Below are positions 1 through 64,000 of a stretch of DNA of 64,000 nucleotides, one piece after another; within the stretch, counting starts at the first letter, position 1; every line of letters begins with the position of its first letter. The notes beneath the pieces were generated by a model. The model was not told the origin of the DNA. It searched no databases and saw nothing but the letters and a program-made list of their open reading frames with translations. The stretch lies in the NCBI GenBank assembly GCA_951406725.2, contig OX597814.1:89900001-89964000 (forward strand), read 5' to 3'. The translations under genes and the position numbers were made by a program. The DNA comes from Octopus vulgaris (lineage: Eukaryota).

Positions 1-1250
1 TATTGTTCTAGTAATTTCCTTACTACAATTTACATTACCATAAAGTCTACCGTAGATCATAATCCATGAAAATAGACTAATACTCGCCCCGCCACCACAT
101 GATATATACTATATACACATATGTACTATATACACGTACGCACATACACCATGCACATACACACAACATATATACATATGTATGTGTATGTTTGTATGTA
201 TAATTTGTGCCATTAACTTGACAATCGTTTGAACTTTAGCCCAAACCGTATCATACCTGCATGTGAATCTGTTCTCGTAATCGTTGAAAATAATTTATTT
301 TAGAAATTAAAGCTTGCAGCCCACCGAGTCAAAGGCTTAACATTTCTGTGAATGGGAGCTTATACATAATCCTTATAGCTTTCTCACAGCTTTAGGGATT
401 TCGCATTATTTATGCAGTAATCAAGCTTTTGCGATTGGTTAATAATTAAATTTTAAAAATTTGTCATTAAAACATCTTTTTAATTTATGAAAAAGTATTC
501 GACCGACTTTAGTTTGTGAGAGACATGACTAGAGACAAATATTTATAAAATAGAAATATTAATAGCATTACAATATTTTCCATGTTTTATGAGCGATATT
601 TTAACCGTAATATTGGTCTCAAATTATAAATATAATGAGTAAAGTAGCAGCAGCAGATGTGGCAAATATGATACACATTTATAGCAATTGAAGTCTCTGT
701 TCCATGCATTTAATCCAGGGGGTCGGGAGTTAACTGAATGAGAATGAAATTTTTACAAGTTTATTTGGAAGTAAACACTGGTTAAGTCTCTGAATACTAG
801 TGTAACTAAGTCATTTAAATTTAAGACCAAAACAAAATATTTGACGAAGTAACGTTTATCGCCACCTAAGAATGCGTGTTCTCGATGAACAGACGATACT
901 GCTATTTTAAACCCAAGAGAACGTATCCTCCAGGTGGTTATTCGGTGTGTCCTGTACTCGATATATATTGTAAACGGGGAGAGAACCTCTACTATTTCAG
1001 CAACGAGAGCACCAGACTCCGCAGTTTCGACCTTATTGTGCTTATCCACGGTGATGGATTAACGTCTGCTAGATATAGCAGTAGTTCCCTCCAGTTTGTA
1101 ACATATAGAACATAATTGATACACAGTCACTGATCTTGAAACTAAAAAAACTAACTCCCTAAGAAAATCTCTATAAGAGACGAAAGTAGTATCTATACTG
1201 AGCGCCACCTAAACATGCGTGTTTTCTAAAAACAAATGACATATTTTACA

Positions 1251-1633
<383 letters not shown>

Positions 1634-1924
1634 TACAATTCATAAATGAGGGCAAAGGAAAAAAATTCTAATGCCAAATATGCCGAAAAATTGGACATAT
1701 TGTCCATTAACCATATATTTTTTTCACAATACGCACGCTACTCGAAAGAAGGTCGACAGAAATTTCTAAAAAATTCCATTATTACCATATCGGACCGATT
1801 TCAGAGTTAGCTACTAAGAGCCCTCTCTTCGTCAGTGATACATGTGGCATTGATACATGCTGGCCATTGATAAAATTTTTTTCGAGAAAATATTTTTTTT
1901 CGAAAAGAATTTTATCCTCACATT

Positions 1925-1975
<51 letters not shown>

Positions 1976-1987
1976 GGTGGGTATGTT

Positions 1988-2207
1988 ATCTGTGTTTGTC
2001 TCCCATCCCCACCATGCCATCATTTGACAACCGATGCTGGTGTGTTCATGTTCCCCTAACCTAGCAGTTCGGCAAATGTATCCGAAAGAATAAGTAGCAG
2101 GCTTAAAAAAAGTTCTGGGGTCTATTCTTTTCAACTAAAACTATTCAAGGCGATGCTCCAGCATGGCCACAATCAAATGACCGAAGCAAGTAAAAGAATA
2201 AAAGAAT
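1988..2207 (+). mobile_element. SINE family A, 3' half
   Basis: tttgacaaccgatgctggtgtgtt...ctccagcatggccacaatcaaatgaccgaagcaagtaaaaga matches the other copies. Confidence 0.8.
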
Positions 2208-2213
2208 ATGTTA

Positions 2214-2338
2214 TATAGGTGTTCAAAAAGTCTCTCCGCAGTGCATTTTTTTCTCCGCAAGATGTATTTCAAAATATGTGTAGAAGAGTCAACTTATGTA
2301 TTAAAAATGCAGGACGACACTTTCAACACCTCATATAA
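2214..2338 (+). mobile_element. Tiny Tc1/mariner remnant
   Basis: Reads RRVNLCIKNAGRHFQHLI*, resembling the GGHFEHLL* C-terminus of Tc1/mariner transposases; imperfect inverted ends. Confidence 0.4.
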
Positions 2339-3635
2339 AGTTTTTTAAAGTCTTGTAAAGTCTAATATATTCTTTTGTAGCCTTATAACACCTTACAACA
2401 GTGACACAACAACATCTTATGCATTTATATTTCACCCCTGATACTAATGAAAATTCGCTACATGTTGTTTAGATATTTACTCCTCAATGAGGCTAATACG
2501 CGTTAAGCCATAGAACTGAGTTGAAATAAAAACCTTCGACTTAAGAAGCTGATGAAATTAATGTTTTAACTTTATATTTGTATTTAATAGTTATAGGTAT
2601 GTATTTCTGTTTCTACAGGCATCATCGGCACACATACATACTTACAGGAATTCATACACATAAATGCAAAAACACGAATATAATTCTGCTTTATTTTATA
2701 GAAAAAAAAAGCGCCTTGCAATCAATAAATAATAATAAATATATATTTGTAATTCCACGTGTGTTAAAATTGTACGTAATAATGATTTTGACGCATATAT
2801 TATATACATCGTTATTCAATTATCGTACAGAATCAATACAGTATGACGTCAAGGTCGTTTTAACAACTTGGAAAATATCGATTTTTACAGATAATGCCAA
2901 TGCCTATGACAGATTATTTAGTAAGGAGAATGGAAATGAAGAATGTGTTGGAGACAGTATTTAGAAAGAAGCAATAAAAAAAGAACTGCATATGTTCTGT
3001 CGCTATACAATGCATGATGTTTAAGGAAAAGAAACATATCTTAAGATACCTCTGGCAATCTGCAAAAAAATGAGTGTTGGAAAAATTTATAAGATCTTCT
3101 AAGAGATTCTAAGAAACCTTAGATAACAGAGTATTGTTGCAGTATTGGCTCTTTTCAAGGAACAGCGTGACACTCTTAATTTTTTTAATGTTAAAATTAA
3201 CACCTTCATCGACATATTTCAATGATTGTGTGAAAGACACATATAAATTCATAGATATATATATATATAGTGTGAAAAAAATATACATACATACATACAT
3301 ATCTACATACATACCTGCATATATATATATATATCATACTAGTACGCATATATGTAAACATATACATGCGTATATAAATACACACACAGAAACACGTACA
3401 TATATGTAAAGCGAAGCAAATACAAATAAGTAAAACAACAAAAATCCAAGGGGAGCTGACAGGTAAAAGTATTAGATTAACACTCAAAAACAGGTAGAAA
3501 ATATTATAAGATAAAAACTATAGAGTAAAAACATAATGTTTTTGACATAGTCCTTCCTCGGATACTAGAAGATAGTCTAGGATAGGAGGAAGAAAGGAAA
3601 AGAAATATAAGACACAATTCCAAGGGCAAACGCAC

Positions 3636-3669
<34 letters not shown>

Positions 3670-3784
3670 GTGTCAAGGGGAAATGGAATTTAATTAAAAT
3701 TAAAACATTCAATCAAAATTTACATTTCCAGTGGTCTAACGTGCAAAAAAAAAAAAATTTAGTCAAGAAGACTATATATTAGTC

Positions 3785-4302
3785 ATACGATATAGTGTAT
3801 ATTTAAACACATAAGGAATTCACTTATAGGGAATTCAGCACGCTAGAAAGAACAGCTAGGTTCTGTAAACCACAAAAATAACGGATAAAATTCGACAGGA
3901 ATAAATTTGGAAATGAAAAACATTTACCATCTAGTCCCTGGACCAATTGGTTTCTAATCATCTTTTAGCGAGTCAAGGAGAACTCACAAGGTCTGATTTT
4001 CTTCAGTAAGGTCCAACCTAGGGTTATACATATCCAACACGAGACAAACAAGGCTACTTGTCTCGTGTTTATACGAACTAACTTTTCAAAAGTTCTTGAC
4101 TCGTGAGTTCTCCTTGACTCGCTAAAAGATGATCAGAAACCAATTGGTCCAGGGACTAGATGGTAAATGTTTTTCATTTCCAAATTTATTCCTGTCGAAT
4201 TTTATCCGTTATTTTTGTGGTTTACAGAACCTAGCTGTTCTTTCTAGCGTGCTGAATTCCCTATATGGAGGATTCCTTATGTGTTTAAATATATACTGTA
4301 TC

Positions 4303-4306
<4 letters not shown>
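3785..4306. repeat. Long inverted repeat, ~200-bp arms with ~115-bp spacer
   Basis: 3785-3987 is nearly the exact reverse complement of 4103-4306; the spacer holds a second hairpin aacacgagacaa...ttgtctcgtgtt (4036-4069). Confidence 0.95.
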
Positions 4307-4370
<64 letters not shown>

Positions 4371-4477
4371 ATATTTATATACGTAAATACACACACACAA
4401 TATATCTATCCATCTATCTATACCTACATGTTTATATATATGTACATCAGCGTGAGTGTGTATGCGTGTAATGTATG

Positions 4478-4543
<66 letters not shown>

Positions 4544-5379
4544 ATATATATAATATATATATATATATAATATACATATATATATATATAGTCATATATA
4601 TATATATATACACCACACACAAATAGATATATATATATACATATATCGGGCTATGTAGCTACATACTGCAATATCGCATAAACCATATACTATGATTTGA
4701 TTCTTATCACAGCATAGCGTATAGTAGAGGTCCATTCATGTCGAAGACTTATAATGACAACTTAAATCCTAAGAAGAATATGTTTTACTTCATCTAATAT
4801 GCAGCATGTTAAATTGTCTTTGGAAAAAATGATGTGATTAAACCTCCTTGTAGTATTACAAAATACAAAAGATGATTGCTCCCAGAATAAAATAGCTAAT
4901 ATCTTTTGCATCCGAAATCTGATAACATAGCCAACTTAAATTTCCATAAGTATACTGATGCCTCCCAAAACATCTTAAGAATAAAAAGAAAATATATTTT
5001 CACATAATAACAAGATATTTTTAAATTTCTGTGTTTACAGAAAGGGGCGGAGGCCATGAACTTTCAAGCTCTCCGATATTGATGAAACTGATGTCGCTAA
5101 TGCTCCATTTGACCTGTTGCAAAGGAAGAACTGCAAGAAAGACATGAACAAAGTAGAGATTTCAGAGAGCCGAAGTTCTGAGGACGAAGGATTTAACGTG
5201 CGATGAAAATATTGTTGGTGGCAGCAAAGTTACTAAGAAGTAGTCATCATATTAGTAATAGTAATGATAGAATGAAGAGACAGCACGCTTGTGGACCAGG
5301 AAACGGTATGCCTGTGTTCTTTAGAGATTGAGAGTCAAGCAGGCCAGTGACCCTTCTCTGGGTGCAATCCAAGATGTTT

Positions 5380-5950
5380 CTGTATGTAGCAGAGGCTACA
5401 TACCTAAACGACGTCCCAGATTTAATTCTATAGATATAAATATTGGAGAATGCAGTGTGGTGAAAAGAATATAGAGTTAATATTTTGACTAGAGACATGT
5501 CACCAAAATGTAGACAATGTATTGGAATGCCAGAAACAAAATTAAGCTATAAATGGACTTGTGCAATATTTATTACAAAAGTATAAACAAAGACATAATT
5601 CTGTATCAATCGCAAGTTGAAAGCTACAACAGAATCTCTATTGCATAAGATATTGAGAGGACCGTAATTGCTAATGTTCACACAAAGATTACACTATAGC
5701 AATAAAGAAGGAAGTTTGAATATAATATCGAAAAGTAACCTGAAAGCAATACTAGAAGGACATTAACTTATATAGTCAAGCAGAAAGAAAACGCTCTTAG
5801 ATAACCAAATTCCCAGGAGTAATATATAACAAAAGGAAAGGCAATATCATGAAACTATTGACATAAGACACTAATCAGAAGTCGGCTTATGAGTAAAACT
5901 CATAGAAAATAGGTACCCAAAGCTGCAGGAGGATCCATTATATTTAATTA
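5380..5950 (+). pseudogene. Decayed RLE-type (R4/Dong-like) non-LTR retrotransposon fragment
   Basis: Manual translation near 5470-5600 gives YRVNILTRDMSPKCRQCIGMPET, resembling the CxxC...ET zinc knuckle that precedes the restriction-like endonuclease; multiple stops and frameshifts. Confidence 0.45.
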
Positions 5951-6376
5951 ATTAAATGCAATGAATCCTTCGTTGAGAAGCTTTTAAAAACAATGAGGAC
6001 TTAATAGTGGTAAATGAAATGGTATTTATGTTGCGTTAAAACTATCAGTATTCTGCTGAGGAAATAATACTGATGTATATCGAGGAATATTGGCTGCAAA
6101 TTTTGGTACAAGTCCAGGAATTCCGGGGGAGGGTGCTAGTCGATTACATCAACTCCAATGTTCAACTGGTACTTACGTTATCTACCCCCGAATGGATGAA
6201 AGGAAAGGCAATATCATGAAACTATTGACAGAAGGCACTAATCAGAAGCCTGTTTATGAGTAAAACCCATACAAACTAGGTACCCAAAGCTATAAATGGA
6301 CTTGTGCAATATTTATTGTAACAGTATAAACAAAGACATCATTGTCTGTCTGCACTTTGCCTGGTATGCAAACGAT

Positions 6377-6773
6377 TCTTTTCTACTCTAGGCAGAAGGC
6401 CCGAAATTTTTAGGGAAGGGGCCAGTAAGGCAGATCGATCACATTGCGTAATTGGTACTTATTTAATTGACCCCGAAAGGATGAAAGGCAAAGTCGACCT
6501 CCACGGAATTTGAACTTAGAACGTAACGGCAGGCGAAGTACCTATTTCTTTACTACCCACAATGGGCTAAACACAAAGAGGACAAACAAGGACAGATAAA
6601 TGGATTAAGTCGATTATATCGACCCTAGTGCGTAACTGGTACTTATTTAATCGACCCCGAAAGGATGAAAGGCAAAGTCGACTTCAGCGGAATTTGAACT
6701 CAGAACGTAGCGGCAGACGAAATACTGCTAAGCATTTCGCCCGGCGTGCTAACGATTCTGCCAGCTCGCCGCC
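6377..6773 (-). mobile_element. tRNA-derived SINE family B, composite: head + Tx1-tailed unit + normal-tailed body
   Basis: Minus strand begins ggcggcgagctggcagaatcgttagc with a B-box-like gagttcaaattcc; the body occurs twice with a junction at 6542/6543. Confidence 0.9.
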
Positions 6774-9084
6774 TTTTGATAACTTAAAAATAATCCACAG
6801 TGGTACTGTGTATCGGAATTGGTCATATAGATAAAGCTATAGCTGGAATATACTAGTATGCCACGAGCAAAATGAAATTAAAGCGCGTGACCTTTATTCG
6901 TAGGAAATACTTTCTTCGTCTAGCAGGTCATTAGTATTGTCCCTCTTTTAAACTTTAAATTACTGATATTAACTTCTATTAACAGTAACACTAACCACAC
7001 ATTTTACTGAAAATAACCATCAAAATTTAGTCATGTTACACTATTTATTATCTTAGACAACATTTTTAATTATAAGTTGACAGCAGTTTTCAAACTTTTA
7101 ATTGCAGAGTGAATCACTCAGCCAGATAGAATTTAATCTATTTTATACATCTTAGTTCACTTTCATTTTAATAAGCTCATTAATAACTTGTATTCAGTAA
7201 AAATATGTAGTATTTAGAAAAAAAATTACGAAAATCCTTCGAAAGTCTTTGAGACACACTATCCAGAAATTTAATTATTCTATTTTTAGTTGGGCCAAAT
7301 ATCTAGGTTTTGCTGTATAAACAAATTATGTTTTATCTTCGAAATCTACCATAATGTGTTATAACAAGTGAGTAAACTACATTTCTGTAAAAATCATTCC
7401 CTGAGTTGCACAGCACACACTTAAGGACATGTTTATAGAGAGTTCCTGAAGCTAATGAAATCAAAACAATTATTTTATTCTTCCTTCAAGAATAGCAAAA
7501 TTTATTCTAGATATGATCTTACCTTAAAAGAATTCACCTTGTTTTGTGTGACTTCGTAACACCGGAACTGAGGCGCAAGAATTTAGGGTAACATTACATA
7601 TGTATAGAATATCAGGGCATCTGAAAAAAGATTTCTTTTAAAAACAAGAAGTCAATGAAAAATACGATCATACGATTCCATATATTTCTCAACGACTTTG
7701 ATAGTACAAATGACAAGAAACGGCAACAACGGGAAAATAAAACTGGGTTCCAGAGTCACTTCTTCAGAGATTTATTTCATACACTTTGTAGTTCGCGCCT
7801 CAGGGATAAAAGCAAGCAAACAAAACAAGCCTACGTAAATATTTTTGTATTGATTGTGTTTGTTTACTGTTATTAAGGAACGGAATAGAATTCATGTTGA
7901 ATTTATAAAACTTTGCTGCTTCACACGCAGTTATACACAGAAAGAAAAAAAAAACACATATACAGAGAGAAACACAAATTCACACCACAGATATACTCAT
8001 GCACAAACAATAATAATAATAATAATATAATTTATAGATAATCTTACTATAATCACTACAAGAAATAATATGGATCATTTGTCTATACACATCACTTAAA
8101 TTTCCACCAGCTTCAACTGCGAATTGGAAGATTGAAGCTGGCAAATAAAACAGGGTCAAAACAGAACTGTGATATGTTCTGAAACCTAATTACAAAACTT
8201 TCCTCTTAATATAACTTTTCCAGTTGGAATAATCTTGCAGCTGGCGCATTAATGACATTGACAGATACAATGACGTTTTCAACGTGCAAAGTATTGATCT
8301 TATAATCTTAATTTAAGACCTGTTCTCTGATATCTAAACACCACCGATACTCTTCCATATCTACTATACTACACCTACAACGATATTTCTTCAGATTTTC
8401 TCAACCGATTATAATTATCTCCAGAAGAACTGCAATTTGTAAAGTCATTCGCTTCATGAAACATTCTAATCCTTAGCTTTAATGTCAAATGTCTAGGCTT
8501 CATTAAGAATGGATTAGACTCGTACTTAACTTCTATCATAACTGTTCTTGTTTAAAATCTCAGAGCAGTCTCGTCAAATATTTTCAATTAACGTACGTTG
8601 AATTATGCTGTACTGATTGATCAGTGTTGTGTGATAAAATCTGAGAGCTAATCGCTCAATGAAGCCATACATTGGGTGGGTATGTCTATCGAAGAATTAT
8701 AACAGGTAATTAACTAAGAAATAGGACATTATCAATAATGTTCTTCGAGGTTCAACACACCTGCGAACTCTGTTTCCTAGATCTAGCTAGACAGTGTTTA
8801 AATTACATTGAAAATAGGTTAAGATACCTAAGAAATTTGGGCGGAGTTGATGATATCGTATCATTTCTGGGATAATTCATTAATTAGTCTTTAATTATTT
8901 TAAATCTGCGTGTATATATATATATATACACACAATGGGTAATAAAACGAATGGTTTACACATGGTAGCTTACGGGTAAAGAACGGTCAGTTTCAGCGTG
9001 ATCGTTAGGTTTATAACAAATGAAGGACAGAAGATGGAATATACGAGAATTTATTATTAATCACGACAATTGTTTCGACACATC

Positions 9085-9220
9085 TAGCATCGATTCCTCC
9101 TGGATGGGACACTCAACAACTGGTCCAGGAGCATCAACTAATTTCACGTTGCCTCAATCCACTCAGCTGGTAAAAATGAGTAATCCTGCGGCTGGCTTCT
9201 GCCCCGTTCAGGCGGGGAAG
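9085..9220 (+). mobile_element. Decayed SINE family C fragment
   Basis: atttcacgttgcctcaatccactcagctggtaaaaatgagtaatcc matches the reverse complement of 17490-17540. Confidence 0.55.
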
Positions 9221-9360
9221 GGAATATATATATTCCAGACAACGGTATATAATGGTATTTGAAGATAAACTTAATACATGAGAAACTACAGGAGGATCAA
9301 TTATGATTGTAATCAACATATTCCCCTCTCAGATTCACACACAACAGTTTTTCTGAAATA

Positions 9361-9630
9361 CGTAAAGGAAATTGGACTGTTAAGCCTCCGTGATACCTTT
9401 TGAACCAGGAAGTTTTCATCAGCCTCTCGTATATGCGCGTGTGTAAGAGGATCGAGCCTCGCAATTATACTTTACCGGCCATCGAGCTGCCTGAGACATT
9501 CAGCGTTTACTGACACTGTAAAGGAACTCGGAAGGTTAAGCCTCCAACCAGGCCTTTCGTGACACCCTTAGAACCAGAAAGTTTTCAGCACCACCTTGTA
9601 TATGCGTGAGTGTGTGTGTGTGTGTGTGCG

Positions 9631-9696
<66 letters not shown>

Positions 9697-9938
9697 TGTG
9701 TGTGTGTGCGAGGATCGAGCCTCACATTTGTAGTTTACTGGGCCACCGGGTTATCTGGGACATTCAGTGTTTACTGAACCCTGTAAAGGAACGTAAAAGG
9801 TTGGGCCTCCAACTAACCTTTCCCGATACTCTTAGAGCCAGGAACTTTTGAGCACCCCCACGTATAGGCGTGTGTGTGTGCGAGGATCGAGCCCCGCATT
9901 TGTAGTTTACTGGGCCATCGGGCTACCTGGGACATTCA
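9361..9938 (+). repeat. Three diverged tandem units (~160-180-bp core) with variable internal (TG)n
   Basis: Recurrent gtaaaggaa..., gaggatcgagcc and gacattca motifs; units start near 9361, 9518 and 9783. Confidence 0.85.
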
Positions 9939-10475
9939 TTATGCACTCACACACATTCACACAAATATGCATATTTACCAGCGCATGCATACAAATATTC
10001 GTTGTTTATAATGATAGGATAAATATATAGAAACGAATTAGAAACGAATTAGAAACGAATTACGCCCGTCAGTTGGTAAAGAAAAGAAAACAAAGAAAAC
10101 CAACAACAATTTTTCGAAATTGTTCCGAGATAGCAACCCATGTTTCTCTGATATACTATTGAGATACTTACAAAAAACATTTTATTTAGAAAAACGTTCA
10201 GTTTAAACGAGAAATAATTGCATGTGATGATAGACAAACGATTGGGATTTCGATGGCAAGATGGCGCCATTAGCCCAAAGCTATAAACTCGCACTTGCGT
10301 GAACTTTAAACAATTTGCCTACGTTGATATATGTGCCTGTGTGCGTGTGGGTGTGCTTGTGCGTGTGCTTGTGTATGCGTGTGTAAAATTATTTATGTAT
10401 GTATATATGTATTATGTGTGTGTATATGTACTAATAGATATGTATACAATGTGTTGTGTATATATATGTATATAA

Positions 10476-10512
<37 letters not shown>

Positions 10513-11328
10513 TACATACATATGTGCGTAGGTATACAATGTGTGTAATCATAAATACATATACATGTATTTATACACACGCACACGCATATATGAATAC
10601 GTTTGTATTAGAGCTTGTGTTTGCATGTGTGTGTGTGTGTATGTGTGTGTGTGTGTGTAATTCAACATACAGGAGGAGAAAATACAAACCAGTAAAAACA
10701 ATAAACACCCGAAAACAAAGCAAAACATATGTATTCTGTAAATATGGCCGACCAGATGCATAACAAACAGCCCCCTGCTCCTCAAAAAAATAAATAAATA
10801 AAAATAAAATAAAAAGAATTTAAATTGAAATAAGTCGTATCACCAACAGCGAGAAACGTGTTAGAAGAGAATAAAAAAAGAAGTCACCAAACGCCAGGAG
10901 GTTCTACTTTATCTTCCTATAGAATGCTAAACAACAAAAAACAGCAGTACAAATATTAACGATACAAACAAATGAAATATGAAACTATGAAAGAGACATA
11001 AATATAGATTATATGTATGGAAGGTCAAAGATGTAAATAATTCATACGATAATATCTAGAAAGCGGATCATCATTGAGAACTTATTTCCTAGAAATAGTT
11101 GGATACGAAAAATATGTAGACAAAAGCCACAACACTAACCAAACTTTCAGGGGATGTAGCCGCCTACAGTGCCTTGTTATTCCCGTTGATATACCTCGTA
11201 CGTTACTAACACCCATTTGTTATTTGGTGTTTCTCTCTAGCTGTAGTAGTAAATTATATGTTATGAAAGAAGTGACAGTACCAATGGTACATTTAAGGAT
11301 TCAACAAACAATTCGTAAGTAAATACAC

Positions 11329-11384
<56 letters not shown>

Positions 11385-11495
11385 ACACATACACACGTAC
11401 GCACACACAGGTAGAGAATGAGAGAGAGGGGGGAGATGAGTCCATGAATCCGTACATACATGCACATACACACATATACGTGTACAAACACGTGC

Positions 11496-11618
11496 GTCTA
11501 CCAAATCCACCCACGTTGGCGTTGGTCGCAACTAGGCTATGGTAGAAGGTATTCGCCCTTAGCGCCACGCAATGGGACTGAACCTGGAGCCATGTTGTTG
11601 GGATGCAAGCTCCTTAAC
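11496..11618 (-). mobile_element. SINE family A, decayed 5' half
   Basis: Reverse complement matches ggttcagtccca..tgcgtggc...gtggatttggtagac; the adjacent (CA)n tract corresponds to the internal microsatellite. Confidence 0.7.
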
Positions 11619-11638
11619 TTACTTCTATCTATTATTAA

Positions 11639-11692
<54 letters not shown>

Positions 11693-12116
11693 GTGTATAT
11701 GTATACGTATATGATATGTGTTTATTAGAGTTATAAAATGAAGGAAAGACACTAAGTGGATTTCCATCACGCTAGAAATAGGAGTTAAATCCCAAACCAT
11801 GAAAAAGCTATTCTTATTTTGGCACGCTGAATGTAGGCAGGAAGGACAATTTGAGAGAATTTAAAAATGATTACTCATTCTCGTACTTACCGATTAAATA
11901 CACTGATTAATTAATTAATTAATCAAACGAGAATCGCTATTGATATATAAATACAAAAAGTCGAATACATACCGCATCAAACAAGACACACTGCATACTG
12001 AGTTTTCATCTTTATAAATCGAGGAGTTTAGATCAAAAAGTCCCACAAAGAGCGCACCAAAGTTTAGAGAAAAACCAGCAGTGAATTAACATTCAGCTGT
12101 GGATATACCCGACTCT

Positions 12117-12420
12117 TTTAATAGGGTAAATATTAAATATTAATTTTTTACCAGTGGCCAGAGTGAATAAGAATGTCTGCAGATTGCAAATGTTATATTC
12201 TGTTTGTATAACAGTTATACAATGAGGGAAAGTCATTAAATGGTGTTCCATCAGGCTAGAAATGGGAGTGAAATCCCAAATCACGAAAAAAGCTATTCAT
12301 ATTTTGGTACGATGAATGTAGGCGGGCAGGACAATTTGAGAGAATTCAAAAATGATTAATCATTCCATTTACTCACGGTGGCCACTGGTAAAAAAAATAT
12401 TTAATTTTTACCCTGTTTAA
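12117..12420. repeat. ~45-bp imperfect inverted repeats enclosing a duplicated ~120-bp segment (MITE-like)
   Basis: agggtaaatattaaatattaattttttaccagtggcca versus tggccactggtaaaaaaaatatttaatttttaccct; interior 12246-12365 duplicates 11762-11880. Confidence 0.65.
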
Positions 12421-12454
12421 AATTGTAAGCGTGTATATATATATATATACACAC

Positions 12455-12485
<31 letters not shown>

Positions 12486-12754
12486 TACATATGTATACAT
12501 ACATATATATATATATATATATACACATATGTATATTAATATAGGTATATATATGTGTGCGTGTGTGCGCGTCTGTGCGTGTGTGTATGTGTGCGTATGC
12601 GTATGTGTGTACGCATATATATGTGTGTGTGTATGTGCATGTGTCTGTGTGCATGTGCGTGCATGTTGGTATACATATATATATATATGTGTGCGTGTGC
12701 GCGCTTGAGTTTATGTGAGTGTATGTGTATGTGTGCGCGTGTATGTGTTTGTGT

Positions 12755-12790
<36 letters not shown>

Positions 12791-13461
12791 ACGTATATAC
12801 ATATGTACAAAAATATGTGAAAACGGGTGGCCTGGTAGTTATGGTGTTGCATGCAAGACAATGGTTTCGATTACCGAATCGGGATGTTCGTTATGTTCTT
12901 CAGCCAAACGTTTAATTTCACTCTACTCCAGTTCCCTTAGCTATAAATCTAATATCTGGTATGGACCGGCGTCCGGTTTAGGGGGAATGGTATAATCTCT
13001 GACAACCTATCCGGAAGGGATGCCATCATTTGAAAGTCACAATAATTCTAGGAAGCGTTTTGGTGTATAACAACATTCTGCTTGATACAATGATATGAGT
13101 AAGGTGAAGGCGGATGCATGCATTGATAAATATGAATTAGTTTTATAATAATTGAGAAATGTATTCAATGAATTCGTAAACATATGCTATAGTAACAGTT
13201 AATGAAGTCTGCATTATATGATTTAATCTAGACTTCATTTGCTTTTATGTAGATGTAAGTTTTACTCATCTGTTTATTTTTAGTATAATACCCTATTTAC
13301 AAACATATATATATATATGTGTGTATGTGTGTGTGTGTATGAGTGTGTGTGCGTGATGTTCCAATTATATATATGTGTATGTGTGTGTTTGTGCGCGTGT
13401 GTATGTGCGTTTGTGTATGTGTGTGTGTGTGTGTAAAATGATAATCACTCTCATTTATACG

Positions 13462-13509
<48 letters not shown>

Positions 13510-14225
13510 CATATATACATATGCGCATGCATGTGCGGACACACACACACTCACACACAAACACTGACATACATGTATAATATCTCGTATGTTTCATCAT
13601 ATTTGATGAAGACAAAATTGGATAGTCGGAAGGCATATTACTCTTATGCACAATAAATGTGCATAATTGCATAGTCAGGAGGCATATTATTCTTATTCAC
13701 TTCAATCTGCGAAAAATGCTAATGATTACTTCAGAATATCAAATGTAAAACCGCAGGCAAATTTCTGAATTCTACACATTTTCGGTGCCTGAATAAATAG
13801 GTGTAATGCATCAATAGTGTTTTTATTTAATGTTTATAATCTGTAAATCCTTGTGCAACGATCACATATACACACATATATATATAATAAAGGGTAAAAT
13901 CATAAATGTTTCTTACCAAGTGGTCAGCGCGGAAATAAAACCTCGAAGGTAAATTAATATAAATATTTTATAATTATATACATAATTATAACAAGGGCTT
14001 GGCTTACGCCTCACCATGCACTGAAAAATAGGCGTCAGAAGACACTGTTGCCACCATAAATTCTCCGAGAAAAACACGCTACATATAGGCTAGTAGAAGA
14101 AAGAAAATGAATTACAAATTTTGGTTAACCGAGCACATGATCGTGTTTCGGGTTTATAGTAATAAAAGGGATAAAAACATCAAATTTGGTACTAACATGG
14201 AAATAATTATTAGAGCTTCACCATA

Positions 14226-15044
14226 CGAGGTCTGATCAATAAGGATCCGGAGTATTGCCTTAGTAATGAAGCTAAAGCATGCAGAGTGAAACCGCTGTAC
14301 ATGCGCACTGGGTTTTAACGTTCTAGCTCACTTCAGCTCTTTACAGCAGTGCTTGGAAGGACGGTGTGTAGCGTGTGATCGTCGCATTGGCCATGATAGA
14401 GAAAGCTGTCATGGAGATATTAGCTCAGAGGCCTACACAAAGTTGCAGAAAGTGTATGGAGAGGAGTGTATGAGCCGCACACAAGTGTACGGGTTGTTCA
14501 GACGTTTCCAAGATGGCCGAAAAATGTCGATATTGACGAACATTCTAGGAGACTTTCAACCAGCAGAACTAAGAAACACATTGCAGATGTGCGTGCAGCT
14601 GTAAGGGTAAATCTTCGAATCACCATCCGTGAGTTATCAGAGAATGTGCAGATAAGTTTTCGGTTCAGTTCAGTCCATTATCACTGAAGATTTGGATATA
14701 AGACGCGTGTCTGCCAAGTTTGTGCCAAAACTGCTTTCAGCTGACCAAAAAGACACTCGAGTTTCAGTTGCACAAGATCTCCTTGATTGTGTCGAGAACG
14801 ATGAAAACATTTTTTGATGTAAATTCTCTGCTCAACTTTCTCTGCCATGGTCAATGCGACGATCACACGCTACACACGTTCCTTCCAAGATCTGCTGTGA
14901 ACAACAGAAGTAAACTAGAACATTGAAACGTAATGCGCATGCACAGTAGAGTTCAAGGTCAATCTGTGCCAAGCGACTTTACTCTGCATGCTTTATAGAT
15001 TCGGTACTATGTCAACAGTCCGGATACTTATTGATCAGACCACG
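14226..15044 (+). mobile_element. Mariner-family non-autonomous element with transposase N-terminal remnant and fold-back ends
   Basis: TA|cgaggtctgatcaataaggatccgga ... tccggatacttattgatcagaccacg|TA (TIRs plus TA duplication); frameshifted fragments LQKVYGEECMSRTQVYGLFRRFQDGR, RITIRELSE and AKFVPKLLS (WVPxxL-like linker); no DDD domain. Confidence 0.92.
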
Positions 15045-15752
15045 TATACCATTGAAAACTCGAGCTGTAATTTACGCTTGGAAATAACCGTCCTTATCTT
15101 TATCTTTATATAAACTCATTGAACCATAGACACGAATTACCCACGAGATGAGTGATTCTTTCAGGAAAGTGTATAGATATTTCCCAGATAAGAATTTTTC
15201 ATAAGATATTCCTTACCTAAGAGCACACGGAAGAAAATAGTCGAAAATTGTAGGTTCATTATAGTTAGCATTTTGCAATCTAACAATAAGCTTCACTCTT
15301 TTGTTTTGCTCCAATTCAGTTCCTAACTCAACTGATTCCTCTTAATCAATCTATTTAGCTTTAAAGTTCCTTCTATCTTTATCATATGTGGTTATTGGAG
15401 GAAATAAATCTTGGCCTAGTTAAGGTTTCTCCGACTACAAAATTTATTTTCATGCTATTCATTTAAATCCTTTAGGGTCACTCTAAGTTTGAATGATACG
15501 AACATCAAATACTGAACTCTTCAGTCTTCTTCAAGAGTACTACTTTGAACTAATTTGTGTGGATACGTATACCTTGGAAAACTTCCAACGTGATTGAACC
15601 AACAGGATGCAATTAAAAGCTACATCTTAGGACATCTTAGGACAGCAAAACACTATCGGAATGAGAATTAACTAGAATGTATTGTATATAATAGTGTAAT
15701 AAACAAGTCTTCGGGGATATATAGTTTTCCATTCTTATTTATGATATCTTCA

Positions 15753-15783
<31 letters not shown>

Positions 15784-15935
15784 CATACATACATACATAC
15801 ATACATACATACATAATACATACATACATACATACATACATACATACATACATAATATGTATATATACATATATTTATACACACACATATACACATGTAT
15901 GTATGTATGTATAAACGTACATACATATATGTATG

Positions 15936-15969
<34 letters not shown>

Positions 15970-16817
15970 TGTATGTATGTATGTATGTATGTATGTATGT
16001 ATGTATGTGCCTATCTATCTATCTATCTTACTTGGGGTGCAATAGACGCTGTTGATTCTTCATGTATTTAGAAGTACATTGCGGCAAAGATAGTTACTAT
16101 GAGAAAACTGGTCGTTTCGTGTTAATTTACTGTAATATTTCATTTAAATAATTGGTCGTTAACGACAGGCGATTTGTTGTTAATTTACGATCGTTGCACT
16201 AACCGGCGAGATAGTAGATTTACGTAAATTAGCACAACACTTTTCAATTATAAAGTAATTATTTTGCTGCTTCTCACTTAATAGGACGATGTTGTTTAAC
16301 TTGATTCAACCATAATTGAGCTGGCCTACGATCCAATCATGCCTATATCATCTGTTTTGTAGGTATATGTAAAAAATTTTTGCGATGTGTCTTTTCATTT
16401 CCCGAGAGAATAGGTACGGTTTAAGGGAGATTCGGGTACCATTTCAAATAGGCGTGGTTTCGTAACTACGTTGTTTGCAGTTTAATCTCTATGCATGGCC
16501 CCTTGGGCATCAATCAATGCCTTCTGAGTGAATTTAGTAGAGGTAAAATATGTAGGAGCAGTCATGTATGTACGTGGGCTCCCGTGTATATGTGTAACTC
16601 GCTTGTATATGTGTTTATGTTTGCCGTCCACCGCTTGACAACCAATGCATGATGGTTATTTAATTTTCCCTTTCCTTACAATGTGAAAATGAAAGTTAAG
16701 TAGCCTTTTATGTACTTCTGGCACAAATGCCTATCTTCAGAAATACAATTTAAAGTTATATATGTTTGTATATTGTTGATTGGTTTACAGGAGTGACTTC
16801 AGTTTGTCCGTGCAGTA

Positions 16818-17150
16818 CAGTGGTTCTCAACTGGGGTCTATATAAGATTTTGCAGGGTCCTCGCCACAAAGGAGTAAATTAGATATCTACAATACTATTT
16901 AAGGACTCCTGAAAAAAATTTGTTTCAGATGTATGTATTGTTATGTATTGCAAGAAACATCTAGGTTTCTTTCTCTAACATTTTACATGGTTCAACCTAC
17001 ACAACTTAATGTGTGAAAAGCAAAATAAGAATTTTGAAAGAAGTTCTTATAAAATTAGTTTTAAAACACCGAATTGTTATGGGGGTCCACCAAAATAAAA
17101 TAGTACTCAAAGGGATCCATAAATAAAAAAAAAATGGTAGAGAAACTCTG
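16818..17150. mobile_element. hAT/Charlie-type MITE, old
   Basis: Begins cagtggttctcaactgggg and ends ggtagagaaactctg (degenerate TIR typical of Charlie-like MITEs); 8-bp TSD not recognisable. Confidence 0.65.
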
Positions 17151-17429
17151 TTACTCCAGTGCAGGGGTTGTGGTACTGAAGTAGCAGCAGCAGTTCTCCT
17201 AAAATGGTGCTATCAGTTGTGGATGGGCTAGGAATAGGTTTGCTGTAATAGTGATGAAAATAACTATCTGCATTGATATTGGTGATGGAGGAAGTAGATG
17301 TCGTAGTAGTAGTGGTCAGTGCTGATATCTTGGCAGGTAACGGTATATCTCATAGTCGTTGTGATGATAATATCGGTCGTGGTAGCGGTGAAATTGGTGT
17401 CAGTAAGTAAAGTTACCTTCTCGAGTCAT

Positions 17430-17640
17430 AAGGGCCGGTTTCCCAGTTTCCATCGCCTATAAATTCCTTATCTGTCACAGTAATCCATCACGGGATTACT
17501 CATCTTTGCCAGCTGAGTGGATGTGAGTAACGTGAAATGAAGTGTTTTGCTCATGAAAACAACGCGCTGCCCAGTCCAGGAATCGAAACTACAATCTTAC
17601 AATGATGAGTCCAACACCCTAACCACTAAGCCAAGCGCTT
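17430..17640 (-). mobile_element. tRNA-derived SINE family C
   Basis: Minus strand tggcttagtggttagg (A box) ... gtttcgattcc (B box), followed by a CORE-like gagcaaaacacttcatttcac segment; decayed relatives at 9085 and 12826-13010. Confidence 0.75.
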
Positions 17641-17676
17641 CCACAGTTTGATGCGTGTAGGCTTGATGAACTCACC

Positions 17677-17886
<210 letters not shown>

Positions 17887-18445
17887 CTTTCAATAGAAGC
17901 GATGTCGCCCAATACTCCATTCTCGAGATGTGAGAGGTGAGTGCAATGCAAAGAGCGTGTTCATGTAAAGAACGTAGAAGTAGTCAGCTAAATCAGTTCA
18001 GGTGGAGAAAGAATTATTTATTACGAAAATATAATCCCACGCTCCTGAAACAATAGAAGAAACGTGTCAAGTTCTCAATGACAGTTTCGATAATCTAGCG
18101 GAAGCATGTCAAAGGGTCATACCCACTTATGGAAACTCTATGGAGAATTGTATGAAGGAAAAGAAGAGAGCAGCATATCCTGCTAACCTAATAGGTTAGA
18201 AAAGATGATACTTCCTGATAATGCATTTGATGAGGCACATCCAAAAATCAAATCAATTTCCAATAAACTTCAAAGATAACATTATGTTAGATATCCTTGG
18301 AGAATTATTTTAAACTTATTTTTTAATAGAAATTTGTCTTTTTAACCTTATTTCATTTAATTTTCGAGACACTAAGGGTTTTAAAAAGGTTTTAATTCAT
18401 GTAATTTTTATTTAAAGAAATTCTGTATCACACCCAACCGTTTTA

Positions 18446-18900
18446 TTCCTTTCTATTCTAGGCACAAGGCCCGACATTTTTGGGGCGGGGCCAGTCGATA
18501 AAATTGACCTCAGTTCGCAGCTGGTACTTAATTTATCGACCCTGAAAGGATGAAAGGAAAAGTCGACCTCGGCAGAATTTGAACGTAAAGGCAGGCGCAA
18601 TACCTATTTCTTTACTACCCACAAGGGGCTAAACACAGAGAGGACAAACAAGGACAGACAAATGGATTAAGTCGATCATATCGACCCCAGTGCGTAACTG
18701 GTACTTATTTAATCGACCCCGAAAGGATGAAAGGCAAAGTCGACCTCGGCGGAATTTGAACTCAGAACGTAGCGGCAGACGAAATACCTATTTCTATACT
18801 ACCCACAAGGGGCTAAACATAGAGGGGACAAACAAGGACAGACAAACGGATTAAGTAGATTATATCGACATCAGTGCTTAACTGGTACTTGTATAATCGA
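18446..18900 (-). mobile_element. SINE family B array: two Tx1-tailed units plus one normal-tailed body
   Basis: 184-bp period; junctions aatacc|tatttc at 18604/18605 and 18788/18789. Confidence 0.9.
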
Positions 18901-19729
18901 GGTCGATAGAATAAGTGCCAGTTAAACACAAGTGCTGATGTAATCAACTCCGATCCCCTCTAAAATTCCTGACTTTATGCCAAAATTTGAGTCCATTATC
19001 ACCTGGAAATATAACAACATGTTTCCTGTCCAAACTCCAACCCTGACAGAACATTTAGTATGCCGATCAAAATGTATAGCGGCATTTTGTGGTCCTCAAA
19101 TTCCGTCGAGGCTGACTTTGCCCTTATCTTTTCGGTGTCGATAAAATAAATAGCAGTCAAGAACTCGTCTTGTGCCAAAATTTCAAAACATTATCCACTT
19201 AGTAGATTCTACTATATAAATGAGAATGTATGCGTGTCTGTATATGTGTATACCACAGAAAGGCTCCGAAATGGTCTGTCCGAGAGAAAAAACGGACTTA
19301 ATCTTCGCCATCTGCCTCCCAAAGAGATTGTTGTTTTTATTGGTAATCAAAACATTTTATTTGCCTATCTGTTTATCTGCCTCTCCCTCTCTTTTACACC
19401 TTTTCCTTCTCTATATACATTTACGTCACTCTCCCCCATTCTCTTTGTACATGCTGCTTCCTCCTCTCTCTTCATATGACAGGTAATGCAAGTCAGTCAC
19501 GCGTCTACGTGACTCTCTCTATCTGTCTATCAGCCTCTCTGTCTTTTAGGCTTTTGTCATTGAAAACTTACACCTCTCTATATATGTTTACCATTCTTTC
19601 ACTCTTTCTTGGTATATGTATAGAGCTTACGCTGAGTGTGTGGATGTTTGTATATGTCTGGTGTGTCAGTGCATGCGTGTAGGGAATTTCATTAGGCTGC
19701 CAGCGAGCTCAGAAGGTATCCGATCAGAG

Positions 19730-20103
19730 AATAGACTTGATGCTATGCGAGCACGGACTTCATCAAGCGTCCAATCAAGAAGCCCAAATGTTGGTATGAG
19801 TACTGGCATTTCAAACACATTGTGGACAACTGTTTTATTGAATGCAGAGAGTTCTGATGTCCAAATTTTCTTTATTCGGCTGTAATTTTCTTTTAGTGAC
19901 ACGTGTTTTGTTACAGGTGTCATTGTAAGATATGTTTTCATCCGCCCCTAGATACCTTTAAAATTCTTTGTCAGATACAGGGTAAACAGTCAAATCATGG
20001 ATGGGGATGTTACTAGTTTGGTTTATGGTTTCCTCCATTTTCACAACCATATAACAACATTTATCCTGACCAAACTCCAACCCTGCATCTTTGAGAATGT
20101 AAT
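19730..20103 (-). pseudogene. RT C-terminal fragment of an R4/Dong-like RLE non-LTR retrotransposon
   Basis: DAGLEFGQDKC and YSRIKKIWTSELSAFNKTVVHNVFEMPVLIPTFGLLDWTLDEV resemble the DIGMEFGLDKC / RVRKILKSELNAKNK..AIN..PVL.YSFG.L.W motifs; cut by a SINE at ~20110. Confidence 0.75.
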
Positions 20104-20109
20104 CAGTCG

Positions 20110-20512
20110 TAGTAGTGGCTGTGTGGTAAGTAGATTGCTTACGAACCACATGGTTCCGGGTTCAGTCCCACTGCGTGGCACCTTGGGCAAGTGTCTTCTA
20201 CTATAGCCTCGGGCCGACCAAAGCCTTGCGAGTCGATTTGGTAGACGGAAACTGAAAGAAGCCCGTCGTATATATGTACATATTTGTGTGCATGTGTGTG
20301 TATATGTTTGTGTGTCTGTGTTTGTCCCACTCACAACATCGCTTGACAACCGATGCTGGCGTGCTTACGTCCCCGTAACTTAGCGGTTCGGCAAAAGAAA
20401 CCAATAGAATAAGTACTAGGTTTGCAAGGAATAAGGGTTGATTTGCTCGACTAAAGGCGGTGCTCCAGCATGGCCACAGTCAAATGACTGAAACAACTAA
20501 AAGAGTAAAAGA
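20110..20512 (+). mobile_element. SINE family A, near full length
   Basis: A box tggctgtgtgg, B box ggttcagtcc, CORE-like ttgggcaagtgtcttct, internal TA/TG microsatellite, tail taaaagag. Confidence 0.92.
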
Positions 20513-21207
20513 GGCCAAGGCTCGTTTTCATCTCATGCATATTCTTCGCACAGTTTTAAGTCATCCACACACATACAAAAAAAAAATCTATATAATTTTC
20601 GTATTTCTGTCTCCAGCTGGGTATGTATGTATGTATGTATGTATGTATGTATGTATGTATGTATGTATGTATGTATGTATGTATGTATGTATGAAGACAA
20701 GTAGGTAGAGAAGCCAGTAAGAATGGATGTACACATGACACTCGCAACAAATTCTTTCACACAACCCATCAACTTTACCAGACAACTCCTGACAGAGAAT
20801 CGTGTGAGACGAGATTGAATCCGCTGCCACATGTGTTTCAAAGCAAATTATCTAATCACGCGGTCACGTGTGCCTTCGTTGCAGATGCATATGCAGTACA
20901 AAAAAAAAAATCTATCCAAACTTCAATTTATGTATAACTCCAAGTATTTGAAAATATTTTCTAATTAATTTTCCAAGAATTTTCCCACCAATCAATTCTT
21001 ATCTGTTGATCGAACGAATTTCTTTTTGTTTGCAACACATCAAAGTTGATTTATTTCATTATTGAACCCAAATCCCTTAGATGAGTAGATATTATTGCTC
21101 TAAAATACAACCCATACTCCTTTCCATTCATCCATCCCTTTTGACCAACTCTCTCTCTCTCTCTCCCACTGTACCTCTTTGGTCACTTCTTTCTTCCATT
21201 CTTTTTT

Positions 21208-21258
<51 letters not shown>

Positions 21259-21336
21259 ATCCTCTTTCTTTCATTCTCCATCTTCTCACCTCACTTCTCC
21301 TTTCTCTCTCTGTCTCTGTCCGTCAGTCTCTCTCAA

Positions 21337-21377
<41 letters not shown>

Positions 21378-21916
21378 GTATGAGGTATGCTTGCACACAT
21401 TCGCACACATGCACACGCACGCACAGTCACACAGACACAGACACATGCAGATACAAACACACACACACACACATACACACACACACACACGTATACATAG
21501 ATTGATAAATGCATAAATTAGATAAACAGACAGACAAATAGATTGCTAGATCTATATACACACTTGTATTTTCCACCTTCCACTTGTTTATGTATGTACG
21601 CATGTTGTATGTATGTATGTATGTATGTATGTATGTATGTATGTATGTATGTATGTATGAATGTATGTATGTATGTATGTATGTATGTATGTATTATGTA
21701 TGTATGTATGTGTGTATGAATGTATTTATTTATGTATGTATGTATGCATGCGTGTATGCTTGTATGTATATATGTATGCATGTATGTATGCATGCAAGTA
21801 TACACATATATAAATGCATATATAAAGCGTGTATATATAAATATTGCATATATATAGGAATGGATATATATGTATAATGTATATATATGTATTATATATG
21901 CACACACACACATATG

Positions 21917-22022
<106 letters not shown>

Positions 22023-22593
22023 GTATGTGTGTGTGAGTGTGCATATATATATACATACACTTAGAAAGACACTTAGATATGCAGTTAGATAGACATACGT
22101 TTGTATTATTGGGCTTTACTTGTTTGTGTATGTACATGTATGTATATATGTATGTGTGTGCGCGTGATCCTCTGGGTTTATGAATGTAAGCATTTGAGTG
22201 TGGGTTAGTGTATGTGTAGCCCCAAGTGAATGTCTCTTAGAATGCGTAGGGTGTGGGTCCGTGCAACTTTGGTTTCATGGCTTCGTTTCAATTATTCTTA
22301 TTGATTTCCAAGTATATTTCATTTACGCGTAACACATCTTCCCACATACTGTGTATGTACATATATATATATACATATATACATATACACACATACATAT
22401 ATACACACCCATCTGAGTGTGGAGAGAGATAGGATAGAATAGTGGGAGAAAAGGAGGTAAAAGAATAAGACAGAGAAAGAGAGAAAAAGAATAAGAGAAA
22501 GAGAAAGAGAGAAAGAGTAAAAAGATCGTATAGAGTGCTCATCAGAATTATTAAGATAAAACTTACTTGCATAAGGATGCGTGGCATTCAGTC

Positions 22594-22716
<123 letters not shown>

Positions 22717-22812
22717 CGGGAAGCTTTATGAAAATAGACAAAAGACGAAGGCAGGTGGAAAACAAACAAACAATTGTATTAGTATGGCGCTCAGGAAATA
22801 TAAATAAAACAA

Positions 22813-22851
22813 GTCTTTAACGTTTCGAGCCTACGCTCTTCAACAGAAAGA
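22813..22851 (-). ncRNA. Minimal type I hammerhead-ribozyme-like motif in PLE pseudo-LTR
   Basis: TCTTT-CTGTTGA-A-GAGC gtag GCTC-GAAA-CG-TT-AAAGA; core differs from CUGANGA at A6. Confidence 0.65.
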
Positions 22852-23115
22852 TACACAGAGAAAAAAACACAGAAAGAAGGAGAGAAAAAAATGCGTGCAG
22901 TAACTAACGAATCAACATGGCGATCTGATTTCGGCCAGAAGTCAAAGATCAAACATGAGACGCGAGAGCGAAATTAGGGGAGATAATAGGGTTGAATGAC
23001 CTACTCCAACATAAGGGTGTGTGTATGTGTGTATGAGAGAGTATTAGTGCGTATGAGAGGTCTGGACGTGTGTATGTATAGGGTTGGTGTATGTATTAGT
23101 ATGTATTAGTATGTA

Positions 23116-24713
23116 TTAGTTGGTGTATGTATTAGTATGGCACATCATATATGATGTGATGTGTAAAGTCGTGTGGTGTAGTGTGGAAAGAGGAGAAGAG
23201 GGGGAGGAGAGGAGGGGGCGGGGGAGAAGGAAGGGGGGGAGGGGGAGAGGGGGAGAGAGAAGGGGAGTGAGGGAGCAGAGGGAAGGGGAAGAGGGAAGGA
23301 GGGAGGGAGAAAGAGGGAAGAAGGGAAGGGGAGTAGGGGTGAAAGGATGAAGGACTGAAGAGAAGTAGGGGTGGGGGGAAAAGTAGGTGAGGAGGGGGAG
23401 AGGGGGGTTAGATGAGGAGGGGGTAGAGTTGAGACCAAATGGCGTATAAGAGCGAAGAGAGAAGATTAATTCCTGTTCACGGCGCAAACGGGAATCCGGA
23501 TGGCCTCTGTGTAAGGACAAACCGAACACAGACAGGTGTTGCAAGGAGTGACCGGTGGAGCAGAAATGGCGTGAGACCGGTGTGTCGTTCGCAAGGTGGA
23601 TGTCACGAAGTTGTTCCGCGAACCGGTCAGCCAAGCGGCGTTCCGTTTGTCCGATGTACAAGGAATGGCAGAGAGAGCAAGAGACGCAATAGATAATATT
23701 GCTGGAGGTGCAGGTGAAGGAGTTGATGATGCGATAGGGTCGATGATGGGTGCTAGTGAGGAGGGTGGTGTTGGAGAGGTAAGGGCAAGTGCGGCAACGT
23801 GGGCGGGAGCAGGGGAACGAGCCGGGTTGGGAGGTAGGGTCAGGGAAGGAGCTATGGACCAAAAGGTCTCGAAGGTTGTGGGCCCGTTTGAAAGAGGGGA
23901 GGGGTCGGTTAGGGAAGAGGTGTGAAGTGGACGGGTCGGACTGGAGATGACGGAAAGCTCGAAGAATGGTGCGTTGGAGACGTAGGGTCGTGGGGTGGTA
24001 AGTGAGGGGAAAAGGGAGGCGGGAGACTACAGGGCGGGTTCGGGGAGAGAGAGCAGATACACGGTCCACGGACCGTGCTCTGGCAAGGGCGGTGTGGATA
24101 GTGGTGAGGGGGTATCCACGTAGGGTGAAGTGGTGAGCCATACGTTGAGACTGAGTCTCAAAGTCATGGTCGTCACTACAGAGCCTACGTAGACGGAGGA
24201 ATTGGGAATAGGGGATGGAAAGCTTGGTGTGTTCTGGGTGGGAGGAAGAGAAGTTGAGGTATGAGTGTGAGTCTGTGTGTTTGTAGTGAATGGAGGTGGT
24301 AAGAGTGGAGTGAAGAATGCTAACCGAAATGTCGAGGAAGGAGACAGAGGTGTTGGAGATAGTGGAAGTGAAGTGGAGGGCTGGATGGAAAGATTGGACG
24401 AAAGAGAGGAAGGAATCTAGATGTTCACGGGAGAGTGAGGTGGCACCGATAATGTCGTCAATGTAACGACCATATAGTTCAGGAGTGGGACCAGTGAAAT
24501 TAGAGAATATTTGGCCCTCAACATAGCCAACGAACAGGTTCGCATAGTTGGGGCCCATTTGCGTTCCCATGGCCACTCCCGAGACCTGATGGTAGAACTC
24601 GCCCGCGAACGAGAAGCAGTTCAGAGTAAGGACAAGTTCGGCCAGACGAATGAGTGTGGAGGTGTCAGGTTCAGGGTTGGAGCGGAGGTCAAGAAAGTGT
24701 TGAAGGGCCTGCA

Positions 24714-24714
<1 letters not shown>
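23116..24714 (-). CDS. PLE reverse transcriptase (C-terminal part) + GIY-YIG endonuclease; no native start codon
   Basis: ORF 23116..24819: [28 protein letters not shown], linker [48 protein letters not shown]; the N-terminal YIYI stretch is microsatellite read-through. Confidence 0.9.
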
Positions 24715-24796
<82 letters not shown>

Positions 24797-25419
24797 CATA
24801 TATATATGCATATATACATACGTATATGTACATACTTACCTGTAGACGTATATATATAAAGAGATAGATAGACAGATATGGATCAAAATAGCTTAACTCA
24901 AACGTTTTGGTGCTCTGAGTTTCAAGCGTGTCGCTAGTCTATGGATATAGATATACATATATATATATATATGTGTGTGTGTAAGTGTGTGTGTGTGTAT
25001 GCTTATAAAGTTTTCACCTCTGACCACACTATGTAATCTAAAGCAATATTGTATCTTACAACCACATTGTTTCCTGTGTTCATTGAGTTTCTTGTCTATT
25101 GTGCTATTTGAGAGACAATTGGCTGCTATTTCTGCCAGATCAGCTGACCAACTATAGACTTATTTGGATACATGCACTGTTGTTGCATCGCTGTAAGTTA
25201 TCTGTGATCGCACTCAATAATGGTGAAATATGTTCCAGATTTCGACTTATTCCTGACATGGTATGTAAGGACTACGTTATCCAATGCCTCTTTTCTTATT
25301 ATTTTAAGTAGGTGGCCTTAGGTTTTGATGCTGGTCTGGTACCTATTTCTAGCAAGCCGCACAACCAGGTAGCAGCTCCCATATTGACTTGCTGCTTTGT
25401 ATTCTTATTTAGGCTTGTC

Positions 25420-25803
25420 TTCCTTCCTTCATTCCGTCCTTCCTTCCTTCCTTCCTTCCTTCCTTCCTTCCTTCCTTCCTTCCTTCCTTCCTTCCTTCCT
25501 TCCTTCCTTCCCTCCCTCCCTCCCTCCTTCCTTCCTTTCGTCCTTCCTTCCTTCCTTCCTCCTTCCTTCCTTCCTTCCCTCCCTCCTTCCTTCCTTCCCT
25601 CCCTCCTTCCTTCCTTCCCTCCCTCCTTCCTTCCTTCCTTCCTTCCTTCCTTCTTTCCTTCCTTCCTTCCTTCCTTCAATCCTTCCTTCCTTCCTTCCTT
25701 CCTTCCTTCCTTCCTTCCTTCCTTCTTTCCCTCCTTCCTTCCTTCCTTCCTTCCTTCCTTCCTTCCTTCCCTCCCTCCTTCCTTCCTTCCTTCCTTCCTT
25801 CCT
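25420..25803 (+). repeat. (CCTT)n microsatellite
   Basis: Directly visible; source of the LPSF/GRKE ORFs. Confidence 0.98.
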
Positions 25804-26587
25804 CATTCATGTTTTTCTCCAAAAAATGTTTGTATTTCATTCCCTAAACTGAATGTTTGTTTATTTATTTATTTATTCATTTATTTATTTATTCATTTAT
25901 TTACTTATTTGTGAGTATTTATTTATTTATGCATCCATTCATTTATCTATTTAAAGAATTTGTTAAAGCTCAACTTCGCCATATATTTTGTTTACAAGAT
26001 TTCTTTCAGCTACCTTTGTTATGTGGCATAAAATCTCACCTTAGATCACCTGTTTCGTATATATTTTACTTTGAACCATCACTGATGACGTAGGCGAGTT
26101 GTCATAGAGACGAAGTTCATACCATTCCTACTTTTTATACTGTAAATGCGCCTTTAAAAATGTTCAATATCTCTCTACCACCCAACTCTCCGTTTCTTTC
26201 TTCTTTTTCTCTCACTCGCCTTCTCTTTGTGTCTGTTCTCTTCCTCTGTGACATTCTCTGCTCTCTCTCTCTCTCCCCTGCTATCGCTTATCTCTTTTGA
26301 TGTTGTCTTCCTTCCTTTATTTCTTGCGTTCTGTTTAATCCGTACACCCCGCTACATTCAAGAAAATGAATGTTTATCTCGAAGGAAAACGCTCCAATGT
26401 ATTACACGCAACCATCTAATTCTCGAATTATTCACCTGCGTATATTTTTATTTAACTTCTTAGCAACTACTCTCCGATGTAACTAGGTTCTTTTTCTCTG
26501 CTAAAATTCCTCTACATGCAACACACTCCCACTCAATTTATATGTGTGTGTGTGTGCTCGTGTGTGTATGTACGTATGCATGCATAC

Positions 26588-26620
<33 letters not shown>

Positions 26621-26721
26621 TGTATGTATGTATGTATGTATGTATGTATGTATGTATGTTTGTATGTATGTATCAGGCATAGACGCTCTTCTATTCAATC
26701 TTTGCTGAATGGATATTCATA

Positions 26722-26764
<43 letters not shown>

Positions 26765-27099
26765 TTCTCTCTCTCTCTATTTCTCTCTCTCTCACTTTCT
26801 TTCTTTCTATCTGTCAATGCATCTCTCCTCCCTCTCACTCTCCTTGCCCTGTGACTGCCTGTTTATGTATCATTGTATATCTCTACATACTAGCACGCAC
26901 GTGCACACTCATATATAGATTATTTTATTGGTCACAAAGGAATTCTATTTATGAAGAATGAGGAAGTACAAAAGCATGCACGTATGTAATACACACACTC
27001 CACATCCATATATATATATATGCACACACACATATGTATATATGTTTATATGTATGTGTATATATGTTTATTATGTGTGTACACAAACACATATATATA

Positions 27100-29480
27100 T
27101 ATATATATATATATAAATGCCACAGAACCTCCCAAAATCAGAAGCTGTTACCCTAGCCTAATAAGATTATCTGTGAAGTCAATCAAACAATATCAGTATA
27201 CGTAATCACCATACACATGGAACCTCAAAACTTATGGGAGTGAGGGATAGCTCAGAATAACGAGATCCCAAATGGAAATGATTCTCGGACAAACATATCA
27301 AGCACATATTCCCATTTTCAATTGCCTAACTGTTATCATTACGATTTCGACACCTGGGACATACCATTTAATCCGGTAGTGTTAAAGATATAGACGCTGT
27401 CTGGGAATCAACAAACATTTAGCAGGAGTGAAACAATAGCGTAATATGCACATTAGGCCAAAACCTGCTTATTATCATTATAAATAACAACATTATATAT
27501 AAAGAAAATAGTATTAAATTATAGCTATAAAAATAGAAATTAAAAGATATCTATAAAACAAATCATTCCTCCCACAATGGACAATGTGATCTATAAAGGC
27601 TATTGTACAAAATTGAGCGAGCAAACTAAACTAAAAAAATTGCAGCTAAAATTTAAATTTGAATATTAAAACAATAATATTTTATTATAGTTTACAAATA
27701 ACACTATACTTATTTAAGTAGAATTTGGCTAATTTACCACCTTAAATACAGAAAGAAGGGACTAATTAGACAAACTTACAAATTAGCTGAATAGTTTTGT
27801 GCAATAAATTTAAAATATGAGTACTGTAAAGAGTGATAAATTAGAAGAACTGGCATTCTTTGCTGCAATATTTTAAGGAAAAAATTCTTCTCCTTACTTT
27901 ACTAGAAGTAACAGCTTATCCTATTCTTTTAAAAGTATAATAACTTGTTCTGTACTTTTCCAGGTTTATAATCTTAAGAATATTACTTTTTCTTTTTCCA
28001 TGTAATAACAAATTATATGCCCAAGAAGAAGGCGCGGCCATCTGTGTAACAATCACTGGCGATATATTTAACTTATTTATTGTATGTTGGGATAGGAAAC
28101 TCAAAGATCAATTATCAACATAGTGGAAAAACCCCCACCACCAAGACAGTGCCTATAATAATCCAACAAATAGTTAACTACATCTACCAGAGTATCAAAG
28201 TAATACTAGCTTACCCTAGCAGCAACCTTACTATAGACTAACGGTCTTAGACACAGAAATCTGGCTGGAAACTAAGGATGATAAGGTCCAGATCCTTCAT
28301 TCCTACTATGCCAAACTCACAGCTTCTAAATACTTGGTCCACAAGAGCGAAGCTATTGCGGACAACATCAAGTTTAATATCCTAATAGCAGGCTTGGTAA
28401 GAGTGAATAGAAATGTGTCCCGCATGTGCGACACAACAGAATTAGAAAGACATACAACACTTCAATCACCACACTCAGTTCTCTGGCTACAGTCAAAGAA
28501 TTAGGATCAAATGAGCCAGGGCTAAATTACAGAGAATGATGTAAGACCATTATAGAGAATGATGTAAATGGAATCTTCCTGCTATACAGGAGTAAATCCT
28601 AGAATAGCATAGAAAGGACCATGAAGAAGATAGATAAGGCCAACACATGGTATGGTAACCGAAAATACCATAGTATAATGTCCACAGATGCTATCCCTGA
28701 CGTCGAAATAGCATACATTTTTAGGAAAACATTAGATAAGATGAATCTATAGATTAAAATAGCCGAAAAGCTAGAAATCTCCTTAAAATACTTGGTCTGT
28801 AGAACTTATCTATTTTGAAAACTCCACCGCCCATGTACGGCTAAGAATTGGAGAGTGTATAGGATGAACCCACTGTTTAACTGTAAGATTAGTAATGTAT
28901 TCTATAAGCATACGGTGTACTGAGGAACTGTGCAGAAACAGGACATCAATATACATTAATGAAACAGTACGTAGCATAGAGGAGCGGATCGGTGAAGACT
29001 TGTGGGAGGTCAAGGAGGAGAAAAGCTCGTTAGTTCTCTATCAGCATGCTTAATTAGAACATATAGGCTCGGTTAATAACATAGATGTTAAGATACTATC
29101 AACACATGGAACAAATACGAAAATTAGAGAGATTACAGAAGCCACACACATAGTAATAGACATAGTAATAGAAAATATGAATGGTGCAATAACGTCCCTC
29201 CACTACACTACGCAACATGACGAATAAAGAAATAAATTAGTAAATAAAGGTTTCAAAAACAAAAACACCTAAATACAAAACATGAACACTGTAGTAAGGA
29301 AACCCATATATACGCATACAAAACACATACTAAAGACATAGAAACGCACGCATACAAACACGCATGTGTAGATAAGGATACACACTACAGAAAGAGATAA
29401 TGGACTAAACAGAACAAGGGGAGACACATGGGATGGAAAGTCGCTGAAGAGGTCACAGGCAGTGTGACGAAATACGCCAA
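27100..29480 (+). pseudogene. Old decayed Penelope-like element (second family)
   Basis: Manual translation near 28912-29000 gives RCTEELCRNRTSIYINETVRSIEERIGED (CxxC..YIGET.R...R..EH of the GIY-YIG domain), then REITEATHI near 29127; hammerhead core at 29444-29472; left boundary uncertain. Confidence 0.6.
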
Positions 29481-29490
29481 ATAATTTAAC

Positions 29491-29561
<71 letters not shown>

Positions 29562-30578
29562 GTGAAGAACGAGTATATAGTACGCGTGGTTAATTTGCCA
29601 TAGATATGACGAGCTCAAAATATAACAAACCTAGAATCTGAAACCTTTCGATTAATTAACGGATATAGACCAATAGATATGTTGTTTCTCATTTAATAAC
29701 ATATCTCATGCATGAAACCTGACCAAAAACGTACCGAATATAAACCAGTGGAACAATATATATAAACCTTTAACCATGTCCCCAAAACCATGCGCGAAGG
29801 AAAAACACGAGCATTGCTCAATATCTATTGAATATATGCCTAATAATAAAAAAAAGTAGCCGAATAATTGCTTATTAAAAATATAGATAAAGTAATGATA
29901 AAATAAAATAATATAGATATGACAAAAAACTTCCGAATTATGAGAAATTAATAACATAAATGAAATGACTTAAGTGCAAACAAACTGTATAACTATTATT
30001 AATCGAAGGCACGAAATACCTGTCACTTGGGAAAAATTCAAACTAAACACATAACTATTGAATAAACAAGTATATAAAGAACTTAAACTAATATTTCTAC
30101 CTAAAATCTATAAACATTTAAAAATTATTAAAACAAATACATTGTAACGAAACTATTCATCCGTTTAAGATAACGAAATTTCACGTATTCTTCCGTTTAA
30201 GATAACGAAATTTCACGCGCTGCAAAGAAATTAACGTAAAGGCACACTTAAGTTCGAACACTAAAGCTTCCAGAATCTGAAAGACCGTTACCATTTAACA
30301 GGCGGAAGCCCATAATAACTATTCAACGGAAGTGATGTTAAACACAACAATAAATATAACAAACATACAAACTGCTAAACATCGATTTAACCTCCATCTT
30401 TAATTAAAACTAATTATTACTTCACACTTTGTTTAGCTGCAAGCTCGGGATCATTCTATACTTTCTCAAAATGTCATCATGTTTTCGCAAGCGACAGTTA
30501 AAACATTCAAGTAAAATTTTCTTAACGTAATCTTGTTTTTCCACCTTTCATTTAGACTTAATTCTATCTATCTATCTA

Positions 30579-32392
30579 ACGCAGGGGCAAATTATGCAGA
30601 AAATTTTCCACCCCTTGCTAATTGCATAATCAGCAACCATACACCTAATATACCCACAACCACCACCTCCACCACCACCACCACCAACATAAATGATAAA
30701 AATGAAAATAACGCAAATACAATTAACAAAGACAACAACAACAACAAGAACAACAACAAAAATGAAATAAATATTTTACCATCAAATGGTGAAGATATTA
30801 TCATAACAGATTCAACAATACCTGGAAAAGCCACGTCCAAGGATATTTCGGATACAACAACAACACAAACACACAACGACAACAACTGCCAGAATATAAA
30901 AGTAAATTTCGCTGACAAAAGAAATTATACAGTTCACGAATGAAGAGTTGATAGAGACAAGATCACTCTTCACAACCCAAGGGCAAGATTTAGTATTGCA
31001 TACACCTCAACACATAAAGGAACAAATAGAAAACCAAACAATTATATAAAAAATATAAAAAAATGAACAGATCACAAAAACGGACATTGAAAAATGTGCA
31101 AAAAGCATAATGAAAGTAAAAGAATATATAAACTGGGGTCCCCAGTTTAATACAGTGGTGGTCCGCTTCCCTAACCAGGAAGTGGCAAAAGCTCACTCTA
31201 CCGAGTCTTTGGAAAATGATGAAATCATCATGGTACCTTACTACAAAGGCCAGAGAGTGAGTAGAATTACTATTAAAAAATGTACCCCCCCCCCCGAGAT
31301 TCCTAACAAATGGATAACAGGGGCAATCTGTTACCATTTGAAAACTATAAATATTTTAGAGACTGCCGTATACCTAAACGACAATTGGGGTGGAAAAACA
31401 ATAGTAGTGGCCATCTAGATTGAGGGGGCCTCTATCGAGAACCTACCTGATAGGATCCACTTAGAAAATGGGCAAAGCTTATATGTTGTAGCAGAAGGCA
31501 AAAAGCCTAGATGCTGCAACTGTGGCAGCTCAGAACATTTAATTGCCAAGTGCGTTCTGGCACAGAGAAAACAAGAAATAACAAATCAGAAAACAAACAA
31601 AAAACCTCTGTTGCCAACACCAACACCAACACCACACTCGATGATGGAATAATGCCAAGAAAAACAACAAACCAGCAAACAAACCCCAACAACATCACCA
31701 AGAAAAGAAACAGCACCAACACTATCACCGTTGACGTTGCAACCAATTCAACATACTGAAACAAAACCAAAAGATAGACCAACACCAGCACCAAGGACCG
31801 ACAACAAAAAAAAACCCAGAAAACAGTGACGAGAAGACAAATTCTACCCCTAACACCCCAACAACACAAACACCGCACGAAACATCAACAATTTCTACAA
31901 ATATACATATTAACGCAAATGCTTTGCCTTTACCCCCTTCTGATTTGTCGGACGACGAAAGTTCGACAGAATGGCAAATAGCCACCGGGGGTAAAAGAAA
32001 AAGATAAAAAGAACAAACAAGAAAACGCAACCAAAGCAGGGAGATACCTGAACCCCGAAAGTTCCACACACAACCAAACAAGCACCAACACCACAAAAAC
32101 TCACACAATGCTATCAGCGATTGACACCAAAGACTCCAAACTAATGGAGTACATCACAGCCCACACAAACATCTGTGAAGATGACTTCAAAACTAACAAC
32201 CATCCACGCACTACACCACCCAAACACATCAAAATACTACACATCACACAAACACAACACCACACACTCAAAGCCCTCTTTCCAAATGCGGTTGGGGGGT
32301 TCCAAAAATACCTTTCACAAAAACTCTATAAAAACCTCCTCCAAGACACATCAAAGGACGAGGAAGCCAAAACTTTCGACACAAGTAAGTAA
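30579..32392 (+). pseudogene. Tx1 ORF1 (gag-like, zinc knuckle), disrupted
   Basis: ORF pieces 30533-30943, 31110-31418 and 32108-32392; reading through the stop at 31416 gives VVAEGKKPRCCNCGSSEHLIAKC (CX2CX4HX4C at 31512-31553). Confidence 0.85.
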
Positions 32393-32442
32393 CTCTCTGT
32401 ACCTTCCTTTTTGTGTTTTAAAGCACACACCCCAATAGAATC

Positions 32443-35400
32443 ATGGTGAAGATTGGTTGTGTGAATGCGCGTGGCTTGGGGTCTCCTTGGGGGATTGGAA
32501 TGCTACCATGGACACGCATCTAGACTATGTGGGGAGAGACAAAAACAGAAGGGGATGCAAATGCCTCAGAGACCTGCTAAGACGATTCCAACTGTCTGAC
32601 AGGTACCGACTCGACCACCCAAATGCACCAACGTGGACATGGATCAACCGCAGTGGGTCGTCGAGATCGTATCTAGATAGGATACTGTGTAGGACAGTAG
32701 ACAGAGATAACTTAGGATGTTCACAATTCCACAAGTCAGCTACACGGATCACAAATTCGTGACGTGTACGCTAGACTTAGATAAGGCACATAGACAGGGT
32801 TACTGGAAACTGAACGCATCTTTCCCATCCAGACAGGTTTTCAGAGACAGAATTAACACGTTAGTAAAAATGGCTTTAACGGGAGCCATTGTCAACAACA
32901 AATGGTGGTTCGCCTTCAAGAGAGCAGTAAAAGCGGAAGCAATTAGATATAGCAAGGCACTAGCCGTAGATAGAAATAGAGTGGAGGGTGAGTTAGTTAA
33001 GAAGTTAGAAGAGGCAATAAGAAGCGACATCACATCCGACGTTTTAGCGGCGAGGTTGGCCCTTGACCAACACTTCAACGCCAAATACAAAGGGTGTGCT
33101 GTCAGGGCTAGGATGCGTGCTCTAAGGATGGAAGGTGTTGGAGCCGCGAGGGAGGCCCGGGTGGCGAAGGCGCAGCAGGGCAGCAAAGCCACCATTCGGT
33201 CTCTGGTAGATGAACAAGGGCGCGAATTGCTCGAACCCAGCAAGATGTGCGAGAAATTTCAGCGGCACTTTGCCCGACTGTACGGGACAAGTGGCGAGCG
33301 TGAACGCAGGATGGACTTCAGTGCTTACCTGCACAGCCTACCACGACTCTCGGCAAGAGAGGCAGAGTGCTGCGAAGGTGCCATCACGGCGGCGGATGTG
33401 CGGGACGCGATGGCAGAATGCTCGGGGGACAAATCGCCGGGTTTGGATGGTCTGCCCTACGAGTTTTACAATTGTATGCCAGACTTGTTTGGAGACGTCT
33501 TGGCAGCAGTATACTGCAACTGGCAGCAAAACGGGAGCATACCCGGTTTTGTGAGTCGAGGAGCCGTAACGCTGCTGAAGAAAGATCCAAACAAGGGGAA
33601 CATTATAGATAACTTTAGACCAATCACTCTGCTCAATGCAGACCTGAAAATTTTGACAAATGTGTTAGCCAAGAGGTTGGCGCTTGTCATCGAGAAACTG
33701 GTCGACAACGCACAAACGTGCGCCGTCCCGGGCCGGAGCATCCACGGCAACCTCCATCTGATGCGCTACATCATAGACAGAGTAGTTAAGGAACCTGGCA
33801 TGAGTGGGGCCCTGATCAACTTGGATCAATCGAAAGCCTTCGATAGGGTAGACCATCGATACTTGGAGGCAGTCCTGAGAGCGGCTGGTTTCGGTCCCGT
33901 CTTCCGCGGCTGGATAGCTGCCTTGTACAGAGGCATCCGTTCGGTAATTCGCGTAAATGGACATCTATCGAGACCTTTCGACATTGCACGTTCGGTCCGT
34001 CAGGGATGCCCCCTCTCGGCGCTTCTATACGTATTGACTCTTGATCCACTACTGCGGAGGCTGGCGACTCTGAGGGGCATCCCGCGAGAATTGGGATACG
34101 GGACGAGCGTGTCTGCATACGCGGACGACGTCACCGTCATAGTGTCAAGCCACGAGCACATCGAGCTGATCGGCGAGACACTGAAAGACTACGAAGCGGT
34201 GACAGGGAAAAGTCAGTGGGCTTGCGGCTCGGCACCTGGAGACGCAAGCCCATGTCGTCCACCAGTACCTCCGACGTGGGACGCTGGACGGACGGCCCGG
34301 TTGAGTTGCTCGGGGTCTGGTTCGGTCTGGTTCCTCCAAATGGAGAAGAACTGGAACGAGATAACGAGTAGGGTGGTCACTCTCGCCCGGCAATGGGCCG
34401 AGAGGAAACTGTCCTAAAAGGTCGGGCGGAGGTGGCGAACACGTACATCGCGTCCATCATCTACTACTGCCTGATCGTCGTACCTTGTCCCGACCCTACC
34501 ATCACCAAACTAGAACGCATTCTCTTCCGCTTCTTGTGGAAAGGATGCGTCCCGATGGTCAGGCGATCCATTTGCTGTCAACACCCGTTAAAAGGAGGGC
34601 TGGGCATGCCGTGGTTGATGATGCGCAGACACGCGCTGAGACTGCGACATCTCCGGCTATATGTAGACGACGGTGAACAGGTGTGGTCGCCGTTTGTGAG
34701 GCACGCGTTCCCGCAGCTCGTCTCCATGACCGAACTGCAGTCGTGGATCAAAAAGAGGCCGAGGAAGGGCGAATGGCACCGCGAGTGTTGCGTTGCTCTC
34801 AAGCAACTCTGCCGTCCCGGGTCGACCTTGAGTGACTTCAACACAACCAAAGCATTCTATAGGGGATTAGTACGACGACAATCTTGGGGCAAACCTGGGC
34901 GTCGACGAGGAATACCTGACCCGCCTGTTTGAAACGACTTTCGGGCCGGGACCTATGGACAACTTCCAGAGATCCCTGGCCTGGCGGTGCTACCGAGAAG
35001 CGCTAACCGTTCGGGATAAACTCTATAGGCATGGCTCGAGAAACACGGGGCCGACCTGCCCGAGATGCGGGCAGAGCGACGAAACCGCTCTGCACGCAAT
35101 CGTGCAGTGTCCAGCAATTTCCGACCTGTGGGCTTATGTCGAACGACTGCTGTCACGTGTGGGACGTGTCGGTTTATCAGCCGAGTCTATCGTTAATATC
35201 GTCACGCCTCCTTCCTTCAAACGGGAAGGAAGAGCTATTTTTATCATACTTGTGGCTATGGCGAAAGAATGTATCTGGTGGACGCGCCTGAAAGGATTAG
35301 AGACAAACACTTTCCTCTCTGGTCAATCTCTCATCAACTTCTTCAAGTATCACTTGAAGAGGAAAGTGAGAGTAGAGAGGCAAGTTTTGTCTAGTGAATG

Positions 35401-35446
35401 TTTTAAAAAGATGGGTGAATGTAGCAAGGATGGCACGTATGAATGA
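32443..35446 (+). pseudogene. Tx1 ORF2 (AP endonuclease, reverse transcriptase, C-terminal zinc motif), frameshifted
   Basis: MVKIGCVNARGL, LGDWNA, SYLDRI, TDH (APE); KSPGLDG, NFRPITLLN, DQSKAFDRV, RQGCPLS, YADD at 34118-34129 (RT); GGLGMP; CPRCGQSDETALHAIVQC. Confidence 0.95.
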
Positions 35447-35847
35447 CGAAGCCACCTTGACTATGATTCTATGAACCGTAAAAATTAATACAGAGAGTTG
35501 CTTATTTGCAAAAAAAAAGAAATATAACATGTGACTTCATTGACCGAGGTTACCGTGGTCTTTTCCGTAGGCTTTTCTTTCCACGGGTAAACCTCACCTG
35601 TCCCCCCCTTTACACTTCATATTGACATTTCTGTGGTAACGATCCCTATTGATCAATTTTTTTTTCTGTCCCTTTCCCCCCTTTTTTATTTTAAAATTTT
35701 ATTCTCCCCTTTTTTTGTCCTCTTTCTTTCCCTTTACGATCCCTTTTGATCGAAAACCAAACCCCCTTTTTTTACCCCCAAAAGAAAAGCTCTACCTTGT
35801 AATTTGTCCTGTCTGTGTACAGCCCTGTGTAGCTAATATAGAAACAT

Positions 35848-35862
35848 ATCTATCTATCTACA

Positions 35863-35955
<93 letters not shown>

Positions 35956-36016
35956 GCCTCTCTGCCTGCCTGTCTGTCTGCCTGTCTGTCTGCATGTCTG
36001 TCTGTCTGTCTGTCTA

Positions 36017-36085
<69 letters not shown>

Positions 36086-36220
36086 ATGCCTGTCTGTCTG
36101 TCTGTCTGTCTGCCTACCTGTCTGTCTGCCTACCTGTCTGTCTGCCTGTCTGTCTGTCTGTCCGTCCGGCTGTCTGTCTGTCTGTCTGTTTAACTATCTG
36201 TCCGTCTATCTACCTATCAG
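35848..36220 (+). repeat. (ATCT)n/(GTCT)n microsatellite downstream of the LINE
   Basis: Directly visible. Confidence 0.95.
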
Positions 36221-36383
36221 TCTTTAAATATAGATTTTATCCCAGTCTCTACTGGGTTGTTTGTCTTCCAAATCTATTTCCCGCACTTTGTGTACGCATG
36301 CCTTTACACTCACTATCTCTCTTTCTCTACCGCTGTCATATTATCTCTGTATCACGTAGAGTATTTTTCAGTACGTCAGTTCA

Positions 36384-36433
<50 letters not shown>

Positions 36434-37072
36434 TTCTGCGTGAATTCTCAATCAATTACTCTCTTTTAACCTGTCTCACACCCACTCTCAATATTTCGCT
36501 TTCCACTACCTTTCTCTTCGAACTCTTCCCTTTTGCATGGTTCCACACATTAATACATTAATTGACACACTTCGACACACTTCGACACACTCACTCACTC
36601 ACTCACTCACTCACTCACTCTCTCACTCACACACATACATACACATTGTGACACGTCTACATTGATCTTACTTGCACTCACTATTCATTTCGATAAACTT
36701 GGAAGATTAAACGATTCGTCTGTAATGAAATGTTGAAAGAAGATAAATTCGCTGGCCGGTATTCAGTGAATTAAGCTGGGTGTTAGCTTGTAAGCAGACA
36801 TCTAACAGCTATATCTTACAGCTTCCATTTCTTGACAATGTGACAATCGCATACAATCGGACCAACATATGAGAGATAAATTTGTTGAGATGAGCAAGGT
36901 ACTAAGAGAGACACATAGGCAGACGTGAAGTTAAATAGAGATACATACAGTAAGAGATAAATACATAGAGTTTGATAGACAGACAAATAAATCGATATAT
37001 ACACAGTGTTGGCGATATCGATAACAGGAACGAGTACAATCATTATCTTCATCTATTAGAGGGAAGAGAGAT

Positions 37073-37127
<55 letters not shown>

Positions 37128-37331
37128 ATATATATATATGTATATATATATATGTATATGTATGTATATATATATATGTGTGTGTGTGTGTAAGGAGAAA
37201 GAGGGAGAGAGAGAGAACGTGTGTATGTGCGCGCGTGTGTAATTTAAAACCACAACAATACTAGAATTTCGTTCCTGTGCTCTACTCTAGAAAACGCTGC
37301 ATCTAACAAATATAGATGATGTTACAAATTA

Positions 37332-37365
<34 letters not shown>

Positions 37366-37839
37366 GTGGTGGTGGTGGTGGTAGTAGTAGTTGTTGTTGT
37401 TGTTGCTATTGTAGTTGTAGTCGTAAGATGAATTACAAAGACGAATGACAAAGTTGAACTCGGTGGCATTTAAATTCAGAACATAAAAAGGCGGAAAAAA
37501 TTCTGCCTAGCATTTTGTCCGTTGCGCTAACGAGCCAGCACATCCGCCCATTTCGTTTATTGGACACAAGGGCCGCAAAAAATATTTAAGGTAATACGAG
37601 GATAAAGGACAGTTCACATTAATAAAAAAAAATCTCAGTAAAAACCATTATTTCATATCCATATTGTGCAATGAAATAATGGTAATAATATACTGTACGG
37701 AAAGATCTCAAACTCCACTCAAAAGATGTAGGATGGAGAGGTGGAGCAACTAAAGGCAATCCATCGGTAATGACAGAGGGTTCGTTTATCGCTAAGCATA
37801 TCAGACTTTCGCAATCACCTCATGAATGATGGAAAAGAA

Positions 37840-38140
37840 TAACAGTGCAGAATCAGTGAAAAGTGTGAAGAAATCAGCGACTTCATTGCCTTTGGATGCG
37901 CAGAAATAGCAGAAGCCAAATACATTCACATGCGTTTCAAGGCTACAGCATACCGTCTTTCAAAAGCTGCAGGAGTTACAAGATCAAGACGACTGAGAAG
38001 TGATACAACCATCAGACAAATGTAGACGCGGAGCAGAACAAGGTCAAAATCTTCTGGAACATCCACACCGACAATAGACATAAATGTCAATGAGCCTGAC
38101 ATTGTTAACAAGAACAGAAGAAAGGAGGCCTACTAACTTT
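37840..38140 (+). pseudogene. Decayed RLE-type (R4/Dong-like) LINE endonuclease region
   Basis: Manual translation gives FGCAEIAEAKYIH, NKVKIFWNI and NEPDIV, resembling SGC..LA..EY..RH / KILWD / RPDIV. Confidence 0.55.
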
Positions 38141-38154
38141 AGCTAAAATACATT

Positions 38155-38645
38155 AACACTCCAAAGACACAGATATTGTGTTTAGAGCCAGCTAGAGACG
38201 AAGATCTATTGGGGCTATAAAGCTACAGTAACAACCCCCTCCCCAATGTGGTTAGCCATGATAAGATGGCTTCTATACTTTACATTATCGAGCGATTACT
38301 GTTTCAATCTTATTCTGAGATTTAATTATGCTTACTGTTCGTTTTTCGACATCAGTGGCAGACGCCATTAGAAAAACTTATATCTGTTTGCAAAGGAGCC
38401 TTCACTTCCATCGCTACCTGGTGGTTGCCGCCCGTTGACGAGGGACAAACATCCCGAAACTAGTTCGAGCGTATCACTCAGGCTTGCGAGGAAGGGATGG
38501 CCTCCCTTTGCAAACACTCCAAAGATACAGATATTGTGTTTAGAGCCATCTAGAGACGAAGATCTCTTGGGGCTATAAAGCTACAGTAACAACCCCCTCC
38601 CCAATGTGGTTAGCCATGATAAGATGGCTTCTATACTTTACATTA
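38155..38645 (+). repeat. 133-bp direct repeats at 358-bp period enclosing a hammerhead (retrozyme-like)
   Basis: 38155-38287 and 38513-38645 differ at only about 3 positions. Confidence 0.9.
38429..38471 (+). ncRNA. Minimal type I hammerhead ribozyme motif
   Basis: CGCCCG-TTGACGA-GGGA caaaca TCCC-GAAA-CTAG-TT-CGAGCG; palindromic stem III (ACTAGT); C3 is replaced by T. Confidence 0.75.
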
Positions 38646-39415
38646 CCTGAGTTAAGTTCTTCATAAAAGAGTTGGATTTATGGCTCTGCCACTTAAATTG
38701 CCTCTTCCTCTGTCTATAAATAGATAAATTCTTAGTTGTCTCCACTGAACTTAATAGAATAAGCCCCCTCCCAAATGGTAAATCTAAATAACAAAGAAAA
38801 TTCAGTGATAAGAAATCTACCCATGAGTAAAGATAATTTACTACCATGTTTCTATTGATGAGATTCACCTCTCTGTCTATATACCTACCCTGTTTGTAAT
38901 GTTGGCAAATGGAATAAGTATAAAAATGAACATCGTCAATTTAATTTAAAAATTCCATATGTGGCTGAAGATTGCTCTACATTTTAAAACTGATGTAATA
39001 CTTACATTGTTTAATTAAATGAAGTAGCATGAAACGATTGTACTGCACTAACTTTGGATATCCTTGTTGCTTATTTTGATTATAATCACCCCATTTGATT
39101 TATATGGATAATACCATACCAAATTCTGGTGCCTTTAACTTAAGTACCATATTCATCTGAATTTTTGCTGAACTTATATATATTAACGTATATGTTATTA
39201 GATTGTTAGTTGAATCACTAATTAATTTATTGGTTACATATATATTTAGTAAGAAAAAGAAGGAAGGGGATTTCGATTATCCCCACGTTGTGAGTTGTAG
39301 TGCAAAAAAATAAAAAAAGAATATATTCTACTGGACATAAAAGAATTCTCAAACGTGAATACGGCTCACCATCGAAGAAAGGCACACACACGCATAATGT
39401 ATGTATATATATCTA

Positions 39416-39812
39416 CTAGCAGTATCGCCCGGCGTTGCTCGGGTTGTAAGGGAAATAACTATATAAGCATTTTTAGAGACTTATAGCCAAAAAATAGCAA
39501 AAAAATTGCATTAAAAATTGAAAAAAAAATTAAGGTAAATTTTTTTTTAAATCGTTGACACATCGTAGATATTTTTAGAGAGTTACTTCCCTTATATAAA
39601 AGCGAAAAAAATGCATTAAAATGGAAAAATATGATGGTAAATTTTTTTAAAATCGTAGACTCATCGTAGACGCGCGCTAATACCCAGAAGGGCTCGATAT
39701 GAATCACGACTATAAGATACCCGCTTTTGGTTAAACTGCACCGCAAAATGTGGGAGTAGTTAGGAATCTAAATCGTAGGAGACAGACACACAACTTCACT
39801 CTTATATAAAGA
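39416..39812 (-). mobile_element. Non-autonomous Helitron
   Basis: Minus strand A|TC...cccgagcaacgccggg hairpin...CTAG|T, no TSD; closely similar to unit 53480-53866. Confidence 0.88.
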
Positions 39813-40066
39813 TGTATAGCAATTCCACCGTCCGTGTGTCTTTGCAAATGTGTTGGAATGATAAGTGAGTTGTGTTTTGGCGCCTTTTTTACTAATAACA
39901 AACACACACGTGTTTGTATGTAGTTGTATGTGTCCGATGCATTCTACTCTTAAAAATGCTAGGTAAATTGTAATTGAAGAAATCCTATATTGTAGATTTC
40001 TATAAGTTACAAAGGGAGGCAGATAAAATCTGCCTTTTATAATAAGAGATGTATATATACAAATAA

Positions 40067-40117
<51 letters not shown>

Positions 40118-42989
40118 CTCAAATGTACAAATGATGCATTTAACACAATATTTTTCACGCGGTGTAAACAAGCGGGCAGAGACCGACACTAAAGAGAACC
40201 CGCGCGCACATACCTGCATAAATGCACAAAAAGCTTCACTCAGAGACACGCACGGAATTTTGTGGAGCTTATGTCCACCCAATTTTACTCAGAGTATTGC
40301 TAAATCTGATACATGTGTGAAGATGTCATGCAATGGGAACGAAACTGGAACTAGCGACCTTGTTTTCATGCGAATCTGTTTAACCACACATATACGCTAG
40401 CACATATGTCTCCAATGTGGAATAGAAATAGATAAATCCTCCTTTAAAAAAAGATGTTTTTATAAAATTCCCTGATTGTAATGTTGTACAGTAATAATTT
40501 ATTGTAATAAGCAGGTTAATGACAAATTCAAAACTCTACATTTTTATGAGACCAGGACAAAATGAAATATTCATGTTGTGTGTAAACTACCGTAAATATT
40601 TCATTTGATCAACTCAGAATTTTATTATTTCTGTCTGAATGTGTACAAGTATTGATTAATCTGTGAATAAAATATTTTAAAAGAAATCCAGGTCATTATC
40701 AATGAGCAAATTATAATTTTACGCTCTTTAGCAATGCTCCTTCTCTGAATCTGCTCGAACCTCTTTGTTAGAAGCTTCACCGCATTTCTTTTTTCATTTT
40801 GAAGGACCATCTAAACAAGATCTGATGTATTTATTTCTTTTGTTGCTGATAGTGAAATTCTTTGAATGACAGTTCCTGCTTTATAACAACATCTCATAAT
40901 ATAGACAGAATAAATAAATGTCACGTTCCAATAAAATATTTCTTTTGATAACTTCAAATAACATGTTTTTTAAAAATTACTTTTTAGCGCCCTTTGAAAA
41001 TCATAGAAGTGAAGAAATCTTACATGCTTTGATAAAAAGCATTATTATAAAAGTTTTAGTTACTAGGAGTCATAATTTTCTCTTATCTATAAAACACAAA
41101 TCCTTCTTTACCGGAATAGATTATTATTATTGCCATTTATCCTCGGTCGCAGACCTTGCTGAAAATACTTTGTTCAAAATATCCTTCCTCTTTTAGGTGG
41201 TGGAGAAATTTGTTATTTATGGCAGGTCAAGCGACCAAATTGATGGCTGTGGAATGCATCTTTCAACTATGCGACTGCCTGTCTCCTATCCTTGATATTA
41301 AGCTGAACATGTATGTATATCTGTTAATGTTATCTGAAGGTTATGTTATCCTACAGTATAAAATACTGCTATTTTATATAGACAGAAAGCCTCAAATATA
41401 AACGAAAGGCACATCTGATTAAATCGGTCTAGAATATTTGGTTGTAACTTTTATTTTATCAATCTTCGAAAAGTTAAGTTAACACTGATCGGATTTGAAC
41501 TCAGAACTTAAAAATGACCCAACACATATCTTAATATATTTAAATCGGATGCTTTAAAGATTCTGCCAATTCATAATCCTACTATATCACAATTTCGTTA
41601 TCATTTATATAACTTTATCACTTACATAATCATTTCGGATATTTCATAATATTCACTGCTATTTTCCTAAAGTGTAAATATTCGTCTCTTCTTGTATGAT
41701 CACAAATTTTCGTCTTCTTCAAAAGGCTCTAAACCAGTATTTAAGAAACTTATGCTATTCAAAAATATCAAAAGAACTCTTCTCTTCTTTTCAAGGTGAC
41801 AGTTATTTATTCCGTCTAGACTGAACTATAAAGTAGCTAGAAAACAGAAAGTGTTTAGTGTTATTGAAAGACTATAAAAACATGATAAAAAGAACAATAA
41901 GCCACAACTAAAAAATTCTCTTCACATGTCTTACAGGAAAAAAAATACAAAATGAAGGAACAAAACTGAGATTAAGGAACCAAAATAGGCGCAGAAATAA
42001 AAGTAAAGATAAACTGATATAAGCAAAACATTTCATTACTATTTAAATAAAATAGTGACTTGACAGCAGCAATTTTAAGAAAATTCCTTAATATCTACGT
42101 CGAATGTTTGCGATTCGTTGTAAACAAAGTATGAAGTTTTCCGGTGTTCCTTCATTTCCAATCTTATATATGTATATATGTGTATATGTATGTTTATATG
42201 TGTGTGTATGCACGTATGTCTATACGCACACGCACGCGCGCATACACACATATATACTATCACACACATACACGAGATAAAATAAGAGTGAAATGGTTCA
42301 TGCTGATGGTTGAAAATGTTATAGATAAAATGATTGCGTAATAGTAATAGTTAAATGCTTGTTCTCCACAGAGGAAACAATGTTAGAGTGTTAATCGCAT
42401 TCGTGATCTTATTTCAGGGCGTCATTGAAATACTGTCATTGGTAATAAAAATCATTTGTGATATTGAATACGATAGTACTATTTGGCATTCAATCGATTT
42501 TCGCGAGGAAAAGTACGCGACAAAGATATAGTTGAAAATTCATCGACAATGGAAGAGTGAGTTGCGTGTATGTGTTTCGTATACATACCGGTTAGGTTTT
42601 TCTTTTCAGCAGCTACGAGTTATGCAACTGCATTCTGATTGAAGATTTACCTTTCTCACAAGCGTAGGTCGACAAAAGAAACGTACAAGTAATGGAAGTA
42701 TTAAATACTGTGGAATTTTCACAATAATTCATAAATAAAATTTGAATATGTCAACCAGTGGTGTACATATAACTAAAATACTCCAGTAGGGAATGTAAGG
42801 AAATAAAGGATAAACGATATATAGAGAGCTCAAACTAGAGAGAAAAAGAAAAATAGACTAAAATATCACAGAAAAACAAACTGTATGATGCACCGCAATA
42901 TATGCTCATGATAAAACACGGGAATGAGAAGAATTAAAAAAGAAACTGTAAAGCCGACATCAAATTATACAATTACATTTATAAATGTT

Positions 42990-43197
42990 GATTTCAAATT
43001 TTGATACAAGGCCCGCAATTTCATGGGAGAAGGTAAGTCGACTACATCAAACTCAGTGCTCAACCGGTACTTACTTTATCGAGCCCAAAGAATGAAGGGC
43101 AAAATCAACCTCGGTAGAATTTCAACACAGAACGTAAAGTCAGAAGAAATGTCGCCAAGCATTTTGTCAATGGCAGTAATTATTCTGCCAGCTCGAC
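42990..43197 (-). mobile_element. SINE family B, decayed
   Basis: Reverse complement gtcgagctggcagaat...caaaatgcttggcgacatttc...ccgaggttgattttgcccttcattc. Confidence 0.75.
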
Positions 43198-43894
43198 GAT
43201 TCGAATTACATGCAAGCATATCACCGTAAAAGTTTAAGTGAATTTTATGTAACAGCTTGCTGGCTTTTGTGGTATGAGTGCTATCCAAATATATGAAGCT
43301 GCATTTTATTTTAGATATTTGACTTCTAACATATCTAAAACGTTTACCCAGCTTACCTGACACGCATCAAGTTAATGATAATGGAATGGAGCACTAAATT
43401 AACATTAAGCACACACTTCTACTATGAAGCATAATGAATGCATATCCACATATGCATTGAATACATTTGCAAAAACGAATGGGTTTTGCTGGACTTTTGA
43501 TTTCATATATGAGGAATAAATCAAAATAGAATAAACAAGATATATTGAGTATTCCGAAGAGTTCAGTAGCACATACATGACAGGACAACAGGAAGTTACT
43601 ACTGACTTGGACAACAAACGGTTAAAGTGACTGGCTCGCTTGTATTTAGCTAATGGAAAATATTATCGTTACTTTGGATTCAGATCAACTTGTTTGAGAC
43701 AAAATGTTTCTTGAGGAAAAAGGAAAAAAGAAACTCATTAGTCGTTACTGACTGCTTTTATAATAGGCATAGGTGTGACCGTGGGTTAAGAAATTTGCTT
43801 TCAAACTACATGGTTCGGGGTCCAGTCCGACTGCGTGCTTACCAAAGTCTTGTGAGTGGATTTGGTTCACGGAAACTGAAATATATATATGTAT

Positions 43895-44109
43895 AGATCG
43901 CCATGTTGATTCGCTAGCCTCTGCACGCATTTTTTTTCTCTCCTTGTTTCTTTCTGTGTTTCTTTTCTGTGTATCTTTCTGTTGAAGAGCGTAGGCTCGA
44001 AACGTAAAAGACTTGTTTTATTTATATTCCTGAGCGCCATACTAATACAATTGTTTGTTTGTATTCCACCTGCCTTCGTCTTTTGTTTATTTTCATAAAG
44101 CTTCCCGTT
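43895..44109 (+). mobile_element. Solo PLE pseudo-LTR / 3' end, same family as 22715-24714, with hammerhead-like motif at 43974-44011
   Basis: Reverse complement of ~22715-22926; ends cttcccgtt followed by (AT)n exactly as the long copy does. Confidence 0.9.
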
Positions 44110-44149
44110 ATATATATATATATATATACATGTGTGTGTGTGTATTGGT

Positions 44150-44350
44150 AAAAACGGCAAGGTAACAAAAGAAAGAAAGAGACCTCAATATTATGTAAAT
44201 AGAGGAAATTTATCTGTAAATTAATATGTTACCATTATTCAATAGCCAAGATAAAACTCTGAGTTTCAGATGCCGAAGTGGAAATCCACAACACCATCTC
44301 TTCTGTTATCTGGCCATCTCGTCTCTGTTGTTTTTATCTTCCCAAAATTA

Positions 44351-44352
<2 letters not shown>
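44150..44352 (-). mobile_element. PLE-type terminal fragment with decayed hammerhead (44251-44309)
   Basis: Minus strand ATAA-CAGAAGA-GATG...CATCT-GAAA-CTC A GAG-TT-TTAT; same architecture as 59611-59677. Confidence 0.55.
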
Positions 44353-44435
<83 letters not shown>

Positions 44436-45122
44436 TGTGTGTGAGTATTTTCGTGTCTTTATTATTTATGTTCTCATAACTTAAAAAAGTAAAATAAATC
44501 CTGGGGTCGATTTATTCGACTAAAACCCTTAAGGTGGTGCTTAATCATGGCCGCAGTTAAATGACTGAAACATAAAATGACATGAAAGATAAAAGATAAA
44601 AGATAGGGGTTTCTCGTTTGGGGAGTTACAAGAATCTAATAACAAAAACAAACTATTATACCTGGCACGGAGTAATGATTAAGCTAGTTGATCCCCGCTC
44701 AACATGTCATTCTATTGTCCTGAAGTTCAGTTGTCTGATAGCATGTTGTCTTTCGCTTGGCTACTCTTGAACTGTCCGTTCGATAGTCAAAACTTTGTTG
44801 TCAAAATACTTTTATAATTTCAATATCAATTTTTTACAGTAAACATTAAACGGTTTCTTTATTTGCAAAGCTCAAAGTAAGAGAAACGTCACAACCAAAT
44901 GAACTCTATGTCAGTGACAAGGCAAAGCGGTGCATTTACAAACGCACAAGCACGCACGCACACACACACACGCACATACGCACACATACCCACAAACGCA
45001 CACACATATACACAACACACACTATATAAATAGATATACACATACCAAAAAAAAATCATGTACATACGTTCACAAACACAAATTCACACACGTACATAAT
45101 ACACACACACACACACAACACA

Positions 45123-45169
<47 letters not shown>

Positions 45170-46879
45170 ATATACACACAGATAGGCCACAGTCTTCTTC
45201 AAATCATCTCGTCTCTGCTGTTTTTATCTTCTCAAAATTAATTTATTGTATTAAAGTTAAGATGTTTGAAGTATAACTTTTATATATAGAAATATATAGA
45301 CGAAGTGTGACATTTTGACACTTTGTAATAACTAGCCTAATACAAGTCTTGAGACGCTGTTTAACCCTAGGTTAGTCCCGATCGAGCATGCATATGATCA
45401 AAGACGTTCAGCCACAATCATTTAGTGTGCTTATTGCTACATAGGATTGCATTACCTAAACTATTTTCCATTTTAAGAGCATAGACTATGTGTATGTGAG
45501 TATTTGTGTGCATGCGTATGTGTGTTAGTGTGTGTGTATGTGTGTGAGTGTATGATATTATGGCGATTTAGCTTGTTGACATATTATTTGCTGAGCGAAC
45601 ACAGCATGTCGAGCGGGCATCTTGAGGGTCTCTCATTACTTTCGGTTCTGAATGGTAAATTATGCTATTTAACTCCAAGTTCACAGACCCATATTCAAAG
45701 GTGTTCCAGCAATGAATATTTTTCTTTTTAATTTAAAACATTGTAGTTAAGTCCAGATTTATCCAATGTAGCTTAGCTTGTTTCAAAGACACCGAAGTAT
45801 AGTTTGACGAGGGATTTTGCTGTTATGTTTAGCAGATCAACAAATCACAAAGAGACTCCCTCATTTTCACGATAAATAGGCACGTGACTCTACAAGTTAC
45901 TTTAATACTTGTTTCATAGAATGTAAAAAAATTTGTTTAAAACTGTTTCAGATAAATTTTTGATATTCAATAACCGAGTGGTGTTAAGCATTAAACTGAT
46001 TACTCAATATAATGTTTACATTGAGTAAGCATTGACACAGACACGAGTATAAACACACACAGCAGGCTTCTACAGTGTTTCGATCAACGAAATTTAACTT
46101 ATAAGTTATTGATCAACGCTTTGATATAGTAGGAAACAGAGATTTTACCACGTATTCTGATCGCTCCTGGAATCCCAAGTTTACAAAGTAGACTACTTAA
46201 CAAAATTTGGTTCTTTCTGAATAGTTTTCCTCTGAAAACACCTAAACAATAAACCTGTGTCTTCAGTTGTGATGTAGAAAATGTAAGAAAAAAAATGTAT
46301 TTTTTTAATTGTGAAGCAAGCTCTAATACACTTAGAGGTTGATCACTGTAACTTTAATTAATGGAAATCGAGGCCACAATATTAGTGAAGGAAAGTAAAC
46401 ATAGCTGAATACTAACTAAATCACGAAAACAAATGCAGGGCAAGAAAACAATATGGAATACTTTTATCCAGTACTGCAACTCTTGCAAAGCTTCATCCGA
46501 ACCACAAAGATTACGTTTGTGTATCAATCATATAGTTTCCAAGCTCCTCAGCCTCCTATATTTCAACTGATCCTGCTGGTTCTTTGTCACAAATCTTATA
46601 AAGTTCTATTTTCCCGGTCATCTCAATGATAAATGTTCAGTGACGGCTACACAAACGGAGACGGCCTCCACCACTGCAGACCACATGCATCTAACACCAA
46701 CTTCGATACACACAAATATCCTACAAATCTATACCATTCCACTGCTGCAGGCTCACCAAGTGTGAAAAATATTTCGGATGCTTGAAACTGTCCCGGCCAC
46801 TGGCTGTTACAATGACCCTCCCGTTAACCTAAATCGATGCAGTCCCGAGTTAGTTCCTATAAACACCAAAAACTTCAAA

Positions 46880-48250
46880 CTTTTTCTGATTTAGGAATGT
46901 AATTCAATCTTTGAAACTCCTTACATTGTGCTCCATCCCCAAGAACAGCAACTCAGTTGAATGTGTTAATTATATTACTATCACACTAGCTTTCACTCAC
47001 AACAGAGTGGAGGCATTCATTAAAACGAAGACCCTCACTACCTTGAATCTCTCACTCTGTCTTTCTTTCTCTCTCCTTAAAAGCTTTGCTTAGCCAGATC
47101 CACTGGAGATCAGTCTTTCTATGACAATGACCAGCAGGCTCTCACCTTAAAGAAATCTGGCAAAAGCAAAGTTATCCAAAACATCATAAAATCTTCTGAC
47201 TGAAATGGGACGCGAAGCTCTAGTTAAAACTGATCGTATTTGAGCTCCAACCATCGCTCAAATTTGGGTTGATGATTTCTCATCACACTGCTATATCGCG
47301 GCTAGTGCTAATGGAGATTTTTCTGCCTCGTATTTTATCAAATTTATATATCCCAGCGTATGGTTTTGTCACAAATCTTGTACTCCCATACGTCAATGAC
47401 ATACCTGTTCTCACGCCAAACAATGCCCACTTATATACAAATGATATCACAATTCATTCGTTCCTGATCCTCTGCATCTAGGAATCATCGAGATGCAACT
47501 TAAGAATCTCCCGTCACACATACTGATACATTGAAACCCTCCTCTAATAGGGTAATGCCAACTTTTATCAATTGATGACCTGCCCTCTAAAAAAAACTGC
47601 TTAGGTGAAGAAAGCATCACTGCACCTAATACCACTTAAATATGAGCACCATGCAAGTAAAATCTAGATCTGGGTCTCACATGACAAACGCTCGTGATTA
47701 TCATAGCTTGGGCTGCATCTAAAAATGTAAGCCTTCTCTTCCAATACGTTCGCCTCCAATAAATACTGATCTTTACTAAACTCAGGTGAGACTCGTGTTA
47801 GTATAATCTTACATATGGGGCAGAGCTGTTGCCATACACTGAGATATCGGAAGACCTTATCTACACAAAATATCCCGTGACTGTTTGGCATCAATTCTTC
47901 ACTGTCATCTGGCATCTTCTGGTCAACAGACGTGCTGTCCTCTCTCCCTACGTTTTTTTACCTCTACTACATCCATTCTTCGGGGTTGGCTTGTATCATG
48001 CTATCACCACACAGTCTTTCTCAGCTTACTCATAGTTCCTTCTTTCATAAGATTCGGACTCCCAAGTCGCCGCATTAAAGCCTCTATGTCTAGTCCTTAC
48101 TTCATCGAACGTCGAGCTTCTTCATTTCTCTTCTTGCTGATGTCTATATCTACGTTCACCTACTTATACTGTTAAAGTGAAACTTTAACAGCATCCTTTT
48201 CAATGTTTTCGAAGGGACTGCGTAGGCTGCAGCAATAAAAGAATTTTTAA
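46880..48250 (+). pseudogene. Highly decayed APE-type LINE (CR1/Jockey-like) RT remnant
   Basis: LVLPYVNDIPVLTPNNAHLYTNDITI resembles LF..YINDL......LYADD; boundaries approximate. Confidence 0.5.
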
Positions 48251-48731
48251 AAAAACCCTTTAGTTATGTATCTTATTTACATTATTATATTAACTACAGT
48301 TTTCCTTGAGCAGGATGTATCATAAAAGATTTCGGATCTTCCTAGAAAGCTATTTAAATTCATAAAAACTGGCCGCATTTAGTGAATGGAAGCGTGTTCT
48401 GCTATCAATTAAAAGTAATCGACGTTGCCTCAGCATACGAAGGATTTACTTATAAACTGTGTTTAATATATTTCCATACTCGGTCTCATTCATGTTCAAA
48501 GAAGTACGATTCTCTTCACCGGAACAGCATTCCAGTTCAATACAATAAATGCCAATAACAGGAAGTAGCCTGACGTTGTAGTCGTAGAGAGTATGTATGT
48601 ATGTATGTATGTATGTATGTATGTATGTATGTATGTATGTATGTATGTATGTATGTATGTATGTATGTATGTATGCATGCATGCATGCATGTATGTATGT
48701 ATGTATGTATGTATGTATGTATGTATGTATG

Positions 48732-48787
<56 letters not shown>

Positions 48788-49243
48788 AATCAGTCTGTCT
48801 GTCTGTCTACCTGCGTGCCTGCCTGCCTGCGTGCCTGCCTGACTGTTTGTCTGTCTATTTGATTGTCTGACGGTCTATCTATTTGTCTATCTATATATAT
48901 TTTGTGTTACTAGCAAGCGGCGCACGGTACCAGAATATTCAACTCGAGTCAAATATTACAAATTACTGCAAACCGTCATTAGCTTATCCGCATAAATGAA
49001 GTCAAGAGCGGACAGTTTGTGCTTGCATCGAGTGACATTAGTTATAATAATGAAGCCCAATCAAATAGAGAAAACTTTGAGCTCATTTAATACGTACGTT
49101 CTAGGTTTGCGAGATATGTAGTAGGAAATACATTCGTAACGTAAACCTTCTTCAGTTAAAGCATTTCAAAATGCTTTAAGAAAATGATGGTAAAATACGT
49201 GATATTTAAAAATATCACTATTTGGACATACATACATACATAT

Positions 49244-49339
<96 letters not shown>

Positions 49340-50962
49340 TTATATATATCAACAACTCCTCTTCAGATATATGTTAAATGTATTTATGTGCATCAAAGTA
49401 TATGTCAAGTTGCTTTTCTGCTACCCTCCAGCGACGTAAACATAAATCCTGACAAAATACCAAAATATTCTTCTAATTTGGTCTGAAGCATATGAAAAAT
49501 ATATCAGAAGAATTACTGCAATGTACAGTATAGTTGTAAAGTATAGTTGTCGATTTTAGTAATATACTACCGCCATCAGTTAGATAAACTTTTCTTAAAG
49601 TAGCCATCTATGGCAACGTCTATATATTAAGCTACGAAAAATTTTGTCTGAATAGTTTCAACATTTTAAAATAAGTTATTAAATAAATTTTCGTCACAAC
49701 TTTTTACCCCATTCAATCCGCAATATGTTTGTTTGTTGCATTTATTTCAAAATTTCACATTTAGTTTTGATTTCGTGACTTTACAATAGTTTCAAATGTT
49801 GAAGAAGTATTTAACCGTGCTATGTGTCCGGAGCAAGACATAACAATATATTGCAGGTGATCAATAATTTACAATGACTATGAAAAGCATCCCAGAAAAC
49901 AAAACAATTATAGAAATCGTTTGATAGCAAAAACAACATAACAGTAGTAATTATTTAGGAATATAGTAATCTTTTGTAATAAGAGAAAAAGGAATTAGAG
50001 GATAAAGTAATAAAACTACCGTTAAAAATAACAAAAGAAACGTCAGATAAATATTTCCTTTGAGAACAATAACAATAATACCAACATTGATAATTATTTA
50101 TTTATGATCTTATTTACTATTATACCCAAAATATTATTCTTGTCATGGACTCCTTCTTTCAATGCAGTTATGTTCCAAATATAGCAAAACAATTAAAGAG
50201 AATAATTATTACTTCACGATCAGCTTCTATTGCTTTAGAATATTTCAAGAACAACATTATTTCTAGAATGGCTGAACATTACTTCATTTCACCAATTTAG
50301 TATTGCAGGCATTTTCGTTTGAAGACAACTATGATATATTCCTACGACATACAACCACACGTTTTCTTGAACGATAACATGTATTAACTAAGTTTTATAC
50401 ATTTCGTAGAGATGCCATTCAATGAAAGATTAAATAGGTTTTATTGTTTTATGTGAAATTTCTTCTTATTTCCTAAGAAAATTCTTATTCCACTGAGAAA
50501 TCTCGAAATTTCCTAATATTAGCTGTATGGACTCCTTTCTAAATGTTCATTGCAAATAATGTCAGTAAGAATCGATGCAACCATAAAATGCTGAAGCAAC
50601 GAATTGCATGAGTCGTAAGGGCTGTCATATTTGTTCTGAATCTCTGCACTCCGAATTCAGATCTGTCGGGGTTTCTGCACTCCGAGTTTAGATAGGTTCG
50701 GGGTTAAATTTACCTTTCATCCCTTTGATGAGAATGTTCCAGTCCAGCGTGATGAACTGTGTGAACTGTTAGATAGTTGCGCGTTAAGCCTTGCTACTGT
50801 CATTTTGCGTTTATATAGCCAGGTGAGGAACTCTATCAGCCTAAGTTAGCAGTTGTGATGTAGAGAGGGGACATTGCCATGCATGGGCACTAGCAGTCTT
50901 CCAAAAAGAATCTTGTTCAGGCCAGTGTATAGGTATATGTTCAACGTAAACCAATAGAGACC

Positions 50963-51028
<66 letters not shown>

Positions 51029-51072
51029 TTGTGTGTGTGTGTGATATTGTTGTTTTGGGAGAAAGAGATAAC

Positions 51073-51131
<59 letters not shown>

Positions 51132-51204
51132 AGCTTAGAGAAGAAGAAACCAAACGAAACCAAACGAATCGAATCGAATCGACGCGAAGGCGCTAAGTCA
51201 TACA

Positions 51205-51738
51205 ATAGTGTAATAAATAAAATATATGCATACATACAAACATATATGTACGTACCTACATCTACATGAATATATACATGCATATATAAATATATATACG
51301 TGTGTACAGGACACCACAAATAGACGTAGAACTCAACGAGAAACGAAAACGTAAAAACAGCATGGAATGGACCATTTTTTTAACAACGAAAAACAGAGTA
51401 CAAGACAACTACACAAGGAAAAATCCCCTTCATCAGCTGTCCCTAGCTCAACTCCAGCGTGTTTCGAAGGTGAGGACAGAAACACGCTGGAGTTGAACTA
51501 GGGACAGCTGATGAAGGGGATTTTTCCTTGTGTAGTTGTCTTGTACTCTGTTTTTTTCGTTGTTAAAAAAATGGTCCGTTCCATGCTGTTTTTACGTTTT
51601 CGTTTCTCGTTGAGTTCTACGTCTATTTGTGGTGTCCTGTACACATGTATATATATTTATATATGCATGTATATATACATGTAGATGTAGGTACGTACAT
51701 ATATGTTTGTATGTATGCATATATTTTATTTATTACAC

Positions 51739-51741
<3 letters not shown>
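51205..51741. repeat. Near-perfect palindrome, ~260-bp arms with 13-bp spacer
   Basis: 51205-51465 is the reverse complement of 51479-51741; (TA)n tracts lie on both sides of the element. Confidence 0.97.
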
Positions 51742-51797
<56 letters not shown>

Positions 51798-51800
<3 letters not shown>

Positions 51801-53866
51801 ATATATATAAAACTCTAGTTGTGTGAGTGTCTGTCCCCTTCGATTTAGATTCCTAACTCCTCTCACATTTTGCGGTGCAGTTTAACCAAATTCAGGTATC
51901 TTATAGTCGTGATTCATATCGAGCCCGTCTGACTATTAGCGCGCGTCAACGATGAGTCTACGATTTTAAAAATAATTTAACATCATTTTTTATTCCATTT
52001 TAATGCATAAAATGCATCGTGTGTCGATGGCGGCGGAGTTGGCGTCCACGCTCACAGCTGCACCTGTTTGCTTCTCCCCCTTCCCTCCCGCGTGAATCTG
52101 TGGGGAAGGGAGTGTAAAGAAATCAACGTCGTAATGCGTTGTGAAGGAAACCAGCGTTCTTTTAGAACAACGACTTCATGGCTTGAAGACACCAAAACAA
52201 AAATGGCTAAGAAAGCCCGAATTTATAAGGGAAGTAACTCTCTAAAAATGCTTATATAGTTATTTCCCTTACAAACCCGAGCAACGCCGGGCGATACTGC
52301 TAGTCTATATATATAAACTCTAGTTGTGTGAGTGTCTGTCCCCTTCGATTTAGATTCCTAACTCCTCCCACATTTTGCGGTGCAGTTTAACCAAATTCGG
52401 GTATCTTATAGTCGTGATTCATATCGAGCTCGTCTGACTATTAGCGCGCGTCAACGATGAGTCTACGATTTTAAAAATAATTTAACATCATTTTTTATTC
52501 CATTTTAATGCATAAAATGCATCGTATGTCGATGGCGGCGGAGTTGGCGTCCACGCTCACAGCTGCACCTGTTTGCTTCTCCCCTTCTTCCCTCCCTCGT
52601 GAAGCTGTGGGGAAGGGAGTGTAAAGAAATCAACGTCGTAATGCGTTGTGAAGGAAACCAGCGTTCTTTTAGAACAACGACTTCATGGCTTGAAGACACC
52701 AAAACAAAAATGGCTAAGAAAGCCCGAATTTATAAGGGAAGTAACTCTCTAAAAATGCTTATATAGTTATTTCCCTTACAAACCCGAGCAACGCCGGGCG
52801 ATACTGCTAGTATATATATAAAACTGTAGTTGTGTGAGTGTCTGTCCCCTTCGATTTAGATTCCTAACTACTCCCACATTTTGCGGTGCAGTTTAATCAA
52901 ATTCGGGTATCTTATAGTCGTGATTCATATCGAGCCCGTCTGCGTATCAGCGCGCGTCTACGATGAGTCTACAATTTTAAAAATAATTTAACATCATTTT
53001 TTATTCCATTTTAATGCATAAAATGCATCATGTGTCGATGGCGGCGGAGTTGGCGTCCACGCTCACAGCTGCACCTGTTTGCTTCTCCCCTTCTTCCCTC
53101 CCTCGTGAAGCTGTGGGGAAGGGAGTGTAAAGAAATCAACGTCGTAATGCGTTGTCAAGGAGACCAGCGTTCTTTTAGAACAACGACTTCATGGGTTGAA
53201 GACACCAAAACAGAAATGGTTAAGAAAGCGTCTACATGAGTCTACGATTAAAAAAAAATTTACCATCATTTTTTCCATTTTAATGCATTTTTCGCTATTA
53301 TATAAGGGAAGTAACTCTCTAAAAATGTCTACGATGAGTCAACGATTTAAAAAAAAATTACCATCAATTTTTATTCCATTTTTAATGCATTTTTTGGCTA
53401 TTTTTTTGCTATAACTCTCTAAAATGCTTATATAGTTATTTCCCTTACAAATCCGAGCAACGCCGGGCGATACTGCTAGTCTTTATATATAAAAGTAAGG
53501 TTGTGTGTCTGTCTACTCCGATTTAGATTCCTAACTACTCCCACATTTTGCGGTGCAGTTTAACCAAAACCGGGTATCTTATAGTCGTGATTCATATCTA
53601 GCCCTTCTGGGTATTAGCGCGCGTCTCCGATGAGTCTACGATTTTAAAAATAATTTACCATCATTTTTTCCATTTTAATGCATATTTTTTTAATATAAGG
53701 GAAGTAACTCTCTAAAAATGTCTACGATGAGTCAACGATTTAAAAAAAATGACCATAATTTTTTTCCATTTTTAATGCATTTTTTGCTATTTTTTGGCTA
53801 TAACTCTAAAAATGCTTTATTGTTATTTCCCTTACAAACCCGAGCAACGCCGGGCGATACTGCTAG
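51798..53866 (+). mobile_element. Head-to-tail array of four non-autonomous Helitrons
   Basis: Units 51798-52303, 52304-52810, 52811-53479, 53480-53866; each ends cccgagcaacgccggg(-like) hairpin + cgatactgCTAG; three begin with TC. Confidence 0.92.
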
Positions 53867-54222
53867 TATATATATAAATCCTTTCAAATGCAGCGGATAG
53901 CAAACTCAGTAACCTTATTAGTACTTAGTTTATTTCACTCTTAATTCTGATTTGAAATAATGATTTTTAAGAGGGTGAGTCACAAAATAACGCATTTTTT
54001 TAATTAGCGTTACCTTCTGACTCACCATCGTATTATCTTCTCATCGTTAATTGAGTCTGAATTGTCCAAATACTGAGTACTGTAATCTTTCGACTATCAA
54101 GGATGTTACGTTCCAAAACCACCCATAGAAATAATTTAAGTCTGAAAAGATATAAATACTTATCGGCTGCAGAAACTCGGATATACTTAGGAGACTTCTA
54201 TATAAATTTACATATATTTACA

Positions 54223-54629
54223 TAGGCGCAGCTGTGGCTGTGTGGTAAGTAGCTAGCTTACCAACCACATGGTTCCGGTTTCAGTCCTACTGCGTGGCAC
54301 CTTGGGAAAGTGTCTTCTACTATAGCCTCGGGCCGACCAAAGCCTTGTGAGTGGATTTGGTAGACGGAAACTGAAAGAAGCCCGTCGTATTTATGTATAT
54401 ATATATATGTATGTGTGTGTATATGTGTGTGTGCCTGTGTTCATCCCCCCAACATTACTTGACAACCGATACTGGTGTGTTTACTTCCCAGTAACATAGC
54501 GGTTCGGCAAAAGAGCCCGATAGAATAAGGACTAGGCTTACAAAGAATAAGTCCTGGGATCGATTTGCCCTACTAAAGGCGGTGCTCCAGTATGGCCGCA
54601 GTCAAATGGCTTAAACAAGTGAAAGAATA
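54223..54629 (+). mobile_element. SINE family A, full length
   Basis: tRNA-like head, CORE-like segment, internal microsatellite and 3' tail are all present. Confidence 0.93.
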
Positions 54630-55639
54630 TTAGCTAGAAAAATTGGCGATGTAGGGAGTGCGCGATAGGCGATGGATTTTCGTATATCCAATCATTAAAT
54701 CCCAATTTGTTGGTCTCGAGCCTATGTTAGATAGATCTCAACATATTTTTTTTTATCTCTTCTCTTGAGTTATTTAAATGTTTTTTTTTTCTTTTCTGTT
54801 GTTGAGATACTCTATTTTCGTGAAAGGATGCTTCTAACTGGACAGTCTTCATTAACTAACGTATCCACTGTTATATTCTTATATCACGTATTTCCCCGCC
54901 TTTTCTCTTACTTTAGCATGATACTTATATGTTTGTTATTCTTCACTTTCAATATATTCTGAAAATTATTAATAAAAAAAAATTCATGCTCTGTTGTTAC
55001 ATAAGCCCATGAATACAGAGAGACGTGTCCGTGACGTCAAACATCAAATAAATGGTCAGCTTGCCTGATGAACGAGTGGAGTGCTAATGTGTTATTAAGC
55101 TATAAAGAATCATAAAGCGCACGATAGAAATGCAATAAACCTGTGCAATCTATAACTTCAATAGCCGTAATTAGATAAGGAAACATACCTATAGGAAGAA
55201 CACCTGGTTTAGTCTCTCTCCCTCTCTCTCTCTCTCTCTTCCAATCCATCTCCCTCTCTCTCTCTTCCAATCTCTCTCCCTCTCTCTACTACGCTCGCTC
55301 TCTCTACGCTCGCTCTCTCCTACGCTCGCTCTCTCCTACGCTCTATCTCTCCTACAAACCAATTATAGCTTTACGAATTCAGAAAATGAATGAAACAGTA
55401 ATATTCTGATAAAAATTCAGTATAATTTTACATCTAGATCTAAATTACATAGTTCTGGGACTAAATTGAAATTTCGTTCTTGATATTCTAGTACAGCTAA
55501 TCACAACTTATCTATACACATCTTCCTCCTGAACACTACCCACTTCACCCCCTTTCCCCTCTTCTACCACCCTTCTGCTCTGCCTCTTCACACTCTTTCC
55601 TTCATTTTGATTCATTTCCTGTTTCCGTTCGCGTTACCA

Positions 55640-55920
55640 TACATGGCATTTTCTTTCCAGCACAATGCTCTTCACCGGACCCCAAAAACACACCTTCTAC
55701 ATTATAGACTCTTTCCAGTATTCCTCCAGCAACTGAAATCTGCTCCCCTATGTTCCCTCTGCAATCTGATCTACACTAGGTTAACTGGCCACTAACTGGC
55801 TGACAAGTTTGCAGAGCATCTCAAAGACATCCTAGTTAGCAACGACTCAACTGTCTCAATATTTTCGCTCCACAGACCACTCCACAGACCACTCCCCACA
55901 ATCACTATCAGTCTTTGTCT
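55640..55920 (+). pseudogene. Decayed PLE GIY-YIG fragment related to the 23116-24714 frame
   Basis: CSLCNLIYTRLTGH*LADKFAEHLKDILVSNDSTVS aligns with [36 protein letters not shown]. Confidence 0.8.
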
Positions 55921-56339
55921 TGGTCCCTAAACCCAAAACCCCGCTCCGTGTTCTCATGAATATTTAACCTACCAAACATTAAGACACTGTTTTCTTTTCA
56001 TGAAAGCCTTAACTAATATCGTACTTGTTAAATTGTTCAATGCATATATACTATGTGTGTGTGCGTGTGTATAATATATTTTATTTTGGTTATGACTTGG
56101 CTGAAGATAATGTGCACTAACATGTAGTACTCAGAGTAGCAAGACGACCGAAAGAAAATATATTACTAATCACTACTAATATAGTGGGTACTCCTTTTCC
56201 CAATGTTTAACATTAAATGTATATAAATATGTACATACATGTACATACATACATACATACATACATACATACCTATCTATCTATGTACCTATCTGTATAT
56301 ATATATATATACTTACATATATGTATATGTATACATACA

Positions 56340-56441
<102 letters not shown>

Positions 56442-57574
56442 TACACACGTACTCATATATACATGAAACATGTAACTAAATAAGGAAGCATCTGTGTTGT
56501 CGAGTGACCTATTAGAAAAGTCAGTTAAATGTTATGCCACTGTGTTACAAAAATTAACATCTTGTATGACATCATTGCTTTTAATATAAGCCAAAAGCCT
56601 GTGATTTATGAGATTATATTTACCTCGTCATTTAAGAGAAACTTTATTACGTTACGCTGCTGTGGAGGAAAAGCAAAGTTGGTCGTTGCATGATTTGAGC
56701 TTCGAACAAACTCATAGAAATGGAAAAACTCACTGATTTCATTCTGTTTTGACGCATTAAGTATTCCCAATTCACGCTCCCACTCCATTTGCCTGACAAT
56801 AGATATCAAAATAACGAGATGACTTGGACCTAAATGCTTTTGCTCGAGCAATACTGACATGAAGGTAAATAAACAACACCTTATAACACATACGAATAAA
56901 TGAAAATGTGTTAGGTTAAAAAGATAAGAAATATATCATTGCCCCTATCCAAATACTTAACGATGAAGAAAAGTTATAAATGGTATATGCATGTTTCAAT
57001 ATGTAATTTCCTAGAAGTGTATATATTACCATTCCTGTCAGACGGTAATTCACATTTAAAAAGGAATAACCAGAATTTAATTTATATCGGGCACTTAATG
57101 CCAAAAACCGTTTTTTACTTTGCGATATTTATCTCTGTTATGTGACGGGAAATGTAAAATTCTTGGAATTTTCTGTGTGAGTGTAAGACATCATTCTAAC
57201 TCAGCAGTAAATATGTAATTTATCTTTACGCAAGTAGATTTCTAAAAGTCATGTTGGCTTATTGATTTAAAGTGTGAATAGATTGATATAAAAGTACGAT
57301 TATTGTTTCTAAGTGATTCTCTGCAGGAAAATTGTAAATACAACTTCATCATGATAATAAATCCTTTCAAATGTAAATATATACATACATATGTCAATAT
57401 AAGTCAATATAATATGATGATATTCACATCAACATGATGAAAGATGTTGCGTTAGACAATCATTTCATGGACCAAAATGCCACCAGTTAGCTTTATATAT
57501 GGGCTGTGGACAGCAGAATTTCGAAACTGCCAAATAATTTTAATATTTACAAAGATAAAATTATAGTTTTGGCC

Positions 57575-57980
57575 CTGAACAAAATGTTTAGTATTTCGTC
57601 TGTTTTTCGTTCTGAGTTCAAATTCTGCCTTATATTATTTCGTGATCGTTAAATTAAATACTAGTTAAGCACTTGAGTTGATGTAATCAAATTACCCTGG
57701 TCCCGAAATTGCTGGCCTTGTACCAAAATATGGAACAGGCATTGAGCCGGCAGAATTGTTAGCATATCGGGCAAAATGCTAAGCGACATTTCGTCTGTCT
57801 TTTGTGTCTTAGCGTAATTTTGTCTGTTCTTGGTACAAATTGCATCGAAGTCGATTTGGCCTTCCATCGTCTTGGAGGGGTGTCAATAAAAATAACTAAC
57901 AATCGAGCACTGGGGTCGGTTTAATTGATTTAGCCCCTCCCCCGAAATTGCTGGCCTTGTGCCAAAATTTGAAACCAATA
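57575..57980 (+). mobile_element. SINE family B, two decayed tandem copies
   Basis: Repeated cccgaaattgctggccttgt.ccaaaat tails at ~57702 and ~57941; head gagccggcagaattgttagc at ~57744. Confidence 0.75.
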
Positions 57981-58033
57981 TTTAATAAGCTGCACAAGAT
58001 TCAAATGTTCATTTAAATCCATTAAAATTTTAT

Positions 58034-58076
<43 letters not shown>

Positions 58077-58079
58077 ACT

Positions 58080-58867
58080 AAGCGCTACCCGTTCGGGATA
58101 AACTCTACCGACACAGCTCGAGAAACACGGGGCCGATCTGCCCGAGATGCGGTCAGAGCGATGAAACCGTTCTGCACGCACTCGCGTAGTGTCCAACCAT
58201 CTACGACCTGTGGGCCTACGTCGAACGACTGCTGTCACGTGTGGGACGAGTCGGTTTATCAGCCAAGTCTACCGTCAATATCATAACGCCTCCTTCCTTC
58301 AAACGGGAAGGAAGAGCTATTTTCATCATAATTGTGGCTATGGCGAAAGAATGTATCTGGTGGACGCGTCTGAAAGGATTAGAGACAAACACTTTCCTCT
58401 CTGGTCAATTTCTCATCAACTTCTTCAAATATCACTTGTAAAGGAAAGTGAGAGTAGAGAGGCAATTTTTTTCTAGCGAATGCTTCATAAAAAGATGGGT
58501 ATAAATGACGAAACCACCTTGAGCATAATCTTATGAACCCGGAAAAATTTAAAACAGAGATTTACTTACTTGCAAATAAATGTGTTAACATGTAACATTA
58601 TTGACCGCGGTTACCGTGATCTTTTCCGTAGTCTTTTCTTTCCACGGATAAACCCTATCTGCTTCCCTCCTTACACTTTACATCATGACATTTCTGTGAT
58701 ACACGATCCCTATTGATCGTTTTTTTTCTTTTTCTTTTTTTTCTTTCCTTTTTACGACCTCTTTTAATCGAAAACCTATCCTACTTTTTTTTCCTCCCCA
58801 AAAAGAAAAGCTCTACTTTGTAATTTGTCCCGTCTGTGTTCAACCCTGTGTGGCTAATAAAGAAACA

Positions 58868-58868
<1 letters not shown>
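58080..58868 (+). mobile_element. 5'-truncated copy of the Tx1 LINE inserted within (TATC)n
   Basis: Aligns with 34998-35847 (PPSFKREGRAIFII.VAMAKECIWWTRLKGLETN and 3' UTR); (TATC)n at 58035-58075 and 58869-58966. Confidence 0.95.
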
Positions 58869-58966
<98 letters not shown>

Positions 58967-59021
58967 GAGTGTGCGTACATATCTATATGTGTGAGCGTGT
59001 GTCTATATGCGCATGTATATG

Positions 59022-59061
<40 letters not shown>

Positions 59062-59064
<3 letters not shown>

Positions 59065-59708
59065 AAAATTTAGGACAATCAGTAAGTTGTCATATTAGTA
59101 CTCGGTGTTTCAAATGCCGGAGCTAAGAGCTACGATACATTCTCATCGGCTGTTAAAGGAACAGAAGCTATGGAAAACCGTTGAATAAAAGGGAAGTAGA
59201 AAAATTATAAAACATAAAAAATACACGCAACCATATTCTCACAATACATAGAAATTAAACCTCCTGTGTTTATATCGTCTACATACGTACACACTCACAC
59301 AAACATGTATATATACATGCACATACGCACACAAACATATATGTGCATGTACTTATGCATATACGCATATCCACACACACACAGCTATAAGATCTTGGCC
59401 AAGTGTAAACCTTATGACAACGGTAGTTGTTATGTATATACACATGTTTGTGTGAGTGTGTACGTATGTAGACTTTATGAACGCTGGAGGATTTATGTCT
59501 ACGTATTGTGAGAATATGGTTGCGTGTATTTTTTTATCTTTTATATTAATTATTTAATTATTAGAGTAAATTCCATTTTATTCAACTTTTTTCATCGCGT
59601 CTATTGCTATTAATAGCTGATGAGAATGCATGCATCGCAGCTCTTAGCTTCGGCATTTGAAACTCCGAGTATTATTATGATAATTTACTGTTCGTCCTAA
59701 ACTATACA
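59062..59708. repeat. Diverged inverted repeat (~260-bp arms) carrying hammerhead motifs; probable inverted PLE pseudo-LTR pair
   Basis: 59062-59318 versus 59432-59708, e.g. aaaaatacacgcaaccatattctcacaatac / gtattgtgagaatatggttgcgtgtattttt. Confidence 0.85.
59611..59677 (+). ncRNA. Type I hammerhead ribozyme with intact core
   Basis: TAATAG-CTGATGA-GAATGC(loop)GCATTT-GAAA-CTC C GAG-TA-TTATTA; GUA cleavage triplet. Confidence 0.75.
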
Positions 59709-59743
59709 TATATGAATAATCCTCTATTTACCTAATATCAAGT

Positions 59744-59880
59744 CTTCTTCTTCTTCTTCTTCTTCTTCTTCTTCTTCTTCTTCTTCTTCTTCTTCTTCTT
59801 CTTCTTCTTCTTCTTCTTCTTCTTCTTCTTCTTCTTCTTCTTCTTCTTCTTCTTCTTCTACTTCTTCTTCTTCATCTTCT

Positions 59881-59881
<1 letters not shown>
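59744..59881 (+). repeat. (TTC)n microsatellite
   Basis: Directly visible. Confidence 0.98.
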
Positions 59882-59914
<33 letters not shown>

Positions 59915-60428
59915 TGTATGTATGTATGTATGTATGTATGTGTGTATGTGGCTGGGTGGGTTGGTGTGTATGTGTCCGAGCGTTGAATCTTAAAGAAAAG
60001 CTAAGGGAAATCGCATAAGTAACCAATCATATAGATCAAATCAGCAGTACAACGAAATACAATGCCAATCCCTTTAAAACGCTAACCACCTTAACAGTAC
60101 AAGAATCACCTTTCCACTACATCTACACATTGAAAGCAGTTTACCAACAGCCTCTCAGCAACAACACACCCCGATAAGCTCAGTGACTACTACTAAATTC
60201 ATGCCGCGACAGACAGAGAAAATGCCCTTGTAGCCGAGGATTTTAAACTTACAGAGACAATATTTATATATTGCCTGAAGAAACACAACTAGATCTCATA
60301 ATGCAGGGAAACATTTGCATTAGCAAGTACCTGCGCTTCTAGAGAACTACATTGCGTGCAAACAATTGTAATGATGAAAAAATAAATGTCCAAACGTACC
60401 CCTTCTGGTTGACTCCAATCTTTTCAAT

Positions 60429-60776
60429 GGGCACCTTGGGCAAGTGTCTTCTACTATAGCCTCGGGCCGACCAAAACCTTGTGAGTGGATTTGGTAGACG
60501 GAAACTGAAAGAAGCCCGTCGTATATATATATATATATATATATATATGTGCGTGTGTGTTTGTGTGTCTGTGTTTGTCCCCCTAGCATTTCTTGACAAC
60601 CGATGCTGGTGTGTTTATGTCCCCGTCACTTAACGGTTCGGCAAAACAGACCGATAGAATAAGTACTGGGTTTACAAATAATAAGTCCCGGGATCGAGTT
60701 GTCGATTAAAGGTGGTGCTCCAGCATGGCCGCAGTCAAATGACTGAAACAAATAAAAGAGTAAAAGAGTAAAAGAA
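60429..60776 (+). mobile_element. SINE family A, 5'-truncated
   Basis: Starts at ggcaccttgggcaagtgtcttctactatagcc; tail (gtaaaaga)n. Confidence 0.92.
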
Positions 60777-60923
60777 TATATATATATATGCTGTTTTGTT
60801 CTTAATTTTCTCAAAATTTTGGATTATGATTTTAATACCATCTTTGCAAATTTTATTATGAATATCTTATACTATATACTTATAACCTCCCACATAAGCA
60901 ATCACGTACATGCACTCAGACTC

Positions 60924-60972
<49 letters not shown>

Positions 60973-61495
60973 CACACACACACAGAGACACAATACACGC
61001 ACATAATAATTAAAATTTTTGAGAGAAATATCATAGCAAACAGACATTCATCATTCCTTAAAATAGTTCGATTTAGCGTTAATCTTTTTATTTTGTCCGA
61101 GTATCCCCAGTTCATCTTCACGTGTTGTGCCGTGTTTTACCGCGCAGTTGGAAGTATGAGCAGCTATCCTGGAAACCATAACATGTGGCGAGATGTAATA
61201 ACTATAGTAGGAGGCTGGAGGCTGGTGGCAGGTAAGTGGTGACGGCGATAAATTGAGAGAGGGGTGGGACGAAAGGTCCATTAAAAAGATCAAATAATCT
61301 CAAATGGCCTGCTGTTAACCCATTAATATTTATGAAAGGCTTTTGAAGCACTCTGCTAAATATAATTTTACATGTATATTCATTTTTGGGGTTTTTTTTT
61401 AGAATTCGTTTTCGAATTCTATATAAATACTATAATAGCATAACCAGAATTTTTCAGCCCTTTCTTTAGATGCTATTGTTTGTAGCTCTGTAAAA

Positions 61496-61935
61496 GGCGG
61501 CGAGCTGGCAGAATTGTTAGTCCACCTGGCGAAATGCTCAGCAGTATGTCGTCAGTCGCTATGCTGTGTTCAAATTTCGCCGAGGACGTTTGTGCCTTTC
61601 ATCCTTTCGGAGTCGATAAAATAAGTACCAGTTGAACACTAGGGTAGATGTAATCGACTCATCCCCCAAACTGCCCTCGTGGCAAAAATTTTCAATAATT
61701 ATTTATAACGCTGTAAAAGACGGCGAGCTGACAGAATCGTTAGCAAACCGGGCAAAATACTTAGCAATATTTCGTTCATCTTCGCATTCTGAGTTCAAAT
61801 GTTCAAATGCTGACGGAGTCGACTTTGCCCTTCATCATTTCGGGGACCATAAAATAAGTACCAGTTGAACATTTGGGTCGATGTAATCGACATAACCCTT
61901 CTGAAACTGCTGGTCACGTGCCAAAGTTTGAGATG
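61496..61935 (+). mobile_element. SINE family B, two full copies in tandem (normal tail)
   Basis: Heads ggcggcgagctggcagaattgttag (~61496) and gacggcgagctgacagaatcgttagc (~61719). Confidence 0.88.
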
Positions 61936-62228
61936 TTTATTTATAGCTCTCTATATGTACTTTATATGAGTTTTTCCACTTTCACTTGAAAGTTTATAAA
62001 TTGGTTTATAAATGTCAGCTATACATATATTCTCTTCAGCCATTTGACTGCGGTCATGTTGAAACATGTTGGTATGTTTACATCCCCATAACTTAGCACT
62101 TCGGCAAAAGGGAACGATGGAATAAATACCAGGCTTAAAAGACGCACTGGGGTCGATGATTCATTGTTCAAGTTGACCCAGCATGGCCACAGTCTAATGA
62201 CTAAATCGAGTAAAAACTAAAAGATATG

Positions 62229-62431
62229 TTAGTTAGTTAGTTAGTTAATTTGGCTCAAAAGCAAATAGCAAGGCCATGTAGGGGGACATGGAGTTAAGTA
62301 CAGGGTGGTGTTCATGTAAAGAGTTCAGGCCACTTGAGGTCAAGGGAGGCTTTGAACAAAGCGGTCGTCGGCATCTTCACCATCTCGTCTGGCAGCTTGT
62401 TCCACGGATCCGCAACCCGGACGGAGAAAGC
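62229..62431 (-). mobile_element. CR1/L2-type LINE 3' end with (AACT)n tail
   Basis: Minus strand AFSVRVADPWNKLPDEMVKMPTTALFKASLDLKWPELFT* matches the FS.RV...WN.LP...V......FK..LD C-terminus; short UTR then (aact)n. Confidence 0.85.
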
Positions 62432-64000
62432 TCCTCTATATATATATACATGTATAGTCACATACTCACAAAACCTACCAGCCTATATATATATAGGCAA
62501 GTAGGTATATGTATTTCGTGGGTATATAGCTATACATCTATATGTGGATGCATTTATGTGTATATATATATATATCTGTGTAATGAATTGTTACCTTAAT
62601 GTGTACCAAATGTAATCTCAGTCAGACTGATTGTCCATCTAAAAGTACATTCTCATTAATTTATTACCCTTGAGTGCAGCAGAATATTCCAAGCTTAAGA
62701 ATTAGTGAAATTGTATAGATGCAATTTGATGAGATACCGTGCCCTTTCTAGCTAATATAATGTTAGTTAATTTATATTCCAAAAAACATATTTATCTCAG
62801 AAATTAACAGAGGTGTGAATAATGCGGCAATTAATGTTCTTTTATGCATCTTTTTGTTTCCTTTTGAAACATGAATCATTAAAGCTTTTGGTATCCACTC
62901 TATGGCTTTTTTGTTGATTTGCTGGGCGGAAGCAGAAGAAGGAATTGTATAGCTGGTATGTATCATATTTCACGAGTCACGTTGAGATGATATTCAAAAT
63001 TTATTCCGAAGAGAGTCGAGATCCCAATAATGCCAGCAGCGAAATTATCCTCAAATGAAATCTCAATGACTGAAAGATAAAACAAACACGTTGAATAATG
63101 TTCTTTTAGATATATTATGTCTGAAATAAAAGATGTCCACTACAGGAAAATATTTCTTTATGGCTTTGCTTCATGAAGGTTATCAAGAGATTATAAATAA
63201 ACAATCCTAAATTGTTACTGGATATTTCTTCAGATATTTATCGATATCATTTTATAGAATAATATATATTATAATTAGCGTTTTGTTTTTCATATTTATG
63301 TCGTTTTGTTATCGTGAAACTAAACGAAGTAAGGCATGCGTATGTGGTGAAGAAGATCGTTTCGCATCTTCGTGGTTCCACGTTCCATCCTAGTGCGTGG
63401 TAACTTATGTGTCTGTTTTCTGTAGTATGGTTAGATCTTGAGAGTTAAATTTATTAGATCGCAATTTTAGTACACACACGAACACACACTCGCGCGCGCA
63501 CACACACGTACATATTTATGTAAATATGTTTGTGTATCCAGCCCTGGCATATGGTCTACTGTAGTTTAACACGTGGTAGCCAAATAACCATATAAGAATT
63601 GTTAAATGCACGCGACGAGACTTTTACCCGAATCATACTAAACTAGTGGGACTCGTTGAAATTTCGCAGAACGAAAAAGATTAAGAGAAGTTATTCAAGA
63701 AAGAAAGGATAATTTGCATTTTTATTTTCATTTTGCTAAGTTATTTCACTTCTAGTCACAATAATATATGACCTAAGAATTCCCTCTGTTAAGCATTTTA
63801 TATTCCTCTCTTTCTCTCTGCCTCTTCAACAAACTTTTACCCATGTAATTCCTGTCTTCAAGTCTTCTTCATATCTCATTTCAGTTCTCATTTCTCTTCA
63901 CCTCTCATTTCCACTAACTACATGACTGACTGCATAACGCATTGGCTGGCTATCTGCTCGCCCACTCTTACAATCCATCCCACTCTCCCTCACTCCACTC

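What the first reader, a model, noticed from the sequence alone, without database searches (positions are those of the whole stretch)
18446..18900. SINE with a Tx1-like 3' tail joined at one exact site inside its own family's tRNA head (candidate self-targeting SINE)
Seen: family B SINEs have two tails. The variant tail (minus strand ccttgtttgtcctctctgtgtttagccccttgtgggtagtaaagaaata) aligns with the Tx1 3' ends in this window (ccttgtaatttgtcctgtctgtgtacagccctgtgtagctaatatagaaaca at ~35795-35846; ctttgtaatttgtcccgtctgtgttcaaccctgtgtggctaataaagaaaca at ~58816-58867). All three such tails (6543, 18605, 18789) are followed by ggta(t/c)tt/gcg, the position just after gcttagc in the SINE head, giving 184-bp units. 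Normal-tailed copies (57575, 61496) lack this. Established: SINEs borrow LINE 3' ends to be mobilised, and Tx1 endonucleases can be site-specific. Inference: a Tx1 relative cuts the SINE-B head, and a chimeric SINE with its tail inserts into its own family and builds arrays.
Basis: partly seen in the sequence, partly recalled or inferred. Interest (0 to 1): 0.82.

Follow-up and report, generated by a model that had tools for sequence, protein, structure and literature searches.

The report
Octopus SINE landing in its kin
Young copies of an abundant octopus short jumping gene sit joined, always at the same base, to much older copies of their own family and carry a tail resembling a site-specific LINE, so this is likely a SINE that inserts into its own family's promoter and stacks up there, although the helper LINE that would cut that site was not found.

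Summary
All 3 variant tails in the window end at the same base of a following headless SINE, and the tail matches the last ~50 nt of two Tx1-clade LINEs (71-73%, 0 of 300 shuffles reach the score). The DNA is octopus-type. (1) The tailed 184-bp units at the two loci differ by 8/184, their right-hand partners by 31/160 (p 1e-5), so the units are younger than their partners and this is not one fixed dimer. (2) In public contig sets the junction is a high-copy feature in 3 of 4 runs, and those same runs show rare joints where a full head follows 7 or 15 nt of the target, as a target-site duplication would. The site lies between the A and B boxes, at the edge of a hairpin loop. Against: both Tx1 copies in the window sit in (TATC)n, no LINE at the SINE site was found, the junction is rare in the fourth run, and no genome was available. 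Best reading (0.5): a Tx1-mobilised SINE that targets its own family's head. This is a new variant of known target-specific SINEs (SINEU).

The parts
6727..6775 (-). SINE head, locus 6; A-box-like motif at 6763-6753. As young as the unit behind it
   Evidence: 0 of 49 positions differ from the majority letter in run X1 among the rows shown
6714..6743 (-). 13-bp hairpin with 4-nt loop (6730-6727) between the A and B boxes; the junction site corresponds to the 3' edge of the loop (6727|6726)
   Evidence: RNA fold of 6700-6777, z -2.61; DNA fold
6543..6726 (-). 184-bp tailed unit, locus 6 (B-box-like motif 6699-6690, body, Tx1-like tail about 6591-6543)
6375..6542 (-). Older headless right-hand SINE with its own tail type (putative host 3' part), starts exactly at the junction site
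   Evidence: 18 of 168 positions differ from the majority letter in X1
18789..18900 (-). Left tailed unit of locus 18, 5' part lost, more diverged
   Evidence: 11/112 from the middle unit, 14/112 from the locus 6 unit
18605..18788 (-). Middle 184-bp tailed unit of locus 18, the youngest piece
   Evidence: 8/184 from the locus 6 unit; lacks the markers of both neighbours
18436..18604 (-). Older headless right-hand SINE of locus 18, same tail type as at locus 6, 7-bp deletion
   Evidence: 31/160 substitutions and 2 gaps against the locus 6 right part
18897..18990 (+). 3' half of a normal-tailed SINE in the opposite orientation, joined to locus 18 at a shared TCGA
30579..35846 (+). Full-length-looking, broken Tx1-clade LINE whose last ~50 nt resemble the SINE tail; (TATC)n on both sides
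58078..58867 (+). 5'-truncated copy of the same LINE, (TATC)n on both sides

Best explanation
A young subfamily of this octopus SINE carries a Tx1-type 3' tail and sits joined at one exact base to older copies of its own family, likely because a Tx1-clade LINE's enzymes nick that site and copy the SINE RNA into it. Shown: the tail, the exact junction, the age gap, a free-standing form of the right-hand SINE type. Inferred: the cut falls just before GGTATT, between the A and B boxes at the edge of a hairpin loop. Because the SINE RNA contains the same head sequence as its target, the 5' end would usually be resolved by pairing of the new cDNA with the target (with the host head, or with the short overhang that matches the cDNA's own internal GGTATTT). 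That would give seamless results: a young head replacing the host's (locus 6) or a headless 184-bp unit (locus 18). A minority would be resolved end to end and show a full head behind a 7-15-nt duplication. Each insertion would leave a working A+B promoter in front and recreate the site, so units can stack. The units have no T4 terminator, so transcripts would run on into the target sequence, which could help aim the reaction.
For: 3 of 3 tails end at the same base. Tailed units differ 8/184 between loci, right-hand parts 31/160 (Fisher p 1e-5; non-CpG 7/162 vs 23/137, p 4e-4; same 108-bp body only 4/108 vs 19/101, p 6e-4). At locus 6, head plus unit differ from the majority letter at 9/233, the right part at 18/168 (p 0.008; p 0.04 and 0.14 at stricter majority cut-offs). 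Old changes begin 4-9 nt behind the junction at both loci, so the age boundary is sharp. The locus 18 middle unit lacks the markers of both neighbours. Summed contig depth 5 nt past the tail end is 0.55, 0.62 and 0.83 of that inside the tail (place 6563) in runs X1, X4, X7, and 2.1, 2.7 and 10.7 times that of the right-hand tail. Joint 6776>6539 (tail, GGTATTT, then a full head; the 3 letters between are printed for X4) stands in 23, 19, 4 and 0 contigs of X1, X4, X7, X10; joint 6775>6712 (15 nt of target, 2 letters, then a full head) in 3, 4, 2 and 0. The right-hand type occurs with its own full head in an O. bimaculoides peptide (P0002). Tx1 elements are often target-specific, and a Tx1-linked SINE with tandem insertions at one site is described (PMC4494074, passages). 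Pairing of cDNA with upstream target is described for R2 (PMC6895275, passages).
Against: 2 of 2 Tx1 copies in the window lie in (TATC)n; the tail is only 71-73% like them, so the partner is a different, unseen family. None of the 24 of 2,408 loose ends shown is a LINE 3' UTR upstream of the tail. In run X10 the start of the tail is common (0.29 of head depth) but the junction is rare (0.008), so not every tailed copy is at this site, though a diverged tail there may simply fail to lay. The matching full-head joint at a native head (about 6776>6720) is not among the 15 of 2,567 joints shown. The two TSD-like joints have about 1,000-2,000 depth against 11 million at the junction and could come from a few amplified loci. 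Both right-hand parts share a marker at 6533 carried by only 5-19% of the depth there, which hints at a common older composite. Translated diverged copies suggest other join positions (P0008, P0011/P0022, P0013, P0019). The age result rests on two loci.
Confidence: 0.5

Rival explanations
1. The junction arose once or a few times; dimeric and trimeric master copies then spread as whole elements through read-through transcripts, and later gene conversion from abundant young copies refreshed the tailed units.
For: No T4 run inside the locus 6 composite, so one transcript can span it. Both right-hand parts share a tail type and the 6533 marker. The junction is abundant in runs X1, X4, X7 and rare in X10, as a lineage-specific master would give. 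Window Tx1 copies do not use this site.
Against: A 4.5-fold divergence gap between arms (p 1e-5) with the boundary at the junction at both loci; the locus 18 middle unit is bounded by old changes within 8 nt on the left and 6 nt on the right, too short for ordinary conversion. The junction outnumbers the right-hand tail 2-11 times. No target-site duplication is visible around the locus 6 composite.
Confidence: 0.22
2. The joins form during reverse transcription: SINE RNA cut or stalled at the hairpin loop is copied first, and the enzyme then jumps to the 3' end of a tailed SINE RNA, so the whole chimera lands at a new place.
For: The site is at the edge of a single-stranded loop in a stable hairpin. 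LINE reverse transcriptases jump between templates without homology (PMC6895275, passage). Translated copies suggest a second join near the A-box hairpin.
Against: It needs old, decayed copies as first templates at both loci; it does not predict a full head behind 7-15 nt of target; no duplication or simple-repeat end flanks the locus 6 composite.
Confidence: 0.13
3. Insertion at the site is real but not set by a sequence-specific LINE nuclease: the near-palindrome forms a hairpin or cruciform in DNA, breaks, and is patched with SINE cDNA held there by homology.
For: DNA hairpin of 13 bp, -7.7 kcal/mol. Explains the age gap and needs no unseen LINE family.
Against: The locus 18 middle unit sits at a tail|GGTA junction, where the 5' arm of the hairpin is absent. 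Only Tx1-tailed copies, 3 of 3, show the junction, while the normal-tailed copies aligned do not end there.
Confidence: 0.12

Closest known systems
SINEU / Tx1-Mar / Mariner-N4_AMi of crocodilians (Kojima 2015, PMC4494074; abstract and passages seen)
   Same: A SINE linked to Tx1-clade LINEs that prefers one site in another interspersed repeat and forms tandem insertions by sequential events.
   Different: There the head is U1/U2 snRNA, the target is a DNA transposon, the duplication between tandem copies is visible, and the partner LINEs share the target. Here the head has Pol III A/B boxes, the target is the SINE's own family, most joins are seamless, and the partner is not found.
Tx1L in Tx1D, Keno in U2 genes, Kibi/Koshi in microsatellites (as summarised in PMC4494074)
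   Same: Tx1-clade target specificity; the window's LINE fits the microsatellite-targeting pattern, (TATC)n.
   Different: These are autonomous LINEs; none is said there to target a SINE head.
R2 5'-end formation by pairing with upstream target sequence (PMC6895275, passages seen)
   Same: An RNA that carries target sequence can give a seamless 5' junction.
   Different: R2 has a restriction-like nuclease and targets 28S rDNA; use here is by analogy only.
SINE-derived satellites of squamates (PMC10702118) and tandem SINEs of bivalves (PMC11481361); passages seen
   Same: Tandem units made of a SINE segment; head-to-tail SINE arrays in molluscs.
   Different: Those are put down mainly to unequal recombination; here the middle unit is not a copy of its neighbours and arrays seen are 1-2 units.
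Octopus OK/OR1/OR2 SINEs (Ohshima and Okada 1994; cited in PMC4824008 and PMC4758252, paper itself not held)
   Same: Very abundant tRNA-type SINEs of octopus; this family may be one of them.
   Different: No sequence could be compared, so whether the composite is already described there is open. By recall only, the body looks more like the Deu/Nin domain than CORE.

Membership tests
tRNA-type SINE (SINE2) | Internal Pol III A and B boxes | tested here: met
   A-like 6763-6753, B-like 6699-6690 with one extra base against the recalled consensus
tRNA-type SINE (SINE2) | Head traceable to a tRNA | tested here: inconclusive
   ARAGORN 0 genes; Rfam on 6300-6900 gave one chance hit, E 2.9
tRNA-type SINE (SINE2) | Short, non-coding, high copy, interspersed | tested here: met
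   14 hits of the 108-bp body in 64 kb; stops in all six frames; 85,000-471,000 contigs laid per run
tRNA-type SINE (SINE2) | 3' end shared with a LINE | tested here: met
tRNA-type SINE (SINE2) | Transcribed by Pol III | not testable with these tools
   only contig data; run X7 is RNA by guess only
Tx1-mobilised target-specific SINE (works like SINEU) | More than 20% of copies flanked by one target (criterion in PMC4494074) | tested here: inconclusive
   Depth proxy only: place 6538 over place 6597 is 0.35, 0.31, 0.35 in X1, X4, X7 and 0.03 in X10; 3 of 3 in the window; depth is not a copy count
Tx1-mobilised target-specific SINE (works like SINEU) | Partner LINE found at the same target | tested here: not met
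   2 of 2 window copies in (TATC)n; the rest of the genome could not be searched
Tx1-mobilised target-specific SINE (works like SINEU) | Target-site duplication at full-length insertions | tested here: inconclusive
   none in the window; two low-depth joints of that shape in 3 of 4 runs
SINEU itself | U1 or U2 snRNA-derived head | tested here: not met
   no Rfam hit to a snRNA; A/B boxes instead
Fixed dimeric SINE | Both arms equally diverged between copies | tested here: not met
   8/184 vs 31/160, p 1e-5
Fixed dimeric SINE | Fixed unit number and one right arm per junction | tested here: not met
   1 and at least 2 tailed units at the two loci; junction depth 2-11 times right-tail depth in 3 runs
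Fixed dimeric SINE | Shared diagnostic changes in the right arm | tested here: inconclusive
   both right parts share tail type and the 6533 marker
SINE-derived satellite | Neighbouring units more alike than distant ones | tested here: inconclusive
   11/112 to the neighbour vs 5/112 to the other locus, opposite direction but p 0.19
Tx1 clade (window LINE) | APE + RT + zf-RVT ORF2, nearest named relatives Tx1-type | tested here: met
   Pfam RVT_1 E 1.7e-27, zf-RVT E 8e-08, Exo_endo_phos weak, E 0.0046, below cut-off; 2 of 120 listed hits are named transposon TX1 149 kDa protein, most are unnamed; no tree built
Octopus OK/OR1/OR2 | Sequence match to the published consensus | not testable with these tools
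   paper not held; no sequence in the supplements searched (one file each of two papers could not be searched)

The most novel reading that the evidence does not exclude
A self-targeting SINE: a Tx1-tailed subfamily that uses a site-specific LINE nuclease to insert into the promoter of its own family, takes over or rebuilds that promoter, recreates the target with every insertion and so grows short arrays at a large share of the family's loci in some octopus species.
Probability: 0.45. Interest if true: 0.78.

Novelty: new variant of a known kind. Interest (0 to 1): 0.62.

Why it matters
SINEs make up about 11.6% of the O. vulgaris genome (PMC13282606, first third of the text read). If a major subfamily spreads by landing in its own relatives, part of that expansion hits harmless sites, refreshes old promoters, and distorts age estimates and family counts that treat composites as single elements. 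It would also be a clear case of a non-autonomous element whose target is its own sequence, which links target-specific retrotransposition to the birth of dimeric SINEs and SINE-derived tandem repeats. With several octopus assemblies public, it is testable by computation alone.

Tried and rejected
No whole genome is held, so no genome-wide census. Tail pattern scans: viral contigs 0, genome contigs 1 chance match in an archaeal gene, metagenome contigs 0 with 23 nt and 120 with 15 nt; none of the 121 loci aligns to the SINE beyond 30 nt. The repeat finder was swamped by microsatellites. A conserved stem-loop in the tail is not supported by energy: z between -1.28 and +1.37 for the 5 tails folded. 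A 9-nt motif common to the two suspected join sites is unremarkable: 13 matches in the window. Peptide searches with a translated unit gave 1, 3 and 18 hits, 2 of the 18 unrelated repeats (P0007, P0014, dropped); they are too diverged to count junctions. Runs X17-X24 (small or no share) were not used; 4 of 24 listed runs were laid. Local unequal crossing-over as the origin of the locus 18 middle unit was rejected because it lacks both neighbours' markers. My first guess of a CORE-type body was dropped; nothing tested supports it. Paper searches found no description of a SINE targeting its own head or of this composite; most subscription papers, Repbase, Dfam and SINEBase were not searchable. 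Earlier scan notes held nothing on this sequence.

Full report
Setting. The window is microsatellite-rich animal DNA. No genome is held for it. Translated pieces of this SINE occur in proteins named Octopus bimaculoides (3 of 3 hits), and 15 of 24 listed sequencing runs hold half or more of its sampled words, so the family is an octopus-type repeat. The 108-bp body has 14 hits in the window.

The observation. Locus 6 (minus strand, 6775-6375) is a head, a 184-bp unit that ends in the variant tail, and a headless SINE with another tail. Locus 18 (18900-18436) is a cut tailed unit, a full 184-bp tailed unit and a headless SINE with the same other tail. All 3 variant tails end at the same base and are followed by the sequence that follows gcttagc in the head. 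A tail pattern finds only these 3 and the 2 LINE ends, with 0 expected. The tail matches the last ~50 nt of both LINE copies, 0 of 300 shuffles reaching the score in each of 6 tests, at 37-38 of 52 columns, and not further upstream. The LINE at 30579-35846 has RT and zf-RVT domains and a weak endonuclease hit; its named relatives include two Tx1 149-kDa proteins among 120 listed hits. Both LINE copies have (TATC)n on both sides: they look target-specific, but for a microsatellite.

The site. It lies between an A-like box (6763-6753) and a B-like box (6699-6690), at the 3' edge of the 4-nt loop of a 13-bp hairpin. The locus 6 composite has no run of four T, so a Pol III transcript would run through the tail into the next unit (inference).

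Age test. The tailed units of the two loci differ at 8/184 sites, the right-hand parts at 31/160 plus 2 gaps (Fisher p 1e-5; non-CpG p 4e-4; same 108-bp body p 6e-4). Against the majority letters of run X1, locus 6 differs at 0/49 in the head, 9/184 in the unit and 18/168 in the right part (p 0.008 for head plus unit against right part; 0.04 and 0.14 with 60% and 70% cut-offs). This uses the 40 of 244 difference rows that one search printed, those best supported. So at locus 6 a young, full-length tailed SINE stands in front of an old 3' part whose own head is gone. At locus 18 the youngest piece is in the middle: 5/112 from the locus 6 unit, 11/112 from its left neighbour (p 0.19), and without the markers of either neighbour. 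Old changes start 4-9 nt behind the junction at both loci. One fixed dimer of a single age does not fit. This rests on two loci.

Other data sets (contigs of 4 runs at 80% likeness; summed depth is not a copy count, so only ratios within a run are used, computed). Depth at place 6538, 5 nt past the tail end, is 0.55, 0.62, 0.83 and 0.27 of depth at 6563 inside the tail for X1, X4, X7, X10, and 0.19, 0.17, 0.49 and 0.008 of head depth. It is 2.1, 2.7, 10.7 and 0.05 times the depth of the right-hand tail. At place 6533, 81-95% of depth carries the letter of the tailed-unit type, so most junctions lead into another tailed-type unit, not into the right-hand type seen in the window. In X10 the right-hand tail is common (0.16 of head) while the junction is rare, and peptide P0002 shows that type with its own full head: the putative host exists on its own. 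A more diverged tail in X10 may be under-laid, which would understate its junctions.

Joints. Of 2,567 joints only 15 are printed, and some were not counted. Two have the shape of the 5' end of a full-length insertion with a target-site duplication: tail, GGTATTT, then a full head (23, 19, 4, 0 contigs; the three bridging letters are printed for X4), and head to 15 nt past the site, two letters, then a full head (3, 4, 2, 0). Both are absent from the run in which the junction is rare. None of the 24 of 2,408 loose ends printed shows a LINE 3' UTR in front of the tail.

Older copies. Peptides from unnamed, diverged contigs suggest tails joined near the A-box hairpin (P0008, P0011/P0022) or 4 nt further on (P0013, perhaps P0019). 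This is read from translation only and is weak, but it suggests tail-to-head joins arose more than once.

Mechanism. Most likely (0.5) a Tx1-clade relative of the window's LINE nicks just before GGTATT and copies the tailed SINE RNA there. The cDNA matches the target upstream and also contains the overhang sequence internally, so pairing would give seamless 5' ends, as described for R2 RNA that carries upstream target sequence (PMC6895275, passages). Each event would keep an A+B promoter in front and recreate the site. The nick, the enzyme and the pairing are inferred. Rivals: multimeric masters plus gene conversion (0.22), template jumping from loop-cut RNA (0.13), hairpin-driven breaks patched by SINE cDNA (0.12).

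Known systems. Kojima 2015 (PMC4494074, passages) describes SINEU families that share a target in Mariner-N4 with Tx1-Mar LINEs and form tandem insertions. This element works like that but is not a SINEU, and its target is its own family. SINE-derived satellites (PMC10702118) and bivalve tandem SINEs (PMC11481361) are put down mainly to recombination. Octopus repeat surveys (PMC13282606, first part and supplement search: 80 L1-Tx1 families, 13 recently active; PMC8967140, passages) say nothing on this structure in what I saw. Ohshima and Okada 1994 was not held, so the composite may already be one of their families. Ten paper searches found no self-targeting SINE. Two earlier scan notes describe Tx1-like LINEs at one SINE site in other genomes; they are unchecked leads.

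Verdict. Real, high-copy and not a plain dimer; self-targeting is the best reading but lacks its LINE. New variant of a known kind, interest 0.62.

Noticed in passing
30579-35846 and 58078-58867 (+): Both copies of the Tx1-clade LINE have (TATC)n on both sides: a likely (TATC)n-targeting family, in the manner of Kibi/Koshi.
   Followed up: partly
61494-61935 and 57575-57980 (+): Normal-tailed copies of the same SINE stand in head-to-tail pairs; the 61.5-kb pair has a similar ~10-bp word before, between and after the copies, like sequential insertion at one site. One search also shows right-hand-type tails followed by a full head (82 contigs in X1).
   Followed up: partly
18897-18990 (+): The 5' end of locus 18 is fused at a TCGA to an inverted normal-tailed SINE half; both heads are gone, as after a deletion between inverted copies.
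   Followed up: partly
23116-24882 (-): 588-codon open frame that reads like a Penelope-type reverse transcriptase with a C-terminal nuclease (recalled likeness; no Pfam hit), next to a (TA)n run.
   Followed up: no
51810-53229, related to 39404-39808: About 506-bp tandem repeat, 97% alike, with an inverted relative 12 kb upstream.
   Followed up: no
20115-20496, 54234-54618, 60430-60751: A second SINE-like family of about 385 bp with further partial copies.
   Followed up: no
3825-4265 and 51200-51746: Near-perfect inverted repeats of 166 and 199 bp with short spacers, MITE-like.
   Followed up: no
P0003, P0004: Two O. bimaculoides gene models (an aminopeptidase-like and a kelch-like protein) contain an antisense piece of this SINE in frame: exonisation or annotation error.
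   Followed up: no
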